Shown: positions 1 through 64,000 of the stretch, one piece after another
Position numbering within the stretch: position 1 is the stretch's first letter
Layout: every line of letters begins with the position of its first letter
Source of the DNA: Spizellomyces punctatus DAOM BR117
Taxonomy: Eukaryota
Strand: one strand, 5' to 3'
NCBI GenBank assembly: GCA_000182565.2
Contig: KQ257462.1
DNA: 64,000 bases
The notes under the pieces: generated by a model
Databases searched by the model: none
Told to the model about the DNA's origin: nothing
Seen by the model: only the letters and a program-made list of their open reading frames with translations
Translations under genes and position numbers: made by a program

Positions 1-616
1 CGCGGCGCAGCGTATTAACACGTCCCCCAATCACTTACTGGCAGCAAATTCACAATCCTCTGTCGATTACTGGCCGCAAACGACATGACCTCTCTCCGTC
101 GCAACTTTACCCTCCATTCAGGCAATAATTCTGTCGCTTTACGTTTCGTCCCTGCCAATGTTGACGGAGCCGAACTCTGCGTCGTCGTGGAAGATGGTTT
201 ACAAGGGAACTGTGCGTGAGGGACTGTCGTAGTTGGTGGTGGAGCGTTTTTGTAAACGTTGTGGAGGATGGCCATGATGAGCTTGTTGTGAAGAGTGACT
301 AAACATTTGAAATGATCCGAGCGCAATTAGCTACAATTGCCAAAGTCTGAAGCCCATAAGCCACATCACGTCCTAAAAGTTGGAAATACGCACCCTTTCT
401 CTTTTGCAAGATAGCTCCCGCAACCGCATCAAACTCTTTCCTCGAACATTTCCCATTAATAAACTCTTTAAATTTTGACCAATACTCGGCTCCCCTTTCT
501 CCAAGCGCGGCCGCCAGCTCCAGCTTTAGTGCCACCGTATCCTTTCGCACAGTGCGTGGCGGTGAATCGGAGGAGGAGCCCCCGTTGGAGGGCGGGGGTG
601 TTTGGTGGGGCGCCAG
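1..616 (-). CDS. HFI1: SAGA complex subunit Hfi1/Tada1-like (5' part; gene continues off the window start)
   Basis: RKDTVALKLELAAALGERGAEYWSKFKEFINGKCSRKEFD...LHNKLIMAILHN matches the SAGA-Tad1 N-terminal pattern. GT-AG intron ~300-393; further donor near 38. No in-frame ATG; best candidate start is CTG at 616-614. Confidence 0.75.
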
Positions 617-1115
617 AATGGAAGCGTTTGAAAGGTCAATGCAAATCCCAGTGCCAATCGAATCACAAAGCACGAGTCAAGGTATAAGTGGGCAAAAGTT
701 GCCCAATATGGTCAAGTGTCCAGAGGTTCGTGAAAATGCAATTCCTGAGCGGTGCGTGTTTTCGGTTTGTCAAGTTGCTAGTCAAAGCGCTGATCTTGGG
801 ATCCTGGATGGTCAAACGAGCGCAAAGCTCGGGAATTCGCCGATGTCGGGCGTTCAGATCCTGGTCCCGTGACGTATCACAGTCTCGCGGCTTAGCAAAT
901 CCAATCGTCGTCGTTTAGAAAGCAACTGCACGGAAGAAGGAAACGATTGCAAAAGAAGTAGAACGCAGTTTCCAAATTGCAAAAAACTACTATATTAGCT
1001 AGGCCCAAAGCAAAACAACACATAGTCCATAATTAGAGTGATCCACCGATTTTACAACTACTTAAAAAATAGATACAGGAATCTGAGAAGAACCAAAATG
1101 AAAACAACCCACTGG

Positions 1116-3424
1116 TTACAGCTGCACTTCAGAGACTGAAAGACCCTTCATTGCCAAAATTTCCTCCACCTCAGCCTTTTTTCCAACTCGAACCCGGCCC
1201 GAATCGTCTACTTTCGCCTGAATTCCCGCCTCATCAAGCATTTGTTCTGACTCGGGTGCAATGCCTTGAGGGGTTAGCGATGCAACAAGATCCTGGTTTT
1301 CAGTGTTACCATCGCAAAGATTGCGAATGGCGAGAATAGCGTGCTCTTTGATATCTAAAGACAACACAAATACATAAACAAACAGATCAACATACTTGAT
1401 ATAAACAAAACACTTACATGGGTTGTTGTCATCCACTCGACATTCGTTCAAAATTACTGGGATACCTCCGATGCGTCGTATCTCGTCTTGAACTTCCTTT
1501 GCCTCGTAGCATAGATTTGCAAGAACTTTTACGGTGTCGGATTTAATCATGAAAAAGCCTTGCGGTGGTACGCTTGATGCTGGAGTTGCATCAGAGCTGG
1601 ATCGCTTAGAAAGTGTACTTCGTGGATACAATTTGGAAGCTAGGTTAAGAAGAGCTAATCGCGCAGCAGGTTACTTCAAAGTTTCACTTTGCATGAAAAT
1701 GGAGCAATCACTTACTCAAAAGCGTGTCTGCAAGTCCCGCTTTGACCAACTTCATTTTTGCATCAGGACCCAACTCGGGGGTCACTCTTGCAAAAAATTG
1801 CAAGATTAGAACTAGCCCATCCACATCCAGACCAAACACGTCTGTGGCTTGCATATTGTCTTTCACTTGTTTGGCATTACGGGATATGGAATGCACGAGC
1901 TTTTTCGTGACAGCTACAAAGAAGATAGCCGTGTCGATACCGATTTCAATAGGTGGACGATCATCGCTGCGGTTGGCTTGTGCATCCAGCATTCCGTCGA
2001 GTAGCTGCAAAAACGTGACGTGATACTGACTAAGAATACGCGTGCTGCGAATGTCAGAAATCAGCAACTGTAGAGAGTGAACCACAGCGCGAAACGATCT
2101 GCTCTCAACTCACCGGTGAGGATCCATTCCGTCACATATTGCGTCCATAATATTGGGTGTTAGGTCAAGCTCAATCATGTTACTGAAGATTGCATAACTG
2201 GACAAAAAAACTGCTTCAGTTGGTCATCACAATTGATGTTAACATCAGAATGCTTACATGAAATCAAATGCGGAGCATTCCTCCTGCAGCATTTTCTGAG
2301 CTTTAGCAAGCAAGCATTTCAGAATGTCACGACCGAGAGGGGTTTGTGTCATGTACTTGCTATGTAAGGAGCAATAAGCTGAGACGCTATTCAGACATGC
2401 TGACAAACTAACGTTACTCACCATCGTTCGGGACATTTGTGTATGCAATTATGTATGCATATGAGCACAAACATGACACGATGGATATCGCATGTTGAGA
2501 GCAATTGTCTGGAAAAGGAAGGTTAGTACGTCAAGCATAACGTATGTCGTCGACACGAGCACCTACTTGAATATATCCGCATCCTCTTGGAAATACCGTG
2601 GCCACATCTTATCCTGTACTTCTGGGTTGCCCGTCATCATATTTGCAAGCATTTGAGTTCCCATGTTAACGCATTTGGATACTGTACGTAGACAAGCCAA
2701 TGATAAATAAACAAATCGCCACGATTCAATTCCAACGGAATACCGCCCACCTTTATCCTTCATCATGGTACAGCAATCTTTGGTGCTTGTGAGCCAACTG
2801 CACAGATACGACATGATTTCCTCCGCAGGTTCATAAAGGCCTTGCTCCCTACCATCAACACATTTAGAGACAACCAACGTCCAAAAGGTATAAACAAACA
2901 GACTTTACCATGCGTCCTTCTGGTTAGATTGGACCTGTGCACAGAGGTTCCTAACCAGCTGGAAGTGGGCGGCAGCAAGGTCAACCGCCCGTTCTGCACG
3001 AGTAGGACACGCTACACCCTGTTTGCCGACTCCGTAAACACAGAATAAATGATTTCGAGAGAATATAAAGGCGTTGCGTAGGGAAGGCCATATTCCCGGT
3101 GTTGACCCTATCTGCACTCTGTATAGACGAAGAGACAAAATGGTGACGTGAGACTCGGCTATTCGCCAGTGTTCCCCACACACAGGATGCCTGCATGCGC
3201 TTCACACTCGAATCCCCTTCCAAACCCGTTTCCATTACTACCCACCTCAACTCTGGCTTCTTCACCAACGCCTTTGCTACCTCGTTTACAGCGCTCGTAG
3301 CAGCCGCGAGATGTTCATAGGCAGGCGGTGCAGAGCACCCGGCATTCATTCGCTCCAAAAGTGGCTGCCATGCCGTGAGCAGTCTAGCAGAATAATCCTC
3401 GTTGTCTTCAGGAGTCGTCGACAT
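1116..3424 (-). CDS. Ataxin-10 / Ctr86-like ARM-repeat protein, multi-exon
   Basis: C-terminal IKSDTVKVLANLCYEAKEVQDEIRRIGGIPVILNECRVDDNNP..IKEHAILAIRNL is the ataxin-10 domain; upstream exons contain FQLVRNLCA and MGTQMLANMMTGN. ATG at 3424. Confidence 0.85.
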
Positions 3425-4225
3425 GCTTGATGCCAAAAACACAACGCCTTATCGTCCTAACCAAATGCCAGCAAACTAAAGCAAGACGAGAAGGATAAAA
3501 ATGACTCAAAATACTGGAATTAAAAAAACAGAAACCCGTTTAAAAACTTAAACTTCTCAGCGTCCCTTCCTTCCTTACAAATCTCAACTTCCGAATCCGC
3601 ACCCTTAGTGTCACTGTGCCACTAATGATTTTGAAATATATCCATATATGGTGATCATGTCGGCTTAGAAGCTTTCAAATCCAATTCTGCGCCATTTGGC
3701 TATGGGGATTAGGCTTTTCACCAAACTGCTCGAGGATCTGACGACAAGGCGCATGGATGAAAAGTTGGGATTTCCTGCATTGAGCAAGAAGAGGAAATGC
3801 CATGTGCAATTGCCGTTGAATATAGAAGACGGAGTTAGTATCTGTGGAAGCAAAAGACGATTTGGGTTTTGGATGTTAGGTTGCCAGCCGGTATCCACCA
3901 TACACCAACGACGAGTTGAGGTTTTCCACTTTCTCTGTCAAACGTACATGCTGGCAGTGGAACTCTACATGGTTTCCACCTAAGCGCAATGCATCGACTT
4001 TTTGTAGTGGAAAGCTATTCATGCCCCAAGACCTTGTTTGGCGTGCCTCTGGATAGCTTTCCGATCACCTTCGAAATCCCTGATGCCTGCAGGATTCGTA
4101 AATGCCAGATGAGGCGCACAGGTCTAATAAAGGCAACCAGCGTCCCGAATGCCATGTTGCCTGAAATTCAGAAGGATCATGACAGTAACCCACAGGTCCA
4201 ACTTGGAGGACTGATGCCTGCCTCA

Positions 4226-5016
4226 TAGTGTGGAGGTGATTGAAAATGGCACTAAGACCCATTATTATCCGGATAATCCGGTTAATCATATCGCATAATC
4301 AGCACCCCCATCTATCGCTCGAAGCGGTGAGGCATGCTAATGTAATGTTCTCCAAACTGCGGTGTGGCATGAATGTAATGTTTTTTTTTCTTTTTCAAAC
4401 TGTGATGAGGCGCATGCTGAAGGTCTATAAAAGGGGGACTTTTCCCTCTTTCCTCTTTATCCATCCTCGACTCGCAAGCATCTGCCCAACGCTCATCGCG
4501 ACCCATTGCAACCTCATAGCGACCCACACAACCTCATCGCGACTCGGTCAACCATGAGAACGCTGATGTGGTGGTGTCGAGGACCTCGACCGCCCGACAG
4601 CAACAGTGATCAGAACCAGCGGCAACCAATCGGATCCGATAACAAAACCTACTATTATGCTGCCACATTAGTTGAGCTTGGTTGGTATGTACCAATGGCA
4701 TCATCTCTTTTCATGTTATTCTGTCACTAACATGCATGTATAGTCTCCAAGTCTTGTCACTGAACATCCTCTGGCTTGTGACGCTGCCCAGTCGATTCGC
4801 TCCTGGATGCAAAGTCTGGCTTCAATGCCATCAAGAGTTCCAGATCAAGGCCTAGTAGGGACCGCGTGTGGTGGTGGGCAATTATCCGGTTAGAACAACC
4901 GTTACGTATTGCGTGTATAATTGCCTATTAGTAGTTAGTTAACTTTTCCGAACCGGTTGTCGCCGGTTTATTCCCTGGTGTAGTAGCTAGTGCCAGTTTC
5001 TGTCACCTCTCCACTA
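4226..5016 (+). mobile_element. Non-autonomous Fanzor-associated TIR element ('ghost' locus / MITE), copy 1
   Basis: ~30-bp imperfect TIRs (TAGTGTGGAGGTGATTGAAAATGGCACTA ... TAGTGCCAGTTTCTGTCACCTCTCCACTA), TA at both ends, CATA at 4224-4227. Both ends are shared with the copy at 11507-11720. Confidence 0.85.
4490..4545 (+). repeat. Three imperfect ~19-20-bp tandem repeats (CTCATCGCGACCCA-type) inside element copy 1
   Basis: gctcatcgcgacccattgcaa/cctcatagcgacccacacaa/cctcatcgcgactc. Confidence 0.7.
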
Positions 5017-5031
5017 AAAAGGCCTAAATAA
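4943..5031 (+). ncRNA. Putative Fanzor omegaRNA (scaffold 4943-5016 plus flank-derived guide ~5017-5031, AAAAGGCCTAAATAA)
   Basis: CTTTTCCGAACCGGTTGTCGCCGGTTTATTCCCTGGTG..GCTAGTGCC..CACTA closely resembles the SpuFz1 omegaRNA scaffold as I recall it. Hairpin AACCGG-TTGTCG-CCGGTT; internal TAGTG complementary to terminal CACTA. Confidence 0.75.
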
Positions 5032-5181
5032 TCGATGCTGCATGCATGTGTTACTCATTAGATACAAAAAAGGCTTAATGAGAATCACATGATTTCTATA
5101 GCAACCAGCGGAAATTGAAAGGTGAACAGATGCAAGACCGTCGCCGAGCAGGTCGGCGTTTGACCTTACAAAACTAGAAAG

Positions 5182-6303
5182 ATGCATAGCTTTGTGGGCC
5201 GGGCACGACAGACGGTGTTGCGGCAAGGCTCAGCAGTGACTGGAACTGTCATAGCTACAAGACGCGGTATGGATTTTGCTGTTGATGGTTGTTTGTTTTT
5301 ATAGCGTTCTCAAAGACGAAACACAGCCCAAGTTCTTCTTTGCGTAAACAATGTCGCCAAATCCACGTTTTTCCACACCCATTTCCCCCAGCGTACCTCC
5401 GCAACTTCCGAAGAATCCCTCGATATTCCTCCAGGCGTCACACCCACCTTTCACAACGCATACAACTCCCTGAACGATGCACTCAACTGGTCGAAAACTA
5501 CTCCAGCAAGCCTCCGTCTTCTTTCCTACAATATCAAAACTTCCGCTGACGCTCAGCTGTTTCAAACTGCACTAAAGAGATGGCGTAAAGCGCGGCAACC
5601 ACAAAATCGCACGGATAATGCCTTGTTTTTGGACATTCTATTCAAAATTGGGGCGTATGAGACGATTTTGGAGATGCTTTGTGATCGGCCTGGATATAGG
5701 GTTTTACCTGATTTCCAGCATATCAGCGAGCTGATGGCTGGCTTCAGGAATGTGGCTGTGAAAGGAGAAGGCAGTGAGGAGGAGGTGATCGCGGTCTTGG
5801 ACAATGTGTACAAGACTTTTGCCTTATTTCTGTACTACAGTATTCCTCCGACGGCTGAGATCTACTCGGCGGTCATCACTTCTGGTGTGTATTGCGGGTT
5901 ACCAGAGGGATGGAGAAGGTCCGAGGTGACTGCCAAGGAACAGATTTCCCTTGGACTACCTTTCGAGAAGGAGGCGGTGTACGCCCTAGCTCACGGATAC
6001 ATCCTCAGTGGGGATTTTGACGGTGCGCTGACAATTCTCAAACACCTTGGCGGGGCGGATACGATTGGGCTGTTCTTTCAATTTCATTCTCTCGCATCAA
6101 AAGGCGACATACAGGGAGCCATTCAAGTCTTGGAAAAGCTAGCGGCAGCGGATCAGGTCAATGTGGCAAATGTTGTCGGGTCAGCACACTGGAAATCGCT
6201 GAACGAGGTCGTGGAAGCATTACTCCCACAGTTGAGCGAAGTGGAAAAGAAGACCGTGCTGGCGTTGGCGGAGAATGCTAACGTAAAGTTATCATCTGCA
6301 TAA
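5182..6303 (+). CDS. Hypothetical helical-repeat (PPR/TPR-like) protein, probably mitochondrial
   Basis: Short exon MHSFVGRARQTVLRQGSAV.. (Arg-rich, presequence-like), intron GTATGG..CCCCAG (~5266-5391), then a long open exon to TAA at 6303 with a helical-repeat pattern (ALAHGYILSGDFDGALTIL; SKGDIQGAIQVLEKL). Confidence 0.55.
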
Positions 6304-6478
6304 ATTTAATACTAGACACTTTCTTGTTTCTATTTCCTACCGCATGTTTTGTTTCATGGTGCGATCCAATTTGTAGCAGAACCCACAGTCTTCACACATC
6401 TTATATTTACACAATGCTCCTCATAACCAATTAAATACCCACACGCATCTCTACCCTCTGTACAAACAATCCCCAGTA

Positions 6479-7471
6479 CTAATACTCTAAAATCGGGCCT
6501 CCCACCTCGGTGATACACGGTATCGTACACTTTAAATCAAAAGCCTTTGCCAACACAATCTTGAATATCTTTTGCACGTTAATGGAATGTGATGTGGAGC
6601 AAAATATGAGGGGCGCTTTCATTGCTTTTGCAAATCGTCGGGCCTTTTTTTCAGAACAAACTCAACACTTGTCAAGCGCTGACAAGACATAAGGAATGTA
6701 AATACCTGCTTGGTAATCTCCTCCTGCTCCTCTCTCGAGAAGGTTACAAACTGATCATACTTTGTCCCAACCAAAAACGGAATCGCCGTCTACGATCAAA
6801 ACCCAAAAAGAAACGTAATCAGATCCGAGTGTTTTCTACCAACCCGATCATCATTGCATTCCCACCTTATTAAAGCCCCTTGCCTGTCGATACCATTCCT
6901 TGATGCTATTCAATGTCGACTTTCGTGACAAGTCAAACATGAAGAGAATGGCCACGGCATCGTTACAGACGAGAGGAAGCATATTGACAAACTCGCGTTG
7001 CCCTGGGATAGAGAAATATCACGTTAGAACCAAGTACAAGAGAAAGAAAACGCTGCGTGGAAACTCTATGGACATTACCACCCAAATCCCAGATACTAAA
7101 CGTGATCTCCGTATTCCGAATCGAAATGGTTTTTTCCATAAAATTGACACCTATCCATATCAACAAAGCCCAAAATGAATACCAAAATCTCCTTCCATCT
7201 TCACCAACCAGGAATCCACATTATGAACTATCGTACCTAACGTCTGGATATAATCCTCATCAAAACTCCCTTCAACATATTTGACCATCAAGCTCGTTTT
7301 TCCGATCTGGCTATCCCCAACCATGCCAACTTTTATCACCACACTTGATTAACCACAGAATTGAGTATAGCTAAACTTTACAAAGAATCACATAAAAACG
7401 ACAATGCATACTCACCTACTCTTCCGGCCCCCAGGGTCCCCAGACGAAGCAGACGGTGCCGCCGCGTTCAT
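6479..7471 (-). CDS. TEM1: Septation/mitotic-exit GTPase Spg1/Tem1
   Basis: [63 protein letters not shown], ending in GPILEY*; several GT-AG introns. Confidence 0.93.
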
Positions 7472-7844
7472 ATCTCCAAACACCTCCAACTACACCGACA
7501 GATGACGAGTTCGGTATCTTCCCAAAGGTTTGCACCTGACGATTAGCGTTATGCAAATGGAAACAGGTGCGAGATGGGTGAAGCGTACGAATGAGACCGC
7601 GTTCGGTAGGATGGGCTCCCTGGGGCCGCGCAGCAGGTAAGCAGGCCTGACGGTTTTGGCTAAATGATCAATATCACGTGAAGTACGCGTTCTGCTGATG
7701 GACGACGACAGACGACAACGACGATCCCCACAGGTCTTTTTGTTAAAGGAAAATAAATATTACAAGAATCAGAAGAAAACAATCTTTCACAAAATAAACA
7801 AGAAAAACAAAGGCATGTACGAAAGAAGAAAGATGTTTGCCCTA

Positions 7845-10800
7845 TCATCGACCACTCCCGTAGCCCAAATCCAATCCCCTCCTAACCCGCTTTCCCCCCT
7901 GTAATGGTGGCAAGGTCCCTGTAGGACTCTTATTGATGATTGTTCCACTAGAAGCATGTTTGACGACACTCCCGGATCGTGCCCCAGACCAATGTAATCC
8001 GCTTTTACGGCCACTTCCAAGAGTGTTATGGGTAGCGAGAGTTCGACTTGAGCCTACGACGTCCCGCATAGAGTGGTTGATGATACGTGACTCGTGGGCT
8101 CTGGGTTGCTGGACGCTGGCAAGGAGCGGATCAACATTATGACTTTTGGAGCGGAGTCGGCCGCCTGGGATGGCGAGGTTGGCAGGGTTGAATGTTGTCG
8201 GGATCGAGTGACCGGGGAAGGAATTGCTCGTTAATATTGGCGGCATGCCATAGTGGGGAAGACGCGTATTGGTCCGTGGGAGGATCGAGTTGGAGGCGTT
8301 GGGTGGGTGGTTGAAGCTTTGTCCTGCGAACGGCACAAAAAGCCATGTGAGCGTCACCACCCAGCACAACGCCTCGAAAAGGTATGTCAAGACCCACCTC
8401 GGACCTGCAAATCTCCCAAGACCCTTTTCATCTCCCTGCCTTCATGGAGGTTCTCCCTTGACGGCGAAAAAAACCCTGATAGAAACCCACTATTTCTTGG
8501 CTTGGACCCTGGACTGGTCGCCAAGTTCCCATACGAAGGGATACGGTACGTTGAATGACGGTCTTCTTCATATACATGATGCGGTGGCGAGTCGCGGTCG
8601 GTCGACCCAGCATAAAGGCTTGTGGAGGATCCATCAGGTGCATTTACGTCATCTGTAGGATCGGAAATGTGTTCCGTTGAATCGTTAGGTCGTCGTGCGG
8701 GAAAGAAACGGGGTTTAGGGCGTTGAACGTGATCGGGATTTCTTTGGGGTTGATCGACAAAGGTGGGTAATCGAGATCGGCGGACCGATTGTGGTTGCTG
8801 TTGGCCATGTGGCGGAGAGCGTTCAGGATGAGCAGCTGCAGCTGCTGGGCGTCGTTGGGGCTTGCTATGTAGTGAGGGAGAAGCATGTCCGTGTCCGAGG
8901 GTTGGTCCATCTTGTTCCCACCCTGACACTTCTCCATCCGCGTGAGACAGTTCGTCTAACAGGGAATCTATATGTACACCAGAGGAAGATATGTCAATAT
9001 CAGGTAAACCCCCTCCAATTCCTGGTAGCGGCCGATATGGCTTTCCCAGTACTACTCCTTTGCTTCCAAGAGACTCTCGTTCTGCAGATCTTGGTTTATT
9101 TTGACGATTCTGCTCATTTGGATATTTATTTGACGGCGAGGCGTGCTGTTGTCGTACCGATTCGGCACTATTGCGAGCACCTTTATCGCCACCTTCCTCA
9201 GCCGAAGATTTTCGTCGGGCTGGACCAGGAACCGAGAAAGGAAACGGTTTGGGCGTACCAGTTGCTTTTCTGGATGATGGCGTAATGACAGGTGTCGCCC
9301 ACCGTTCCGTGTCCGCAGAAAGAAGTGATGGGCCTGTGGCACCTCCATTGAGAAATCGTTCACCTCCACCATGATGAATTTCGCTACCACGCCCGAAAGT
9401 GAAGGCAAAATCTTTCCCCGAATCCGCCTTAGGCGAAATGTGCTCATCATGTATAGGTCGCGCACTAACGTCACCATTACTCCCATTGTGTTCGCTCTTC
9501 AGTGCCGTCGTTATAGATTCTCGTCTCACGCCTGTCAACGCTTCCAATTCGCTCTCAATTAACAGTAGATCCAAGGAAGAGGCAACGGATGCAGTTCGAT
9601 CAAGTCCGCCCCGCAGACTCGTTCGACGTTCGTCCGATCCATTAGTTTTGTCGAGGTCCTCCTGCACGCTCATCCTATATTCCTGTTCATTCCCTTGCGC
9701 GTCTTTCCGCTCTTCGACCAAATCCAATGCAGGTCCAAGTGCAGGAAGAGATAAGGCACGCTCACCGAGCGGTGTACTCCAGAGGTCGGTAAACCAAGGA
9801 TGCTGCAGGGATTCTTGAGCTGTAGGACGTTGGTTGGGATCGTATCGAAGCATGTCCGCCATGAGTTGCAAAGGGCCATTGGATGCATTAGGTATCAGTT
9901 GCGCTAGAGGTTGGGAGGGCATTTGCGGGAACCGGAGTTTCATGGCTCCAGCCAGTCGCAAACCCTCTGGCCATACTCCACCCGGCATGATAAAGTCTCG
10001 CTGAACGAGGGGTGCAGATGAAGAATAGTACCCGCCTGCTCCTCGACTGGCACTGCTTCCACCGGTGTCCGAGTCTGGACATCCAAGCACCTCAATGATT
10101 TTGTACAATTGGTCCATCTCCGATGTCCCCGGAAAGAGGGGTCGAAGGGTGAATAACTCTGCTAATATACATCCAACCGCCCAGATATCGATGGGGGAAG
10201 AATATGACGTTGATCGCAAAATGACTTCTGGAGCTCTGTACCTTCACCAAATCCCATTAGCCCGACATTATACATTTTGTGCACAAAACGAGGATGCAGG
10301 CCATACCATCTGGTACTGACATATTCGGTGTAGGGCGGTCGACTACGAATTTCTCTAGCCAGCCCAAAGTCTGCAATTTTGACGTTGTTCCCAGACATAA
10401 GGAGGTTTTCTGCCAGTCGAAAGCACCACTCATCAATTATCATGTATGTAGTCACACTAAACTATACAACATACCTGGCTTCATATCGCGATGGAAGAAG
10501 CCATGCTTGTGCATGTGTGCTAGTCCCAACAGAACTTGAAATCTGTACCAATATGATTAACATGAGCTGCGAATTCTTTCGAAATCTCGCAGATTTCCGA
10601 TTACCCACATGAACATCTTGACTTCCTGTTCGGTAAACAATTTGCCATCCCGATTTTTCGTCAGTTGGTACATATTTCCATCCATAAATTCGAATACAAA
10701 GTAGAGCTCTTCGTTTTCTCGAAGGACCTCTTTCAGTTTTACAATATTTGGGTGATTGCTCAATTTCACGAGGGCCTGGGAATATCCTTTCATGTTAGCA

Positions 10801-11085
10801 GGGAGTATCCAAAGCATAAATCTCTTGCCGGTTACCCACCTTGACTTCACGGAGATTCACAGCGTCTTCCCAGTTGTGGTACTTTTGTTTCATTTTCTTG
10901 ATCGCAACCTAAGAAATGTCTCGTGTGAGAACAATCTGCTGATGTCGTCCAGATGCATTGGCCCACCGTTCCCAATAGTAAAGGCAGAAACCACTAACCC
11001 GCTCTCCATTCTCCCTGTGCTCAGCCATAAGCACCACCCCAAAAGACCCATCCCCAATCTGCTTCGTAACCGTGTACTTGTTCAT
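7845..11085 (-). CDS. MAK/ICK (RCK family) Ser/Thr kinase with long disordered C-terminal tail
   Basis: [82 protein letters not shown] (TEY activation loop). Confidence 0.92.
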
Positions 11086-11491
11086 CTTCACAATTGTAAA
11101 ATTGCCCAAACCAAAGATAAGATCGTGACTCAACCCGATGGAAGGAACAAGGTGTCTACTTGGGCGAGAATGTGAAAATCGGTTGCGATTGCCTGGGACA
11201 CATCACGCATGCAAACAATGTGTTCGTGGGAAGATGGGCATGTGCTGCCTTAATCGACGCGTGTGCAATTTGGTGAAAGATAAAGTTTCTAGAAGCGATG
11301 GTGAGGTTGTGTTTGAAAATGCGAACGCTTCTCTTCAAACGTGACGCTATAGCGCAAAGGCCCGCAATGGGCCAAAATGGTGGCAGGTAAAAACAGTGTT
11401 TTCGGAGGAATGCTCTACGATAGTGCGGCTGGCAAAAGGCAACGTGACGGTCGGATTCGAACCCCGACCCCCATTTTTCATTCTCCGATGA

Positions 11492-11582
11492 ATTTTAGAT
11501 GTTCTTTAGTGTATTAGAGTGACAGAAAATGGCACTAGCTACTACACCAGGGAATAAGCCGGCGACAACCGGTTCGGAAAAG
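11492..11582 (-). ncRNA. Putative Fanzor omegaRNA, copy 2 (guide AAGAACATCTAAAAT from flank)
   Basis: CTTTTCCGAACCGGTTGTCGCCGGCTTATTCCCTGGTGTAGTAGCTAGTGCCATTTTCTGTCACTCTAATACACTA on the minus strand. Confidence 0.72.
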
Positions 11583-11720
11583 CCAAGTAATTCCCTCCTT
11601 ACAACCAACTACCACTAGGCCCAATTACACATGCAATACATTACGGATTATGCGATATGATTAACCGGATTATCCGGATAATAATGGGTCTTAGTGCCAT
11701 TTTCAATCACCTCCACACTA
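11507..11720 (-). mobile_element. Fanzor-associated ghost MITE, copy 2 (internally deleted, ~214 bp)
   Basis: Reverse complement of copy 1 ends: ~75 bp left end essentially identical, CATA at 11722-11719, right end with omegaRNA-like scaffold ending CACTA at 11507. Confidence 0.85.
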
Positions 11721-12145
11721 TGGTGTTTTCGATAAACGCTCGTATGAGCATGATTTGGCAAGGACCAAAAAAACATGATCTGAACAAAGATGGGGCATGC
11801 ATTATCCATCTTTTACCTACGCATTCATGCCCGTCGTGCCAATTGTGACCTGGTAGTGATGCAGCATGCATAGCATACACGCGTGCGGAACCAGAAGGAT
11901 AGCTGCCGCATGTCGGCCGACAAAATAAAGACAATGCAAGCAGCCTTCCTTTTCGCCTACAGCACCGCCAATGCCTCCAGCCCTCCAGCGACAATCGCCC
12001 TTCGCCTTGAAGAAGCCGCAAGTCCTCAGATATGCTTATGTAATACATCGCTTAGTTTGATGGCGCAGCAACTCTGCTCCCGAAATTCAAAATCCTCCAA
12101 GTCAAAGCTGCGTCCTTGGCCAACACTGACCGATCCCATTTCACC

Positions 12146-13956
12146 ATGACGGCCATGACACCAGAAGAAAAGTAAATATGAGCTCTTTCCTCCGTTCATG
12201 AGGAGACAGACAACTCACATTTTTTATACAATGTAGATTTGAGCTCATTAACCGCAACCTCCAAGAGGTGCTTGGAGCGGACCAGATCAAACAGATCCTC
12301 GCACAGCGGGATTTGAATTTGTACTGGGGTACAGCGCCTACGGGGAAGCCTCACATTGGCTACTTTGTGCCTATGACCAAGATTGCGGATTTCTTAAAGG
12401 CGGGATGTCATGTACGTCTTTTTGAAACCAAGTTTCTGTTGAATGGGAAGAATTGGCAATAGTCTAGTGACTGATATGTTCCCATACCGCATTTAAAAGG
12501 TTACGATTCTCTTTGCCAACCTCCACGCGTACCTCGACAATATGAAGGCTCCTTGGGATCAACTAGAGCTCCGCACAAAGTACTATGAAGCGACCATCAA
12601 GGCAATGCTCACTTCCATCGGTGTCCCATTGGATAAACTCAAATTCGTCGTGGGAACATCGTACCAATTGAGCCAGGAATACTCACTGGATGTGTACAAA
12701 ATGCTCGCAATCACGACCGAGCACGATGCCAAGAAGGCTGGCGCCGAGGTCGTCAAACAGGCTGCGTCACCGCTCATGTCCGCGCTTGTCTACCCTCTTC
12801 TCCAGGCTTTGGATGAGGAGTATTTAAAAGTAGATGCCCAGTTTGGTGGAGTAGACCAGCGAAAGATTTTCACGTTTGCGGAAAAGTACATGCCAAATCT
12901 TGGATACAAGAAGCGGGCACACCTTATGAATCCCATGGTGGCCGGTTTGCGAGGATCCAAAATGAGTGCGTCAGACCCAGATTCCAAAGTGGATTTACTA
13001 GATGATGCCAAAACTGTAGCCCGCAAGATCAAAAAGGCGTTCTGCGAGGAAGGGAACGTGGATGATAACCCCCTTTTGGAGTTCCTCAAAGTCGTCGTCT
13101 TCCCTGCCCGATCTTTGACTGACCCAACCTACAAATTTGTCGTCAAACGACCGGAAAAATTCGGTGGAGACATTGTATTTGACTCTTACCAACAAATCGA
13201 AGATGCCTTCCGCGAAAAGAAATTGCATCCGGTGGATTTGAAGACTGGGACGGCGGACGCCATCAACGCACTCCTGGAGCCCATTCGAACTACATTCAAG
13301 GACGAAGCATTGATTCAATTGTCCAAAGATGCGTACGGAGACGCTCAAGCAGCGGCCAAGCAGATCAAGAAACCCGTGCAAAACTCTGCAGAACCTGATG
13401 TGGAAAACATTTCCAAATTGGATATTCGTGTCGGGAGAATCGTTGACATTAAACTCCACCCGGACGCTGAGGTTGGTGCCACTCCAACCCTAATTCTGTT
13501 GCACAAAGATTAATCAAATGGCTTTAGTCCCTCTACGTAGAACAAATTGACCTGGGCGAACCTACTGGCCCACGGACGATTGTTAGTGGTCTAGCTAAGC
13601 ATATTCCCCTCTCAGAACTCCAGAACCGTACCGTTCTCGTCCTTACCAACCTCAAACCCAGCAAACTCCGCGGCATTGAATCCAACGGCATGGTCTTGGC
13701 AGCTTCCACCTCAGACAACACAACTGTCGAGCTCCTCGATCCTCCGTCGGAAGCCTCTGTAGGCGATCACGTATCGTTTGAAGGGTTCGACTACGCTCCT
13801 GTACCCATCTTGAATCCCAAGAAGGATGTGTGGAAAAAGTGCGCGGGCGAAATGAAGGTGGACGGCTCGGGGGTTGCGGTTTTCAGGAACGTGCCTTTCG
13901 TGGTGGGTGGGGGTGCCGTCAAGGCACGCAGTTTGAAAGATGCCTTGATTGGATAA
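12146..13956 (+). CDS. TYS1: Cytosolic tyrosyl-tRNA synthetase with C-terminal EMAP-II/Trbp111-like tRNA-binding domain
   Basis: [14 protein letters not shown] (HIGH-like), [16 protein letters not shown] (KMSKS-like); C-domain [55 protein letters not shown]. Confidence 0.95.
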
Positions 13957-14304
13957 ATGTTTTGGGTTGCGGTTATAGATGTGGAACTCGTTGGTTATAT
14001 GTACTAGAAATCCAATTTATATACATGTATTTCAGGATTGTTGGGCGGACCTGACAACGCCATGACTTTAGAAGGTTGGCCAACAATATGAATGAGGAGG
14101 GGAGATGCACCTAGTATACATTAACCTTTGACTCAAACACACACATATACATACACACAACAACCACAATTGACAAAGTATGACCCAAAAGAAAAAAAAA
14201 ATAAAAGAAAACCAAGGACATGTTCACGCCCAAAACCAACTCAACTCAACCTATCTACATGTATATAAAAAAAATCACAATATTCCAACGGTTACAGGCC
14301 AAGG

Positions 14305-15436
14305 TTACCGGGGTGACGAAGAGGAAGAGGAAGGTAGGACTGGGGTGATTGAAGAGACTGATGCAGTAGAATACGTTGTCGGAGATGCCGCCAACGGCGA
14401 ATGCGATGGCGGAGATAGCTCCTCAATACATGCACAAGGCAAAAGGCCGGTTTGACCTGTTGCTTCATTAACCCCCTTTGGAGCGGAAACAGAAAAAAGT
14501 CAAAATAATGCCAAATGCTTTTTAGCGACGGTTTGAAACACAAACCTTTGCCCAGCCGTCATCAAACAGTAGGAAGAGCCTCACGACATCCCCGGTACTC
14601 AATGCAATCTCGTCATTCACTGCCGGTACATACGGATGTACGACTACATAGCGTTTCTCGAGGACAGAAGCCAGTGTCGGTGTAAAGGGGGGCTTTATTT
14701 GCGTTTCTGGATCTGGGAATCTGGCTCTTCGACGGCGGTAAACGACGACGAGAAGTGTGCCTACGGCGAGGGTAACAAAAAGCGCGGGACCTAAGATCCA
14801 TATGGGGGCTTTGGTGCTGCTGGATGCTGGAGATGCAGAAGAGGCAGGTGGAAGTGGATTTGGAGTGTTGGCAGGAGTTGGGACGATGCCCACAACTGGT
14901 GTGACATTGGGGGAAACGGAAACGGAAACAGGAACAGTTGACACAGGTATGGAGGGCACTATACTTGCGGGACGGGTAGATGGTCTCGTGGTGGTGGTTG
15001 TCGGTGTTGGTGTGGGTGTCGTTGTGGTCGGGGAGGGATTGGGATTGGTGCCGGGTTCCTCGATGCCATGGCTATTCCTTCCACAATTTTGGGCAAAGGA
15101 GGGAATACCCAAACAATCCGTTGGACAGAGATTCTGTAGAATCCAACGCTCTGTTTTGAAAGATGTAGTGAGTTTTGCGTGTACATGTGTGAAGAAGGAT
15201 AGTATGTAAGCGTACTTGACGTTGGATCACCTGGTAAACAGGAATCCCATTCAATAACACGGCGTACTCTCAAAGAGGAGGTTGCAGCAAAACTTACAAG
15301 CCATGTAATTCTTCCCCTGACATCCAAACACATCCTGCGCGGGATCACACGCACCACCCAACACAACCGATTGTGCACCAACTCTTGATATTGAAGCGAA
15401 GAAGGCGACTCCAATGGTCCATGTCGTTGTTTTCAT
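14305..15436 (-). CDS. Type I membrane protein: signal peptide, small Cys-rich ectodomain, Pro/Ser/Thr stalk, TM helix, cytoplasmic SH3 domain
   Basis: MKTTTWTIGVAFFASISRVGAQ; TM IWILGPALFVTLAVGTLLVVVY followed by RRRR; SH3 YVVVHPYVPAVNDEIALSTGDVVRLFLLFDDGWAKGVNEATGQTGLLP. Confidence 0.8.
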
Positions 15437-15939
15437 TGTAGTCAGACGGCCTTTTTTTCGTTTTTGGAATTGAACGTTGTCGGAAAGATCAGGATAAACG
15501 TCAAGATATGGATACTTTGCTAAAGGAAACCGCACCTGTAGGTACTCAACACACGAACGGACACACGAAAATGCAGGCAGGCACGCGCACACCAGCACAC
15601 ACGGACGATTATCAGATATAGGCGACAATCGACAACACACCCAAAGGACTTGACCGCAAAAAGAAGAATAAGAAAAACCGGCACTCCCCCCCAAAAAACC
15701 GTCGTCGCTCCCTTTTTGGGCGGGTCTGAAAAACGCGCGCAAGAAAAACGTTGGGCTCAACTAGTTCAAATGGGCTGTGCATTCTCCCCTCCAAAATCTG
15801 ATTACGATTCGACATGACGCGTTCGCGTCTTTTTGGGATTTCCTGCTGCGGAAGGTTTTTGGAAAGTTGGCAAGAGACAAGTGACATCTTACACGTGGAA
15901 TCAAAAGATGACGATGAAAAAGAGTCTTGATTCGCAATA

Positions 15940-15966
15940 TGTGTGTGTGTGTGTGTGGGTGTGTGT
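15940..15966. repeat. (TG)n microsatellite
   Basis: tgtgtgtgtgtgtgtgtgggtgtgtgt. Confidence 0.8.
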
Positions 15967-16776
15967 GGATACGTGGAGGGGGAATGGGGCAAGGAGAAAA
16001 ACCAAGAAGAAAGCCTCAGTCACCAATGGATGAGTAGGGGAGTTGAAGCTTCAACTGATTTCATGGAACTGCATTTGGCCAAAAAGTTCAAGTTAAAGGA
16101 AAAGGGAGGGAAAAGCCATGATGGAATTTGCTCTGGTCGATCGCGACCGACTTTATCCATCGCCCTTCCAACAGCGCAAAAACACACTCGAGACACGCAC
16201 ACGAGTGCAGAGCAAACAATGCATGAGGGGTTAGAAAGGAGTGACGCTGCTCCCAACTTATACTCTTCCTTTACCCAAGCGTGGTGGAATGACCTGTATC
16301 TCAACCAATCTGTATCGTTGATAGCCAATTGGGCAACCCGTTGGCCATGGTCGTTGGAATGAGTACATTGGTAGCAGTCATGAAACCTTCTGATGAGGTG
16401 TGCTGATGACAAAACGACTGAGTATGATGACGTAAGGATTTTTTAGTGTCACGTGGAAAAATTCCATTATACCTTATTTGGACAAGTGTGAATTGTGTCA
16501 AAGGCGAAGGAACACTTTCCTCGCGAGTAGCGCGCGCTCTTGGGTTCGTGTGTGTTTGGAGGGTTGGACATTTTGTTGTGCCATTTGATTGACATTTGGC
16601 AGTGATTTACTCGACACCTTTTTCGACCAAGTGGACACTGAGTATATTACAATCCTGTTGACAGCATCGGTGGTGTTAAGGTTGCTGCACATTACTCCAT
16701 TTCACCAGAGGCACGCAGTTAGCAAGGGGCCTGCACTTTTTGCCAACCACACCTTTTGCGTTCGCTTTCCACAACA

Positions 16777-19097
16777 ATGTTTTATACCGAAACATTACTC
16801 TCGAAAAAGGGTAAGCTGGCCAAAGTTTGGCTGGCTGCCAACTGGGAGCGCAAGTTGAGCAAATCCCAGTTTTTGCAGACGAATATCGAGGCCGCTGTTC
16901 GTACGTATCTTTTTTATTTTCGGTGCTACTAACTCCACAGTCTATTCAGATGGTCTGCTAATAATTGAGCTATAATTCCTGGTCACAGACTCAATTATCG
17001 AAACCGGCCAGCAGCCCTTGGCATTGCGTTTGTCTGGACAATTGCTTCTGGGAGTTGTTCGAATTTACTCGAGAAAGGCACGATATTTGCTCGAGGATTG
17101 CACAGAAGCACTGGTCAAGATCAAAATGGTGCGTTCTGCTGTAGAATCTATCTCCCCCAACCATTTTAATCCTGATAACATGTCCACGGCTGGTTGTAGG
17201 CCTTTCGTCCTGGGGTTGTGGATATGCCTGGCGATCACGCTGTGGCCAACGTTAATGCCATTACCCTAGGAGATGCATTGACAGAGTTTGATATTTTGAT
17301 TCCTGAACCTTCCCTTGATTTAAGGTAAGCCTTCATGTTGTATTGGAGGATGTTCATCCCATTTCTGAGCCATTTTTGCTCGTGTAGAATGTTTGCCCAA
17401 CCTCTCCCCGAAACCCGACCGAGTCAAACCGTATCTAGAACCCAAGACATTACACTGGCGGAGCCCTCTCAAAAACTCTTCCTAGCGGCGCACGAAGAAT
17501 TGCAGGAATTGTTTGGAATAGAGCTACCTTCTCACGCTCCAGAAATGGAAGGCTGGCAGCTCGATTTAGGCTTGGGCGAAGAAGAAATGGCTGCCCCAGC
17601 AGCTGGTCCACTCCTGGCAGAGGAGTCTATTGAAATTGAGCGTGCTCGTGAAGCAGCAGCCGAATTGCCGTTCTCACCGCGACGCGAGAGTATTTCAATA
17701 TCAATTGAAGAGGCAATCAGCGGGGAGAAGGAGGCTCCTACTCCTACAGCGCCTGAAATCTCCTTTGATTTGGGGGGTGCCGAACCCATGGAACTGGTCA
17801 TGGCCGGACCCGAAGTGCCATTCCCAGAGGTTGAACTTCCCCAACTACCCGAAATTGGAGAAGAAGAGTTTCACGTACCAGAAACTGTGACAGCAAAAGT
17901 GCCTACAGCAGAGGCTGAAGAGGAGGTCGCCGCTGCACAGGCTGCCAGAAAGGAAAAGCGCCATCCAAGCCGAAAGCGTAAATTGGTGGTGGATGCTGAA
18001 ACGGAGCTGTCCTCGCACCGTATTCAGCGTCAGTTACGTGATACATCGGATATCACTCAATCGGTATGTGACAATCTCTTGTTGTCTTTACAGCGGTGCG
18101 ACTGCTCTCTAACCGTTGCTTTTCGCTCCAAGGAACGCTACGTACCCGCATCCCGTAGAATGCAAAGATTAATGGACATTCGGCGCCAAGGAGCGTCATA
18201 TTATCTGGAGATGTCGGCCTTTGATGGCGTATCCCCCGAATTGCATATTCTCTTTCAGAACAGGTGGCGGGGCTTTAGAATGCGTCCTATTACGGAAGTC
18301 ACGTCCCCCGCGCGCAAAAGGAAGGGGATATCGGTGGAGCCTGAGGTGGAAGAGCAAGTGCGTCCTGAAGAGGCCGAAGGTATATATATATATATATATG
18401 CAAATGTGTCGTTTAGCGCTATGCGCATACTGGTCGGTGGTGCTGACCGTTCCTTTACAGAGTCATTCATCGTCCCACCTGCCGAGGAACTCCCCATAGT
18501 CCCCGAAGAAGAATATCAATACCAAGAAATCAGCCTGCCTCACATTGAAGAATATTTGACAACTGCTGAACCTATGCCCGAATCCCTTGAGCTCCGCGAA
18601 GAAGAAGAGATTTCAGTGGAGCCACCAGAAAAGCGGCGACGAACGGGAGCGTTGGCAGAACTTCCAGAAGAGCTTTCACCGCCAATTGAAGAAGCGGAGG
18701 AAGAGACTCAATTTGGGTTCAGCAAGAGCACTATTTCGACCATTCGGAGTTTGCAGACAGCATTTGATGAGGAAGGGGTGGATTTGTCATTTAACGCATT
18801 GACTGCCTCGGTATGGTTTCTTTGGTATTGCGTCACCTGCCATTCTATTTTTGATGCGGAATTGCCTTTAGGCGAGACGCACAGAAGCTGCCCGATTGTT
18901 TTTTGAGCTCTTGGTGCTGAAGACTAAGGATATTGTGGACGTGGAACAGCAGGAACCGTACGGTGATATTGTAATACATTCAACGGTAGCGTCCTGTATT
19001 TTTCGATACGGTCTATCGTGGTACTCTGTTCATACTTTTTCAATGACTACAGGAGGCACTTTGGCAGCAGAACATCACCCCCATTCCAACCATGTAA
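16777..19097 (+). CDS. RAD21: Cohesin kleisin subunit Rad21/Scc1 (Rad21/Rec8 family)
   Basis: [66 protein letters not shown]-terminal [24 protein letters not shown]. Confidence 0.92.
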
Positions 19098-19496
19098 ACA
19101 TAATTGTTATGTGAATTATTCACAGATGGGAATTGTTGAGAAATGGGGCTAGTTAGACGGGAAGCGTGTTCTGCTTTGCTTTATCTTTTGTATCTTTTTT
19201 TGTTTATAGCGACTTCTAAAAAACGAAGCTTGATTGCGTAAGCGCCTGCGCCTCCTCTGACGGATGTGGCTTGGGGGAGCGAAGGCAAGCAAATGGAAGG
19301 GTGACATCAACGTCGGGGATTTTCTGGACTGGTCGTTGAGGGACATGCCCGTCGGGGATTTTTACCATTGACGTTTCTTTGTTTACATTTGTTCACGAAG
19401 GGCAGTGATAACATTGAGAAGAGTTGAAGGCATTGCCTTGCAGCGCTGTATACCCGTATCTCGATTTATTCCGCCCTGACCCCGGGACGCCCTACA

Positions 19497-21981
19497 ATGA
19501 CACTGATAGGATTCACACCGCTTCGCGCCCGCCGACCACCGATATCGCTTCGCTCGTCTGGTTTCTGCGGTCCGGGCTCAACACGCATCCTCCACTCCAA
19601 AGTCCCGCATCCTCCTCCATCCTTTCAGTCTCTCTGGACGCGCCTCCGCTTCCTAGCTCAAAGCTATACCCGCCGACCGCGCAAAGCCTTCACGTGGGGG
19701 AGTTCGCGGCCATATGCGGGACTAGCACCTGGATTTTTTGCATACAACCAGTGTGCTCATGCTGCTGTCGAAGGGTCAACGTCTTTCGCGGGGGGTGTAG
19801 GAGGCGGTCCTACCACACCGGATCGAACAACTGGGAGATTAGTCCGATTTTTCTTGGAGAATTGTCGAATGGACTTTACAAAACTCGCACAGAAAAGAGG
19901 TGACAGCGTCGATCGCATTAGCTTTCATTTATTTGGAAACGGGATGAGGAATGATGTGAGATTGGTCCCTCTCCGACGATGGACAAAGCACAATAAGCGA
20001 TTCTATTCTTCTTCCTCCAATTCAGAGTCTAATTCTGCTACACAATCATGGCGAGTCGCCCGAGCGGAATTGTTGGACAATGTGGGAGGGTTTTGGCCTC
20101 GACTGCGGTTACGGGTTCGACTCTTTCTCATGGGTTCCATGCGCCCGTGGAGGGCTGATGATGTATTTGCTATGTTTTCATGGATATTTATGGGACATAC
20201 GCTGTTTCTGCTGGTGGGCACAACTACGTTTCTGTCGATGCTGATTGGGGTCGCGAATAGTCTTCAATTTCAAGGTCTGTCTCTGACCCCAGTATAACGA
20301 CTTTTTGCACCTGCTGATACTTGCATTATCGAAATAGCCTACCTGGCAAAAGCCATAAGTGACTATATCACCCAGGAAACTGGGATGAAAGTTTCTTTTG
20401 AATCGGCCATCGTCCCACGATGGAAGGAAGGCGTCATCCGCCTCGAAAATGTTTCAGTGGTGTGCGACGACAAAACTTGGATGGAACTTAAAAATGCAGA
20501 GCGGGCAAAACAGGGACTTGCCCCGTACGCTCCTGATGAGCTGGATACCAATTGGACGTATTGGGATTTGACTTTGAGGCATATAGATGTTACATTGTCG
20601 CTTTGGAGGTGGTTGGATGGGAAGGGCTTGATCAAGGAGTGTACGCTCAAGGGCGTCAGAGGTGTAGTAGGTACGTTCATACACTAGTGCTATTCTCCCC
20701 AAATGTAAGGTGTTCCTCATGAATGATCTGTACCTGATTTCCAGATCGTCGGCATATCACCTGGTCAGACGACTGGGTCCCAAAGCGCCGGGATCCGCAA
20801 CCAGGAGATTTCGAAATTACCAAGTTCGTCGTGGAAGACTTACTCATCACCATACGCAACCCAAACTTCCGACCCTACAGCGTCTCAATTTTTAATGCCG
20901 AACTTCCCCAACTCCGGAAACACTGGCTACTTTACGATATTATGCGTGCCGACATTATGAATGGCATGTTTGACAATTGTCTCTTTTCAGTGCACAAGCC
21001 TCAGGGCCCGAATCTGGTATTGGACGATACTGGCAAAATCAAGGGCGGAAAATGGGCCAAAATGAGTCATTTGAAACTTAACGGCTTACCCATCGATCAC
21101 CTCAACGCAGGCATCGAAGGCCCGTTTGGATGGATTACCAAAGGATTTTTGGACATTGATCTCCAGCTCCTTTTCCCCCAAACTGACACCGACAACCTAC
21201 TCGACATTCTCCGAGACGAATTAGAGGAAATCACTGACACGGCACTAGACAAACTCGAAGCCGTCATATCCACCCATCCCGAAACGAAAAACAGGCACGC
21301 ATCCAGTATTGTAAGACATTATCGTGCAAAACATGCCGCAGCAGCCATCCCACCACCCGACCACAAGGAAGTCGAACTAAGTGAACCAAGATTGGAGCCA
21401 GATTTCTCGTCAGCCCCCTTTTCAGCTCCTTCTCCTTCTTCTTCTTCTTCATCATCTTCTTCATCTTTTCGACATGTTTCTCATGCTAAACCACCTGCCA
21501 TGGTCATGCGCTGGAACGTGCGTTTAAACGACATTAAAGCCTCTGTCCCGCTCGTTTCTCCGCATATATCGTATTTGAACAGTGCGCTTATCCGGCCGAT
21601 TGTAGCGTACCTTAATGCAGTCAAGACTAGCATTTCGATTTCGTTTAATGCAAAGATGGATGTGGTATGTTTTCTTTTTAATGTTTTCGTTTTACTCGAC
21701 TCGTATTCTAAAACAATGACCGCTCTTTTTTTTTTTTTTTTTTTTAGAGTAATTTCGAAGGTGCTTGGACAATTTACCAATCCTCCCTCGTCACTATCCT
21801 CGATGAAGAAGTCGGACGGGCGTTAACGACCATGGTATCAGCCCAACGAGCCAGACATATTAAACGGATCGGTATGTGGAGTTTGGCGAGTGTTACCAAA
21901 CATTTGGCGGTGTTGATGGAGTATGCTAGAGGGGCTAGAGGGTATTATGGTGTTCCGGGACAGGTTTGGGGTGTTGGGTAG
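19497..21981 (+). CDS. MDM31: Mitochondrial distribution and morphology protein Mdm31/Mdm32
   Basis: RPWRADDVFAMFSWIFMGHTLFLLVGTTTF, FESAIVPRWK, DVTLSLWRWLDGKGLI, LRKHWLLYDIMRAD, GPFGWITKG. Confidence 0.9.
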
Positions 21982-22527
21982 ATGGGGGCTGAATTCTTTT
22001 TTTTTTTCTGTTGGAGTCTTTTTCTTTTTTTGTTCTTGGTTTTGTAGATATCTCTTTTTGCTTTGCTTTTTGTTTGCTTTTTTCTAGGGTTTGTTTTTCT
22101 TTTGGATACCAGAGGGTGGATAGTTTCAAACGCGGATGTCCCTCACACACTGTCGTGTTCTTTGCTTTTAGATTTAAGATAGTTGGCCACCAGTTGGATA
22201 AAACGCTGGTGATTATGGAACGAGTAGTAAGAGACTTGATGTGTAGCAGTAGCGTATATCATCTCTTTTTTTCGTGAACATTGCCTTTACACTTTTTCTT
22301 CAACCAACTGGTTTTTGGTCAGTCAGTCTTTCCGAGTGGTACTAAAGGGCTCAACAAGTTTTTGACTTGAAGTACATTATCAGAATGTCAGAACTCGGTA
22401 AAGTGAACACCAAAGACAGAAAGTTTCTGCAAAAGTTCAGCGGTTCTGCCACAGTGAGCCATGGATAAAGTTGGGGAATAGTCGCAATTATGAAAATAAA
22501 AAAAAACGGACGAGACCAATATGGGAG

Positions 22528-22611
22528 TCCGGCTTCCCAGAGTCGAACTGGGGACCCTTAGATTCCTGAGCAATTACAGTCTAATGCTACTACCAACTGA
22601 GCTAAAGCCGG
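22528..22611 (-). tRNA. tRNA-Tyr(GUA) with ~10-nt intron
   Basis: CCGGCTT/AAGCCGG acceptor stem (C1:G72, A73), TAGCTCAGTTGG A-box, TTAGA-CT-GTA-A-[intron]-ATCTAA anticodon arm, GTTCGACTC T-loop, downstream T-run terminator at 22506-22498. Confidence 0.93.
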
Positions 22612-22902
22612 GTTAGATTCAACATAATCGTTTTTCTTGATGAGTGATACCTCCACTTTCCATAAACCACTTGAAAAAGCCAATTGAAATAAACTTCAAT
22701 CCTTTACGACAACTTCACCACACAAGCAATACAAACCAAACAAGACTCATCTTTATACGAAAAGTAGTACTATTTATCGACATGCTCCAAAAGCGCACAC
22801 CTCAAAAAAACCCAACACCAGAAAAACAAAAGCAAAAACCCACAAAAAAAATGGTGAGGGTCCCCCTACGAATCCCCAACACACAACATACAACCAATTT
22901 TT

Positions 22903-25547
22903 TTAATCCCGCTCTCTGTCTCTCTCCCTTTCTTTCCTCTCACCCCGTCTATCATCCCTTTCTCGATCCCGATCTCTTTCGCCGTCGCGTTCCTTCCGAG
23001 AGCTCCGGGAGCTTCGAGAGCTTTTATGATGACGACGGGAGCTTTTGCTGTGTTTGCTTTTACGGCGTTTGGAGGATGGATCGGCTGTGTCGGGTTCACC
23101 GCCATCACGGGAGTGTGAGCGGGATTTGCGTTTATGGTGCCGGCTTCTGCTGCGGCTGCGGCTTCTGCTATGGGATTGGCTGCGGTCGCGGGTATTGGAG
23201 GTTAGGTCGGTTACGGTCGGGTCGCCGGATAGATCTGGTGGAGGTGAACCGCTTTTTTGACTTTGGTCGTCGCCGGGTGATGGGCTTCGGCTTTTGCTGC
23301 GTGATGCGCTTCGCCCGCGGCTTCTACTCCCTTCGCGTTCGTCGATCGCCATGGGCTCAGCGTCTGCAGGAGGAGAGATGGGTGCATCCAACTGGGCAGA
23401 CGGATCCGATTCTCTTTGGTCATATTCGCTCCTCCGGTCCCTTCCCCTGCTACTGCGGCTCCTCTTGTCACGACTGTGGCTACGACTCCTGCTTCTGCTC
23501 CAACTACGATCCCGTTGTTTCCGATCGTAATCTCGATCATAGTCCCGGTGGCTATCTCTCCGTTCGTAATCGTCAGTTGCTCGTTCCTTCACGTACACCT
23601 CTGCTCCCGGCTTACGTCGATCACGTTCGCGATATCTGTCTCTTTCTCGATCGTAATCTCGGCTTGGATAGCCACCTCCTCCACGCCTATCATACCGTTC
23701 GTAATATGGGTCATCGTAATAAGGTCGACGGTCGTCACGAGAGTGATAATTACTACTGTGCGCTGACGTGACAGACGGTCGCTTGTCGTAGATATCCTCG
23801 CTTCCAGGGTAAGGCCCAGATCCTTCTCCGCCTCGTTCATCGTCCTTGCGACGCTCGCTTTCGGAATGAGCAGGAGGCTCGGGTTTGCTTCTACCCTCTG
23901 TTGACTGCGCTTCCCCTTCCTCATCGTGATGCACGCTCGGGCTTTGGACGCGGCGGTGCCCATTAGCTCCATCCAGTTCCGATGCCGCATCACGTCCGTG
24001 ACTGGTAGAGCTTGGCGGGCCCCGGGGACCAGGTGGATAAGGTCTGCAGGTGTGAATTGTGCAAAGGTCAGTCAAAGTTCGCATTCGCAACCACAAGCGT
24101 CATTTACAGACCTTCCATATCCCCTTCCAGCGCCGCCACCTCTCCCAAAACCACCACTCGATCCATATCCATCGTACTCGTAATCTGGACCATCAAAGTA
24201 AGGACCGGGGGGGTATGGTCCGCGTTCAAAAAACCCCGGCCCATACGCGTCGCTTCGAGTAGGACCGCCACCACCATAGCCTCCTCGCATTCCGCGCCCC
24301 ATGCCTCCTCTAAAGCCGTGTTGGTCAGGATAAGGTCCGCCCATACCACCCATCATATGTGGTGGAGGAAAGAATTCTGGCTCAAAAAAGCCTGGGCCTC
24401 CACCCATGTATGCTCCACGACCATAGTTCCCGGGGGGATATGATCCTCGACCTCGACCAGCGGTAGCGGCTCCCCTTCCTGCAATACCCGCGCCAGCCGC
24501 AGGTGGATAACCTCCGGAATTCACTGCAGCCTGAGCGGCAGGAAGAACACCGGCTACCGTCGGTGCCGCGCCGGCAGTTTGGGGTATGGTTCGCTTCATG
24601 GCTTGCTCCGCTCTAACCTCCTTGGGATCCTTCGGAACGGTACGAAACGGATTACCGTGCTGTGTCGCAGGAACCCACTTCACGACAGGTTTGCGACCGT
24701 GGATCTCGCTGATAAACAAAAAATCATATAGTATATTTGAATACTGTGCATACATCCATACCAATACAAATTCCACACCACTTTTGGTAAACCTTTAACT
24801 ACAACTTGATACCAGACATACATTTGTTCAAAGAATTCCTTGGCTCGTGCGGCCGCCTCCGCGGTGGCGAACGGAAGATAACAAATTCCTTTTGACTTGC
24901 CGTTGACTCGGTGCTCCGCAAATGATAATTCGTTAGGTACAAGTTGATCCACCACTCCAGCTTCGCTTATGGCCAATCTCATATCATCATCCGAAGTCCA
25001 CTGGTTGTTCAATGTACGAAATTAAGTTCAACCACCACAAGCCAGAAGTAGGTTACTTGATCCAGTCACATACCCAAGTCAACTCTTCAACATACAATGC
25101 TCTGCTAGCATTGGATGCAGCAGGAGGCACGCCCCACGCCTTTTGTGCCATTGCAGGAGGTGCCGCGCCTGCAGGAATGGCTCCAGCGGGTACCCCGGGA
25201 AGCGGCTGCGTAGGAGTGCCGTTCTGTACAGGGTGCCCGCCCTTCACTTTGTCATTTGCTTCAGATTTTACCTCTTGAGGCTGTTCCTTTTTCTCGTCAG
25301 CTTGGTCATCCGGCCCATAGTCAACAGTATCCGAGTAACTATGAGACTCTCGCCGATCAAGATCAGGTTTTACTTCGCCGGCAGGTCTTGCAGAGAGATC
25401 TCCATAGAGAAAATCATCTTCGTCCTGGACAACCCGTCAGGATTAGGTTTCTCTGTGAGAGCAGTAGACTGCTAGTCTGATCCATACCCCGCCGAGCCCA
25501 GTGCCTCCCAAACCGTCATCGGCGTAGATGTCGAAATCGTCCGCCAT
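22903..25547 (-). CDS. Cleavage factor Im large subunit (CPSF6/CPSF7-like): RRM, Gly/Pro-rich and RS/RD-rich domains
   Basis: MADDFDIYADD; RRM ALYVEELTWWTSDDDM..FAEHRVNGKSKGICY..IHGRKPVV; C-terminal RSRSRSRS / RERDRERD tracts. Confidence 0.85.
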
Positions 25548-26074
25548 GGTGGGTACAAACAGATATTTCTTGGTGAACCGAAGAACGAGCAAAAACTGCG
25601 CTTTTCTATCAAAGGAGGTATCTGCAGGGAAACCCAAACAGTTAGACGACGGTCATCAAAAATAGATCCACACCACGGTGACCGCCCTGCCTGACAATTC
25701 GCTAACGACATGCTCAACATGTAGATGCCTTATACCCAGCCCTGATACTCTACATGTGCCCGTCTTACCTTTGCGGAGACGACTGTGAGTTGGATCTGCC
25801 TTCCCGTCGTGGGCACAAGCAACTTGGAGGGATTCGCTCGCTGCTTTCCCAAGTCACCAAATGCTATGGCAACAAGATCACGTGATATTGCATGGTGCAT
25901 TGATTGCAGACAGGTGGTTGCAAAACGCAAATGAACATGACGATAGAATGCAATTAAAGGTCATGTCTAATATTCTCGCTATCAACCACATACACAGGTC
26001 TATATAAAATGCTCACTTTTTAGCTTAATGCAAAAGCCTATCATCTCTATTCACATCATACAAGTCATTGTCCA

Positions 26075-27143
26075 TCACTGTGGCCCAAACCCGTTGGGTG
26101 GCGATGGATATCGCGCTTGAGTTGGCGGTGCACCATACCTCGGCTGGGCAGGTGGTGGAGGATATCTGGCATTAGTTGGGGCATAGGCTATTGTCGTAGC
26201 CGGTTGCCATCCTCCCTCATACCCATACGGCTGACTATACGCTTGGCTCGATGGAGGTGGTTGGGAGATACCGTACTCTGGTTGGTATGTGGCGTACGGC
26301 GGTTTGACATCCTCTTCTATATATCCAGGTCCTGCTTTCCGTCCCACCGTTGGATATGCGGCATACAATGGCGGGGGCGGTTGGCTCTTTGTGTCGCCGA
26401 GCTTCCCATAGGGTCCCATTCCATTATCAGGATGATTATTGGGAGAATTGTGGAACACCCGGTTGAAAGTCCCCGTTAGTCTCTTTGTCAATGGGAGGTC
26501 ATCGTCATCAGATTCCTTTTTGATAACCTACACAGATACCTGAAATTAGTCTACCGATCTGCAGATCTGATGGGCTCTTTTGTCTACATACCTTGTGGTA
26601 ACCCAGCACGCTCAAGCCACAGAGTGCCACGAAGCCCACCATGGAGCCGCCGATAATGAGAGTAGATTTGAGAGCTTTTGGCATACCACCACTACCTCGA
26701 GTAACAGTCTGATCATCTTGCACGCCATCAGTTGGAGTGGACGTGGCAGTTGCAGTAGGCGTTGGGAGAGTTCGCGGTAGGGTTGGCACAGGCAGTCGAC
26801 TTGAGGGAGCGCTCTGGATAGGAGCAGGACTAGGTGCTGGAAGCTCTCGATTGCTACTAATTGCCGGCGGCGGTCGAACAACGGAAGGAACTGGGGGTCG
26901 AGGTGCTACGACTACTGGAGTTGCGCTCGGAACAGGGTCTTCAACCTCACTGGAGGGAGGAGCGGGTGGTAACCTTGGTGGGTCTGCCGATGGTGCGGAC
27001 GTCGGTGGTCTTGGTTGCAGTATTGGTACGGTTGCACTGGGTACTACTACCGTAGCCCGCTGCCCAACGACACCAACCAGACTTGCCGAAAATAGTACGA
27101 CCAGGAGGAACAGGCTGCGCAAAGTCGCTCGCAGCAATGCCAT
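26075..27143 (-). CDS. Hypothetical single-pass membrane protein (signal peptide, Pro/Ser/Thr-rich ectodomain, Pro/Tyr-rich tail)
   Basis: MALLRATLRSLFLLVVLFSASLVGVVG signal; TM LIIGGSMVGFVALCGLSVLGY; one short intron near 26530-26570; tail with YPPPP/YPSPP. Confidence 0.7.
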
Positions 27144-28416
27144 GATAGATCGAGTGAAACTACTGGTATAAGGTGGATTTTCTGAGGAAAGACTGAGGGG
27201 GTTTTTTCTTTAATGCAACCACACGAGGTTCTGTTTTTCTAAAAGGATTTGCAACTTTAAGGGTTTTACGTCGATCCAGCGCCGCAAATCAGGAGGATTG
27301 TCTATAAAGTCTACTAGATCTATGTTTATAAAGACGACCAGCGCCGACAAGTTTCTTCTGAGCAAAGGACAGCTCTTTTTACAAGCTCGCAGGGATGGCC
27401 ATCAACAAAAAAAGCGTTGGAAAAAAAAGAAGAAAATGAAACCGCAAGCTCTGCGATAGACGTGCCCTTGCAAGAAGGGCAGCAAAGGGAGATAGCACAC
27501 ACACAAATAAGTTTTCTTTTCCTGTGTGCGAAATGAATCGAAAAGCGTTCAAAGGAAAGTGTGAAATTCCTTGCATTGCATTTGAATGCATTGGAATGAT
27601 TCATGTTGAGTTGTATTATCATTGGAATCCACATGCAATCGGATTGCAAATGTACATTCAAGGGTGTGCAATACTCCACTTTCACTTTTCCTTTTTTTTC
27701 TTGTGCTTTTTTGGGGGGCACTCTGGTATAACTCGTAGGGAGTGAACGGCAACCCTCTTGGTCGTTGAACGGCAACTGATTCAAGTGTTGTAGAACCATT
27801 TGGGGCGTACCATGTCGTTCCTACTTGCACTCTAGTTGACAGCTCAAAAACATCCAAGTGTATGCTCTTCATCACACAATTTGCTCTCATCACTCTCGAA
27901 CATTCAAATCCCCTATTTCTTTATAAAGTTTCGCAATACGGAAAACCGATCATGTCCCGCTTGGTTTTCCATTAAAAGCTATTCCAACAATGCGAAACCC
28001 ACCCATAAAAGACTCAACTTGAGCATTAAATAACTGAAACGCGTTCAATTCCAAAACACTGTTAAAGAATCATTAAAGAATCGCTTGTTGATTGGATTAG
28101 GAACTTCTGACTTGGTCCGAAACAGCTAGCCGCTATATGAGTTGGAAAGGTTTAGTTTTGTTGTTTGGAGGGCAGGAAGACCCAACTTGCTCTTTGTTTT
28201 TTTTCCTACGCTCGTTTCTTTAAAGCAGAACGGGCAAAAGAAGCATTTTTCACAACAATCCTTTTATACAAATATAATATAGAGTTACACTGGGCATTCT
28301 TTTCATCGTTCTTCTTGTTCGCAAGCGACGCTCTCCATCCTGTCTTGCCCGTTCGCTTGTCCGTCGTTTGGAAACTATAACAAGCAAGAGGGCAGGCCCA
28401 CCACGGCCCTACCACC

Positions 28417-30295
28417 ATGCTCATTCGATATGAGCCAAAGCAAGCATTCTCGACATGTCTGCTAGCGCTCTTCTTCCTCATACTCTCTGTCTCTGCTGCT
28501 CCCTCAAAAACCGTTGTAGTCAAGAACCGAGATGTCGTTGCGGACATGCCACGCTTGTATGGAATGAGCGAAGCCTTGCGGCAGCTCTTACCAAACGGTC
28601 ATGCAAACCTCACTGAAGGAAACGCTGACGGCTCCATTATAATATTGAAGAAAAACATTAGCGAAGCGCAAGGTTTGGCGAAATTGTCTTTTTACCGCTC
28701 AATGTTTCTATTTAGCTCAAAATGTAATAACTTTCCAGTGCGAGAACACTTTGACTGGCTCAAGAAAAGATTTGACACAGTAAATAAAGAGGCCAAGAAT
28801 GCAACAGTGTCAAAAAGGGCTGTTAAAAATGAAGCTCGCCTCCACTGTCTGTTTGAAATGGGTTATGCTGGCCACTTTCCCGCTACCCTCCGCGACGCGC
28901 TTGCTAGTCGGCCTGAAGTTGCAAAGATAGAGCCGGACTCTGTCTTGCGTATTAGCCAGCAGCTTGCGGGCCAACTAAGCTGGGGGTTGGATAGGTTAGA
29001 TCAACGGAAACTACCGTTGGACGGAAAGTACCTTGCGAGCGGCCCTCTTGGGTAAGACCATGACCGATTCTTGCGTCTTCACCGCAGCTCCATATTGACA
29101 TAATTCACAAATTTTCAGATCGGGAGTCGACGTCTACGTGCTTGACTCTGGAATCAATATCGCCCACCAGGAATTCGGTGGTCGCGCGCGGTTTGGCGTC
29201 AGTTTTAGTGGGAGTGGCAACGAAGACGGAGTAGGACACGGAACCCATGTTGCAGGCACCATTGGGGGAAAAACTGTCGGCGTCGCCAGGAATGTGAATC
29301 TGGTTTCTGTAAAGGTTATAGACAATGATGGAAGCGGGTCAGCTTCCAGCGTTATCATGGGATTAGAATGGTGCGTAGATTATCGACCTGTGTGGTCTTT
29401 CATTACTCGCGTCGACGCCGCTGACACGATTTGTTTTCACCTGCAGGGTTACTAGACAGGTAACCACCAGCCAAACACCAAGTATCATCAACATGTCCAT
29501 AGGCGGTTCCCGCTCCACTGCGCTCGATATGGCCGTCTTGAACGCCGTAAAGGCGGGAATTACCGTTGTGGTAGGACCCGTTGTGTCCATACTCTGTTTA
29601 CATGATTGTCACTGTTCTCACATCATGTATATCAACAGGCTGCAGCCGGAAATGACAATCATGACGCATGCCTCGATTCACCCGCTAACCTCATGCCTGT
29701 CATCACTGTCGGCGCTTTGACCCAAAATGACACCAAAGCATCGTTCAGTAATTATGGCACCTGCGTTAAACTGTTTGCCCCCGGAGCGGCTATTCGGTCG
29801 GCGTGGAATCAAGGGCCCCAGAGTTATCAAGTACTAGATGGGACTTCAATGGCGTATGTAGCTGTTGCTGGCTGTAATTTGCGCTCCTTGTCATTTGTCT
29901 GACATTTGAAATTTTTCTCCAGATCGCCTCATGCAGCTGGAGCTGCAGCCGTGTGCTTGTCCCAGAACCCCGAGTTCACTCCCCTCCAAGTTCGAGACGC
30001 TCTCCTCAAAGGATCAGAAAGTGGTGTCATCGGGAACCTCGATTCGACTTCGCCCAATAAATTATTGAGTCTCGCGGGCATGTTCGACACGGATGATTTT
30101 ACGGGTAATATTCCCCAAGGCACACCAAATACACCACCGGGCGGGGTCAAGCAGGGAGCATCAACAGCCGCACCGTCACCAGCCATGTCGACCAAGAAGA
30201 AGACGAGCGGTGCTCAACGTAGAAAGAGTGTTGGATGGAGTAGTACGGCTCCACTGATACTGGCAGTAGCTTGGGGTAGCTGGGCCCTTGCATGA
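28417..30295 (+). CDS. Secreted subtilisin-like serine protease (S8, proteinase K type) with I9 propeptide
   Basis: Signal peptide; SWGLDRLDQ; catalytic triad VYVLDSGI, GHGTHVAG, GTSMASPH; AAGN oxyanion motif. Confidence 0.93.
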
Positions 30296-30786
30296 TTCAG
30301 TAAAGAGTTTTTAGTTGGTTCATATCTTTTTTCTCTCAAAGGTGCATTGTAGATAATCAGCGCCCTCTGTATAAATGTAGGGCAGTTTAGTGACATTTTG
30401 GTGGGACTCTTTTTTAGCTGTACATATTTTGTAGACGAGATTAGAGTCAGCTGAAATAACACTGACCGTGCAACGTGAAGCGTTGGTGTGTATTCCCGCT
30501 TGCTTTTATTTTCTGTGTACAGCTGTCACTCTGGATGCAATCAAGCAACAAAAAAAATCGTTTCGAAAAATGGATATTATGTAAATGCTACTCTACAACT
30601 GAACTTTAGTTATCATACAGCAAATTGCAATTTCCGTCCATCCGTTTCCTTTTTTCCGCGTTGTTTCAAATATCATGCAAAACGCCCCATTCTAACTTGG
30701 AGTTCTGTTTCTTTCGGGTTACTTTGTCCATCTTTCCTTTCGTCTATTGCACTTTTCCGTTGTTTACATTGATCCAATATTCTTTC

Positions 30787-33700
30787 TCATTCAAATTCGG
30801 GTTCCTGAGGTCCCCCAAATTGCCGGTCCCATTCAAATCGCAATTCGTATCTGGGCAATCCGTATCGGGCGTGCATGGCCGGTAATGTTATTTCATCCCG
30901 ATCCCGTTCTCCCCATCTGCCCCATACTCGCTTCCTTTGTATTATCTTCATCCTGATGAGGGCCACCTTTAACCAAACGATAGGGACCTCGGCGACGTAT
31001 CGATTGTGTTGTGCAGTGTTCAGTTTAGCGTCTGCCCTAATCTTGTGGCCGCGCATGACAAGCTTGGCTCCGCCCCATAGCAAGTACAGTGCATACGCGA
31101 GCCTAAGCCACTTCATTGCCTTGAGCTTTGATGTCGCGATGCTCATGAAACTGTTGGCCAGGCTTTTGGTTCGGCTGTCTGTGAGCCAGGACATTTCAAA
31201 CATGAGATGAATGGCCGATGCGGCGTGGTGAATTGCAAGAGCGGGAATATAAGATTGCTCGCTTCCAATCCTCTTTAGTGCGTTCATAAAGTTTCGGCAG
31301 ATTGCAAGAGGATCTATAATGCGGCCAGCCCGAATATCTGCTTTGGCTTGAACGCCTAGATACAATAGCTCCATTGCCGGATCTAGAGCCACTGGCAGGG
31401 GCGACTCCTGCCATAATTCATGAAGCCTATCCGATTGCTCCTCAATATCGTCCACAAGGGAGCTGTCGTTGAGATTGGTAAGAAAGAGCAACGTCCCCCA
31501 AAACGAGCCCAACCAATAATCTTCTTCAATTGCCCATGAACGTAGGGCATTGGCTTCTTTGCGTGATTCTGATCGTTTTTCCGTAAAGAACATGATAATA
31601 GCTTTCAGACGATGAGCACGCTCACGAGCTACAATATCGCCCGCGATTTTTGCAGCTCGGATCACTTCATCTAAATGCTTGATCGCATCTTCGTATTGAC
31701 CCACTTGAAAGTGCATTTGAGCAATCACTTCATGTAAATGTACCATGCTGAATACATCGCTACGGCGTTCCAACGCGGCAGCAGTTTTCATAAATCGGAG
31801 TCCTTCTTGTTCTTTTCCTTCATGTTGTATTCGTAGACAGCCATACATGGCTAGGAAACGACTGTAAATGGCTTTAAGTGGGAAATTGTAACAGAGGTTG
31901 AGACCCGTCACCACGCAATACTTGTGATGTGTTCGGCGATGATCCCGGAAATAGATTTGGGCAAGGATCAACAGGCATAAGCGGACGTTATGTAAAATGG
32001 CCAAGTTTGGATCTTTGCTAATGAGGTCTGCTAGGTCTGAATCTGAGGAATCGTAATTGTGTGGTTCGGCCGGTAACGGTGGTGTCTTTGTTGATGCTGC
32101 TACTGAAATCTCGCGATAGTGTCCGCCCTCTGGTCTCTCAGCGTTTCCGTCACGGGTCTCGCTCTCCCGGGGAGACTCTGCTCTCCTCTGTTCCACGCTA
32201 TTTGCAGACGAAGCTGATCGTTGATGAAAATCCATCGCCTGCTGGATGGTCAACCCACCCGGTTGTGTTGAAGTTGTGTCCTTGATGCTGTGCACGGACC
32301 GCTCGAATAATTTGCGAGCTTGCTCCATGTCGTGTTGTTCAGGCTCATCCTTGTCAAAATCCGAAATTTCTGTGGCGGGGATAGTAAATCCTTCCTTCTC
32401 CACCTCCTCAATCAGTCCATCTTTCCATCGCTGTTTGTTTGCCATTTCTCTATGTATGCGCCAGCGCAGTGTCACAGAGGACGTTGGAATATCATGTCCA
32501 ACCAGGTGAAGACTTTGAACTAAATGACGCTCGGCATTTAAGACGTCGTTTTTCCAAAAGTATGCCTCCCCCAACTCCCGATGCCAGGTGGCTACAGTGG
32601 CCTTGTCGAAAAACACGAGACCTTTTTCTTCTTGAACGTTTTCAGTCATCTTCATGAGTGTGTTGTAGTGCTTGATGGTTTCTGCAATCCATCGCTGTTC
32701 CCAACTAAACTTTGCAACTTCCGCTTGATACTTTACTTTCTTGATCATCTGATTGTCATCTGTTTCCATATAGTGCTCAAAAAGCGGAACCAAAAGACTC
32801 TGCCGTGCCTCTTCGTCCTTTTTGATCTTTGCTTCATAGTACAATGCAATATTGAGGTGCAGTTGTTGCCGCTGGGACAGCACCATCATTGAGTATATGC
32901 AGTTTCTGACGGCGACCGACTTGAACTGAAACGTCATTCCCTCCCTATGCTTTACCAAGAAGCCATACTTGTCGTACTGCTGAATCTTGCGGGCGATCTG
33001 CGAGTAGTTGCGACGCTCGAATCGTTCACTGAAGACAGGCATGTCAATAAGAAAGTGTAGAACATCGTCGACAGCAAAGCGCTGGCCGAGGACAGCAGCG
33101 ATTTTGAGGAACAGTTGAAAAGTCCTATCCAAGCGATCAAACTGCGCCAGTATAATACTCTGATGATCTTGACCGACGACAATGTGGTCAAAATTGAAAT
33201 TATCCCCCTGCGTAGTCAAGAGACCATTCGAGTCGACTCTGTATTGTCCCGACTCTTGTAGCGCAGTGACGAGGGATCGAATGTAGAGAGGTTTCCCTTC
33301 TGTTCGCTTGTGGATGTTCTCCACTAAATAGTCATCCACTTTTTTGATGGGTGAGGGCCATGTATATTGGATTAGCTCTTTCGTCTCAAACAAGCTCAAT
33401 CCATTGACTTTCAGCCTGGCGATACGGAAATCATTGTGCCGTTTAATCTTTTTGAACGTCGCAAGTGCTTCTTGGTTATCAAAATACTTTTCCAGGCGAG
33501 TGAAGACAAACACCTGGATTCCTTTACAGGATGTGATGACATCAAACAGTAATTCCCAAGAAAGAGCATCCATCCATTGCGATTCGTGAAAGACGAGAAC
33601 TAGGCTGTTGCTAGCTGCGACGGCTTTGAGGATCTTGCAGATGACCTCAGTAAGCTCTTTGACTTGCAGTTTGGTGGAAATGACCTGCCCGTGTTCTTGA

Positions 33701-36700
33701 TGAGGGACATCGAAATCATTAGGGAAGATGAGACCAAAGATATATGCCGCCACAGTGTCGTTAAAGCCCACCAACGGCAGCGCAGCGAAAATCTTGTCTT
33801 TCATGGACACTTGTTTGATTGGTTGAGATGGCGAGCAGCCTTCAGCTGGACTATTCTGTTCAATTGGGCGAGCCTCGCTGACTTCAGCCACGGCCTTTAG
33901 CTTGGCCGGCTCAGTGTCGATATTCGGTCGTCCCATGGAAGAAGATGCTGATGAGGCCGATCGCGCAAGTGATAATGGCGTAGCACCCTCTGAGCCAGCA
34001 AAGGATACCGATCGCCTCCCAGCGTCTTCTCCTCCCATCAAGGACTTGCGAGATCGTTGTCGGACAGAGGCCCAAATGTCGCGTTTGACGGTCGGAATGG
34101 TCTTTTCTGGAGATGCAGCCGCGGGGGCTTCAGGCGACTTTGGGATAATCATCATCTCATCTGGAAGTGGAATGAGCTTAAAAGTCAGAGTACCATCTGG
34201 GTTCACGGTGGCCTCAGTGATAACGTTGCATAGATCCGTGAGAATCTCTCGCCAGGCATAGAACGGCGTAGCTTTTTCAGTTTCACTTGCACCACCAGTA
34301 CTATTCAAAAGCAAAATGAAATCATGAGCCAATTGTTCGACAAGAAAAAGTTGCAAAAGACTTACCAAACTGCTATGCTACGCCTAGCCGCGGCCATTTG
34401 TGTCCACTCCACAAAGCTGGATAGGCCTTGTCCACTTTCAGCTTCAAGAATAGTGATCATTGGGTCTCTGGTCTTCACATCTTCATCGTCGAATTCTTCC
34501 AATGCGCTACGAATCGCTTGCTTTTCTTGGTACCGACCGACAAGTTCTCCTCTTTCCAAGGCGAGAGGGTTGCGGACAGAGGCACCGCGAAGAGACTTTT
34601 CCGGTACAATACCCTTGGGACGGAATATGGAAATTGGATGGGTTTTGCCCTTTACTTTGGTTTCTCCGAGCTTGTCAAAGACAAAGTGCTGCTCGCACAA
34701 GTTGAAAGATCGCTCATCGCATAGGAGGGATTGCTTGGCTTCGGTATGGCACATTAAGCGGGCAGCCATGTTGATAGAATCTCCCATCTAGAGAAGTAAG
34801 ACTTTCATGGCCGAACCAGTGTATAGATGGGAAATCGGTGATGAACTTACCACTGCGTATTCAGTACGAACAGAGTTACCTACACCACCAATGGAAACCA
34901 CACCCGTAGTGATCCCGATTGAAAAATCATCAAACATTTCCGTGAACTGTGAGCAAATCTCAAGTGCGGCCTTGATGCCGAACGTAGCATCATTCTCATG
35001 AGCCAAAGGAGGAAGACCAAAGAAGGCCAAAATAACAGCACCCTTCTCGTCAACATGGAACTGCCTCAAGCTGCCTTCAAACCGGGTGAAAGCTGACTGA
35101 ACAATTCTCATGGCTTCTTGTGCCTCCTGCAACTTTGCAATGCTTTCCCATCGACGTAGTGATCCGATACGAATGAATACTGTTGTGACTTGTCGGAGCT
35201 CATATAGGCCGAGAAGGTCAGTTAAACCCGATTCGAGATGAAATAAACGGGACTGGCTAATATCAGCTTGAAGTTTGAAAAGTGCGCTCTGGTTAATAAA
35301 GTTGCGATATAGCTCAACGTTGACCGCGGGAGGCACAATATCCCATAGCGCTAGATCATCGTTGGACGCGGGAAGAGGAGGGGCAAGTTTTCGACGAGCC
35401 TTTTCGAGACCCTGCAGGATGATGCAGCGCTTGTCGTAATCACCGATCGTAACGCTCCCGAGTTCCAAGATGACAGAAAGTGATCGAAGAGCTTGATGAG
35501 ACATGGCCAGTTCACCTGTAGGAGGCGAGATATTGCCAGTACGATTAACCAAGAGATCTCCGATAGACATTTTTAAAGACAAAAAGCTAGTAGTTTACTC
35601 AATACTCACCAGCTTTTGCTATATCCAACACCCCTGAAATCTGGTTGACTGCATCGCCAGCGATGAAATGCTCCCATCTTGTTGGTACACCAACGTGAAC
35701 ATCATACACAGTTCCCGCTCCGATACCCAAGTGAATACGCAAAACTTTGATTTCGCACATGGGGATGTCGATAGGGAAAATGCCGAGATTGTTGAGTAAA
35801 TCCATGCAGCAGTAAGATGCTTTGAGAACCAATTCCCCTCTAGTTGCCTCATCCTCGATGTCCTCCTTACGGGGATCGAGAGACCAGTAGAAAATGACGG
35901 CATCACCTTTAGGACCAGTTGTGGGTTAACCTACAAGTTCAACTCCGCATAGAAGAAAATCTCCGACAACTTACCAGCAAACTTGACTATATCTCCGCCG
36001 TGCAGGAGAATGGTCTGGATGATCTGTTCAAGAAAGAGGAGGTTAAACGGGATCAAGTAATCATGTTGCGCAAAGAAAGCAGAGCATGTGCCATTACCTT
36101 ATCTAAATATCCTTTCATCGTCTTACCCAAAATTTCAGCGCCGGAAGGACCTCTCTCAGCCAAAGTGGAGGTCAAGTTAGAGTAGCCGCTCACATCAGCC
36201 ATTACCACTGCTGCAAAGGTTTCTTCAGCGCTAGGCGCCATATGAGCCAGGTAGGGACTCTCTAGGGTATCAACATTACAGCAAGCAGAATGCCTGTGAT
36301 GTACTATTTCCGCCATTGTAGGGGAGGCGCCGATAATATTGTCAATCCCAACTCCTGGAACGACAGAACTTGAAATCTTGATGGTCTTGTCTGCCTGGAC
36401 CCCAGGTGAACCGGCTTCAGCACCTTTTTTCAAGCGATCATCATGTTAGCAAAAATTCAAATCCCAATTTTGTTTTTTCTCCGCAGAATATCTTGTAATA
36501 TCAAACTTCTTACCTGGTTGTGCAGGCTTGTCAACTGGGCTCTTTGGGCAGTGATGATCGCACCACTCTCGGACATGTTTGGATATGAAATTGGGTAAGA
36601 TGTGCTCAAGTTGGATGGGTTGTGACAACAATTGGTCTCCCAATCGGCTGTTGTGAATGGAAAGGAGGTTGTCGGTCGTAAGTGCATTGGTGGTGGTTCT

Positions 36701-36826
36701 CTCTCGAACATCTCCAGAGGTTGATGCTGGATCGGTCGCAAGATTTGCTCGACTTGCGCCTTGATTTCGCTGTGGACGGTCCCGACCTCGACCCCAACGG
36801 AGGGGGACGTCCTGTCGGCGATCCAT
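30787..36826 (-). CDS. Soluble adenylyl cyclase (ADCY10)-like protein: tandem class III cyclase domains, STAND-type NTPase, TPR-like helical region
   Basis: AVVMADVSGYSNLT, GDIVKFAGDAVIF, LRIHLGIG, QFHVDEKG, SIGITTG, EYAVMGDSINMAARLM, KVKGKTHPISIF, HESQWMD, TEGKPLYI. Start uncertain (36826 or 36919). Confidence 0.88.
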
Positions 36827-37476
36827 CTGGTTACTGTAGGCTTGGAAGCCAGGAATCACTTGGGAAACTTGGTCTGCAACGAATGCGTAGATCTGCCGAC
36901 AAAATGTGAGAAATCCCATGCGGTCTGTTAGGGATAGTCGTCTCGTGGTGAAGGAAGGGAGACGGGGAGAAAGATAGATGGACCCTCTTTTATTTCATGC
37001 ACTTGGCGGAGTTCCCGGGGATTTTTTTTATATAGAACGGATTCCATAATACAGATGGCAAGCTATAAAAACTGCCATGGGAGAGAGGGGAATGTGTCCA
37101 AGATACCCTTAGTGGGGACCAATCCCATAATGTTCCGATGTGCTTACTGCATACGACGAGCTGTTGAGCGCATTCGACAATAGCGTTTTGATCATAACTA
37201 TTTCATGGAGACCCTCATTCCTGACTGGCAAGTGTCTATAGAATATCTCGTATATAAAAATAGTAGCCAAGCATAATCTGACCCTGTCGCGGCCTATATT
37301 GTTCCATAATAGAGACATTGTGGTTGCATACCAAGGAAATAACAAGTTTCACGAGCCATCTTGGCAGCGCTAAGGTCATCAGTGACATAAAAAGACTTGT
37401 CGGACAGCCGGTCCCTTGTTCATAGCATCTTCGTCCGTGCCGTTCCTACACTCGATCACAGATACCACTATTCCTA

Positions 37477-40383
37477 ATGAAGCTGTTTAATAAGAACAAG
37501 GATAGGTTAGAACGACAAAACTCCAATCCGCTCTTAGCAGAGCAGGCACTGCAACGTAAGAATCCTGCTAAGAAAATAATTGAGCGGGGGCCGGAAGCTG
37601 CTCGTGAAGCGCATTGGCAGCCACCCCTTCAACGACACATAAAGCCTGATGATGGATCTGAATTTGTGACTATCCGAGTTCGCATCCTGAACGGTGATGC
37701 CGAACACGACTTCAACGCAAAGTTTCCAGCGGGGCAATTATTGGGTCAACGAGTCTGCAATATTATTGCCGATAGGGAGGGATTACCGCCAGAGGCCCGC
37801 AAAATGTTTGCTTTGTGGGTCGTTGGAAAGGATCTTGGTAAGTTTTGCGCAAATTCGCTGGAGGTACTTGCAGACATCTCAAAATAACTCTACTATATGT
37901 CTTCGTGTTCCAGAGCTTCAAGTTCAGCCCGATTTGGACATATTTTCCTTAATGAACAAGTGGAATACATTGTAATGATCTCCATCAACCTTGAGTTTCG
38001 AAAAGAATACTGACGTCGAATAACCTAACTTTAGAGTGTTGGATTTCACACATTACCCCGAAGCCATCGATCCCACGCATGCAATCAACCGACATTGGTT
38101 CGTTTACCGTCGAGAAGCGACAGTTACCAAAAGCTTTGAGCGCAGATTTACCGACGATCCAACTGTCCGATTGCTTTATGGCGAGGTGCGATTTTTGAGG
38201 AAGCTGGCTTGCCAAGCAAGTTTCCGAGCTGAATTGCAATTCCTCTAATCACAGGCCAAGCGCAACGTGATGACCGGCCGATATGTGTGCCCTTTAGAAG
38301 ATGCAGTCTCACTAGGTGGAATTATGTTAGCCCTTGCAACGGGACCTTACGATCGCTTGCGGCATCCGGACGGATATATTCTGTACGTATGCAACGTCTC
38401 CCGGCACAGGCATCTCACTTCCTCACTGAGTTTCGAATGTTTGCGTAACATTAGGAAAAACGATTATTGGAAAACCTTGATCCCAATGCGCTTACACGGA
38501 GAACTGAAGCCTCAGGAATGGGAAGATTGCCTGCGGAATGAGCACGGCAAGCATAAAGGACGACCAGTCGAGGCTCTTCGTATGATGTACGGATAGAAAT
38601 GATTGAGTAATGACTGGGCTGTCATTCATCTTATTCTTTTCCGCCCTGCTTTTAGGTATTTAGAGTTCGTCAGGGAATTTGCCTGTTATGGATGCTCCTT
38701 CTTCCCTTGCTGCAAGCTCCGACCTCCTGCCGGGTTTTTCGAGTTCCGCTTGCAAAGGTGGATGGTAGGGATCAGCACAGATGGTCTTGTGGTTTTGGAT
38801 CAGGACAAGAATGTAAGTACGTCTGTCACTTGTATCTTCAGTGCACCCATATCCAACTGTTCATGTATTATTAGGGGTATGCATTTGCAGAACAATGGGA
38901 GAATCTGACAGTTAAGAGGTCAACTGATCGGATCATCCTCCGATGGAAAGATAAGGAAACCGAGAAACCCAAAAAGTTGAAGCTCTTCACCCCACAAGCA
39001 CAGATGATCCAAAATTTGGCATTGCGTGCCAAGTACGTAGCATTGAAAACACAGCACGAGGCAGAAGAAAACGCTCGGAGCCCACTCGTTCCTGCTACGC
39101 CCGTGTCCGCTAGCAGTAGTTCAAACTCTACAGTTCAAACTCGCCGTGCATCGATACAAGCCAGTTCATTGGGCTCTGGCTCTGGGATCCAAGTGCGCGG
39201 ATTTACGTATGGTGATCCATCTGCCTCGGGATCCACCTCGCAAGGAATGCCACGGGGTGCATCGAACAGAGATATGAAGGGATGGGATATGCCACCTGTG
39301 TACGAGGATGCACTTAGGCGAAGCCAGCTTGATCTTGGTCCAGATATGACAAATGACCCGGGTAAATCTTATGTGTACGGAGCGCAGAAGCAACAGCCAG
39401 CAAGTTTTGAGGCCGCTCGGGTACGGCCTCCCTCACTCATTGTATCCAATGGTGAAGGGAGCAGCTATTCAACTGCCGCTGCTCATTTACCCCCTCGAAT
39501 GGAACAGTATGCGCACTTGATTGATGGAACTGGGCCAACAAGCGAGCTGGATGCGGTTGATGCGATGTTGGTGTCCGCCGTTGCAGATCTTGACAATTAT
39601 GCACCATCGGCCCCTCCATCCGCTCCGCCTATGGATGTTCTGAGTCCTCATGCGTACGCACAAACCCCTAATCCTGCTGGTATCCGCCAGTCAGTATCAA
39701 CAGGCAACGAAAGACCTGCGCTCTCATCATTTAGTCGATCCCCTTCTTCAAATGCAACACAACCGCTCAACACATTTGCTAATAGCCGCCGCCCATCGAT
39801 GATGGCTTTTACGGCCATGCAGGGACAAGCGGAAGATGCGTCTCGGGCACCCCAAAAGCAAGCTTTAGGAGCCTTCGCAAACGCCCGTAAACCGTCCATC
39901 ACCGCATTGTCCGCCTTCTCCCCGCCAGGGGCTGACAACGCCTTGGCTGATTCCTCGAGGTTGCAAGAATCTCCGCTTCAGCAACCGTCCCACCTTGGAC
40001 CGGCCGTACCCTCCAACCGCGGGCCGATCAGCCGTCGTGCGTCCATGCGTCAATCATCTTTTAGCGATGCCGCACATGCTATTCCTGAGACCTCAGTGTA
40101 CACATCTTCCTATGTCGCCGTCTCCCATACCCCCGACGTATTCACAGCCGTCGAAAATTCCGGCAGCCGACCATCTTCATTCCAAGCAGGGACATTCGGT
40201 CAGGCGCAAAGTAATATAAGTCGGGATACCTCCTTTAACTACCAGAAACCATCCATCACCCCATCTAGGTCGAGGAGTTCTAGTATTGTGAGCGCCATCG
40301 CAGGGGCTTTCAAAGACACTGGCGTCAGGAGAGGGGCGGACGCAGGACCTGATTTTGCAGCAGCTTTAAATCATTACCTATGA
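37477..40383 (+). CDS. FERM-domain protein (FRMD8-like) with Ser-rich disordered tail
   Basis: FALWVVGKDLELQVQP, LLYGEAKRNVMTGRYVC, YLEFVREFACYGCSFF, VGISTDGLVVLD, LFTPQAQMIQNL correspond to FERM F1/F2/F3 lobes. Confidence 0.75.
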
Positions 40384-40611
40384 GAACGGCAAGGCACACA
40401 CATATTGCTCCCACTATTGTGGTGATGATTCCGTATATTAGCTATTTCCAGGCTCATCTTGCCTGATCATAATGAACGCAATGCGCTGTGTGTAAATACA
40501 AAAGACTTATGCAAGGTTCTCTACATCAAATACAAATGAGTTGTAGACGGCCCATCCTAACCACCCAAACTATGCAAGGGTCTCGTTCGCTTCTATAAAC
40601 AGTGTCCGCCG

Positions 40612-43600
40612 TCACTCACTGAGCCGCCTTTCCTTCCCCGCCCAAAAAATCTTCTCCATGGTGTCGATCCGTGCCTTATCAACCGCCCCAGTCTTCCCGC
40701 CTAGCACTGCTCTCCAATTCCGTGTTTCCCCGCCCTCGTGCTCAACCCTCCGATGTTCACCTCGAGTCCACGTTGCACTACCCTCCGCATCCATACTGGT
40801 GTCAGAATCCACAGCGGCCTTCCAGCTTATTCGAGTTTCTCTGTTTCGTACACCAAACGGATCATATGTTTTCGAACTTCGCGCCGACGCGGGTAGTCGT
40901 GGCGGCTTTTGTGCTGCTTCCTCCAAAGCTGATGCCACAATTGTCCGACCGCGCGATACCGATGATGACGCTTTTGAGACTCCAACAGCTGCTGCAGCTG
41001 CCGCCATGCGGCGGTATGCAAGAATACTGTAGATGTCATCGTCGTCTGTTTCATTATTATCTTCATCGGGTACCATATCAATATTCTCCTTTTCTTCATC
41101 CCTCCCAAGACTTGCCCGTTGGTGAACCCGCAGATCCGGTGGAAGCAAAGACGGCGACTGGTATTCATCCGCGGCATCGTCTTTCTTCGGCAGACGGACC
41201 TTGATGTCCTCATGGTCATTCTCAGACACTGTTGATGTCACAATGCTATTCGCTAGCTGCTCGTCGACAGCGATAGTCTCATCATACTTCCCGTCCTCTG
41301 CATTGACGTCCGCCTCGGCGGTATCGAGCATATCAAAGTCATCCTCATAATCATCCTGACTGGCTGCAGCTTCTACTGCGTCCAGCCGCTTTGCTAATGT
41401 GGTCCAGGCCAGCGTTGTGACCTGCGAATCTGGCACCTGCTACAAAATGGAAGGAGGATGAAATTTCGAACCAATTCTTAGACTAGCAGATTCACTCTAG
41501 GCAATTACCTCATAGCCAATATCTGCTATCGTTGTACCTCCATCACTTGGCAGCACTTTAGTAGTGTCACCGACTGCAGAAGCCTCAACAGATCCAGAGC
41601 ATGCGTCGTTTGCCTGATTGCCCTCTACAGTCTGCTGTGAGACATGCACAGACTTATTAGGCTCAGATTCGTCCTGTTCATGAACGCTTTTCTCTTGAGC
41701 AATGTCAGCTTCTTCCAGCATCACTGGCTGCTGGTTCGTTATATCCCTACGGCTGCTAGTCTCTTCTTGCACCAGTTGTGCCTTTTCGGGCGAATGAATG
41801 TGGCTCTGCGCAATGACTTCAATTGGCCTGGATACTTCCTTGGAAGGTGTAGTCAAATAGGTCAATCGGAATTCCTCTTTCTCTTCGAGTCGGAAAGAAG
41901 CGGTATCGCTGAATGGGACGTCAGTGGCCAGGGCTTGCGCTTTCGATGGATCCGGACCTCGACATGCAGTCGAGGAATTGCCTGATTGGTACCCTGACTT
42001 TGCGGATGCTGGATGGGTGGGTGTTTCATTGCGTTCAAATCTTGGGTGTGCCTTCCAACTTGGGCTTGCAGTACTTCCCTCATCTGCAGGCAAGCTTCGA
42101 TCCGGCTCGAAATCTGCTACCTCTCTTTCAACGTCGTTCTGTTGTATCATTTCCGTCAAGTCAGTGCCACCGGTCTTCTCTTTCAGCTTTTGGTTAAGCT
42201 CCTCCAATTCTTCCATGGTCTTTTGTAAACTGCTTCGTAAGTTCCCTTCACTTCTTTCCTCAGACGCATTCCTGCTTTTACTGGGTGACATCTTGGCGCG
42301 ATCATTGCCTTGGGCTCCCTCCGCAACATCAACGGCCCGCACTTCGACTTGTCTATGCTCCCACTTATGCCCTGTCCAGACCCAGGTATCAACGCTCTGC
42401 GGGTTGGTCACAGCCGTCGAGTCAAGTGAAGAGGAGCATAGTCCAGCATACGCACCAATGCTTTCGCCTGTTGGGATTTGCCGAACAGAAGTGGCGATAC
42501 CAGCTGGCGTAACGTCATCTACTGCTTTACCACATGCAGCCTCTAGAGGCCTTCGACCAGTAGCCTTGATGCTCCTCGAGGAATGTCTCTTCTCCTGATA
42601 CCCCGTGAGCTCTCTAAGCACGGCTCCTACATTTTCCAGTGGGTGTACCTTGATCAATAACTGCCCTTTCGACACTCCTCTTCCGTCCAAGATATGATAC
42701 CATCCATTGATCTCCTTCAATCCTCCAAAGAGACTCCCCAGGTCAACGCGTGCTGTACCAAGTAGCTCAGATCGCGTCTCATCGTTAATCTCTGGCTTAT
42801 CTCGCCCAGCATGTTGGCGACTAACATTGACATTGGGTGCATGCCATACTTTGAAAATGATAGCTTTCTCATATTTCAGCATTTTGAGAGCCTTTTCAGA
42901 GCGCTCTTGGGACACTGAAACTGTGACGTTCCAAGTTGGAGACCTCTGGGCAGTGGCAACATGGGTCCGCAGTGTTTGACCAGATAAGTCTTCCTGCTTG
43001 TCGCTTCCTGACCAGTCGAAGGTCACATAGGCATTTGGTAAGACGGTTTGTTTCTCGTTTTGGGAAACAAAAGGCGAGGCGAGATATTCAGCAAAGGGAT
43101 CAGCCATCAGTGGCAAGTGAAGAGCTCGTTCCACGGTGATCTCAACAGGAATTCCTGGTGATTGATGTTGCGCGCCACCCGGAGACAATTGGCCTCGTGC
43201 TCCTAGATCTGTCATGCGGCCTGGAGGGGAGCGACCGATTCCTTGGCTGGATGGAAGTTGTGCAGAAGACCTCGAGATGGGTGGTGGATCCCGGACTTTG
43301 GATGGGGACACTGGTGACATTGAAATTCGCACGGTGACCGAGGCGCCCATGAGATCCGGACTTTTCGGATTGATCAATGGAAATGATCCTTCCACCAGCC
43401 ACTCGGCTTCGCTTTTCGTGCGTGTCATCTGTCGCCCTCGCCTCCGCTGAGAGTGGCGAGCCTTGCTCACCAGATCGTGCAGGTCAATGTAGGCAGTCCC
43501 GATCAACGTGTCGCCTTCGCCTTCTTCCCCCCTTTGCCTAACTTCCATGTTCAATTCTCGTTCCCGGAACCATCGGATAACCGCTTGCGTCATCTCGATG

Positions 43601-46600
43601 TCGACACTTTTGCTATATGACATCTCGACAGTTGTTAAGCGATCTGGATGAACAGGACTTTTACTGGGTACTGCGGGCGATTCCTCCTCCTCAATGCGCA
43701 GGCCTTGTTCATCTTCTGTAGGTACCGGATATTTCCATCGAACATAAAGTTGACGTCCCGCTTGCGTTTCGGTGAGGTTTCCCTTCTGCTGCAAGTAGTG
43801 TTTGACAACATCTAGGTGATTCAGATGCAATTGCAGCTTCGACACGCCAACCTTCAAACGGGACCACCATCCAAGACCACGCGTCGCATCCACCCCTTCT
43901 ACAACATGGCCGAACTCAAATCCTGTGCGAAACCGCATTGACAGCTTGATAGCCGCTTCGACCTTTCCTGGGTCACTTCTTTCAAACCTCACTGGTACCC
44001 AGGTCCCATCTATTCCATTAGGTCGACTGAGCAGAGCGCCGAGTGGCAGGCTGAAGGTTCCTAGCAAGAAATCTTCCCCATCCTCTTGATCCGTGACCTC
44101 CCCAGGGACGTGATGCCAAATCTCACCCCGAGCCTCCCCACCCTTTCTAATCCATCGGAGAAGATTTGTGTCAACTCCCCGGATGGTCAACGTAGCAGTG
44201 TGTTCATATTCCGGTGTAAACGTCTGGGCCACAATTGGTGAGATAATAATAGCATCACCGTCAAAACCTTCATCCTCATTTGAATTTTGGTTTGTGATTA
44301 CTTGTACACTCTCCGGAAATGGGTGAAAGCGCACGTATGAGTTGGGCCCGATTTCTTTTGCGAAATCCAGTGGAGTGTATTCCTGTATATATTTGCTACT
44401 TTGAGCAGCTATGAGTCGCCTGACAAGTGCCCGTAACCCACACGCCCGATGGATGCTGATCTCAATCTGGCACTCTGTCGGTATGTCATTCCGTGACACG
44501 TCCTCAGCAGTGATGGTAGGCGAATCTGGAGAATCAGTCTCTACAGTGACATGTCGTGGTCGCACCCTGGCAGCGTCTCTTCTCCTCGACCGCCGACTAT
44601 CTTGTCCACGACCCGCTTGCCGTTTCCGAGCCATCTGTACTTCCGAGAGATCCTCGTCATCAGCGATTTCGGAAGCACGCGATACTTTTCGAACTCGTCT
44701 AATTTGATCCCAATTACCCAACGCCAGAAATGACCTGATCCAGCCTTTAGCAGTGCCGCTGAAGGGATCCGTTACCACGTACTCTGCTTCGGGTATCATG
44801 ACAGGCATGTCTTGCCCCGAAAATGATGCGCCTTGGTTTTGCTGCAAGGTGGCAGCCATTGTGCCAAGTAAATGATGAAATGGCAATCGCATCAAGCCTA
44901 ACAGCTTTGCTCCTCTATCCGTATGGTCAGCAAGTGCGTTACGTGCATTGAGCATCGATGAGGACTTTAGGCTGTCACCGTCAATCACCCATACCTCTAC
45001 GATTAGTGGCGTCTCTCGGTGCGAGTCAATAAACTCCTGCGTCACTGCCAGCGGTAGTGTGTATGAGAACGCAAAGTTGGGAGGGGAATTCAAGCGTCCG
45101 TTGGTGAGATCAAAAGGTGGACTGTATGAGATGGGAGGGGTCTCAATCGGAGGAGTGGTGGCAGAGAACAACCGAATCACGAGATAGAGAAGCGTGCTGT
45201 TGCCTTCGAAAGTTGGTAAAATGGATAGTGACCGGGCTGTAGATATATGAAGATGAAGATAATATGGCGTGACAGGTGGTAGCTGCGATTCACCATCATG
45301 AATCAAGCGCGGTTCAGAGTCTTGAACTGGCTCCATTTCATCATCCGGCTTCTCCGGATTTCGACCATGAAAAGCTGAGGTATAGGTTGGTCTCGCATCA
45401 GGTTTTGATAATGTGACCCGATCACTAGCCAATTGAACCTTCATAATCAGATATCCAATTAGATGACGATGATCTCGTTGGCTTGACCGACGTTTCCCGA
45501 TATTCGGTATCATAGGCTTGCGTTTGCCTCCAACACCACCTGTTTCACTTGACCATACAGGTATTCTTCCGCTCCACGTAAAATTGGTAGCGTTCAGTAC
45601 ATCATCACACTTGAGAATACCAGCAGCCGTCCAAAGTTTCTGATGTGGCACTGTCCCGTTCCGACTCGCAGGTGCAAAGAATGATTTTCTCTCCGCTACA
45701 ACCTGGACCTCGATGTCCTGCATATTCCACAATTCAACTGTGGTGGAATTGAAGGTATATGGAAAACGTTCCTGATGATCAAATTCCAGGACATACATAG
45801 GCGGATCATCTGACTCAACCAAGGACCGTCGACTTGCATTGCGAGATACAGTTAGACGCGGAACAGTTTTACTGGAAGCCTTTACGGTTGTATCAGTGCC
45901 CGTTCCCGGAAGCCGGTACTCAACAAAATATGTAGCTGATGCATGCGGCAATACGTCAGGCACCAATTCTAGGCCTCGAATTGTGATCTCCACATAATCG
46001 ACACGTCCAAGCGATGTCAGCTTATTCACCGACAGATCGTTCTGGACATGGTTGCCGCCGCCCATTGGTACTGCAGATTTTCTCGACTGGTTCTTCCAAT
46101 TCCTATCAAATAAAGCCCTTCGTTTGCGCTCATCGTCACTCATATCAGAGACTTCATCCTCTGAATCGCTGCTAAACCTCTCCTCCGTCCGGGTCCTCGT
46201 ATCCAGATTACCGTCGTGCACATGTTCACTAGACGATTCTCGTGCCCTTCGTTCAATGAAACTCTTCCCACTGGCTGAGTTGAGGGCTTCAATAATGAGA
46301 TCGTCATCAAAAAGATCGGATTCAGACTCTTCGATGCCAATACTGTGTGAAAGCAGACCGTCATCGTCCGCCAACAGGCCGGCCACTTCGGCTGATATAG
46401 TATCTAGGTTATCAGCGTCATCTAATTCATCTCCTAGCGCCCGGAGAACATCCGCTTCATTTGCATTTGGAGATTTAGGTATATTTGTTGGATCAACCAT
46501 ATTTAACGGGGTTTCAGGGTTGCCACCAGTGGATGTTTGTGGTTCAATAACCTCTTTCTCATGTATAGGAATGCTGCGCGATGACGTTAAGCTACGTCCT

Positions 46601-47604
46601 TCGCTCTGGCCAGGTGGTCGAATCTCTCTTTTCGCATCCATACCTTTCACCTCTCCGCTATCGTCTCTTGGCGACACCACCCGTAATGTTTCGATATTAA
46701 CCGAAGCCCGATGCGAGTCATCAATAACCTCTGCTTCTGCTTCATCAAGGTGTTTTAACAATAATGGTGGTTCGGGTAGAACTGATGATCCAGTCGTCTC
46801 AGTGCTTCGCGACAAAAAGGTATTTTCAGGATGATTCCGATCCGTTGGTGGGCCCGGTGGTTCACGTGGTTGGTGCTGAAGCAGCGAGCTGTCGTCCTGC
46901 TCGTTTCCCAGGTCAAAGATTCCGTGTGGAGCCTGGGTATAATGGCGATTCAGTTTTACTTGCCCACTGCCGTCATAGTTGGGTAGCGCCGTTTCAAGCA
47001 TCATCGCCAGATGCAACTCGCCCAGTTTACGTGGCTGCCCTTTGTCTGTGAAGAAATCGCTGTTACTTGGACTCTTCTCCACCACGGGAAAGAATCCGTT
47101 GATAGGTCTGGAGGGTTCATCAACTAAAATGGAAAGATCGTGGACTTTGACTTCAGCGGCCACCCTATCATGAACAATCACCAGTAACAGCAGCGACCCC
47201 ATATCCCGAAAGTAAGCACGTAACTGCCGCTTGGAACATCGGACGGGATAATGTACAGTATTTCGTCCCGGAGAGGATGTGGTCGTGACCGGACTTGACC
47301 ACGTCTTTGCTCTTATTGGAGGGACCGGAATTGAGGAAGATGGCTTGGAAGGAGACATGCGCGTGCGACCTCCAACGCTTTGCGGAGAAAATATTGTACC
47401 AGGTCCGTCCTCGCCCCACCAATGTAATCGAACTCGCGGCAAGGAAGCAGTGCTGCTTCGCTCTGGTGAGGGTGGGTTGGTCCATACGAGCTTGGAGACT
47501 GTAACGGACAGAAAATAGCGGACAGGACCGACCACTTTGGGAGGAAGTGACAGGGGCGGTGGTGGAGGAGGAAGGTTTGAAGTGGCTGCAGCTAAAATGG
47601 GCAT
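40612..47604 (-). CDS. C2CD3: C2CD3-like multi-C2-domain centriole/basal-body protein (two exons)
   Basis: VRLHWWGEDGPG..YPVRCSKRQLRAYFRDMG (C2CD3 N-terminal C2), YFVEY, IHRACGL, TVERALHLP, INGWYHILD..GQLLIKVHP. Intron ~41437-41508. Confidence 0.85.
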
Positions 47605-48990
47605 GGAGGATAGTGATGTGCCCTAATAAAATAACCGATCAACACAAGGGCATCCGTCGGTCTTTACACAGATAACCTATCGGGTGGCAGTGCTTTCACC
47701 CATACTTCTTTCGTGAACATCATCATACCTATGCAATTCAGTGGTTATGTGGTTCACTTGTAAACATGCGCTGCTCATTCATAAAGAATCCGCGTTCCAG
47801 AGCAAGATGGTGAGCGATGCACGACATCAGCACGCCCAATAGTATCAGTGGCTGTTGCTTGCGATATTTGCGCGTTGCTGCGGTGGCAGACGCATGTCAG
47901 GAGCAGGAAACGCTCCTTTGTAGGCAAGTCAAAGCACGCGAGAGTGCCAGTTCGGAGTGGTGCATGTCCGGTAGCTTCGAACGCACGTAAGCACCCAAAA
48001 CGCGACATGGCGACGGAACGACGGCGGTCACGAGAAGTGCTGAGTAAGCAGCTGGATTTTGGACGAGATTGAGGGAAAACCGCCTGTCCGTCAAAGCTCT
48101 TTGATGTAAGACCTTACGGTAGACTTTGGACCTAGTAGGCAGCGTATTGCAGGTATTCAGAGGAGTAGAAGGACGTTGATCATCGTTACGCGACATTCTC
48201 AAAGTCGGCGCGTACTTTGCATTTGGACTTGTCTACCTCAGAAAGTCAACTTGAGACATGACCCACACAACCGCCGACGCACTTCTTCCAGCCCGATTTC
48301 TGACAACAATTGCCCACTTTATCACGACGCTCATGGTGTTCTTTACAAAGGTACAAAGCTAATGCCTGTATGGTTGGTGGGTTTTAATGAATATTCGCCA
48401 GGATATATATGTTCGTGCCGCGTTGCCAATTGGAGACTCCAGCCAATACGCGAGTTACGATAACTCGTAAGTAACAATTAAATTGGTGAGCGTGAATGAC
48501 TCCATCTCATGGAATTACCAGTTTAACTGCAGCACTGGCTTTATCCTGGGTATGCTTTGCGATCGAGCTTTTTGGTTTGTTTTCGGGAATGACAACGTTC
48601 AATCAAGGGGCCGGGACCTTGTGTAAGGAAACTAAAGTATGCAATTTGACAGGGATTTTCTAATAAATCTTCATAGATCTATGGGCGCACACAGCCGGAA
48701 TCATCGCTCTCATTTTTTTTGTCCTTGAAGGTTGGCATTACATGATATATTGGTACATTTTCACATTTTGCAGGTACAGTTGGCTGTCGTTGGCGCGAAC
48801 AGCAAAGATGATACTCAATATACAATTTTCAGTGCACTGCCTGCATTGATAGAAACCGGTCTGCTTTTGCTAGTAACACTACTTCGAGTCAATCAATACT
48901 AGGAAACGAACGAAACCAGAATGTCATTGATAATATACATAGCGTGTGTAGACAAAGCCAAACCCCTCGCTACAGGAAAGTGTCGTGGAA

Positions 48991-50602
48991 TTATTTCTTT
49001 TTAGCTTGCACCTGGCCTGCTTTGAAGTCTAATCACATGAAGACAACATCCATGAGTTAATGGAGGATACCAACCACGTGAACCTAACATCCAGCACTTA
49101 CAGAGTATGTCCCCATCCTGAACTATGTAATCCTTTCCTTTTTGAACATACTTTCCGCCTGCTTTTACTGCGGCCTCGGAGCCCAGCTCCTTCAAATCAT
49201 CGTACTTCATCACTTCAGCCATAATGAAAGCCTATAGAAAGGGGCCGAAAGCACGTGTCAGCAAACATGTATCTCACCCAGATGAGCAAATGGTCCGCAC
49301 CTTTTCAAAATCGGTGTGAATGGTACCAGCTGAAAAAGATAGCGATCAACAATGCATTTATCGCTCACAAGGTACAGAACTGTTCCCCTTACCAGCTTGC
49401 GGAGCTTTAGTATTCTTCCGTATCGTCCATGCCCGAACTTCGTCAGGCCCTCCAGTGAAGACTGAAAGCACTAATCAGCGACATCCCAACAGGGTGACGG
49501 AATTCTTCCAAACTCACAGTAAACTAATTGCAGAGCGTTGTATCCAGCAACTATGATTTTCGGTAGTACAGAGACAACAGGGGCTGGGCTTTCGTACTTC
49601 TGTTGTAATTCTTTAAGATATGCCTCTTTTTCCTCTGGTGTCATGGACGTGAGCTTCATTTCCAAGGCGCCAGAGTAAGGTATCAACAAATCGCCAGGAT
49701 GATTTTCATCGATCCAAGCCTTGATCTTCGGCAACCACTTGTTCTTCTTGCGGACGTAGTCGCGTTCGCTCAAGTTACACTGATTAATCGCTGTTAGGTA
49801 CGTTCGCAGTATGAGTGTATTCGTTCAAATGGAGATCTTACCAGGTACACCACAGGCTTAGCAGTGATGAGTTGCAATGTGTTGATGATTTCAATTTCTT
49901 TTCCATTCCATTCGCCGTCTCTCACATCCTTTTTGTCATCGACAACTAATTTATGAACCTTTTGAATGATCTCGAACTCTTCTTTCTTCGCCTTATCCGC
50001 AGCGCCTCCACCCTTGCCCAATCGGTTCACTTCCCTGCTTCTAGATTCCACCTGCTTAGTCAAGTATTCTTCGTCTTTCAGTCGCAATTCTTCATGGATG
50101 ATGGCAAGATCTCTCACTGGATCTAACTCGCCTTCGACATGAATGACTTCGGCATCATCGAAAGCGCGTAAAAGATGGAATATGCCATCCACGGCCTTGA
50201 TGTGACTCAAGAAAGCGTTTCCCAGCCCTTGCCCTTCTGCGGCACCCTTTACAAGACCAGCAATATCAGTTACGGTAAGATAGGCAGGAACCTTCGAGGC
50301 CGGCTTGTAAAACTCGCACAACCAATCGAATCGAGGGTCAGGAACGGCTACGCGTGCTTCAGAAGGGTCGATGGTACAGAATGGAAAGTTTTCAGCAGCT
50401 ACTGCGCTGTTCGTCAAGGCGTTGAAGAAAGACGATTTGCCAACGTTGGGCAAGCCAACAATACCCTAATGTTTTGAACCACGTTCAGGTGAGGCCAGCC
50501 TACAGCGCTAAGGAATTCTCCATGAAATACCATCTTGAGGTTATTGCTGGGCCTTCCCAACAACGGCTTCTCTGTCGTTTCCTGCTTCTTCTTCGGTGGC
50601 AT
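48991..50602 (-). CDS. OLA1: Obg-like ATPase Ola1/YchF
   Basis: [69 protein letters not shown]. Confidence 0.95.
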
Positions 50603-50674
50603 GTCAAAATATTGTAATATGGGCAACAACCGATGGCCAATGATCTCGACAGCAGCATTCGAAGTGTTTTTGCT

Positions 50675-50688
50675 GTTGCCATGGTCAC
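50675..50688. promoter_or_regulatory. X-box (RFX)-like motif in the OLA1/ETT1 divergent promoter
   Basis: GTTGCCATGGTCAC versus consensus GTTNCCATGGNAAC. Confidence 0.35.
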
Positions 50689-50758
50689 CATCCACTTTGA
50701 CTTCAAGTTGACTTTGTTAATTGGAAGATAACTTAAGTTATTAACAAATTAACTCACC

Positions 50759-52335
50759 ATGGAAAATAAGAAACGCCCCCGCGGTCTGAAGAAGTCGCTT
50801 GCACAAGACAAGGAGCAGCAGAAGAAGCGCATAAAGCAGGACATCCCGGACGGAGCAGCTCCAAACCCAGAACAGGACTCACAATTGCGTACTGTGGCTA
50901 TCACTTCCGAGGACCCTGACGAGATATCAATATTGAAGTCATTATACGATGCGGCAGTAGCAAAACAAGGTGCGTATAGCCGTATGAAAGTGTGAAGCTC
51001 GACCTCTTGTTGACAGAGGGTCTTCGTTATATTCCCCCCCCCCCCCCCTTTTTTTTTCTATCTCTCCTTATTTTTGGCTTTTCTTAATAGAGAGTGCCGA
51101 TCTGGAAGGAGCCGTCGACCTATTTAGGGGTTGTATTCATGAGTGTGACAAAATCCTTCGCATTCGATGTGGGGAGGTTCTCCATACAATCGATGAAAAG
51201 GGAGAAGATGGATCTTTGGAAAAGAAAGAAACGGGACCACTACCTCCTGCGTTTTATCTTGTGTATGGCAATGCCCTAGCCCAATTGGGACTTCTTAGTT
51301 TGAAAGAGGACGAGACAGCAACAGAAGCCTTAAATGATCATCTGGAGGCAGCCCTCGAGCGTCTGGAACGCGGCCTTGAGCGCGCACGAGAAGACGGTAT
51401 CTCACCGCCATTACGCTTACGGATTTCACTCGGAAAAGTTTGCCTTTTGTTGGTCAGTTAGAGCCAGCGTCCTCATGACATGCATTATTACGCCCTGGAT
51501 CCTGATTCTATGGATAGGCTTCAAATATGCTGCAGAGTGGTAGTGCCAGAGAAGGCGAGGAGAAAGTCACACGTCTCGCTGATCGCGCCGCAGAGGAATT
51601 CAAGGTTAACTTCAACTCGATCACCGACTCGGATAAAGACGAGGATATATTGGAAGCAGGAGCTGCTAGCCAAAGATATGCGGATTTACTTCAAGAGCTT
51701 CAAGGTCGCCAGGGCTGGAATGACATTGCCACAGCGCTATTCCAAAAGCTTCTTGAAGGTAAGAAGTATATCAGCAGATTTTGAAGAGCCATCAATGTTG
51801 AGTGAGTATGCTTTACAGTAAATCCAAGCTCTGTCGATGCGAGTATTGGTATTGGCGCATGTCAACTCTCTATGGCGAACTATTATTTGGAGAAAATGGA
51901 CGATGGGGATGAAGTAGATGGTGAACTAATCATCGGCCCCCTGAAAGAAGGTAAATCCATAGTTTAGCGCTCAGCATATGTCATTTATTAAGGTCCTTTC
52001 CATTAGCGCTTTCCCAATTTGAAAGCGCACAGCAACAGTCCAAAGACGCTGACACAGTCCATGTTCCTCTGGCGTGCTTGGTAATGATACCTTCTAAAAT
52101 CCCTCTACTTGACGTTACCACCCTACTAACCGGTGATCTAATATAGATGGGAGAGACTCTTGTGAATCTCGGCAATCTTTACGATGACACCGATGCGGAT
52201 AAGGCTGAGGATTACTGGAAGAATGCCATCAAGTGCTTTCGCAAGGTACAAGAAGTGGACCCGGAAGCCCTACCCGAGCAGTTCAAAGACTTTGTTGATG
52301 AATGGGAGAAGGACCTGGATGAAAGCCAGGAATAG
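50759..52335 (+). CDS. ETT1: Ett1/Nro1-like protein (enhancer of translation termination / negative regulator of Ofd1), TPR-like
   Basis: N-terminal KKRPRGLKK, GCIHECDKILR, FYLVYGNALAQLG..ALERLERGL, GETLVNLGNLYD. Confidence 0.72.
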
Positions 52336-52465
52336 AATCGCGCTTGCCGTTGCACAGATGACCGTGCATGTAGATTATATTATACTTATGGAAGCATCAC
52401 AGCCCCCTCTCTTTTCCTCCGTCGTTTAAGCAGATTTGCAACACCCGATTTTTGGAATTATAACA

Positions 52466-53304
52466 TTAATAAAAGGATACTGTATGGAGAACCTGCGCAT
52501 TGGTTCGCGCGGCAAAATCATCCAGAATCATGTCCATTTCCGCGTCTCGGTCCTTGGATTGTGCTATCATGTTCACTAGTTGCAGTATCAGCTGGCCGCC
52601 AACTGCAGCTTCTTCATGATTATCTTTGATCTCGATGTTCACCAGGTGTACTGGGCGATTCAGCTCTGACGGTCGGTTGTCCAGATCTGTGAGTCTCGTA
52701 TCAGAACGCTGCTCCTCGATAGGGCTGAACATCACATATTGTCTAGTCCGTATCCATACATACCCTCGCATGCAGAATCGAAACATCGTTCCTCACAAGA
52801 TATTATTACATCGAAAACGTCCCGAGCTTCCTGGAACCTTTCCGGCGCGCGCTTTATTCTTCTATTTCTGTCTAACATTGGCAAGAGACCGTTCGCTTTG
52901 TAACTTGAAGGATAGATAGTGGAAGTCAGATTGCCAGCCGTCAAGCGGTGTAAGCAATGGGACTTACAGTTGCGGATCTTTCTTCAGCAAGTCGTTGAAG
53001 ATGTCGTTATAGGGAACCCCGAAAGGATATATATTGGGCTTATCAGCAGCGGGCCCAGGAAGCCGCACAGCACTTCCAGTTCCATATGATGAGAGTACGT
53101 ATCCGGCTTTCCTGTGGACAGAGCGTGCTGATGTTGAGTCAGTTTTCTCCAAGTGATAAATGCCACATTGGCCCCAAATTCCAGGACATACTGCAGTACG
53201 TTATGCGCCTCCATACTCCGATTTTGATTGCTGGCACATATTACCGCTAGCCGAAAGGTTTGCTGCTGTGGAGGCGCTGGTCCTTGTGGTCCTTGAGATG
53301 CCAT
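52466..53304 (-). CDS. SSU72: RNA polymerase II CTD phosphatase Ssu72
   Basis: VICASNQNRSMEAH catalytic motif, SYGTGSAVRLPGP, FDVIISCEERCFD, NIEIKDNHEEAAVGG. Confidence 0.95.
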
Positions 53305-53432
53305 TTGTTCAGAAGGATGGAATAGAACTGGCAAGTCACCGAACCATATCCGTATTGGCTGCGCCACAAAGGTCCTGGGATATATTCGATCTTGGGCGAG
53401 ATCTCACCCTTGGTCGACCTTCTGATTTCGCC

Positions 53433-55485
53433 ATGTCTACTCAGAGACGTAACGCAGAGAATTCAAAATGCTTCCAGCTCTTTGCGCTGCCGAGCGACAT
53501 TCTAGCGTCTGTTACTGAAAATACCCAAGTGGTGGAAGGTCTGCCCGGCATCTCGACTCTACCTTCAGTCGCGAAGCCCGAACAACCTTGCATCCAGCCA
53601 ACTTCCACCTCCGGATGCAGTACCTGCGGTGGACTTCAGTTTCCGTCTTCAGAAGAGATGCGAACACATTACAAGAGTGACTGGCATCGGTATAATATCA
53701 AAAGAAAGGTTCGCGGCCAAGGGCCAGTGTCTGAGGAGCAGTTTGACGATCTTACCGAAGTAAGCAGTATCGAAGCCAGTGATGAAGAGGATGACGAAGA
53801 GGATAGACCCACACATCCCGACATGATTAAGGCGGGTTCTATGCCAGACTCTCCGTTTGTCATGCTGCCGCTCGGGAATGAGGAATGCCTTCTTGTTTAT
53901 AAACAAATCTTCTCATCCTCAAAACGTGACATGAAACGAACTGACAACGCTGCTTTGATTGTTGAACGCCTGCGAAAGTACCAAAGCTTACAGCAGCCCA
54001 CCCATTGGACTCTCCTTATGTTGGCCGCCGGACATTTTGCTGGGACTGTAGTCAATTGTAAAGATGGAACCGCCATCGTCCACAAGACATTTCATCGATA
54101 TACCACACGAAGAAAGCAGGGCGGTGCTCAAAGCAGGTGCTTACATTTCTTGCGACTCCATGGGGATTCTCAGTTAACATTGGTTCCGATATAGCAACGA
54201 CCAAGCGAAGGGGAAAGCAAATTCAGCAGGTGCAGGTCTGAGACGGTACAACGAACAAGCCCTTCAGGTACCAGTTCTACTCTACGCATATTGTGACTAC
54301 TAGTAAAATAGTAATGAAATCCGGCATGACACGATTTATTTGCGGTTTTAGAAAGAAATTCGCGATCTACTAGTGGAATGGAAAGATTATTTGTCGACAA
54401 GTGATCTAATCTTCATCCGTGCGCCAGCTGCCAGCAGGAAAGTTCTTTTCTTTGACGGTGGGCCACTGGACGCAGGGCATGACCGCATTCGCTCCTTTCC
54501 CTTCACCACTCGTCGACCCACGTTCTCTGAATTGATGAGATGCTTCAAGGAGCTTACTACGATACGAATTGAACGGCTTCCGGAGATACCTGATGTACAC
54601 GCAACATCCCAAAGCGAAGCACTGCGGCCAAAACCACGCCCAAAGCCAGTATCGCCGGAGGCTGTCAAAGACAACGAGACGACGGCTGGCATCGATCCAC
54701 TCTTCTTGAAGCTTGCCGATTTTTGCAAGCGAGGGAAGCTAGAGCTATTTCAGTCTCACCTAAAAGCGAATGAAGGCTTGAACGTGAAAACACGCTTGCC
54801 CGACGAGGCCGGGACTAGTCTTTTACATTTAGCGGCTACGAATGGCTGCTCCGAAATGGTAAACGCCCTTCTCTCCTTGGGTGCTGATCCTACTATGGGC
54901 AGTGAAAAGCGAAATTTAAAGCCCTACGATGTAGCTCAGAGCAAAGATACGCGTGATGCTTTCCGTCGCTTTGTTGCCTCCCAACCTGATATGTGGGACT
55001 GGAAGCAGGCGCATGTCCCGGGTCCTCTCACTCCAGAGATGGAGCAACAGCAAAAGGAGAAAGAGAAAGAGAAGAAGAAGAAAATGAAAGACAAACAAAA
55101 AGCCTACAAATCTTCTAAAGAGGCGGCAACTCCCGTTCCGGAGCCGGTCCTTGTTCCTGCTCCATCGTCAAAGAAAACGGCTCTGTCAAAACTTACCAAA
55201 TCAGAGAGAGAATCCATTGGGATGACAGCCGAACGCCGAGCAAGGTTGGACAGGGAGAAACGAGCTTTGGCTGCAGAAGCTCGCATAAGAGTGATGCAAA
55301 ATCAGTGTGGAGCGTGCGGCAAGTCTTTGGTGGGGATCACACCTTTTGAAAAGCTGCAATTTCGGTATTGCTCCATGCCGTGTGTTACGGTATGCGTCAT
55401 GAAATTAGAAGATATGTTCTGTCGATGAAATCACATAATCATCATTCGTCTCCATTGCCAGAAACATCAAATCTTGACGTCGTAG
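53433..55485 (+). CDS. VMS1: Vms1/ANKZF1 (C2H2 zinc finger, VLRF1, ankyrin, C-terminal Cys motif)
   Basis: HYKSDWHRYNIKRK, AAGHFAG, HKTFHRYTTRRKQGGAQS, SAGAGLRRYNE, FPFTTRRPT, ankyrin LLHLAA, CGACG..FRYCSMPC. Confidence 0.93.
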
Positions 55486-56883
55486 GAAGATATTCGTTCG
55501 TCAACGCCCACCCCGTTTGCGGATCGCTGCCGCAGTGGCCATAACGAGACGGAATTGCTGGATACCGCCCGGTCCCCGAGCACGTTCCAGTACGTTCAAG
55601 TGACATTTTGCCCCCGCGAATCCAATCAAAATTCCCTTAAACGTCACTTGGAGACTGAGCAGGCGGGGCTGCATTGGCCCTCGCATGGCACTGCTCAGTA
55701 GAAGAGGGTGGCAATTTCCAGAATATCATGTAGTTGCTAAGCTGCCGCAGTTATACTGAAGATCTGAGGATTTCGCGCATTTGTGCCGCTAGGCGATGTA
55801 ATCTGACAATAGCTCGGCTCGACCATCTCGTGTCTCTTGATCATCAAATGTAGTGATCCTATTTGTATGCTTTTACATTTTAAAATTTGTTTGCAAGTGT
55901 CGTCTCTGATATTCGAAGTCACGCGGGCGTGCTTTTCATGGCGGTTATAGGAAGCTGCTCGCTTGTGGAATGAACTTTGCGACTCACCCATTCCATGAGT
56001 CTTTGCTCTGAGGAACTAGGTGATTTTAGAGGTGATTGTTTTCAGCCCTGTGAAAGGACATTGAAGCCAGAACCATCAACTTCCTTTTCTCCTCATACAC
56101 TCAGCCAAACCACAAAGAGGTAGATTAAAGGCCCAAAGTCCAGCAAATGACTTAATGCACGGCCGTACAGAAAACATTGCTTCGTTTATACAACATGCTC
56201 TATAGCGTAGCAAACCCATTGAATTCACGCCTGACCCAGTCTTACATGAGATTATCACTCATTGCTGCTCCCTGAAGTTAGATAAATTTGAGAATCTTCT
56301 TCTAGATATGTGTAGGCTCTTTCCACATCTCTGAGACTAGATGTTTCCAAATATTCGCTTAAACCCCACTCACACCCTGGAGAAAATGCCATACGAGTCG
56401 CAAAGCGCCCCTAGAATCACATATTGTCTGTTTAGAGTCCCTGATACTAGGAGTATTTGACATACATCCATTGACAGGAAAATGAAATACTTCCAAACCA
56501 TCCCGATGAGGAAATTATACGTGTAGTGTCGAATCTCTCGAAGTGGGTTCAGGTGGCTTAGCTACGCGATCCGTCTCCCACAGTATGTCAGACTTCAACA
56601 GATTTTGGTTTGCTGTTTGTTTAAATGCTTGAAACCTCCGCAGAATTGTGCAGTTAATTGAAGAAATGGCTCCTAAGCAGGGCTGCACTTTTGTCACAAA
56701 CACAGGACGTTTACCCGACACAGGCGTTGGAAAACAAAATCGCTCCCCATTACTCAGATTCCTGGGTTATTCCTGTAAAGGTTTGCGTACGATGGATTTA
56801 GTAGTAGTTAATGATATGATTTGGCTCCAGCGACAGAATCCTTCATTATTTATCTAACCTGGTAGGCATTTAGCAAAATGTGA

Positions 56884-57094
56884 CCAGCGGATTTTACGCT
56901 CATCGTATAAGCCGCTGGGGGGCACACAGAAGTCTAACCCCGCCTCGGCGGAAAGCGGCTGACCGCGGAAAGTGGCTGACCTGTGTCGCGGGTCCTGACT
57001 GTGCAGTTCCGCGCAATGTGGGGATCGAACCCAGTGCCTTTCCCCAACTGAGGCCACTGAGAACGAACGCATGCCCCATAAGCTATCCCCACAA
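56884..57094 (-). other. GC-rich structured tRNA-like / SINE-like element
   Basis: A-box-like TAGCTTATGG and B-box GGGTTCGATCCC on the minus strand; 9-bp inverted repeat TGTGGGGAT/ATCCCCACA; 17-bp tandem repeat at 56948-56981. Confidence 0.45.
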
Positions 57095-57931
57095 AGTCAC
57101 ATACATTGCTGCATAATATCCAGATAAATTTAGGCCACATGTTTTATGCATTTATTATGTTATTTACAAAGCATTATAGCAGTTTGGGTTCCTTGCACAT
57201 CAAGTATATCGAGTACACACATAAACTTTAGTTTTTATCAGTTGCGTCGTGTCTCGAGGCTGCTGTATTCATGCCTTCCGTACTACGGAGTCCAACCAAT
57301 GATAGGCGTCTAACCACCCATCGGCCATCACTCCGGTGCTGCAAAAGTGGACGATACTCGAGCTTGAAGCTATTACCAACGGTCCTTGACAAATCCTTCT
57401 CACTCGGGCTGCGCACATCATAATAACCATCTGGATCTGAAATGCTCGGGGGTGCCACCCTACAGTATTAATATAGAGCGACCTACTTACTGATCGAGGG
57501 AAAATATTGTTTAGATACCATATTTGACGGGAAATATGTTACCAAACGACAGCGGATGACAGTCCCTTCATAGAACGGGCGGCAGCGGTAGGATTTCCAG
57601 CTGAGGGCGCTTTTCTATGGTGCGAGCCGCTTCCGATATGTATCGAGGCATGTTCCTGCTCTCGAGGGATAGCGAGGACGATCCAATCCCTGTATTGACG
57701 AAGTTTATATTTACGTGCCAAAGGAAATGGGAGATAGATTTAGAAACTTGTGGCTTTGCGATTATGTTACTAATTCAACTCTACTAGCCCAATTTAGAAC
57801 CCCTCGATCAAAGGTTTGTAAGCAGTGTGCCGCCCGACTGGTGTTAAATGCTCTAATATCTTATAAAAGATCTGCTTTCTTTTGAAACTATTCTCATTCA
57901 CCATTCTCGTCTCCAACCGCAAACCGATACA

Positions 57932-58550
57932 ATGACTTCCGTACCTTATCCTGTGTCTCCATTTCGCGCTCAACTGACAAAGGAAATTCCCGAATCGGTT
58001 TTGATCGCGCGGAATGGATGTCATTTCTGCCAGCGATCCCGTCTTCCGCGAAACGTAAACTTTGTCGTCTTTGACTGTGAGGAGTACTCAATGTTCGAGT
58101 CCGACATGATGAGCAGTGAACAGATTGGCTGGACATATCCGGAAAGTCAGCGGGATAAGTCATTGAACTTGCGATAAATTACGAGAGAGTTTGCACGGAT
58201 TGTGCCAAAGTACACTTGCAAGCCAAAGAAATTCCCGAGATTTGCAATCGCTGTCACATGGAGTATCCGGCTTACAGGGGCGAACATAAAGATAATTATC
58301 TCACCGGGATTATCACTCCATACGGCATCAACTCTGGGGTTGTAATAACGAAAACGGCGATTGGTGCTGTTGTCAACCGGTTTGGATGAAATTTCACGAA
58401 AACACAAGTAGCGGGATAATTCCGGACGAATTACAAGTAGGGGATTGTGTGTGCGATAACTGTATTATCGATTTATACATAAAAGGACATATCGATGCCG
58501 GGACCGATGGAGAATTGTATAAGTTCTTGGAGAAGAAAACTATTGTATAA
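57932..58550 (+). pseudogene. Frameshifted intronless Cys-rich ORF (four CxxC motifs, ~205 aa reconstructed)
   Basis: TATAAAAG near 57863, ATG 57932; two single-base frameshifts (~58171, ~58339) join CHFC, CTDC, CNRC and CDNC segments to TAA at 58550. Confidence 0.55.
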
Positions 58551-58733
58551 TAACGTTCATAAACAGGCACAACATGGCATTCATCCCGGTTTCATTTTTC
58601 AACTTGCATACGATCGACAAGCCCACGACACCTGATATCGTTGCTTGATTCCTAATGTTTTGATGCATTTATGAATCAGGACATATTTTTCTTTTGTTAC
58701 TTTCATTTTGCTGCTATCTATGAAATCGCTCCT

Positions 58734-58959
58734 TTACGAACCGATATCCGTTCCAAAATTGTCTAGACATATCCCAATGTAGTTTTCTTCGTAGTCATAT
58801 CCGGAATAACAATCTCCTGTATCAACGACTTTGATCTCTTTTTTTGCCAACAAATTTCCAAGGTTTCTGTAAGATTAGAACTATTTGCGTCTCCCCACGC
58901 CATTCCTCGCCATTGAAGAACGCTCCATAACGAACCCACGCACAAAAGTCTACACCCAT
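58734..58959 (-). pseudogene. Frameshifted small intronless ORF (MGVDFCAWVRYGAFF...DTGDCYSGYDYEENYIGICL)
   Basis: A frameshift at an A-run (~58840) links two open segments; convergent with the previous pseudogene. Confidence 0.35.
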
Positions 58960-60865
58960 ACTCCGAACGATTATTCTGGATGGCGAAGCGTTGATTATGT
59001 ATGAGCGCCGCCAATCAGTATGATACAATGCTAGTGCGCTGTTGCGGAGAAAAATCCGATATCTGAGCACACAGCGCAGAGGCTCCCTTTCAATACTCTG
59101 CTGTAAACGTTCTCCGAATGGAACCGACCCTGCAACAGCCACTATATCAACGTTTCTCAGCGGTTTGGTTCCCAGCTAGACCTCTAACTGATATATCGTA
59201 AACCACCTAGGTTGACATATCAGTATTGATGACGCTACACCACCACCAGTAGCCGACTTAGCTATCGTACCTCCTCGATCTTCTTAACGTCGTATTTGAT
59301 GCTATCGAATCTCTTTCGTAGAGCATCGTTCTTTAGGTTCAACAATTGGAACCCAGAATAGAGATCCCCCACAAACTTTGATATCCTAGGGGAGCCTGCA
59401 TCAATGCCTAACCTAGAAAATGGACGACCTTGAAAGCGTACCGTAAGGGTCTTGAATAGTCACCATGTGTTACGCAGTTGACTGCTAATCGCGACTGGAA
59501 CGAAAAGGGGCCTTAGCGATCGCGGTACAGTAGACCATCAAAATATTCTCCTCACCAATTCGCTTGTAATCGAGACAAGACCATGCAAGTAGTCCTCAAT
59601 CCCAATATGAAAAGTCGGACTAGTGCCACGTAGACTGACCTCCACTGTTCGTCACATATTAGCGTTGCCATAACCTTGAGCCAAGCAAGTGTCGCGGCCC
59701 AACCTCCAAGCATCTCCTCCACTTGAGGAACAGTCAATAACTTCTCCGTTTGAAGGTATACAATATAAGCCGCCAAAAAAATCGCTTTTGTTTTGAGTTA
59801 GGGTACAAGACCGGCAAGGGTGAGGGAGTATGGGGCATGCATACCTTGTTGCAATGTGAACGTAAACATGCCGTTATATCTGCAACGCAAGTTCTCAGCT
59901 TTGAGTGAAAGATGCCTTGCCCGCATCATACGAACCGATAGTATTGCTCATGCGGCACTAGTTTAGCAACATTCTGAATATCGGCTCGGATATTTGCAAA
60001 GCGGTCAAGTGCGGCATTGACTTGCTGGCCGACATCTTAAAGCGAAAATTGTAGGTAGAAGTATAGTGGGACGGACCGATAACCTATACAGTAACCAACC
60101 TGAATCTGTGGTCGCCGAGTGGACTTGACTCAAAATAGCCGCTGTAGCAGGAAGTCCAACATTAAGATTTATTCATACAAAAATATCTTTGCCTTCATAA
60201 CCAGCCAACTGCAAGCTGAACGGTTTGGAGTTCACGTACGGTAACTGCAGCATATCTTTGTCCGCTGCACAGCAAGGGTGTCTCACACTCAACTGATACC
60301 CACCGACAGTTCGACATGTTCGCTCCAGGTCTCGTACAGCAGTGCGGATATTCTATGACAAGGTGAACTATTGTTAAGGCATAAAGTGCATTATCCGATG
60401 GAGTAACCGCGTTCACATTGCACGTACTTCGCGAAGCTCTGTTTCGGTCTCTAATGACCGCTGAATGCTTTCAAAAAATATCAAGTCAGCCATGATGGGA
60501 ACATGTAGATCCGTGAAGATCAGTTGGAAGATGGATGATACTGACTGGCCTGGCAAGTGGCACAGTCCTCCAAGCTTACGTGACACCTGTTGAGACGACG
60601 CCGGCCCTGTTGCTGAACGACAAAAGAGAAGTTGAAAACGAGCAATTGGTACCGGCAAAGCGCTGTACGTGTCTTATGAATGCGATTAGAGGAGTGCAAA
60701 GAGGATTGAAGCGAGGAGAACTTTTTCTCCTTCTTCCCGTTAATGGCATACTTATTTTGGATGTCGCCCGAGTTAGAGAAATATTCGTGCACGCATGATT
60801 AAAGTCTTCCAACGATGTCATTTACAGCGGGGTATTTTATCACGACAACATATTACAGTGAACCT

Positions 60866-62142
60866 CTATTTAGATGATAGTTCTGATCCAATTTTATCTA
60901 CACAGTCAATGCGAGGTCAGGTAAGCTCTGCGTAAGCAGCGAAGTCAAGCCGAGCACAGTACTTACAGGTAGCAATAGAATCCCAATTGATCTTGTTACG
61001 CGTTATGGGCAATGCTCGACGTAATCCTTTGAAGATACCCTCGGAGAGATCGGCAAACTTGTCGCTTAACGCATTTTGAAAATCAGCTTCGGCTTTAGCA
61101 ATTTGCTTGATAGCAGCCGTGGCAAATGCTCGCGGGTCCTACAGATTAATATTAGATGGAATTGAAAAACTCAATAGCCATATGTGGTATACGTACTGAG
61201 GACGATCCAATGTTTACTGTCAGGTCTTTTGACGCCGTGAGTTGCACATTTCCATCCTCGTAGTAATGGACGTTCACCCTCACGAGTCCCTTCAATTCGC
61301 TTGAACCAATCTGTGTCGTCCAAATCGACCGCCATCGCCCATTCCTAACAAATTGTTTGAGCCGATTCCTCAAGTTCGTGCATAGTTGTATCATCTACCA
61401 ACCAAAAGTTGTCCGGATTGTATTTGTTGCCCACAATTTGCAACACAAGTTCATTTCCATCAAAAACAGTTGCCACCCCGTTTGGATAATGCTCTGCAAT
61501 ATACTTGGCGGCGGCCTGATCCAAAGCGTCTCTTCAATAGACAATGAGCTTTAAGCATATGATACGTATCAGCCAGAGAACATACCTGTAAGGTTCTGTC
61601 TCAGCATTACGCTCTACCTCTTCCGCATCAGAGGTTGTCTATATATGCACCATTTAGACATATCGAAACAGAAAAAGTGCTGTCCCAGACGGTATTTCAC
61701 CTGCCGGATGTGGTCAACGTAAAAGGTTTGGGATGACCGAGGGTCCAGATACCGAGTTTCATCCACCTTTCCGTACTTTGACAAAATGACCTAGGTATTG
61801 CAGAATTTCATTAGTCGCCGTAGTTGGTCTGTCTGCAATGAGGTCTGTCTGCAGTGACCGTCTTTAGCCACCTGGTGTTTCTGCCCAGGAGGAGTCACGG
61901 TTATGAACTGCTCCAGGTTGTATTCTTCAAATATGCTCGCCACTCCATTTTCCAGCAGAGATTCATCGTCTACCAACACTCGCACGTCTATATGCAGTGT
62001 AGGAATACGTCAGTGCCGGGTGCGAAGCAGCGGGCAACTACCAGCTCTTACCATTGAAAACATCGTTTAATTCTCCAGGTGGACTGTCAAGCAGAAACCC
62101 CGACACAATGCTCAATTTCGCATCGTTACTCAGTTCTGACAT
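60866..62142 (-). CDS. CAP1: F-actin capping protein alpha subunit
   Basis: FLLDSPPGELNDVFNDVRVL, NGRWRSIW, VNVHYYEDGNVQL, FKGLRRALPITRNKINWD. Confidence 0.95.
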
Positions 62143-62244
62143 GTTGCCGTGCCAATAGAAAACGCGGAATGGGGTAGAGTTCACTGTCGATGCAAGCTGC
62201 AAGATGGCCGCCGCAGAGGCAAGACGCGATTGAGTGTTTCGTTC

Positions 62245-62775
62245 TAATCAGCGGATTAATCCGGCTTAACCATGTTATAATGTGCATTGTTTTTGGTCAT
62301 CATCATCATGAAGATAAACAATAAAGTCAATTATTTACAATTATTGCCTTTGCGACAGCTGAGGTCTGGGACCTTATCCTGCGGCGCTTATTTTCTATAT
62401 ATGGCCCCATTCTCACTATCTCCTCCCTTCTTGCTCTTTTACCCCCAACTCACCGCAAGCAAGTCAAGCATGACCGAGGACCTCGCCCTCCCGACAATAA
62501 CAATGGGCAAGGATTGCCTTGCAATGCTATCACTACTATGCTGCTGTGATCACAGGTATGTCTTTGTAACATGCTTATTGTCTGTCGAATTCTGGTTTAC
62601 TAATATCAGAACATCCTCTGAACCCAGTAGGCCTCGGAACCTGGCCTAAAAGGATTTCTCGTGATGGTGGGCGCTAGTTACCCGGATAGACCACTCGTAA
62701 TGTGCATGTGTGAGCCTAGTTCATACTTAGTTCGGGTTGGTTGTCGCCAGACCCCAGTGGTTCGAATCCGCATTG
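62245..62775 (+). mobile_element. Diverged relative (copy 3) of the Fanzor ghost element, lacking recognisable TIRs
   Basis: Collinear blocks shared with 4265-4970: CGGAT(T)AATCCGG, TATA, CGCAAGCA, CGAGGACCTCG..CCCGACA, ACTA(C/T)TATGCTGC, GTATGT intron, GAACATCCTCTG, GGCCTA, TGGTGGGC..CCGG, GGTTGTCGCC hairpin. Confidence 0.7.
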
Positions 62776-62996
62776 GTGTACTGTATTGTTGTTTTAACTG
62801 CTCATTGCCATACTACCACAAAGAAACGGTATTATGCGATAAGCACAAGAATCGTGGTATGTCTGCGACCACAGGAGTTGTTGCACGCATGATAGGTCAC
62901 AAAGATTTATTTATACTCTCCCCTCACATCTCACAGGATAACTACATACAATCCGCCTCGGGAGCAGTTGAGCAGAAGCCAGCGAATTCCAAACCA

Positions 62997-63695
62997 TTAA
63001 ATGGGTTTAATCTTAAAGTGTAGCGAGATCAGTGAGAAGACCAAGCATTTTAGATCCTGGATTAGGTAGTAGAACACCCGTAGTCCTTCGGGGTCCTTGC
63101 TCTCTTGGACATCTACGAGGGAGCCGATCTTTGCCGTCTGATCAAAGGTTACAGATGAGCATATTATAAGATGACTTGTCATCCGAGCAATCGCAGCGTT
63201 AAATACTCACGGTGAATGATATGTGTTCTTTGCCCATCACGATCTCAAGCTCCTGTCGTCCAACCCGGTCTGGAACAGGCCACAGTTTGTCGTCCTCCCT
63301 AAATCGCAACAGTACACCCGAATGTCAACAACTTGTTCTACCACGACGCACCCAGCGACAAACGCTATTTCCAAGATCTCTGCAATACGCACTTTAGGAT
63401 CTCACTGTCGGTGACTATTCTCTTCAACTCCTGAATCAGCGATGGGCTAACGTACACCTCCTTTCGGATTAAAGTGTCGTTTTTGTAGTTCGAGGAGTTG
63501 GCATATCGTAGTTTGCCGTCCGGCCTAAACTCGAACTCGAGGAACTCATGTCCAAACTTGCCAATGTGGCCGACGCTGATGCGAGAATGGATTCGCGATG
63601 TCAGCAACAGATCTATGTTATGGCTGTAATGACATACGCAGGAGACGGAAAGCTTACTAATATCGAACATAAAGCTCTTCTTCTCCAGTGGCCAT
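62997..63695 (-). CDS. MAGO: Mago nashi (exon junction complex core)
   Basis: [83 protein letters not shown]. Confidence 0.97.
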
Positions 63696-63771
63696 TTCGT
63701 CAATCCAGGGGTGAATATCTGCTGGAGCGATGCTTTGGCAGGCGTTAATTGCCAACAACTAAGCAGTCCTT

Positions 63772-63785
63772 GTTGCCATAGAAAT
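63772..63785. promoter_or_regulatory. X-box (RFX)-like motif between mago and the next gene
   Basis: GTTGCCATAGAAAT, followed by AGCAAC. Confidence 0.35.
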
Positions 63786-63871
63786 AGCAACGCGGAGTCT
63801 CACCAGATGCAAGTTGACTTCGCGCTCACCGTCCCAAGTCTGAGGTCCTTCTTTGGGAATCGACGCTAACC

Positions 63872-64000
63872 ATGTACCGGGGTAAAGCGACACCCATGGA
63901 CTTTGAACGTACGAACTTGTTTGCAGGAACTGAGGGCTCCCCGTGGCTTCGAGCTGTGTCCTCAGCAGCCGAAAAAGCGTCTTCCGAAGAGACGAGCGTC
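63872..64000 (+). CDS. Possible 5' end of an unidentified gene running off the window
   Basis: ATG at 63872 with a frame open to the window end (MYRGKATPMDFERTNLFAG...), divergent from mago. Confidence 0.3.
   Translation, partial: MYRGKATPMDFERTNLFAGTEGSPWLRAVSSAAEKASSEETSV

Follow-up and report, generated by a model that had tools for sequence, protein, structure and literature searches.

A probable ghost copy of the Spu-1 transposon in Spizellomyces punctatus DAOM BR117, with a Fanzor1 guide-RNA end

Results

Architecture of the Element

An element of 791 bp lies at positions 4226-5016 of the window (the whole 64,000-nucleotide stretch of DNA that was analyzed) and is bounded by a 29-nt imperfect inverted repeat (Table 1). 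The arms of the repeat are complementary at 24/29 positions (83%); when positions 4000-5300 were subjected to 200 dinucleotide-preserving shuffles, the best 29-mer had at most 22 complementary positions, and 0/200 shuffles reached 24. This bears out the imperfect terminal inverted repeats (TIRs) of about 30 bp that an earlier, sequence-only reading of the DNA had described. That reading had also placed TA at both ends and CATA at the left end, as we find: TA occupies 4226-4227 and 5015-5016, and CATA occupies 4224-4227. TA likewise ends a second copy of the element (copy 2), and CA stands before the left inverted repeat in both copies (4224-4225 and 11722-11721). The subterminal palindrome and the ATTATCCGGTTA units are possibly transposase-binding sites, and a motif related to the palindrome occurs at the left of a diverged relic (62250-62275).

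We found no nuclease ORF inside the element, in which the longest stop-to-stop frame is 105 aa, in agreement with the earlier observation that no RuvC-like ORF is visible. None of the 16 ORFs of at least 250 aa in the window matched a TnpB or Fanzor Pfam family, and no Fz locus lies within the window.

Table 1. Coordinates of the element at 4226-5016 and of related features in the window
Feature	Position	Strand	Remarks
Conserved CA	4224-4225	+	Immediately outside left inverted repeat; with the next TA reads CATA, the SpuFz1 TAM
Left inverted repeat	4226-4254	+	29 nt, TA at start; exact recurrence at 11692-11720 (-)
Subterminal palindrome with ATCCGG	4261-4289	+	Third ATTATCCGGTTA unit at 4881-4892
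TATAAAAG box, then CT-rich leader	4426-4433	+	Putative promoter of internal transcription unit
Exon 1 part of SPPG_09412 ORF	4554-4684	+	43 codons + 2 nt; 100% identity to NCBI protein
Spliceosomal intron	4685-4743	+	59 nt; GTATGT ... CACTAAC ... TAG
Exon 2 part of SPPG_09412 ORF	4744-4855	+	Stop TAG 4853-4855; frame not conserved between copies
omegaRNA scaffold	4942-5016	+	75 nt; two stems and 6-nt linker
Scaffold stem-loop 1	4950-4969	+	Includes AACCGG-TTGTCG-CCGGTT, 4951-4968
Scaffold linker ATTCCC	4970-4975	+	6 nt, scaffold positions 29-34
Scaffold stem 2	4976-5016	+	Closed by TGGTG/CACTA
Right inverted repeat	4988-5016	+	29 nt, TA at end; forms last part of scaffold
Putative guide AAAAGGCCTAAATAA	5017-5031	+	15 nt from flank; position set by published 75-nt scaffold and 14-15-nt guide
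Copy 2, miniature ghost	11507-11720 (11722 with CA)	-	214 bp and CA; deletion copy
Copy 2 putative guide	11506-11492	-	Flank beyond scaffold
Diverged ghost-like relic	62250-62815	+	Approximate ends; same order of parts
Relic putative intron	62556-62609	+	Between conserved block and stem-loop 1 equivalent
Relic stem-loop 1 equivalent	62734-62754	+	Loop kept

Copies and Family

The view that this is a repeated element, and not a chance palindrome, is upheld by the exact recurrence of the left arm (0 expected), by the second copy, and by contigs from other insertion sites. Copy 2 retains the left 77 nt (100% identity) and the right ~135 nt, including the scaffold (11582-11507), and is without the promoter and intron region; its 3' block is 93% identical to that of 4226-5016, and the distance between its repeats is ~155 nt, compared with 733 nt in 4226-5016. 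No inverted repeat was found in the diverged relic at ~62250-62815, which carries a TATATAT box (62396-62402) and a CT-rich leader at the matching place. In its stem 1, 3/8 pairs are changed on both sides (compensatory), and the loop is kept. Of the 10-mer at the core of stem 1, 0.08 occurrences would be expected in the window; there are three, all at the three elements. The GGTTCGAATCC motifs that adjoin copy 2 and lie inside the relic were considered as tRNA, and neither ARAGORN nor Rfam identified a tRNA there.

For the wider family we used assembled contigs from four public runs (X1, X9, X10, and X11), which cannot show RNA starts, ends, or strand; stretches that lacked contig cover (4880-5055 in X11; 5056-5300 and 4192-4219 in X9) were not used as evidence. 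Two X1 contigs span both junctions of 4226-5016 with 0 differences. The element stretch was matched by 184 contigs in X1 and 377 in X9, and the summed contig depth in X1 was 2.3-3.5 in the flanks versus 7.5-569 in the element bins, values that are not copy numbers but show much-repeated words. In contigs of other insertions, alignment begins at 4224 in X10 and X11 and, in one X1 contig, only at 4226, and an X10 contig of another copy aligned up to 5016, with unlike sequence beyond. No contig joint across the whole element, as expected of an empty-site allele, was present in the four runs, which is not evidence of its absence; the TA at both ends is a putative target duplication.

Relative to the family majority, copy 4226-5016 has A for G at 4942, one G fewer behind 4812, and extra tandem repeats, and family contigs skip 45-81 nt where it carries these internal tandem repeats. 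The sequence just upstream of 4943 also differs from that of the majority, and the similarity of the family copies breaks at 4943. Given these departures, copy 4226-5016 may be decaying.

A Spliced Transcript from the Interior

The spliced CDS (4554-4684 joined to 4744-4855) translates exactly to SPPG_09412, an 80-aa NCBI gene model, and the source genome thus agrees with DAOM BR117. Splicing of the family's internal transcript is seen in a 276-nt contig from the RNA library X11, in which 4513-4683 is joined to 4743-4840 (GT..AG, cut +1); additional joints or loose ends that show the joined form occur in runs X9 and X10. X11, the only run labelled as RNA that yielded a spliced contig, lacks contigs across 4880-5055, so that nothing links the spliced transcript to the scaffold. 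Judged by its letters and position, the TATAAAAG box upstream would act as the promoter of this unit. Run X9 is labelled 'DNA?' and yet has intron-skipping joints, which could reflect either cDNA or intron-less DNA copies.

Structure of the 3' Scaffold

The minimum-energy fold of 4942-5016 has a free energy of -20.2 kcal/mol (z -3.08), and 0/200 shuffles fold as well. The hairpin noticed in the sequence-only reading forms part of stem 1, which in this fold is an 8-bp stem with a 4-nt loop. The same reading had proposed that an internal TAGTG (4988-4992) pairs with the terminal CACTA, and here it did not stand: forcing this pairing raised the energy to -12.9 kcal/mol, a cost of 7.3 kcal/mol, whereas pairing of CACTA with TGGTG (4976-4980) gave -18.7 kcal/mol, a cost of 1.5 kcal/mol relative to the free fold. 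The TGGTG/CACTA pairing also closes stem 2 when copy 2 is folded without constraint, and it agrees with the U35...A75 stem 2 given in the structural description of Saito et al. (2023; PMC10432273). By these folding energies, the terminal CACTA is predicted to pair better with TGGTG than with TAGTG.

The scaffold was also compared with the published Spu-1 omegaRNA, a comparison that the earlier reading had named as a check on its proposal. Of the 18 scaffold nucleotides named in that paper, 15 matched with one 1-nt indel allowed, a test that is weak alone, as a control place matched 16/18; the misfits, G22, C40, and G70, fall in the 3' strand of stem 1 and in distal stem 2. When the whole window was scanned for the named nucleotides, the ghost copies scored 15 and 14, the top score was 16/18 at 62511 (-), and the next best was 13. 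We rejected the match at 62511 (-) as an omegaRNA, since the base of stem 2 is missing there (U35-A75 only) and its end does not resemble the inverted repeat. It sits antisense within the exon-1 block of the relic.

Searches with general models and patterns returned nothing related. Across the whole window, no Rfam 15 family reached its gathering score, and at E<=1 the matches over the three elements were at chance level. A metagenome scan with the stem-loop-1 pattern returned at least 120 loci, and those listed shared only 19-22 nt with the element, as expected by chance; four short stretches of the scaffold led to one unrelated paper in the full-text literature.

The Locus Fits the Published Description of Ghost Spu-1 Loci

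The passages of Saito et al. (2023; PMC10432273) on Spu-1 report 134 'ghost Spu-1' loci without an ORF in the S. punctatus genome, with 30-nt inverted repeats (IRs), a conserved CA before the 5' IR, and a conserved interior of 'around 550 nt'. The genome encodes SpuFz1, for which the same passages give a 5'-CATA TAM and a 75-nt scaffold that spans the 3' IR and is followed by a 14-15-nt guide from the flank; Fanzor1 omegaRNAs are 88-90 nt and reach 14-15 nt past the IR. The CATA TAM, the omegaRNA over the 3' TIR, the flank guide, and the existence of ghost loci had all been stated in the sequence-only reading, and these statements agree with that text. Every listed feature of ghost Spu-1 that could be tested is present at 4226-5016, and the source genome is the same, which supports the identification of a Fanzor ghost locus made from the letters.

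We conclude, with a probability of about 0.85 for the explanation as a whole, that 4226-5016 is a ghost copy of the Spu-1 transposon of S. punctatus DAOM BR117 that carries a Fanzor1 guide-RNA end: a non-autonomous, TA-flanked TIR transposon, inserted between CA and TA, that lacks the Fanzor1 gene and whose last 75 nt form a Fanzor1 omegaRNA scaffold. As it fits the ghost Spu-1 description published in 2023 from the same genome, the locus belongs to a class that is already known.

Discussion

As a discovery the locus has little weight, since ghost Spu-1 loci were counted and tested in 2023 and were mined again in 2026 in the same genome. It does illustrate that a Fanzor guide locus can be recognized from sequence alone, without tools.

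How such a locus might work can be proposed in outline. An internal Pol II unit, with the TATA box at 4426, the leader, and the 59-nt intron that is spliced out but without a conserved ORF, would be transcribed toward the right end. The 3' part of the transcript would be matured to an RNA of ~90 nt that consists of the scaffold and the 15-nt flank guide (AAAAGGCCUAAAUAA), and this RNA would be bound by SpuFz1 made from one of the Fz loci of the genome. The complex would cut only where CATA directly precedes AAAAGGCCTAAATAA, which is the empty, element-free version of the same site, and repair from the occupied copy would restore the element, resulting in maintenance or homing. At the occupied locus, the guide match is directly preceded by ACTA, not CATA, because of which the element itself would be safe from cutting; in the assays described by Saito et al. 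(2023; PMC10432273), SpuFz1 cleavage was lost with every single mutation of the TAM. Among the guide matches with at most 3 mismatches within the window, no other one is preceded by CATA. We infer that a guide may be expressed from 4226-5016 and would home to CATA followed by AAAAGGCC, and that an omegaRNA would be processed from this copy; a homing or maintenance role for ghosts is itself a proposal that already appears in the Discussion of that paper (PMC10432273).

The 'ghost' passages of PMC10432273 and PMC13434818 contain no mention of a promoter, intron, or gene models on ghosts. No protein is conserved across interior copies. The interior may instead be transcribed as a unit that supplies the omegaRNA. 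We put forward, at somewhat less than even odds, that it is no leftover filler and would be a dedicated Pol II 'guide gene', with a TATA box, a CT-rich leader, and a spliced 59-nt intron; the omegaRNA would lie at the 3' end of its spliced non-coding transcript, to be trimmed by SpuFz1 encoded elsewhere. That a diverged relic lacking inverted repeats keeps these parts in the same order speaks for selection on the transcription unit itself. A spliced interior transcript could explain how a nuclease-less element produces a guide RNA in natural Fanzor biology, and genome annotation would then have mistaken the spliced ghost transcript for the small proteins SPPG_09412 and SPPG_08830.

The converse, that a small protein (the 80-aa SPPG_09412) is the real cargo and the 3' structure its UTR, strikes us as very improbable. 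It draws on the NCBI models themselves, a spliced one here and the 105-aa SPPG_08830 in another copy, on the removal of the intron in RNA-library contigs, and on a family variant that, read from the letters, has an in-frame 15-nt version of the first codons where this copy has 18 nt. Against it, the two models read the exon 2 stretch in different frames and are alike only over their first ~44 residues, the extra G behind 4812 in most family contigs shifts the frame relative to copy 4226-5016, and the relic's ATG is, with respect to the conserved block, in a different frame. Among 5.8 billion proteins, only these two S. punctatus models matched, neither with a Pfam domain on record, and the exon-1 peptide, the part searched against the PDB, gave 0 matches at E<=10.

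An improbable but less remote alternative accepts descent from a ghost and takes the copy to be inert now: an ordinary TA-flanked miniature TIR transposon of the Tc1/mariner-like kind, with the 3' block kept only as a binding site for an unknown transposase, no working omegaRNA, and no role in Fanzor targeting. TA ends and TIRs suit a cut-and-paste element, and SPu-1 was described with 33-bp TIRs and putative TA duplications (Bao and Jurka, 2013; PMC3627910). At 4942 and 4812, copy 4226-5016 does not follow the family majority, and it has internal tandem duplications; copy 2 is wholly without the internal promoter region, and RNA ends could not be seen in the contigs. On the other side, 75-nt ghost omegaRNAs from four loci supported SpuFz1 editing in human cells, with indels comparable to those obtained with the extended canonical scaffold (PMC10432273, in its passages on ghosts), and representatives of 126 unique ghost scaffolds of 74-76 nt catalogued in 2026 were later tested and also supported editing (PMC13434818, likewise). 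The scaffold at 4942-5016 still has its two stems, linker, and terminal pairing, and the compensatory changes in stem 1 of the relic suggest that base pairing in the RNA, and not just a DNA site, has been under selection.

Compared with the ghost Spu-1 loci in the relevant passages of PMC10432273 and PMC13434818, the element shows no difference in kind: the genome, the IRs of ~30 nt, the upstream CA, the missing Fz ORF, the two-stem 75-nt scaffold, and the flank guide are the same, and only the 733 nt between its IRs depart from the 'around 550 nt' reported, an excess due to the internal tandem repeats. Full Spu-1/SpuFz1 loci are about 2.1 kb and carry one Fanzor1 ORF of 633-638 aa (PMC3627910; Saito et al., 2023), and the passages on ghosts in PMC10432273 note that seven positions differ between ghost IRs and Fz-locus IRs, that ghost stem 2 also differs, and that no Spu-1 transposase is known. 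With the full loci, as far as those passages describe them, the element shares TA-flanked TIRs, the CATA left junction, the right-end scaffold, and the 15/18 named nucleotides; it differs in having no nuclease gene and an unlike interior that contains a TATA box and an intron of its own.

The element also resembles Tc1/mariner-type MITEs (Stowaway-like) in being short and non-coding, with TIRs, TA ends, many copies, and internally deleted forms, of which the 214-bp copy 2 is an example. Unlike these, it has no known related transposase and carries an RNA module whose partner nuclease is encoded elsewhere. In bacteria, PATE-like elements, ORF-less IS200/IS605 derivatives, are reported by Meers et al. 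(2023) to retain the TnpB omegaRNA. They too lack a nuclease, keep the guide-RNA end with a flank guide, have a TAM equal to the left-junction motif, and allow only the empty site to be cut. They reportedly move by prokaryotic ssDNA 'peel and paste' without TIRs or target duplications, whereas the element at 4226-5016 is eukaryotic and has TIRs, TA ends, and a spliced transcript.

Identity and Limits of the Element

The ghost Spu-1 class in the S. punctatus genome is already published. The available text of Saito et al. (2023; PMC10432273) describes 42 loci encoding the Fanzor1 nuclease (Fz) and 134 "ghost Spu-1" loci without an Fz ORF, in which about 550 nt of conserved sequence lies between 30-nt inverted repeats (IRs) that differ from those of Fz loci at seven positions, with CA conserved upstream of the 5′ IR. 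It further describes an omegaRNA comprising a 75-nt scaffold across the 3′ IR and a 14–15-nt guide derived from the flank, a 5′-CATA target-adjacent motif (TAM) in which every single mutation abolishes cleavage, and 75-nt ghost omegaRNAs from four loci that were functional with SpuFz1 in human cells; according to its Discussion, no transposase has been found for Spu-1. These passages bear out what the sequence-only reading stated about the TAM, the omegaRNA, the guide, and ORF-less loci. A 2026 study, in its available text, lists 126 unique ghost scaffolds of 74–76 nt from the same genome and tests of representatives (PMC13434818), and an earlier description of SPu-1 assigned it TIRs of 33 bp and putative duplications of TA (Bao and Jurka, 2013; PMC3627910).

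The two IR arms of our 791-bp element are complementary at 24 of 29 positions (83%), and the best 29-mer in 200 dinucleotide-preserving shuffles of region 4000–5300 reached at most 22, which upholds the imperfect TIRs of about 30 bp proposed earlier. CA directly precedes the element and, with the initial TA, makes the left junction CATA, as had been noted together with the TA at either end. Contigs from four public sequencing runs (X1, X9, X10, and X11, an RNA-seq library) were aligned on the same region. In X1, single contigs cross the left junction (4000–4236) and the right junction (4981–5300) with no differences. Contigs from other insertions start at 4224 (X10, X11) or 4226 (X1), and one X10 contig matches as far as 5016 and then continues into unlike sequence; the element boundaries placed by the sequence-only reading therefore hold.

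No frame within the element exceeds 105 aa, in agreement with the proposed lack of a nuclease ORF. The 16 window ORFs of at least 250 aa contain ordinary fungal domains (protein kinase; class I tRNA synthetase; MDM31/32; C2CD3-like; Vms1-like bVLRF1/VATC/ankyrin), and none belongs to a TnpB/Fanzor or transposase family, so the nuclease must be supplied in trans by another part of the genome.

Features of the element, its second copy, and the diverged relic
Feature	Position	Strand	Details
Left IR arm	4226–4254		29 nt, begins TA
Tandem repeats	4322–4411 and 4488–4548	+	two units of 35–43 nt; three units of 20–21 nt
TATA-type box	4426–4433	+	TATAAAAG
CT-rich leader, then ATG	ATG at 4554	+	
Intron	4685–4743	+	59 nt; GTATGT, CACTAAC branch site, TAG
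Stem 1	4950–4969		8 bp, 4-nt loop; predicted fold
Linker ATTCCC	between stem 1 and second stem		6 nt; published "A29 to C34"
Right IR arm	4988–5016		29 nt, ends TA
Copy 2	11720–11507	−	214 bp; blastn of element against window
Relic left subterminal motif		+	CGGAT(T)AATCCGG; from sequence
Relic TATA box	62396–62402	+	
Relic block	62475–62496	+	CGAGGACCTCGNCCNCCCGACA; 2 occurrences in window, 0 expected
Relic putative intron	62556–62609	+	GTATGT...CAG
Relic stem-loop 1 equivalent	62734–62754	+	same loop, compensatory changes

The Element Belongs to a Repeat Family

An exact repeat of the left arm at 11692–11720 (−), with 0 expected by chance in the window, marks a miniature ghost copy (copy 2). 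It matches the element at 100% identity over its first 77 nt and at 93% over the scaffold block; like the element, it has CA in front and TA at both limits, and a different flank occupies the putative guide position. The number of contigs aligning on 4000–5300 was 184 for X1 and 377 for X9. Summed X1 depth, which is not copy number, was 2.3–3.5 in the flanks and 7.5–569 in element bins and indicates only that the element's words are highly repeated. The element is a repeated mobile element. In contrast to the published region of about 550 nt, 733 nt separate its IRs, and the surplus comes from the two tandem repeats; other family contigs omit 45–81 nt there, so the length of the interior differs from copy to copy.

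Scaffold Fold and Putative Guide

The last 75 nt (4942–5016) fold into two stems at −20.2 kcal/mol (z = −3.08), a stability equaled by none of 200 shuffles, and stem 1 bears out the hairpin seen earlier in the 3′-terminal block. The suggested pairing of TAGTG with the terminal CACTA fared much worse: when forced, TAGTG (4988–4992) gave −12.9 kcal/mol versus −18.7 kcal/mol for TGGTG (4976–4980), whose pairing with CACTA also closes stem 2 when copy 2 is folded freely.

We compared the element with 18 scaffold nucleotides named by position in the available text of PMC10432273 (U5, C6, C7, U16–G20, G22, A29, C32, C34, U35, G37, C40, G70, A72, and A75). With one 1-nt indel allowed, 15 of the 18 fit, the 5′ set from 4943 and the 3′ set from 4942; the misfits (G22, C40, and G70) lie in regions where ghost and canonical scaffolds reportedly differ. 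As a control, both strands of the entire 64-kb window were scanned. Copy 2 scored 14/18 and the bulk of the window at most 13/18, and the top score (16/18) fell at 62435–62511 (−), antisense within the exon-1 block of the relic. This site has neither stem 2 nor an IR and was taken as a chance match; it cautions against tests by position alone. Because an unrelated place scores 16/18, the fit is supporting evidence only, and the ghost Spu-1 identity, which our results support, rests on genome identity and the full architectural match. A full-text literature search with four scaffold stretches returned nothing relevant (published sequences sit in figures and supplements).

Given the scaffold end at 5016, the putative guide is 5017–5031, AAAAGGCCTAAATAA. 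At the occupied locus its match is preceded by ACTA; at the empty site, the four bases ahead of it would be CA-TA, producing CATA followed by the target. Elsewhere in the window, no match (up to 3 mismatches) to the guide of the element or of copy 2 is preceded by CATA. TnpB elements follow the TAM-based targeting logic proposed here for the ghost element, the empty site being cut while the occupied site is spared. We propose that Fz1, encoded elsewhere in the genome, would bind the element's putative guide RNA in trans and home to the empty site. Under the strict TAM requirement only that site would be cleavable, and the same homing logic is proposed in the Discussion of Saito et al. (PMC10432273, available text).

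The Family Interior Is Transcribed and Spliced

A 276-nt X11 contig fuses 4513–4683 directly to 4743–4840 (GT..AG, cut +1), and the same intron-skipped form occurs in X9 and X10 as a joint or as loose ends. The joined contig from an RNA library indicates that the family interior is transcribed and spliced. X9 is labelled "DNA?", and has intron-skipping joints and no contig on the right flank, which means either that this run is cDNA or that some DNA copies of the element lack the intron.

The 43-aa translation of 4554–4682 is 100% identical to NCBI SPPG_09412 ("uncharacterized protein", S. punctatus DAOM BR117), and a scripted splice of 4554–4684 and 4744–4855 translates exactly to this 80-aa protein, which identifies the genome as the one in which Fanzor1 was characterized. 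The gene model (4554–4855, +) lies entirely within the ghost element. Among 5.8 billion sequences, the only proteins found were SPPG_09412 itself and its paralogue SPPG_08830 (105 aa), which have about 44 N-terminal residues in common and then read exon 2 in different frames. An additional G follows 4812 in most contigs of the family, and the ATG of the relic is in another frame relative to the conserved block. The protein-coding reading is weak; both gene models resemble ORFs called on a transposon transcript that is spliced but non-coding, which the genome annotation takes for small proteins. We read the interior as a putative non-coding Pol II unit that may supply the omegaRNA; no contig in X1, X9, X10, or X11 joins the spliced part to the scaffold. 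Only the suggestion that ghost elements harbour such a non-coding unit, TATA-driven and spliced, is possibly new here.

A Diverged Relic and Other Features of the Window

The 62.5-kb match of the named-nucleotide scan led to a diverged, ghost-like relic at about 62250–62815 (+). It keeps the element's order of parts, and a search for an IR around it found none. Relative to the two ghost copies, 3 of 8 stem 1 pairs are altered on both sides with pairing kept, and the stem-loop core GGTTGTCGCC occurs three times in the window, at the three elements only (0.08 expected). These compensatory changes and this recurrence lend modest but real support to selection on the RNA stem. The relic may belong to an older subfamily, or it may be a copy that became fixed and lost its mobility.

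A tRNA T-arm-like motif, GGTTCGAATCC, flanked by a 5-bp stem, lies at 11445–11470 (−), about 40 nt past the right end of copy 2, and the same 11-mer lies within the relic at 62759–62770 (+), between stem-loop 1 and TGGTGTA; neither ARAGORN nor Rfam called a tRNA at either motif. Rfam called no tRNA at gathering score in the whole 64-kb window, and an 85-nt ARAGORN "tRNA-???" with a four-letter anticodon (gtaa) at 22527–22611 (−) is probably either spurious or a tRNA that contains an intron. Two neighbouring long ORFs at 53160–55428 (+) make up one Vms1/ANKZF1-like protein, with bVLRF1 divided between them, ankyrin repeats, and VATC, and are presumably a single intron-bearing gene.

Follow-up and report, generated by a model that had tools for sequence, protein, structure and literature searches.

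A 214-bp ghost Spu-1 element of Spizellomyces punctatus, probably an internally deleted and decaying copy

The element and its neighbours

The window, a stretch of 64,000 nucleotides from contig KQ257462.1 of Spizellomyces punctatus DAOM BR117, carries a 214-bp TA-to-TA element on the minus strand (positions 11507 to 11720, with CA directly before the left TA), and this element lies between two divergent genes. On one side is the 5′ end of a MAK-type kinase gene (10845 to 11085, minus strand), whose ATG at 11085 is 421 nt from the element; the assignment is based on the supplement annotation "CMGC/RCK/MAK protein kinase" and on a Pkinase match in a downstream frame. On the other side is the gene for a cytosolic tyrosyl-tRNA synthetase (TyrRS; 12146 to 13513, plus strand), with a likely ATG at 12146, 425 nt from the element, and a first intron at 12172 to 12236, the evidence here being the Pfam domain tRNA-synt_1b, best PDB matches to cytoplasmic TyrRS, and a GT..AG joint in one contig of run X1. 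The domain and PDB matches together with the supplement annotation agree with the neighbours named in a preliminary description of this DNA. An open reading frame at 11707 to 12048 had no Pfam match.

The annotated kinase mRNA has its 5′ end at 11496, 11 nt past the right end of the element and inside its putative guide, a position obtained from the mRNA end at record position 251 after record position 1 had been matched by eye to window position 11246. Since the guide has the same sense as the kinase mRNA, the two cannot pair. An effect of the element on the kinase or the TyrRS gene is possible, by position only. We also observed a perfect Pol III B-box-like motif in a short hairpin of the kinase leader (11453 to 11463, minus strand), 28 nt past the guide. 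A tRNA link of this hairpin was ruled out, as ARAGORN made no call there and the motif occurred in 1 of the 98 downstream flanks listed, and its likeness to a Fanzor right end was not significant, being equalled by 24% of random stretches. Elsewhere in the window, ARAGORN called a tRNA at 22527 to 22611 (minus strand), probably intron-containing, for which the program left the anticodon undetermined, and an Rfam search over the 64 kb yielded nothing at gathering thresholds.

Read along the minus strand, the element starts with CATA (11719 to 11722), in which the flanking CA is followed by the left TA of the target-site duplication. This tetranucleotide is the SpuFz1 TAM, and its position at the left end, noted in the preliminary description, was read directly. 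Both the TAM and the CA motif before the left repeat are documented (Saito 2023, PMC10432273), and a TA duplication has been given as putative for SPu-1 (Bao and Jurka 2013, PMC3627910). The left terminal inverted repeat (11692 to 11720), marked "end" in supplementary file 7 of Saito 2023, pairs through its inner 19 nt with 11519 to 11537 at 89%, and it opens a left arm of 75 nt (11646 to 11720) that has the same letters as copy 1, another ghost in the window, and two further copies. At a deletion junction (11645 to 11646) with 1 nt of microhomology, where about 430 bp of R1-type interior including the TATA box are gone, the left arm meets a right arm of 139 nt (11507 to 11645), which belongs to subfamily R1, copy 1 being in another subfamily. 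The right arm contains a 77-nt omegaRNA scaffold (11507 to 11583), with an intact basal stem 2 and a private A-C mismatch in stem 1 (11558), and ends in the right terminal inverted repeat and the right TA (11507 to 11537; consensus plus 2 nt). The putative guide is the 15 nt of host flank after the right TA (11492 to 11506), according to the definition in section 7 of Saito 2023. Without gaps, the left and right repeats agree at 12 of 29 positions, the commonest value among the 98 paired copies listed being 24 to 25; the inner 19 nt of the repeats are still intact, as is basal stem 2.

Membership as a ghost Spu-1 in the sense of Saito 2023 follows from the homology of both ends to the Spu-1 inverted repeats. 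Elements of this type belong to the Fanzor1 system of Spizellomyces and normally give rise to guide RNAs for the Fanzor nuclease. Like the ghosts in the accessible text of that paper, the element has no Fanzor ORF between its ends (214 bp in all), inverted repeats of ~30 nt, CA (here CATA) at the left repeat, and a right-end, omegaRNA-like scaffold of about 75 nt (here 77 nt, with a two-stem fold), but it lacks their conserved interior of ~550 nt with the TATA box, which characterizes a full-length, self-transcribing ghost. The locus is already catalogued: the same sequence is labelled "ghost" in supplementary file 7, in a record where both ends are marked and the MAK kinase mRNA begins 11 nt past the right end. 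The accessible text counts 134 loci with Spu-1-like ends, no Fanzor gene, a 75-nt scaffold and a 14- to 15-nt guide, and in it we found no discussion of short derivatives, subfamilies or breakpoints. SPu-1, as described in the accessible part of PMC3627910, shares related terminal inverted repeats and a putative TA duplication with the 214-bp copy, but it is ~2.1 kb long, encodes Fanzor1 and stands in a table row without a transposase superfamily, whereas the 214-bp copy is non-coding.

The element also has a MITE-type structure, being short and non-coding with terminal inverted repeats and a target duplication. It resembles the Tc1/mariner-derived MITEs of PMC3814204 (accessible part) in its short length, TA flanks, inverted repeats and internal deletion, and it differs from them in being a single copy, in a 1-nt overlap instead of 6- to 8-bp microhomology, and in its guide scaffold. 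A MITE family comprises many near-identical copies of one short form, but the deletion junction had one exact match genome-wide, the other two matches carrying 3 mismatches.

The ghost family and the parentage of the short copy

Copy 1 (4226 to 5016) lies on the plus strand, in the opposite orientation as stated before, and is a full-length ghost of 791 bp in subfamily R2, with TATAAAA at 4426 to 4432 and an intron-like GT..CTAAC..AG segment at 4685 to 4743 that the 214-bp copy has lost. The first 77 nt including CA are identical between the two (77/77), in line with the essentially identical left ~75 bp of the preliminary description, and the scaffold core, described there as kept, agrees at 67 of 72 positions. 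Homology ends at CATA and at the right TA, and the flanks differ. The match thus stops at the element boundaries; this ruled out a segmental duplication, for which homology would reach into the flanks, and is as expected from the independent insertions into unrelated flanks that had been proposed.

A simple deletion of copy 1 was likewise ruled out, since the right arm of the 214-bp copy comes from the other subfamily. Among the copies listed, its edit distance is at least 9 to R1 copies and at least 23 to R2 copies; its best relatives are 92 to 96% identical, and R1 makes up 19 of the 98 paired copies listed. Because the right arm belongs to another subfamily than copy 1, about 430 bp are missing, not 580: the loss against the two best-matching full-length R1 copies is about 426 to 438 bp, and the ~580 bp of missing interior reported earlier is correct merely as the net length difference from copy 1 (577 bp). 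Left-arm haplotypes were found with all right-arm types among the copies listed, and therefore the family is mosaic. Identical left arms, which are also shared between subfamilies, occurred in 1% of 7,021 pairs. For the 21 pairs within 30 kb this rate predicts about 0.2, and one was observed; the left-arm identity was not significant, and local gene conversion from copy 1 was set aside as a weak lead only.

Genome-wide searches with the ends (24.1 Mb of S. punctatus) gave 111 left and 112 right matches, while the reversed controls gave 0, and therefore these matches are not due to chance. A census of 152 loci was compiled from the matches listed (100 of 111 left, 100 of 112 right), and its 119 left ends comprise 98 of type A (paired with a SpuFz1-type right end), 13 of type B (paired with another right end) and 8 unpaired; one further copy, of 245 bp, lies outside these 119. 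CATA stood at the left end of 83 of the 98 type-A copies listed, against 8% of 5,973 NNTA sites in the flanks, and the right TA was present in 97/98, and TATG, the mirror motif, stood on the right in only 3/98. Therefore the CATA prediction holds and the bias is one-sided. These counts answer the check for a CATA bias among other copies that the preliminary description had called for, and they agree with its view of independent insertion at CATA.

The 214-bp copy is the shortest of the 98 paired copies listed, most of which measure 630 to 800 bp, and it lacks the TATA motif that 95 of the 98 contain. Eight derivatives are shorter than 600 bp (214, 245, 255, 451, 471, 475, 570 and 573 bp), and their breakpoints are all different, so that tabulation by length, also suggested earlier, revealed no common short class. 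Among the seven type-A copies below 600 bp listed, five were assigned to R1 and one more carries a right arm similar to R1; copies of R1 seem to undergo internal deletion readily. The 245-bp ghost (L086, 1191 to 1435) keeps a TATA-like box directly before its scaffold; as a candidate for the minimal expressed unit it is stronger than the 214-bp copy. Four loci (L082, L138, L140 and L165) carry a second copy of the first 7 to 10 nt of the guide at, or overlapping, the element's left end, a pattern that repair of a cut target site would be expected to leave. An open frame of more than 600 aa was present in 16 of the 30 Fanzor loci examined.

Scaffold, transcription and interpretation

Both scaffold tails and the guide read as quoted in the preliminary description. 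Its statement that variation is concentrated in the last ~25 nt is right in that the tail differs, but it leaves out a private U>C at scaffold position 26 (window 11558). Copy 1 has a private tail variant of its own, 72 of the 98 copies listed carrying the consensus tail, and a form of the 214-bp copy's tail that is shorter by one base is present in 8/98. The tail change sits in distal stem 2, a part that is off the protein, trimmable and dispensable according to the accessible text of Saito 2023; the term "natural scaffold variant" is accurate, but the variant is a minor one, in a dispensable part of stem 2 and with a one-base-shorter form in other copies. The basal 7 bp of stem 2 are intact in the predicted folds of the 214-bp copy, and its 5′ UCC motif is intact. 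The right ends of two Fanzor-bearing loci of a third repeat type (L212 and L220) match the variant tail over their last 11 nt, which suggests, as far as sequence comparison goes, that ends may have been exchanged between families.

The U>C change turns an A-U pair of the protein-bound stem 1 into A-C. Over 93 copies (2 further rows being out of register through an insertion), pair 11:26 was A-U in 84, G-U in 6, and A-C in the 214-bp copy alone. Pair 14:23 covaries in the same 93 copies (61 G-C, 22 A-U), and therefore stem 1 is under selection in the family. In predicted folds, the outer-pair probability of stem 1 is 0.09 in the 214-bp copy versus a median of 0.98. The private base at position 26 had no match in the X2 or X3 contig pieces listed, contigs of a kind that drop rare variants. 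As to the guide, no CATA-plus-guide target was present elsewhere in the genome within 2 mismatches, by which self-targeting elsewhere was ruled out; there were 10 other genomic matches, all at 3 mismatches, and the control gave 20. In the filled allele, ACTA, not CATA, precedes the guide.

Transcription was assessed in one RNA run, X6, of which 6% was read (35,124 records, reads of at most 60 nt) and in which processed omegaRNA may be missed; the species label is shared with the low-depth runs, strain and library design are not given, and a small number of reads from the kinase leader and TyrRS suggest that first mates are sense. Minus-strand depth reached ~21,000 over 11601 to 11650, and 18,718 reads diverged at the junction into parental sequence, while the unique flanks of the 214-bp copy had depths of 0.76 (guide bin) and 1.38, four orders of magnitude under the family total. 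These data indicated that the family is strongly transcribed and the 214-bp copy at most weakly. The window letter at 11657 was found in 38 of 92 reads, and the private allele at 11558 in at most 15 of 2,791 (0.5%), a value of about half the even per-copy share and within the error range. Upstream of the element, minus-strand depth rose to 1.8 over 11751 to 12100, possibly a divergent transcript from the TyrRS promoter. This low depth allows read-through into the 214-bp copy, and the X6 data are compatible both with silence and with weak read-through. The RNA check proposed for the locus thus returned an abundant family and, for this copy, trace reads at most.

In two low-depth DNA-like runs, which may be the assembly's own sample, the element ends were covered at ~100 times the flank depth, and contigs from both (X2 record 3 and X3 record 17) matched both outer junctions, including the variant tail, without differences. 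No junction-bridging piece was present among the 17 contig pieces listed (101 more exist), and no empty allele at the insertion site was seen in 4 runs.

Taken together, we regard the 214-bp element as a one-off, internally deleted, decaying copy of a non-autonomous ghost Spu-1 transposon, with a probability of roughly 0.78; it looks like a broken leftover and not a minimal working unit. In the proposed course of events, a full-length R1-type ghost of ~640 to 650 bp would have inserted at a TA with TA duplication, as seen in the anatomy of the element, presumably by a TA-specific transposase acting in trans. With CATA at the site, the empty allele would present TAM plus guide, and SpuFz1 could cut it in trans, restoring the insertion; the CATA bias is observed, and the homing step is borrowed from TnpB biology. 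This Fanzor-cutting retention model follows the accessible part of a TnpB review (PMC13565253), and such retention has been proposed as the source of IS607 target bias (bioRxiv 2023.08.09.552727, accessible part). A break in or at the element, followed by end joining or abortive gap repair, may then have joined the left arm (75 nt) to the right arm (139 nt) at 1 nt of microhomology, the junction being visible and the mode of repair our proposal. Loss of the TATA-driven interior would have left a scaffold without its own promoter and with at most weak read-through, which is partly borne out by the reads, and the stem-1 mismatch and the repeat insertion seen in the sequence would have been gained with no multiplication since. 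A single copy does not in itself imply immobility, because cut-and-paste need not raise copy number.

The preliminary description had seen here the minimal mobilisable, omegaRNA-encoding unit. The first part of that view was not supported, the junction being single-copy, common short length classes lacking and the right inverted repeat out of register, nor was the second, as the TATA box is gone and reads are at trace level. It is very unlikely that the element is a nascent MITE which moved into the CATA site as a 214-bp unit: TA at both ends, CATA and the intact outer ends would fit, and internal deletion of Tc1/mariner elements can yield MITEs (PMC3814204, accessible part), but there is one copy and no common short size class, and the right repeat is shifted out of register by 2 nt. 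Moreover, a guide that worked at fixation is the best explanation of the CATA bias, in which case the interior would have been present at that time.

That the locus is a working guide locus is also unlikely, though less so. In this case, a host promoter located between the divergent TyrRS and kinase genes would drive transcription through it, SpuFz1 would trim the omegaRNA, and the guide would home to empty alleles at the kinase transcription start. While the intact CATA, basal stem 2 and 5′ UCC motif, the minus-strand reads upstream (at most 1.8) and in the guide bin, the start of the annotated kinase mRNA within the guide, and the reported function of 75-nt ghost scaffolds in cells (source accessible in part) are all compatible with such a role, the depth so far below the family total, the private mismatch in the protein-contacting stem 1 with its low outer-pair probability, the lack of an empty allele in the 4 runs and the 3 mismatches in every other CATA-plus-guide match argue against it. 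There is, finally, a very slight chance that assembly contributed to the short form, through a repeat collapse or an erroneous base call, as none of the 17 contig pieces listed spans the junction and the private base at 11558 is in no X2 or X3 contig listed. However, contigs (possibly from the assembly's own sample) match both outer junctions and the variant tail, such contigs drop rare variants, 101 pieces exist beyond the 17 listed, and there are seven other short derivatives. The decaying, internally deleted copy thus preferred here carries little weight by itself, as a published catalogue entry that looks like a decayed derivative; it offers studies of ghost-guide production a natural control that lacks a promoter.

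SPu-3-type ghosts, a candidate transposase and published scaffold lists

Type-B ghosts combine the usual left end with the right end of the Fanzor element SPu-3 (Bao and Jurka, PMC3627910, accessible part). Their 26 loci (L155 to L180) derive from 27 matches, one of which was dropped as a left end. In the 21 with a left end within 1.5 kb, the flank motif was NTTA in 18 and CATA in 0, and a Fisher test on the 13 type-B copies of the census gave p = 1e-9. It is possible that they provide ghost guides to a second Fanzor whose TAM is different. With CATA at the left end of the full SPu-3 gene and CTTA at an SPu-3 fragment, the reading of NTTA as a TAM is unproven.

The census also revealed a single-copy, 3.0-kb element with 27-nt inverted repeats (L182, 2541 to 5566; G000:C3:531540-534565), which encodes, in an open frame at L182 positions 4348 to 5409, a 354-aa HTH + DDE_3 protein with D, D and E at the expected motifs. 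A second frame has a weak SUKH-3/US22 match, two ghosts flank the element, one of its ends has AA instead of TA, and the 354-aa protein had no PDB sequence match. Its repeat agrees at 21 of 27 positions with the left end of the 214-bp ghost and at 22 of 27 with a type-B end; among 5,860 TA-starting 27-mers in the window, two, both ghost left ends, reach 21, and the rest reach at most 17. The accessible text of Saito 2023 states that no transposase flanked by Spu-1 repeats was found. Our literature search and motif searches of both supplements, in which line breaks can hide matches, found no report of the element; their scope was sources other than Repbase and subscription papers. On its predicted protein and repeats, this IS630/Tc1-type transposase element is a candidate mobiliser of Spu-1 and ghost elements.

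We tentatively propose, at somewhat less than even odds, that the 214-bp copy is a scar left by repair within a system of three parts, in which an IS630/Tc1-type transposase moves Spu-type elements into TA and each Fanzor keeps the insertions at its own TAM; such retention would place ghosts with SpuFz1 scaffolds at CATA and ghosts with SPu-3 right ends at NTTA. Against this proposal stands the CATA of the sole full SPu-3 gene, and transposition and the SPu-3 TAM are predictions. If true, it would supply a candidate mobiliser where Saito et al. found none, predict that the SPu-3 Fanzor has an NTTA-type TAM, and provide genomic evidence of Fanzor homing in a eukaryote. The census outweighs the 214-bp locus, in that it yields a candidate Spu-1 transposase and a flank motif that tracks the guide scaffold and not the left end, and the two make the natural role of Fanzor directly testable.

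Comparison with the gst1 to gst126 collection (PMC13434818, Supplementary Data 1) showed that the scaffold of copy 1 is gst105, whereas that of the 214-bp copy is absent and, by eye, three edits from gst9. The reverse complement of the left end of the 214-bp copy corresponds, by eye, to gst29, gst106 and gst110, and therefore the list mixes left ends with scaffolds. Also by eye, many "ghost scaffolds" in supplementary file 5 of PMC13434818 are reverse-complemented left ends (such as gst7, gst73 and gst98) or SPu-3-type ends (gst8 and gst16). It is these left-end and SPu-3-type entries that are reported to be poorly active, and the presence of such ends in the published scaffold list may explain some of its inactive entries.

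Follow-up and report, generated by a model that had tools for sequence, protein, structure and literature searches.

Does a fungal locus that carries the hairpin of a Fanzor guide RNA still make use of it, or does it only record a time when a transposon did? The question was raised by a stretch of Spizellomyces punctatus DAOM BR117 DNA lying between the genes for the F-actin capping protein CAP1 and mago nashi, in a 64,000-nt portion of contig KQ257462.1, G000:C13:372001-436000, that was analysed as a whole (the window). The original prediction described positions 62245 to 62775 as a highly diverged third copy of an element (copy 3) that lacks TIRs but retains the omegaRNA loop on a re-paired stem, and it proposed selection on RNA structure, either in another Fanzor subfamily with other ends and another TAM or in a domesticated noncoding RNA. 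Both neighbours were correctly named (PF01267 and PF02792). If the RNA were domesticated, the host would have retained a Fanzor guide after the death of the transposon, a case of eukaryotic omegaRNA domestication.

Most of the systems with which copy 3 can be compared are known from S. punctatus itself. Ghost Spu-1 elements and their ghost omegaRNAs were described by Saito et al. (2023, PMC10432273), together with the omegaRNA of SpuFz1, an expressed small RNA of 88 to 90 nt that is bound by Fanzor and guides cleavage. Three Fanzor1 families, among them the SPu-1 Fanzor1 element, had been reported from this species (Bao and Jurka 2013, PMC3627910), and 126 ghost scaffolds (gst1 to gst126) are given with lengths of 74 to 76 nt (PMC13434818). 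Dozens of Fanzor ORFs of 627 to 655 aa, with ends matching the published Spu-1 layout (PMC10432273, PMC3627910), were found in the genome.

Judged by its sequence, the stretch from 62247 to 62818 on the plus strand is an entire but eroded ghost Spu-1 element. In a search of the genome (24.1 Mb in 38 contigs), the interior at 62474 to 62711 matched at least 39 other loci at 66 to 73% identity (E values from 2.5e-26 to 1.4e-15), a lower bound, as 40 of 63 candidates were scored. The collinear blocks noticed earlier between copy 3 and copy 1 reflect true homology, although it is weak by blastn: default settings against the window limited the match to copy 1 to one 31-nt block (E 0.005), whereas a permissive local alignment scored 94, a value reached by 0 of 300 shuffles. 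The match to copy 1 is weaker than that to other copies because the copy 1 interior belongs to a distant subfamily (branch of 0.68 in a tree of 71 interiors). A two-sequence MAFFT alignment of copies 1 and 3 misaligned the 3' part.

Like the ghosts of PMC10432273, copy 3 has the conserved interior of about 550 nt (550 to 600 nt here) without a Fanzor ORF, followed by a 3' region that resembles the omegaRNA scaffold of Fanzor loci, with the same loop in stem-loop 1 and the same stem 2 base. Unlike them, it has no left inverted repeat, CA or CATA, or terminal TA. The 30-nt left repeat with CA upstream, a mark of intact, mobile ghosts, was matched at chance level, and of the right repeat that should end in TA a significant but eroded remnant persists, the TA being gone. 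With the SPu-1 Fanzor1 element (PMC3627910), described as having TIRs and a putative TA target duplication, copy 3 shares membership of the transposon family; it differs in having no ORF. A scan of the window against Rfam returned no hits at the gathering score. The features of the locus are collected in Table 1.

Table 1. Features of the locus and reference elements (window positions unless a locus is named).
Feature	Position	Strand	Remarks
Copy 1	4226..5016	+	Standard ghost, intact, at a CATA site; interior from a distant subfamily; reference
Copy 2	11507..11720	-	Short ghost with internal deletion; reference
CAP1 (F-actin capping protein alpha)	60900..62204	-	ATG at 62142; spliced contig begins (5') at 62204; approximate lower bound
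Type-A-like subterminal left segment	62247..62287	+	Aligns to left part of copy 1 (4/1000 shuffles as good)
Palindrome in type-A-like segment	62252..62264	+	Segment about 48 nt upstream of CAP1 5' end
Type-B-like left interior segment	62267..62400	+	Aligns to left part of L089 (0/1000 shuffles), less well to L004 (57/1000)
TATA-like box	62396..62402	+	Putative; aligned with TATA-like box of other ghosts
Conserved ghost interior	62470..62711	+	ATG at 62470; predicted intron-like stretch 62556-62609
16-nt deletion in copy 3	after 62473	+	Relative to ortholog and ghost family
OmegaRNA-like scaffold, long-linker type	62727..62818	+	92 nt; 5' start eroded
Stem-loop 1	62734..62754	+	Loop unchanged; private C>T at 62737
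Extra linker hairpin	62757..62771	+	Common to subtype; private insertion of one G at 62764
Stem 2 and worn right TIR	62774..62818	+	62774-62780 predicted to pair with 62811-62818
15-nt guide slot	62819..62833	+	Putative; from the layout in PMC10432273
Mago nashi	62870..63700	-	Final coding exon 62998-63137; transcript 3' end near 62870-62919; approximate upper bound
Second Fanzor-like ORF locus	L281:1279-3570 (G000:C7 about 72780-75070)		tblastn, PF07282, structure match

The left terminus is indeed missing, as had been predicted. When the region from 62151 to 62252 was searched with two kinds of ghost left end for a TIR or CATA, the best local matches were equalled in 711 and 749 of 1000 shuffles. 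What is left of this part of copy 3 is a junction between the type-A-like palindrome segment and the type-B-like segment. The palindrome also occurs elsewhere in the genome, and 20 of the 20 other sites examined are ghost left ends; a host-promoter origin of the palindrome was thereby ruled out.

Two alternative readings concern this left part. The locus might be host sequence that supplied the ghost interior, rather than a copy of the element, as the joining of two kinds of left segment, the long branch of its interior and its synteny in a sister genome would allow. We hold this to be extremely improbable, given that its 3' side consists of an omegaRNA scaffold with a worn TIR, that copy 3 bears the derived 16-nt deletion, and that two equally old relatives (L086 and L089) lie at other sites, the latter with its CATA left terminus preserved. 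Alternatively, the RNA part may be dead while the element-derived palindrome and its surroundings were co-opted as a promoter element of CAP1, whose divergent start lies about 48 nt away. Among the differences listed against a related genome (run X7, below), no substitution falls within 62221 to 62264, which includes the palindrome. A clean run of 44 nt was nevertheless obtained by chance in 10 to 19% of simulations at 11 to 12.5% divergence, and a core promoter of any origin would be conserved, so that co-option for CAP1 seems quite improbable.

At the opposite side, the element does not end at 62775, nor is copy 3 devoid of TIRs: the worn right end continues to 62818. The segment from 62775 to 62818 aligned to the right end of ghost L039 better than any of 2000 shuffles, and the part from 62784 to 62818 did so on its own with 5 of 2000 shuffles as good. 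The sequence after the hairpin had been called unrelated to the 3' TIR of copy 1, and beyond 62783 it matched the end of copy 1 at chance level (489 of 2000 shuffles as good); it is not foreign, however, since it matches the L039 end and since the stem 2 base (62774 to 62778) is common to copies 1 and 3. By these alignments, the right end of copy 3 is that of a ghost subtype with a long linker and a TIR unlike that of copy 1, in agreement with the predicted subfamily with other ends. Copy 3 defines this small subtype of scaffold.

The 6-nt linker of the SpuFz1 omegaRNA is replaced in the subtype by a longer one containing an extra hairpin (19 nt, 62755 to 62773, in the 92-nt scaffold of copy 3, in which C6 is also changed). 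A tRNA identity for this hairpin, which has a tRNA-like look, was considered and dropped, as Rfam returned nothing and ARAGORN made no call at the locus. Long-linker right ends with an intact terminus were found at eight other loci, L040 and L041 being one duplicated locus; masking covers part of the long-linker locus L042. The siblings L086 and L089 are older and decayed, with damaged loops, and they share letters of copy 3 in the 3' arm of the stem and after the stem 2 base. Copy 3 joins these two in the interior tree, with branches of 0.49, 0.34 and 1.03 against a median of 0.04, a grouping that may be due to long-branch attraction. Two further candidates were discarded: the 'type D' 3' end seen at L004 has no second copy and is hence probably flank, and L088 is a chance motif hit.

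The prediction of another Fanzor and another TAM for these ends fared less well. A long linker was present in 0 of the 27 scaffolds found at 34 Fanzor loci, a further difference from the SPu-1 Fanzor1 element (PMC3627910), and tblastn detected no Fanzor ORF in the flanks of long-linker loci (no hit at L065). Both of the long-linker relatives with a readable left terminus (L042 and L089) sit at CATA. The subtype has other ends, but shows no sign of another nuclease or TAM.

As a natural ghost scaffold variant from the same kind of genome, copy 3 resembles gst1 to gst126 (PMC13434818); compared by reported lengths, long-linker scaffolds, mostly of about 84 to 92 nt, exceed the 74 to 76 nt of that set. 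In the literature searched, which was not a full survey, neither a long-linker subtype nor a domesticated Fanzor omegaRNA was described, and the long-linker form may thus be undescribed, although a trimmed version of it could stand in the published lists. Extra stem-loops between stem-loop 1 and the guide also occur in the natural Fanzor1 omegaRNA of GtFz1, for which the region beyond stem-loop 1 is, according to the authors, less constrained (Xu et al. 2024, PMC11423790); organism and protein are different there, and the comparison is one of layout.

Several side observations were made on ghost structure. Two Spu-1 Fanzor loci (L126 and L129) carry the TIR of B-type and long-linker ghosts, unlike the usual Fanzor TIR, and in the ghost L005 the stretch running from the intron to the 3' part is tandemly duplicated within the element. 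Along the interior tree, the kinds of left end, interior and right-end module occur in mixed combinations, a pattern suggestive of frequent recombination among the ghost subfamilies.

The hairpin of copy 3 itself is the predicted fold, with the unchanged loop, including the equivalents of U16 to G20 of SpuFz1, and a single bulge. To what extent its pairing reflects selection depends on whether the family or the copy is considered. Among 25 in-register haplotypes, representing 71 of 91 loci (8 of 33 haplotypes, from 20 loci, were dropped as out of register), stem 1 paired in 195 of 200 cells against a shuffle mean of 183, with 0 of 5000 shuffles as high and relatedness of loci left uncontrolled; two-sided changes were seen at four pairs. 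Stem covariation belongs to the ghost family, and the changed stem of copy 3 is mostly inherited. Selection on RNA structure, as originally proposed, is therefore upheld for the family but not for copy 3, as judged from its substitutions, its overall fold and its changed C6.

Private substitutions were counted strictly against seven old or long-linker rows, and the scaffold parts contacted in the SpuFz1 structure were taken as structurally essential. The interior carried 21 such changes in 236 positions and the essential parts 6 in 57 (p 0.80), with the 'terminal 5' region set one base low, at 62813 to 62817 instead of 62814 to 62818. The core from 62734 to 62779 had 1 substitution in 45 positions and one insertion (p 0.22), and a window as clean as the core arose in 60% of 20,000 shuffles. 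When all 14 other rows were used, this looser count gave 0 of 48 in the core against 21 of 236 in the interior (p 0.03); it overstates conservation, since distant rows also match by chance, yet it is the main result in favour of the original prediction. The scaffold values thus vary with definition, and by the strict count the scaffold of copy 3 is no better kept than its interior.

Signs of decay are also apparent in the fold. The private change at 62737 weakens the hairpin to -8.3 kcal/mol, compared with -10.7 kcal/mol with the siblings' letter, and the whole scaffold folds no better than shuffled sequence (z -0.21; 73 of 200 shuffles as good), whereas intact loci of the subtype gave z values of -4.96, -4.07, -4.76 and -3.89; folds of L086 and L089, taken at shifted coordinates, do not enter this comparison. 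Private changes lie at the scaffold start (62727, 62729 and 62730), and the equivalent of C6 (62732) is T. In the cryo-EM structure of SpuFz1, C6 pairs with loop residue G20 (PMC10432273); 88 of 91 loci have C there, and the other three are copy 3 and two damaged copies. Of the contacted residues U5-C6-C7, the outer two are kept in copy 3, and a U-G wobble is possible at the middle one. Counting against decay, the three-hairpin topology of the subtype is still the predicted fold, a terminal T>C turns a G-U pair into a G-C pair, and the loop and the equivalents of U35 and G37 are intact. The stem 2 base is predicted, with a bulge, to pair with the last 5 nt of the scaffold as in SpuFz1.

The age of the insertion was gauged from run X7 of a related genome, in which one 4673-nt contig spans 61850 to 62496, so that the 5' half of copy 3 adjoins CAP1 there too. 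In this one related genome, the 5' half is accordingly fixed at the orthologous site; being old and common to the sister genome, copy 3 is unlike the ghosts described in PMC10432273. The element differed at 32 of 252 nt (12.7%) and the CAP1 intron at 8 of 64 nt (12.5%), with five indels in addition; these counts come from the 40 of 82 differences that were listed, taken as complete to 62329, the rest being deduced from a contig total of 65. On this comparison, the 5' half appears to diverge as an intron does. The ortholog retains the 16 nt after 62473 that are deleted in this genome and present in the ghost family. Coverage of X7 stops at 62716, with mago also uncovered (a filter hole), so that the scaffold lies outside the comparison. 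Judged by copy 3, the ghost family would be older than a split that corresponds to about 12% neutral divergence. Among the best 80 of 296 loci from a metagenome scan with a CAP1 exon, none exceeded 68% identity, and no synteny comparison was possible.

In RNA run X20, the bins specific to copy 3 (62207-62461, 62513-62614 and 62717-62818) had depth 0, whereas the 3' part of mago reached 99 to 268. The run is raw and about 6% of it was read (4740 reads placed); it seems 3'-biased, CAP1 5' exons being empty too, and would miss an unpolyadenylated RNA of about 90 nt. Reads at 62462-62512 and 62615-62716 were partial fits whose loose ends belong to other ghost copies. Run X1 (unspliced, depth 2 to 3, same sequence) was uninformative on expression, and the X6 contigs, from their content of spliced CAP1 and mago presumably RNA-derived, included none of copy 3, although contigs cannot show absence. 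As for the family at large, ghosts are heavily transcribed in X20 (depth 190 to 1900 on shared blocks, against about 250 for mago), apparently from the sense strand if mago guides the direction.

Could copy 3 be immobile and still work? It might do so from its own cassette as an RNA of about 105 nt that serves a Fanzor in trans with the guide at 62819 to 62833, or as a host noncoding RNA. Its fixation at an orthologous site (for the 5' half), a core with one substitution and one insertion that reaches p 0.03 in the looser count, a terminal stem still predicted to pair and the reported function of ghost scaffolds in trans with SpuFz1 (PMC10432273) are what such a role would lead one to expect. 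Core conservation is not significant on the stricter count, however, the fold is no better than shuffles, C6 is lost, X20 has no reads from copy-specific stretches, and distant ghost scaffolds are reported to edit worse than canonical-like ones (PMC13434818). We consider a working omegaRNA unlikely, and equally doubtful is its more specific form, in which the element was fixed before the lineages split and its omegaRNA core kept since, as a Fanzor guide that the host has retained and that bears an additional hairpin in its linker. No sign of host use of copy 3 was found in this analysis.

Copy 3 is most likely an old, immobile relic that no longer works, with an RNA fold reflecting past selection in a mobile subtype. 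It would have arisen when a ghost Spu-1 (Fanzor1) element of the long-linker subtype, itself non-autonomous, inserted between CAP1 and mago, before the split from the sister genome. As long as the family still moved, its right end would have served as an omegaRNA scaffold under structural selection. Such past selection would make stems covary between subtypes, which accounts for a stem in copy 3 that differs from that of copy 1 and yet pairs. Afterwards the copy would have lost its left TIR and terminal TA and, immobile, begun to decay, its 3' half probably drifting neutrally like the 5' half and its scaffold presumably silent as a small RNA.

A different set of ghosts has a right end of 181 nt, found at 27 loci (L130 to L156). 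At L146/L281 (G000:C7), this end directly follows a divergent Fanzor-like ORF with 22.6% identity to the Spu-1 protein over residues 127 to 630 (tblastn, E 3e-17). The ORF scores above the cut-off for PF07282, has SpuFz1 as its best match among solved structures (E 8e-13) and contains two in-frame TGA stops near its C-terminus; in the ghost L022, part of its tail precedes the 181-nt module. Type-A-left ghosts with the 181-nt end occupy ATTA, CTTA or TTTA sites in 18 of 18 copies with an intact terminus, whereas 26 of 28 standard ghosts are at CATA (Fisher p 7e-11, with four other ghosts set aside and copies that may not be independent). The module is probably the omegaRNA of a second Fanzor family, captured by the ghost cassette and associated with a different TAM. 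Against a TTA TAM, the ORF-bearing copy starts at CATA, although its left end is an inverted one of ghost type, and the fold of the module is modest (z -1.67). On balance we lean toward this set, and not copy 3, as the 'other subfamily with another TAM'.

The result on the 181-nt end matters more than copy 3 does. If the target motif of a ghost follows the RNA end of its Fanzor family (CATA or TTA), this would be natural evidence that Fanzor cutting decides at which sites the elements persist. Were the rule to hold, it would render testable the role of Fanzor in transposon maintenance, a question raised in PMC10432273, and would predict the TAM of the second nuclease.

Some further observations were made in passing. 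At its left end (L281:1279-1520), the second Fanzor locus carries the long-linker right end in inverted orientation, with 38 of 40 nt identical, followed by a reversed type-B ghost left interior; end modules are shared or swapped here, perhaps as a bidirectional promoter. L110 (G000:C9:617499-619385 and 622459-624345) comprises two neighbouring older Fanzor copies with 59 to 62% identity to the Spu-1 protein; stops interrupt their reading frames, the loop is a variant one and the right end is cut short. Within the window, copy 2 is closely followed downstream by a stretch resembling a tRNA T-arm (11420-11480, minus strand; no ARAGORN call), and ARAGORN placed a tRNA with an undetermined 4-nt anticodon at 22527-22611 on the minus strand.
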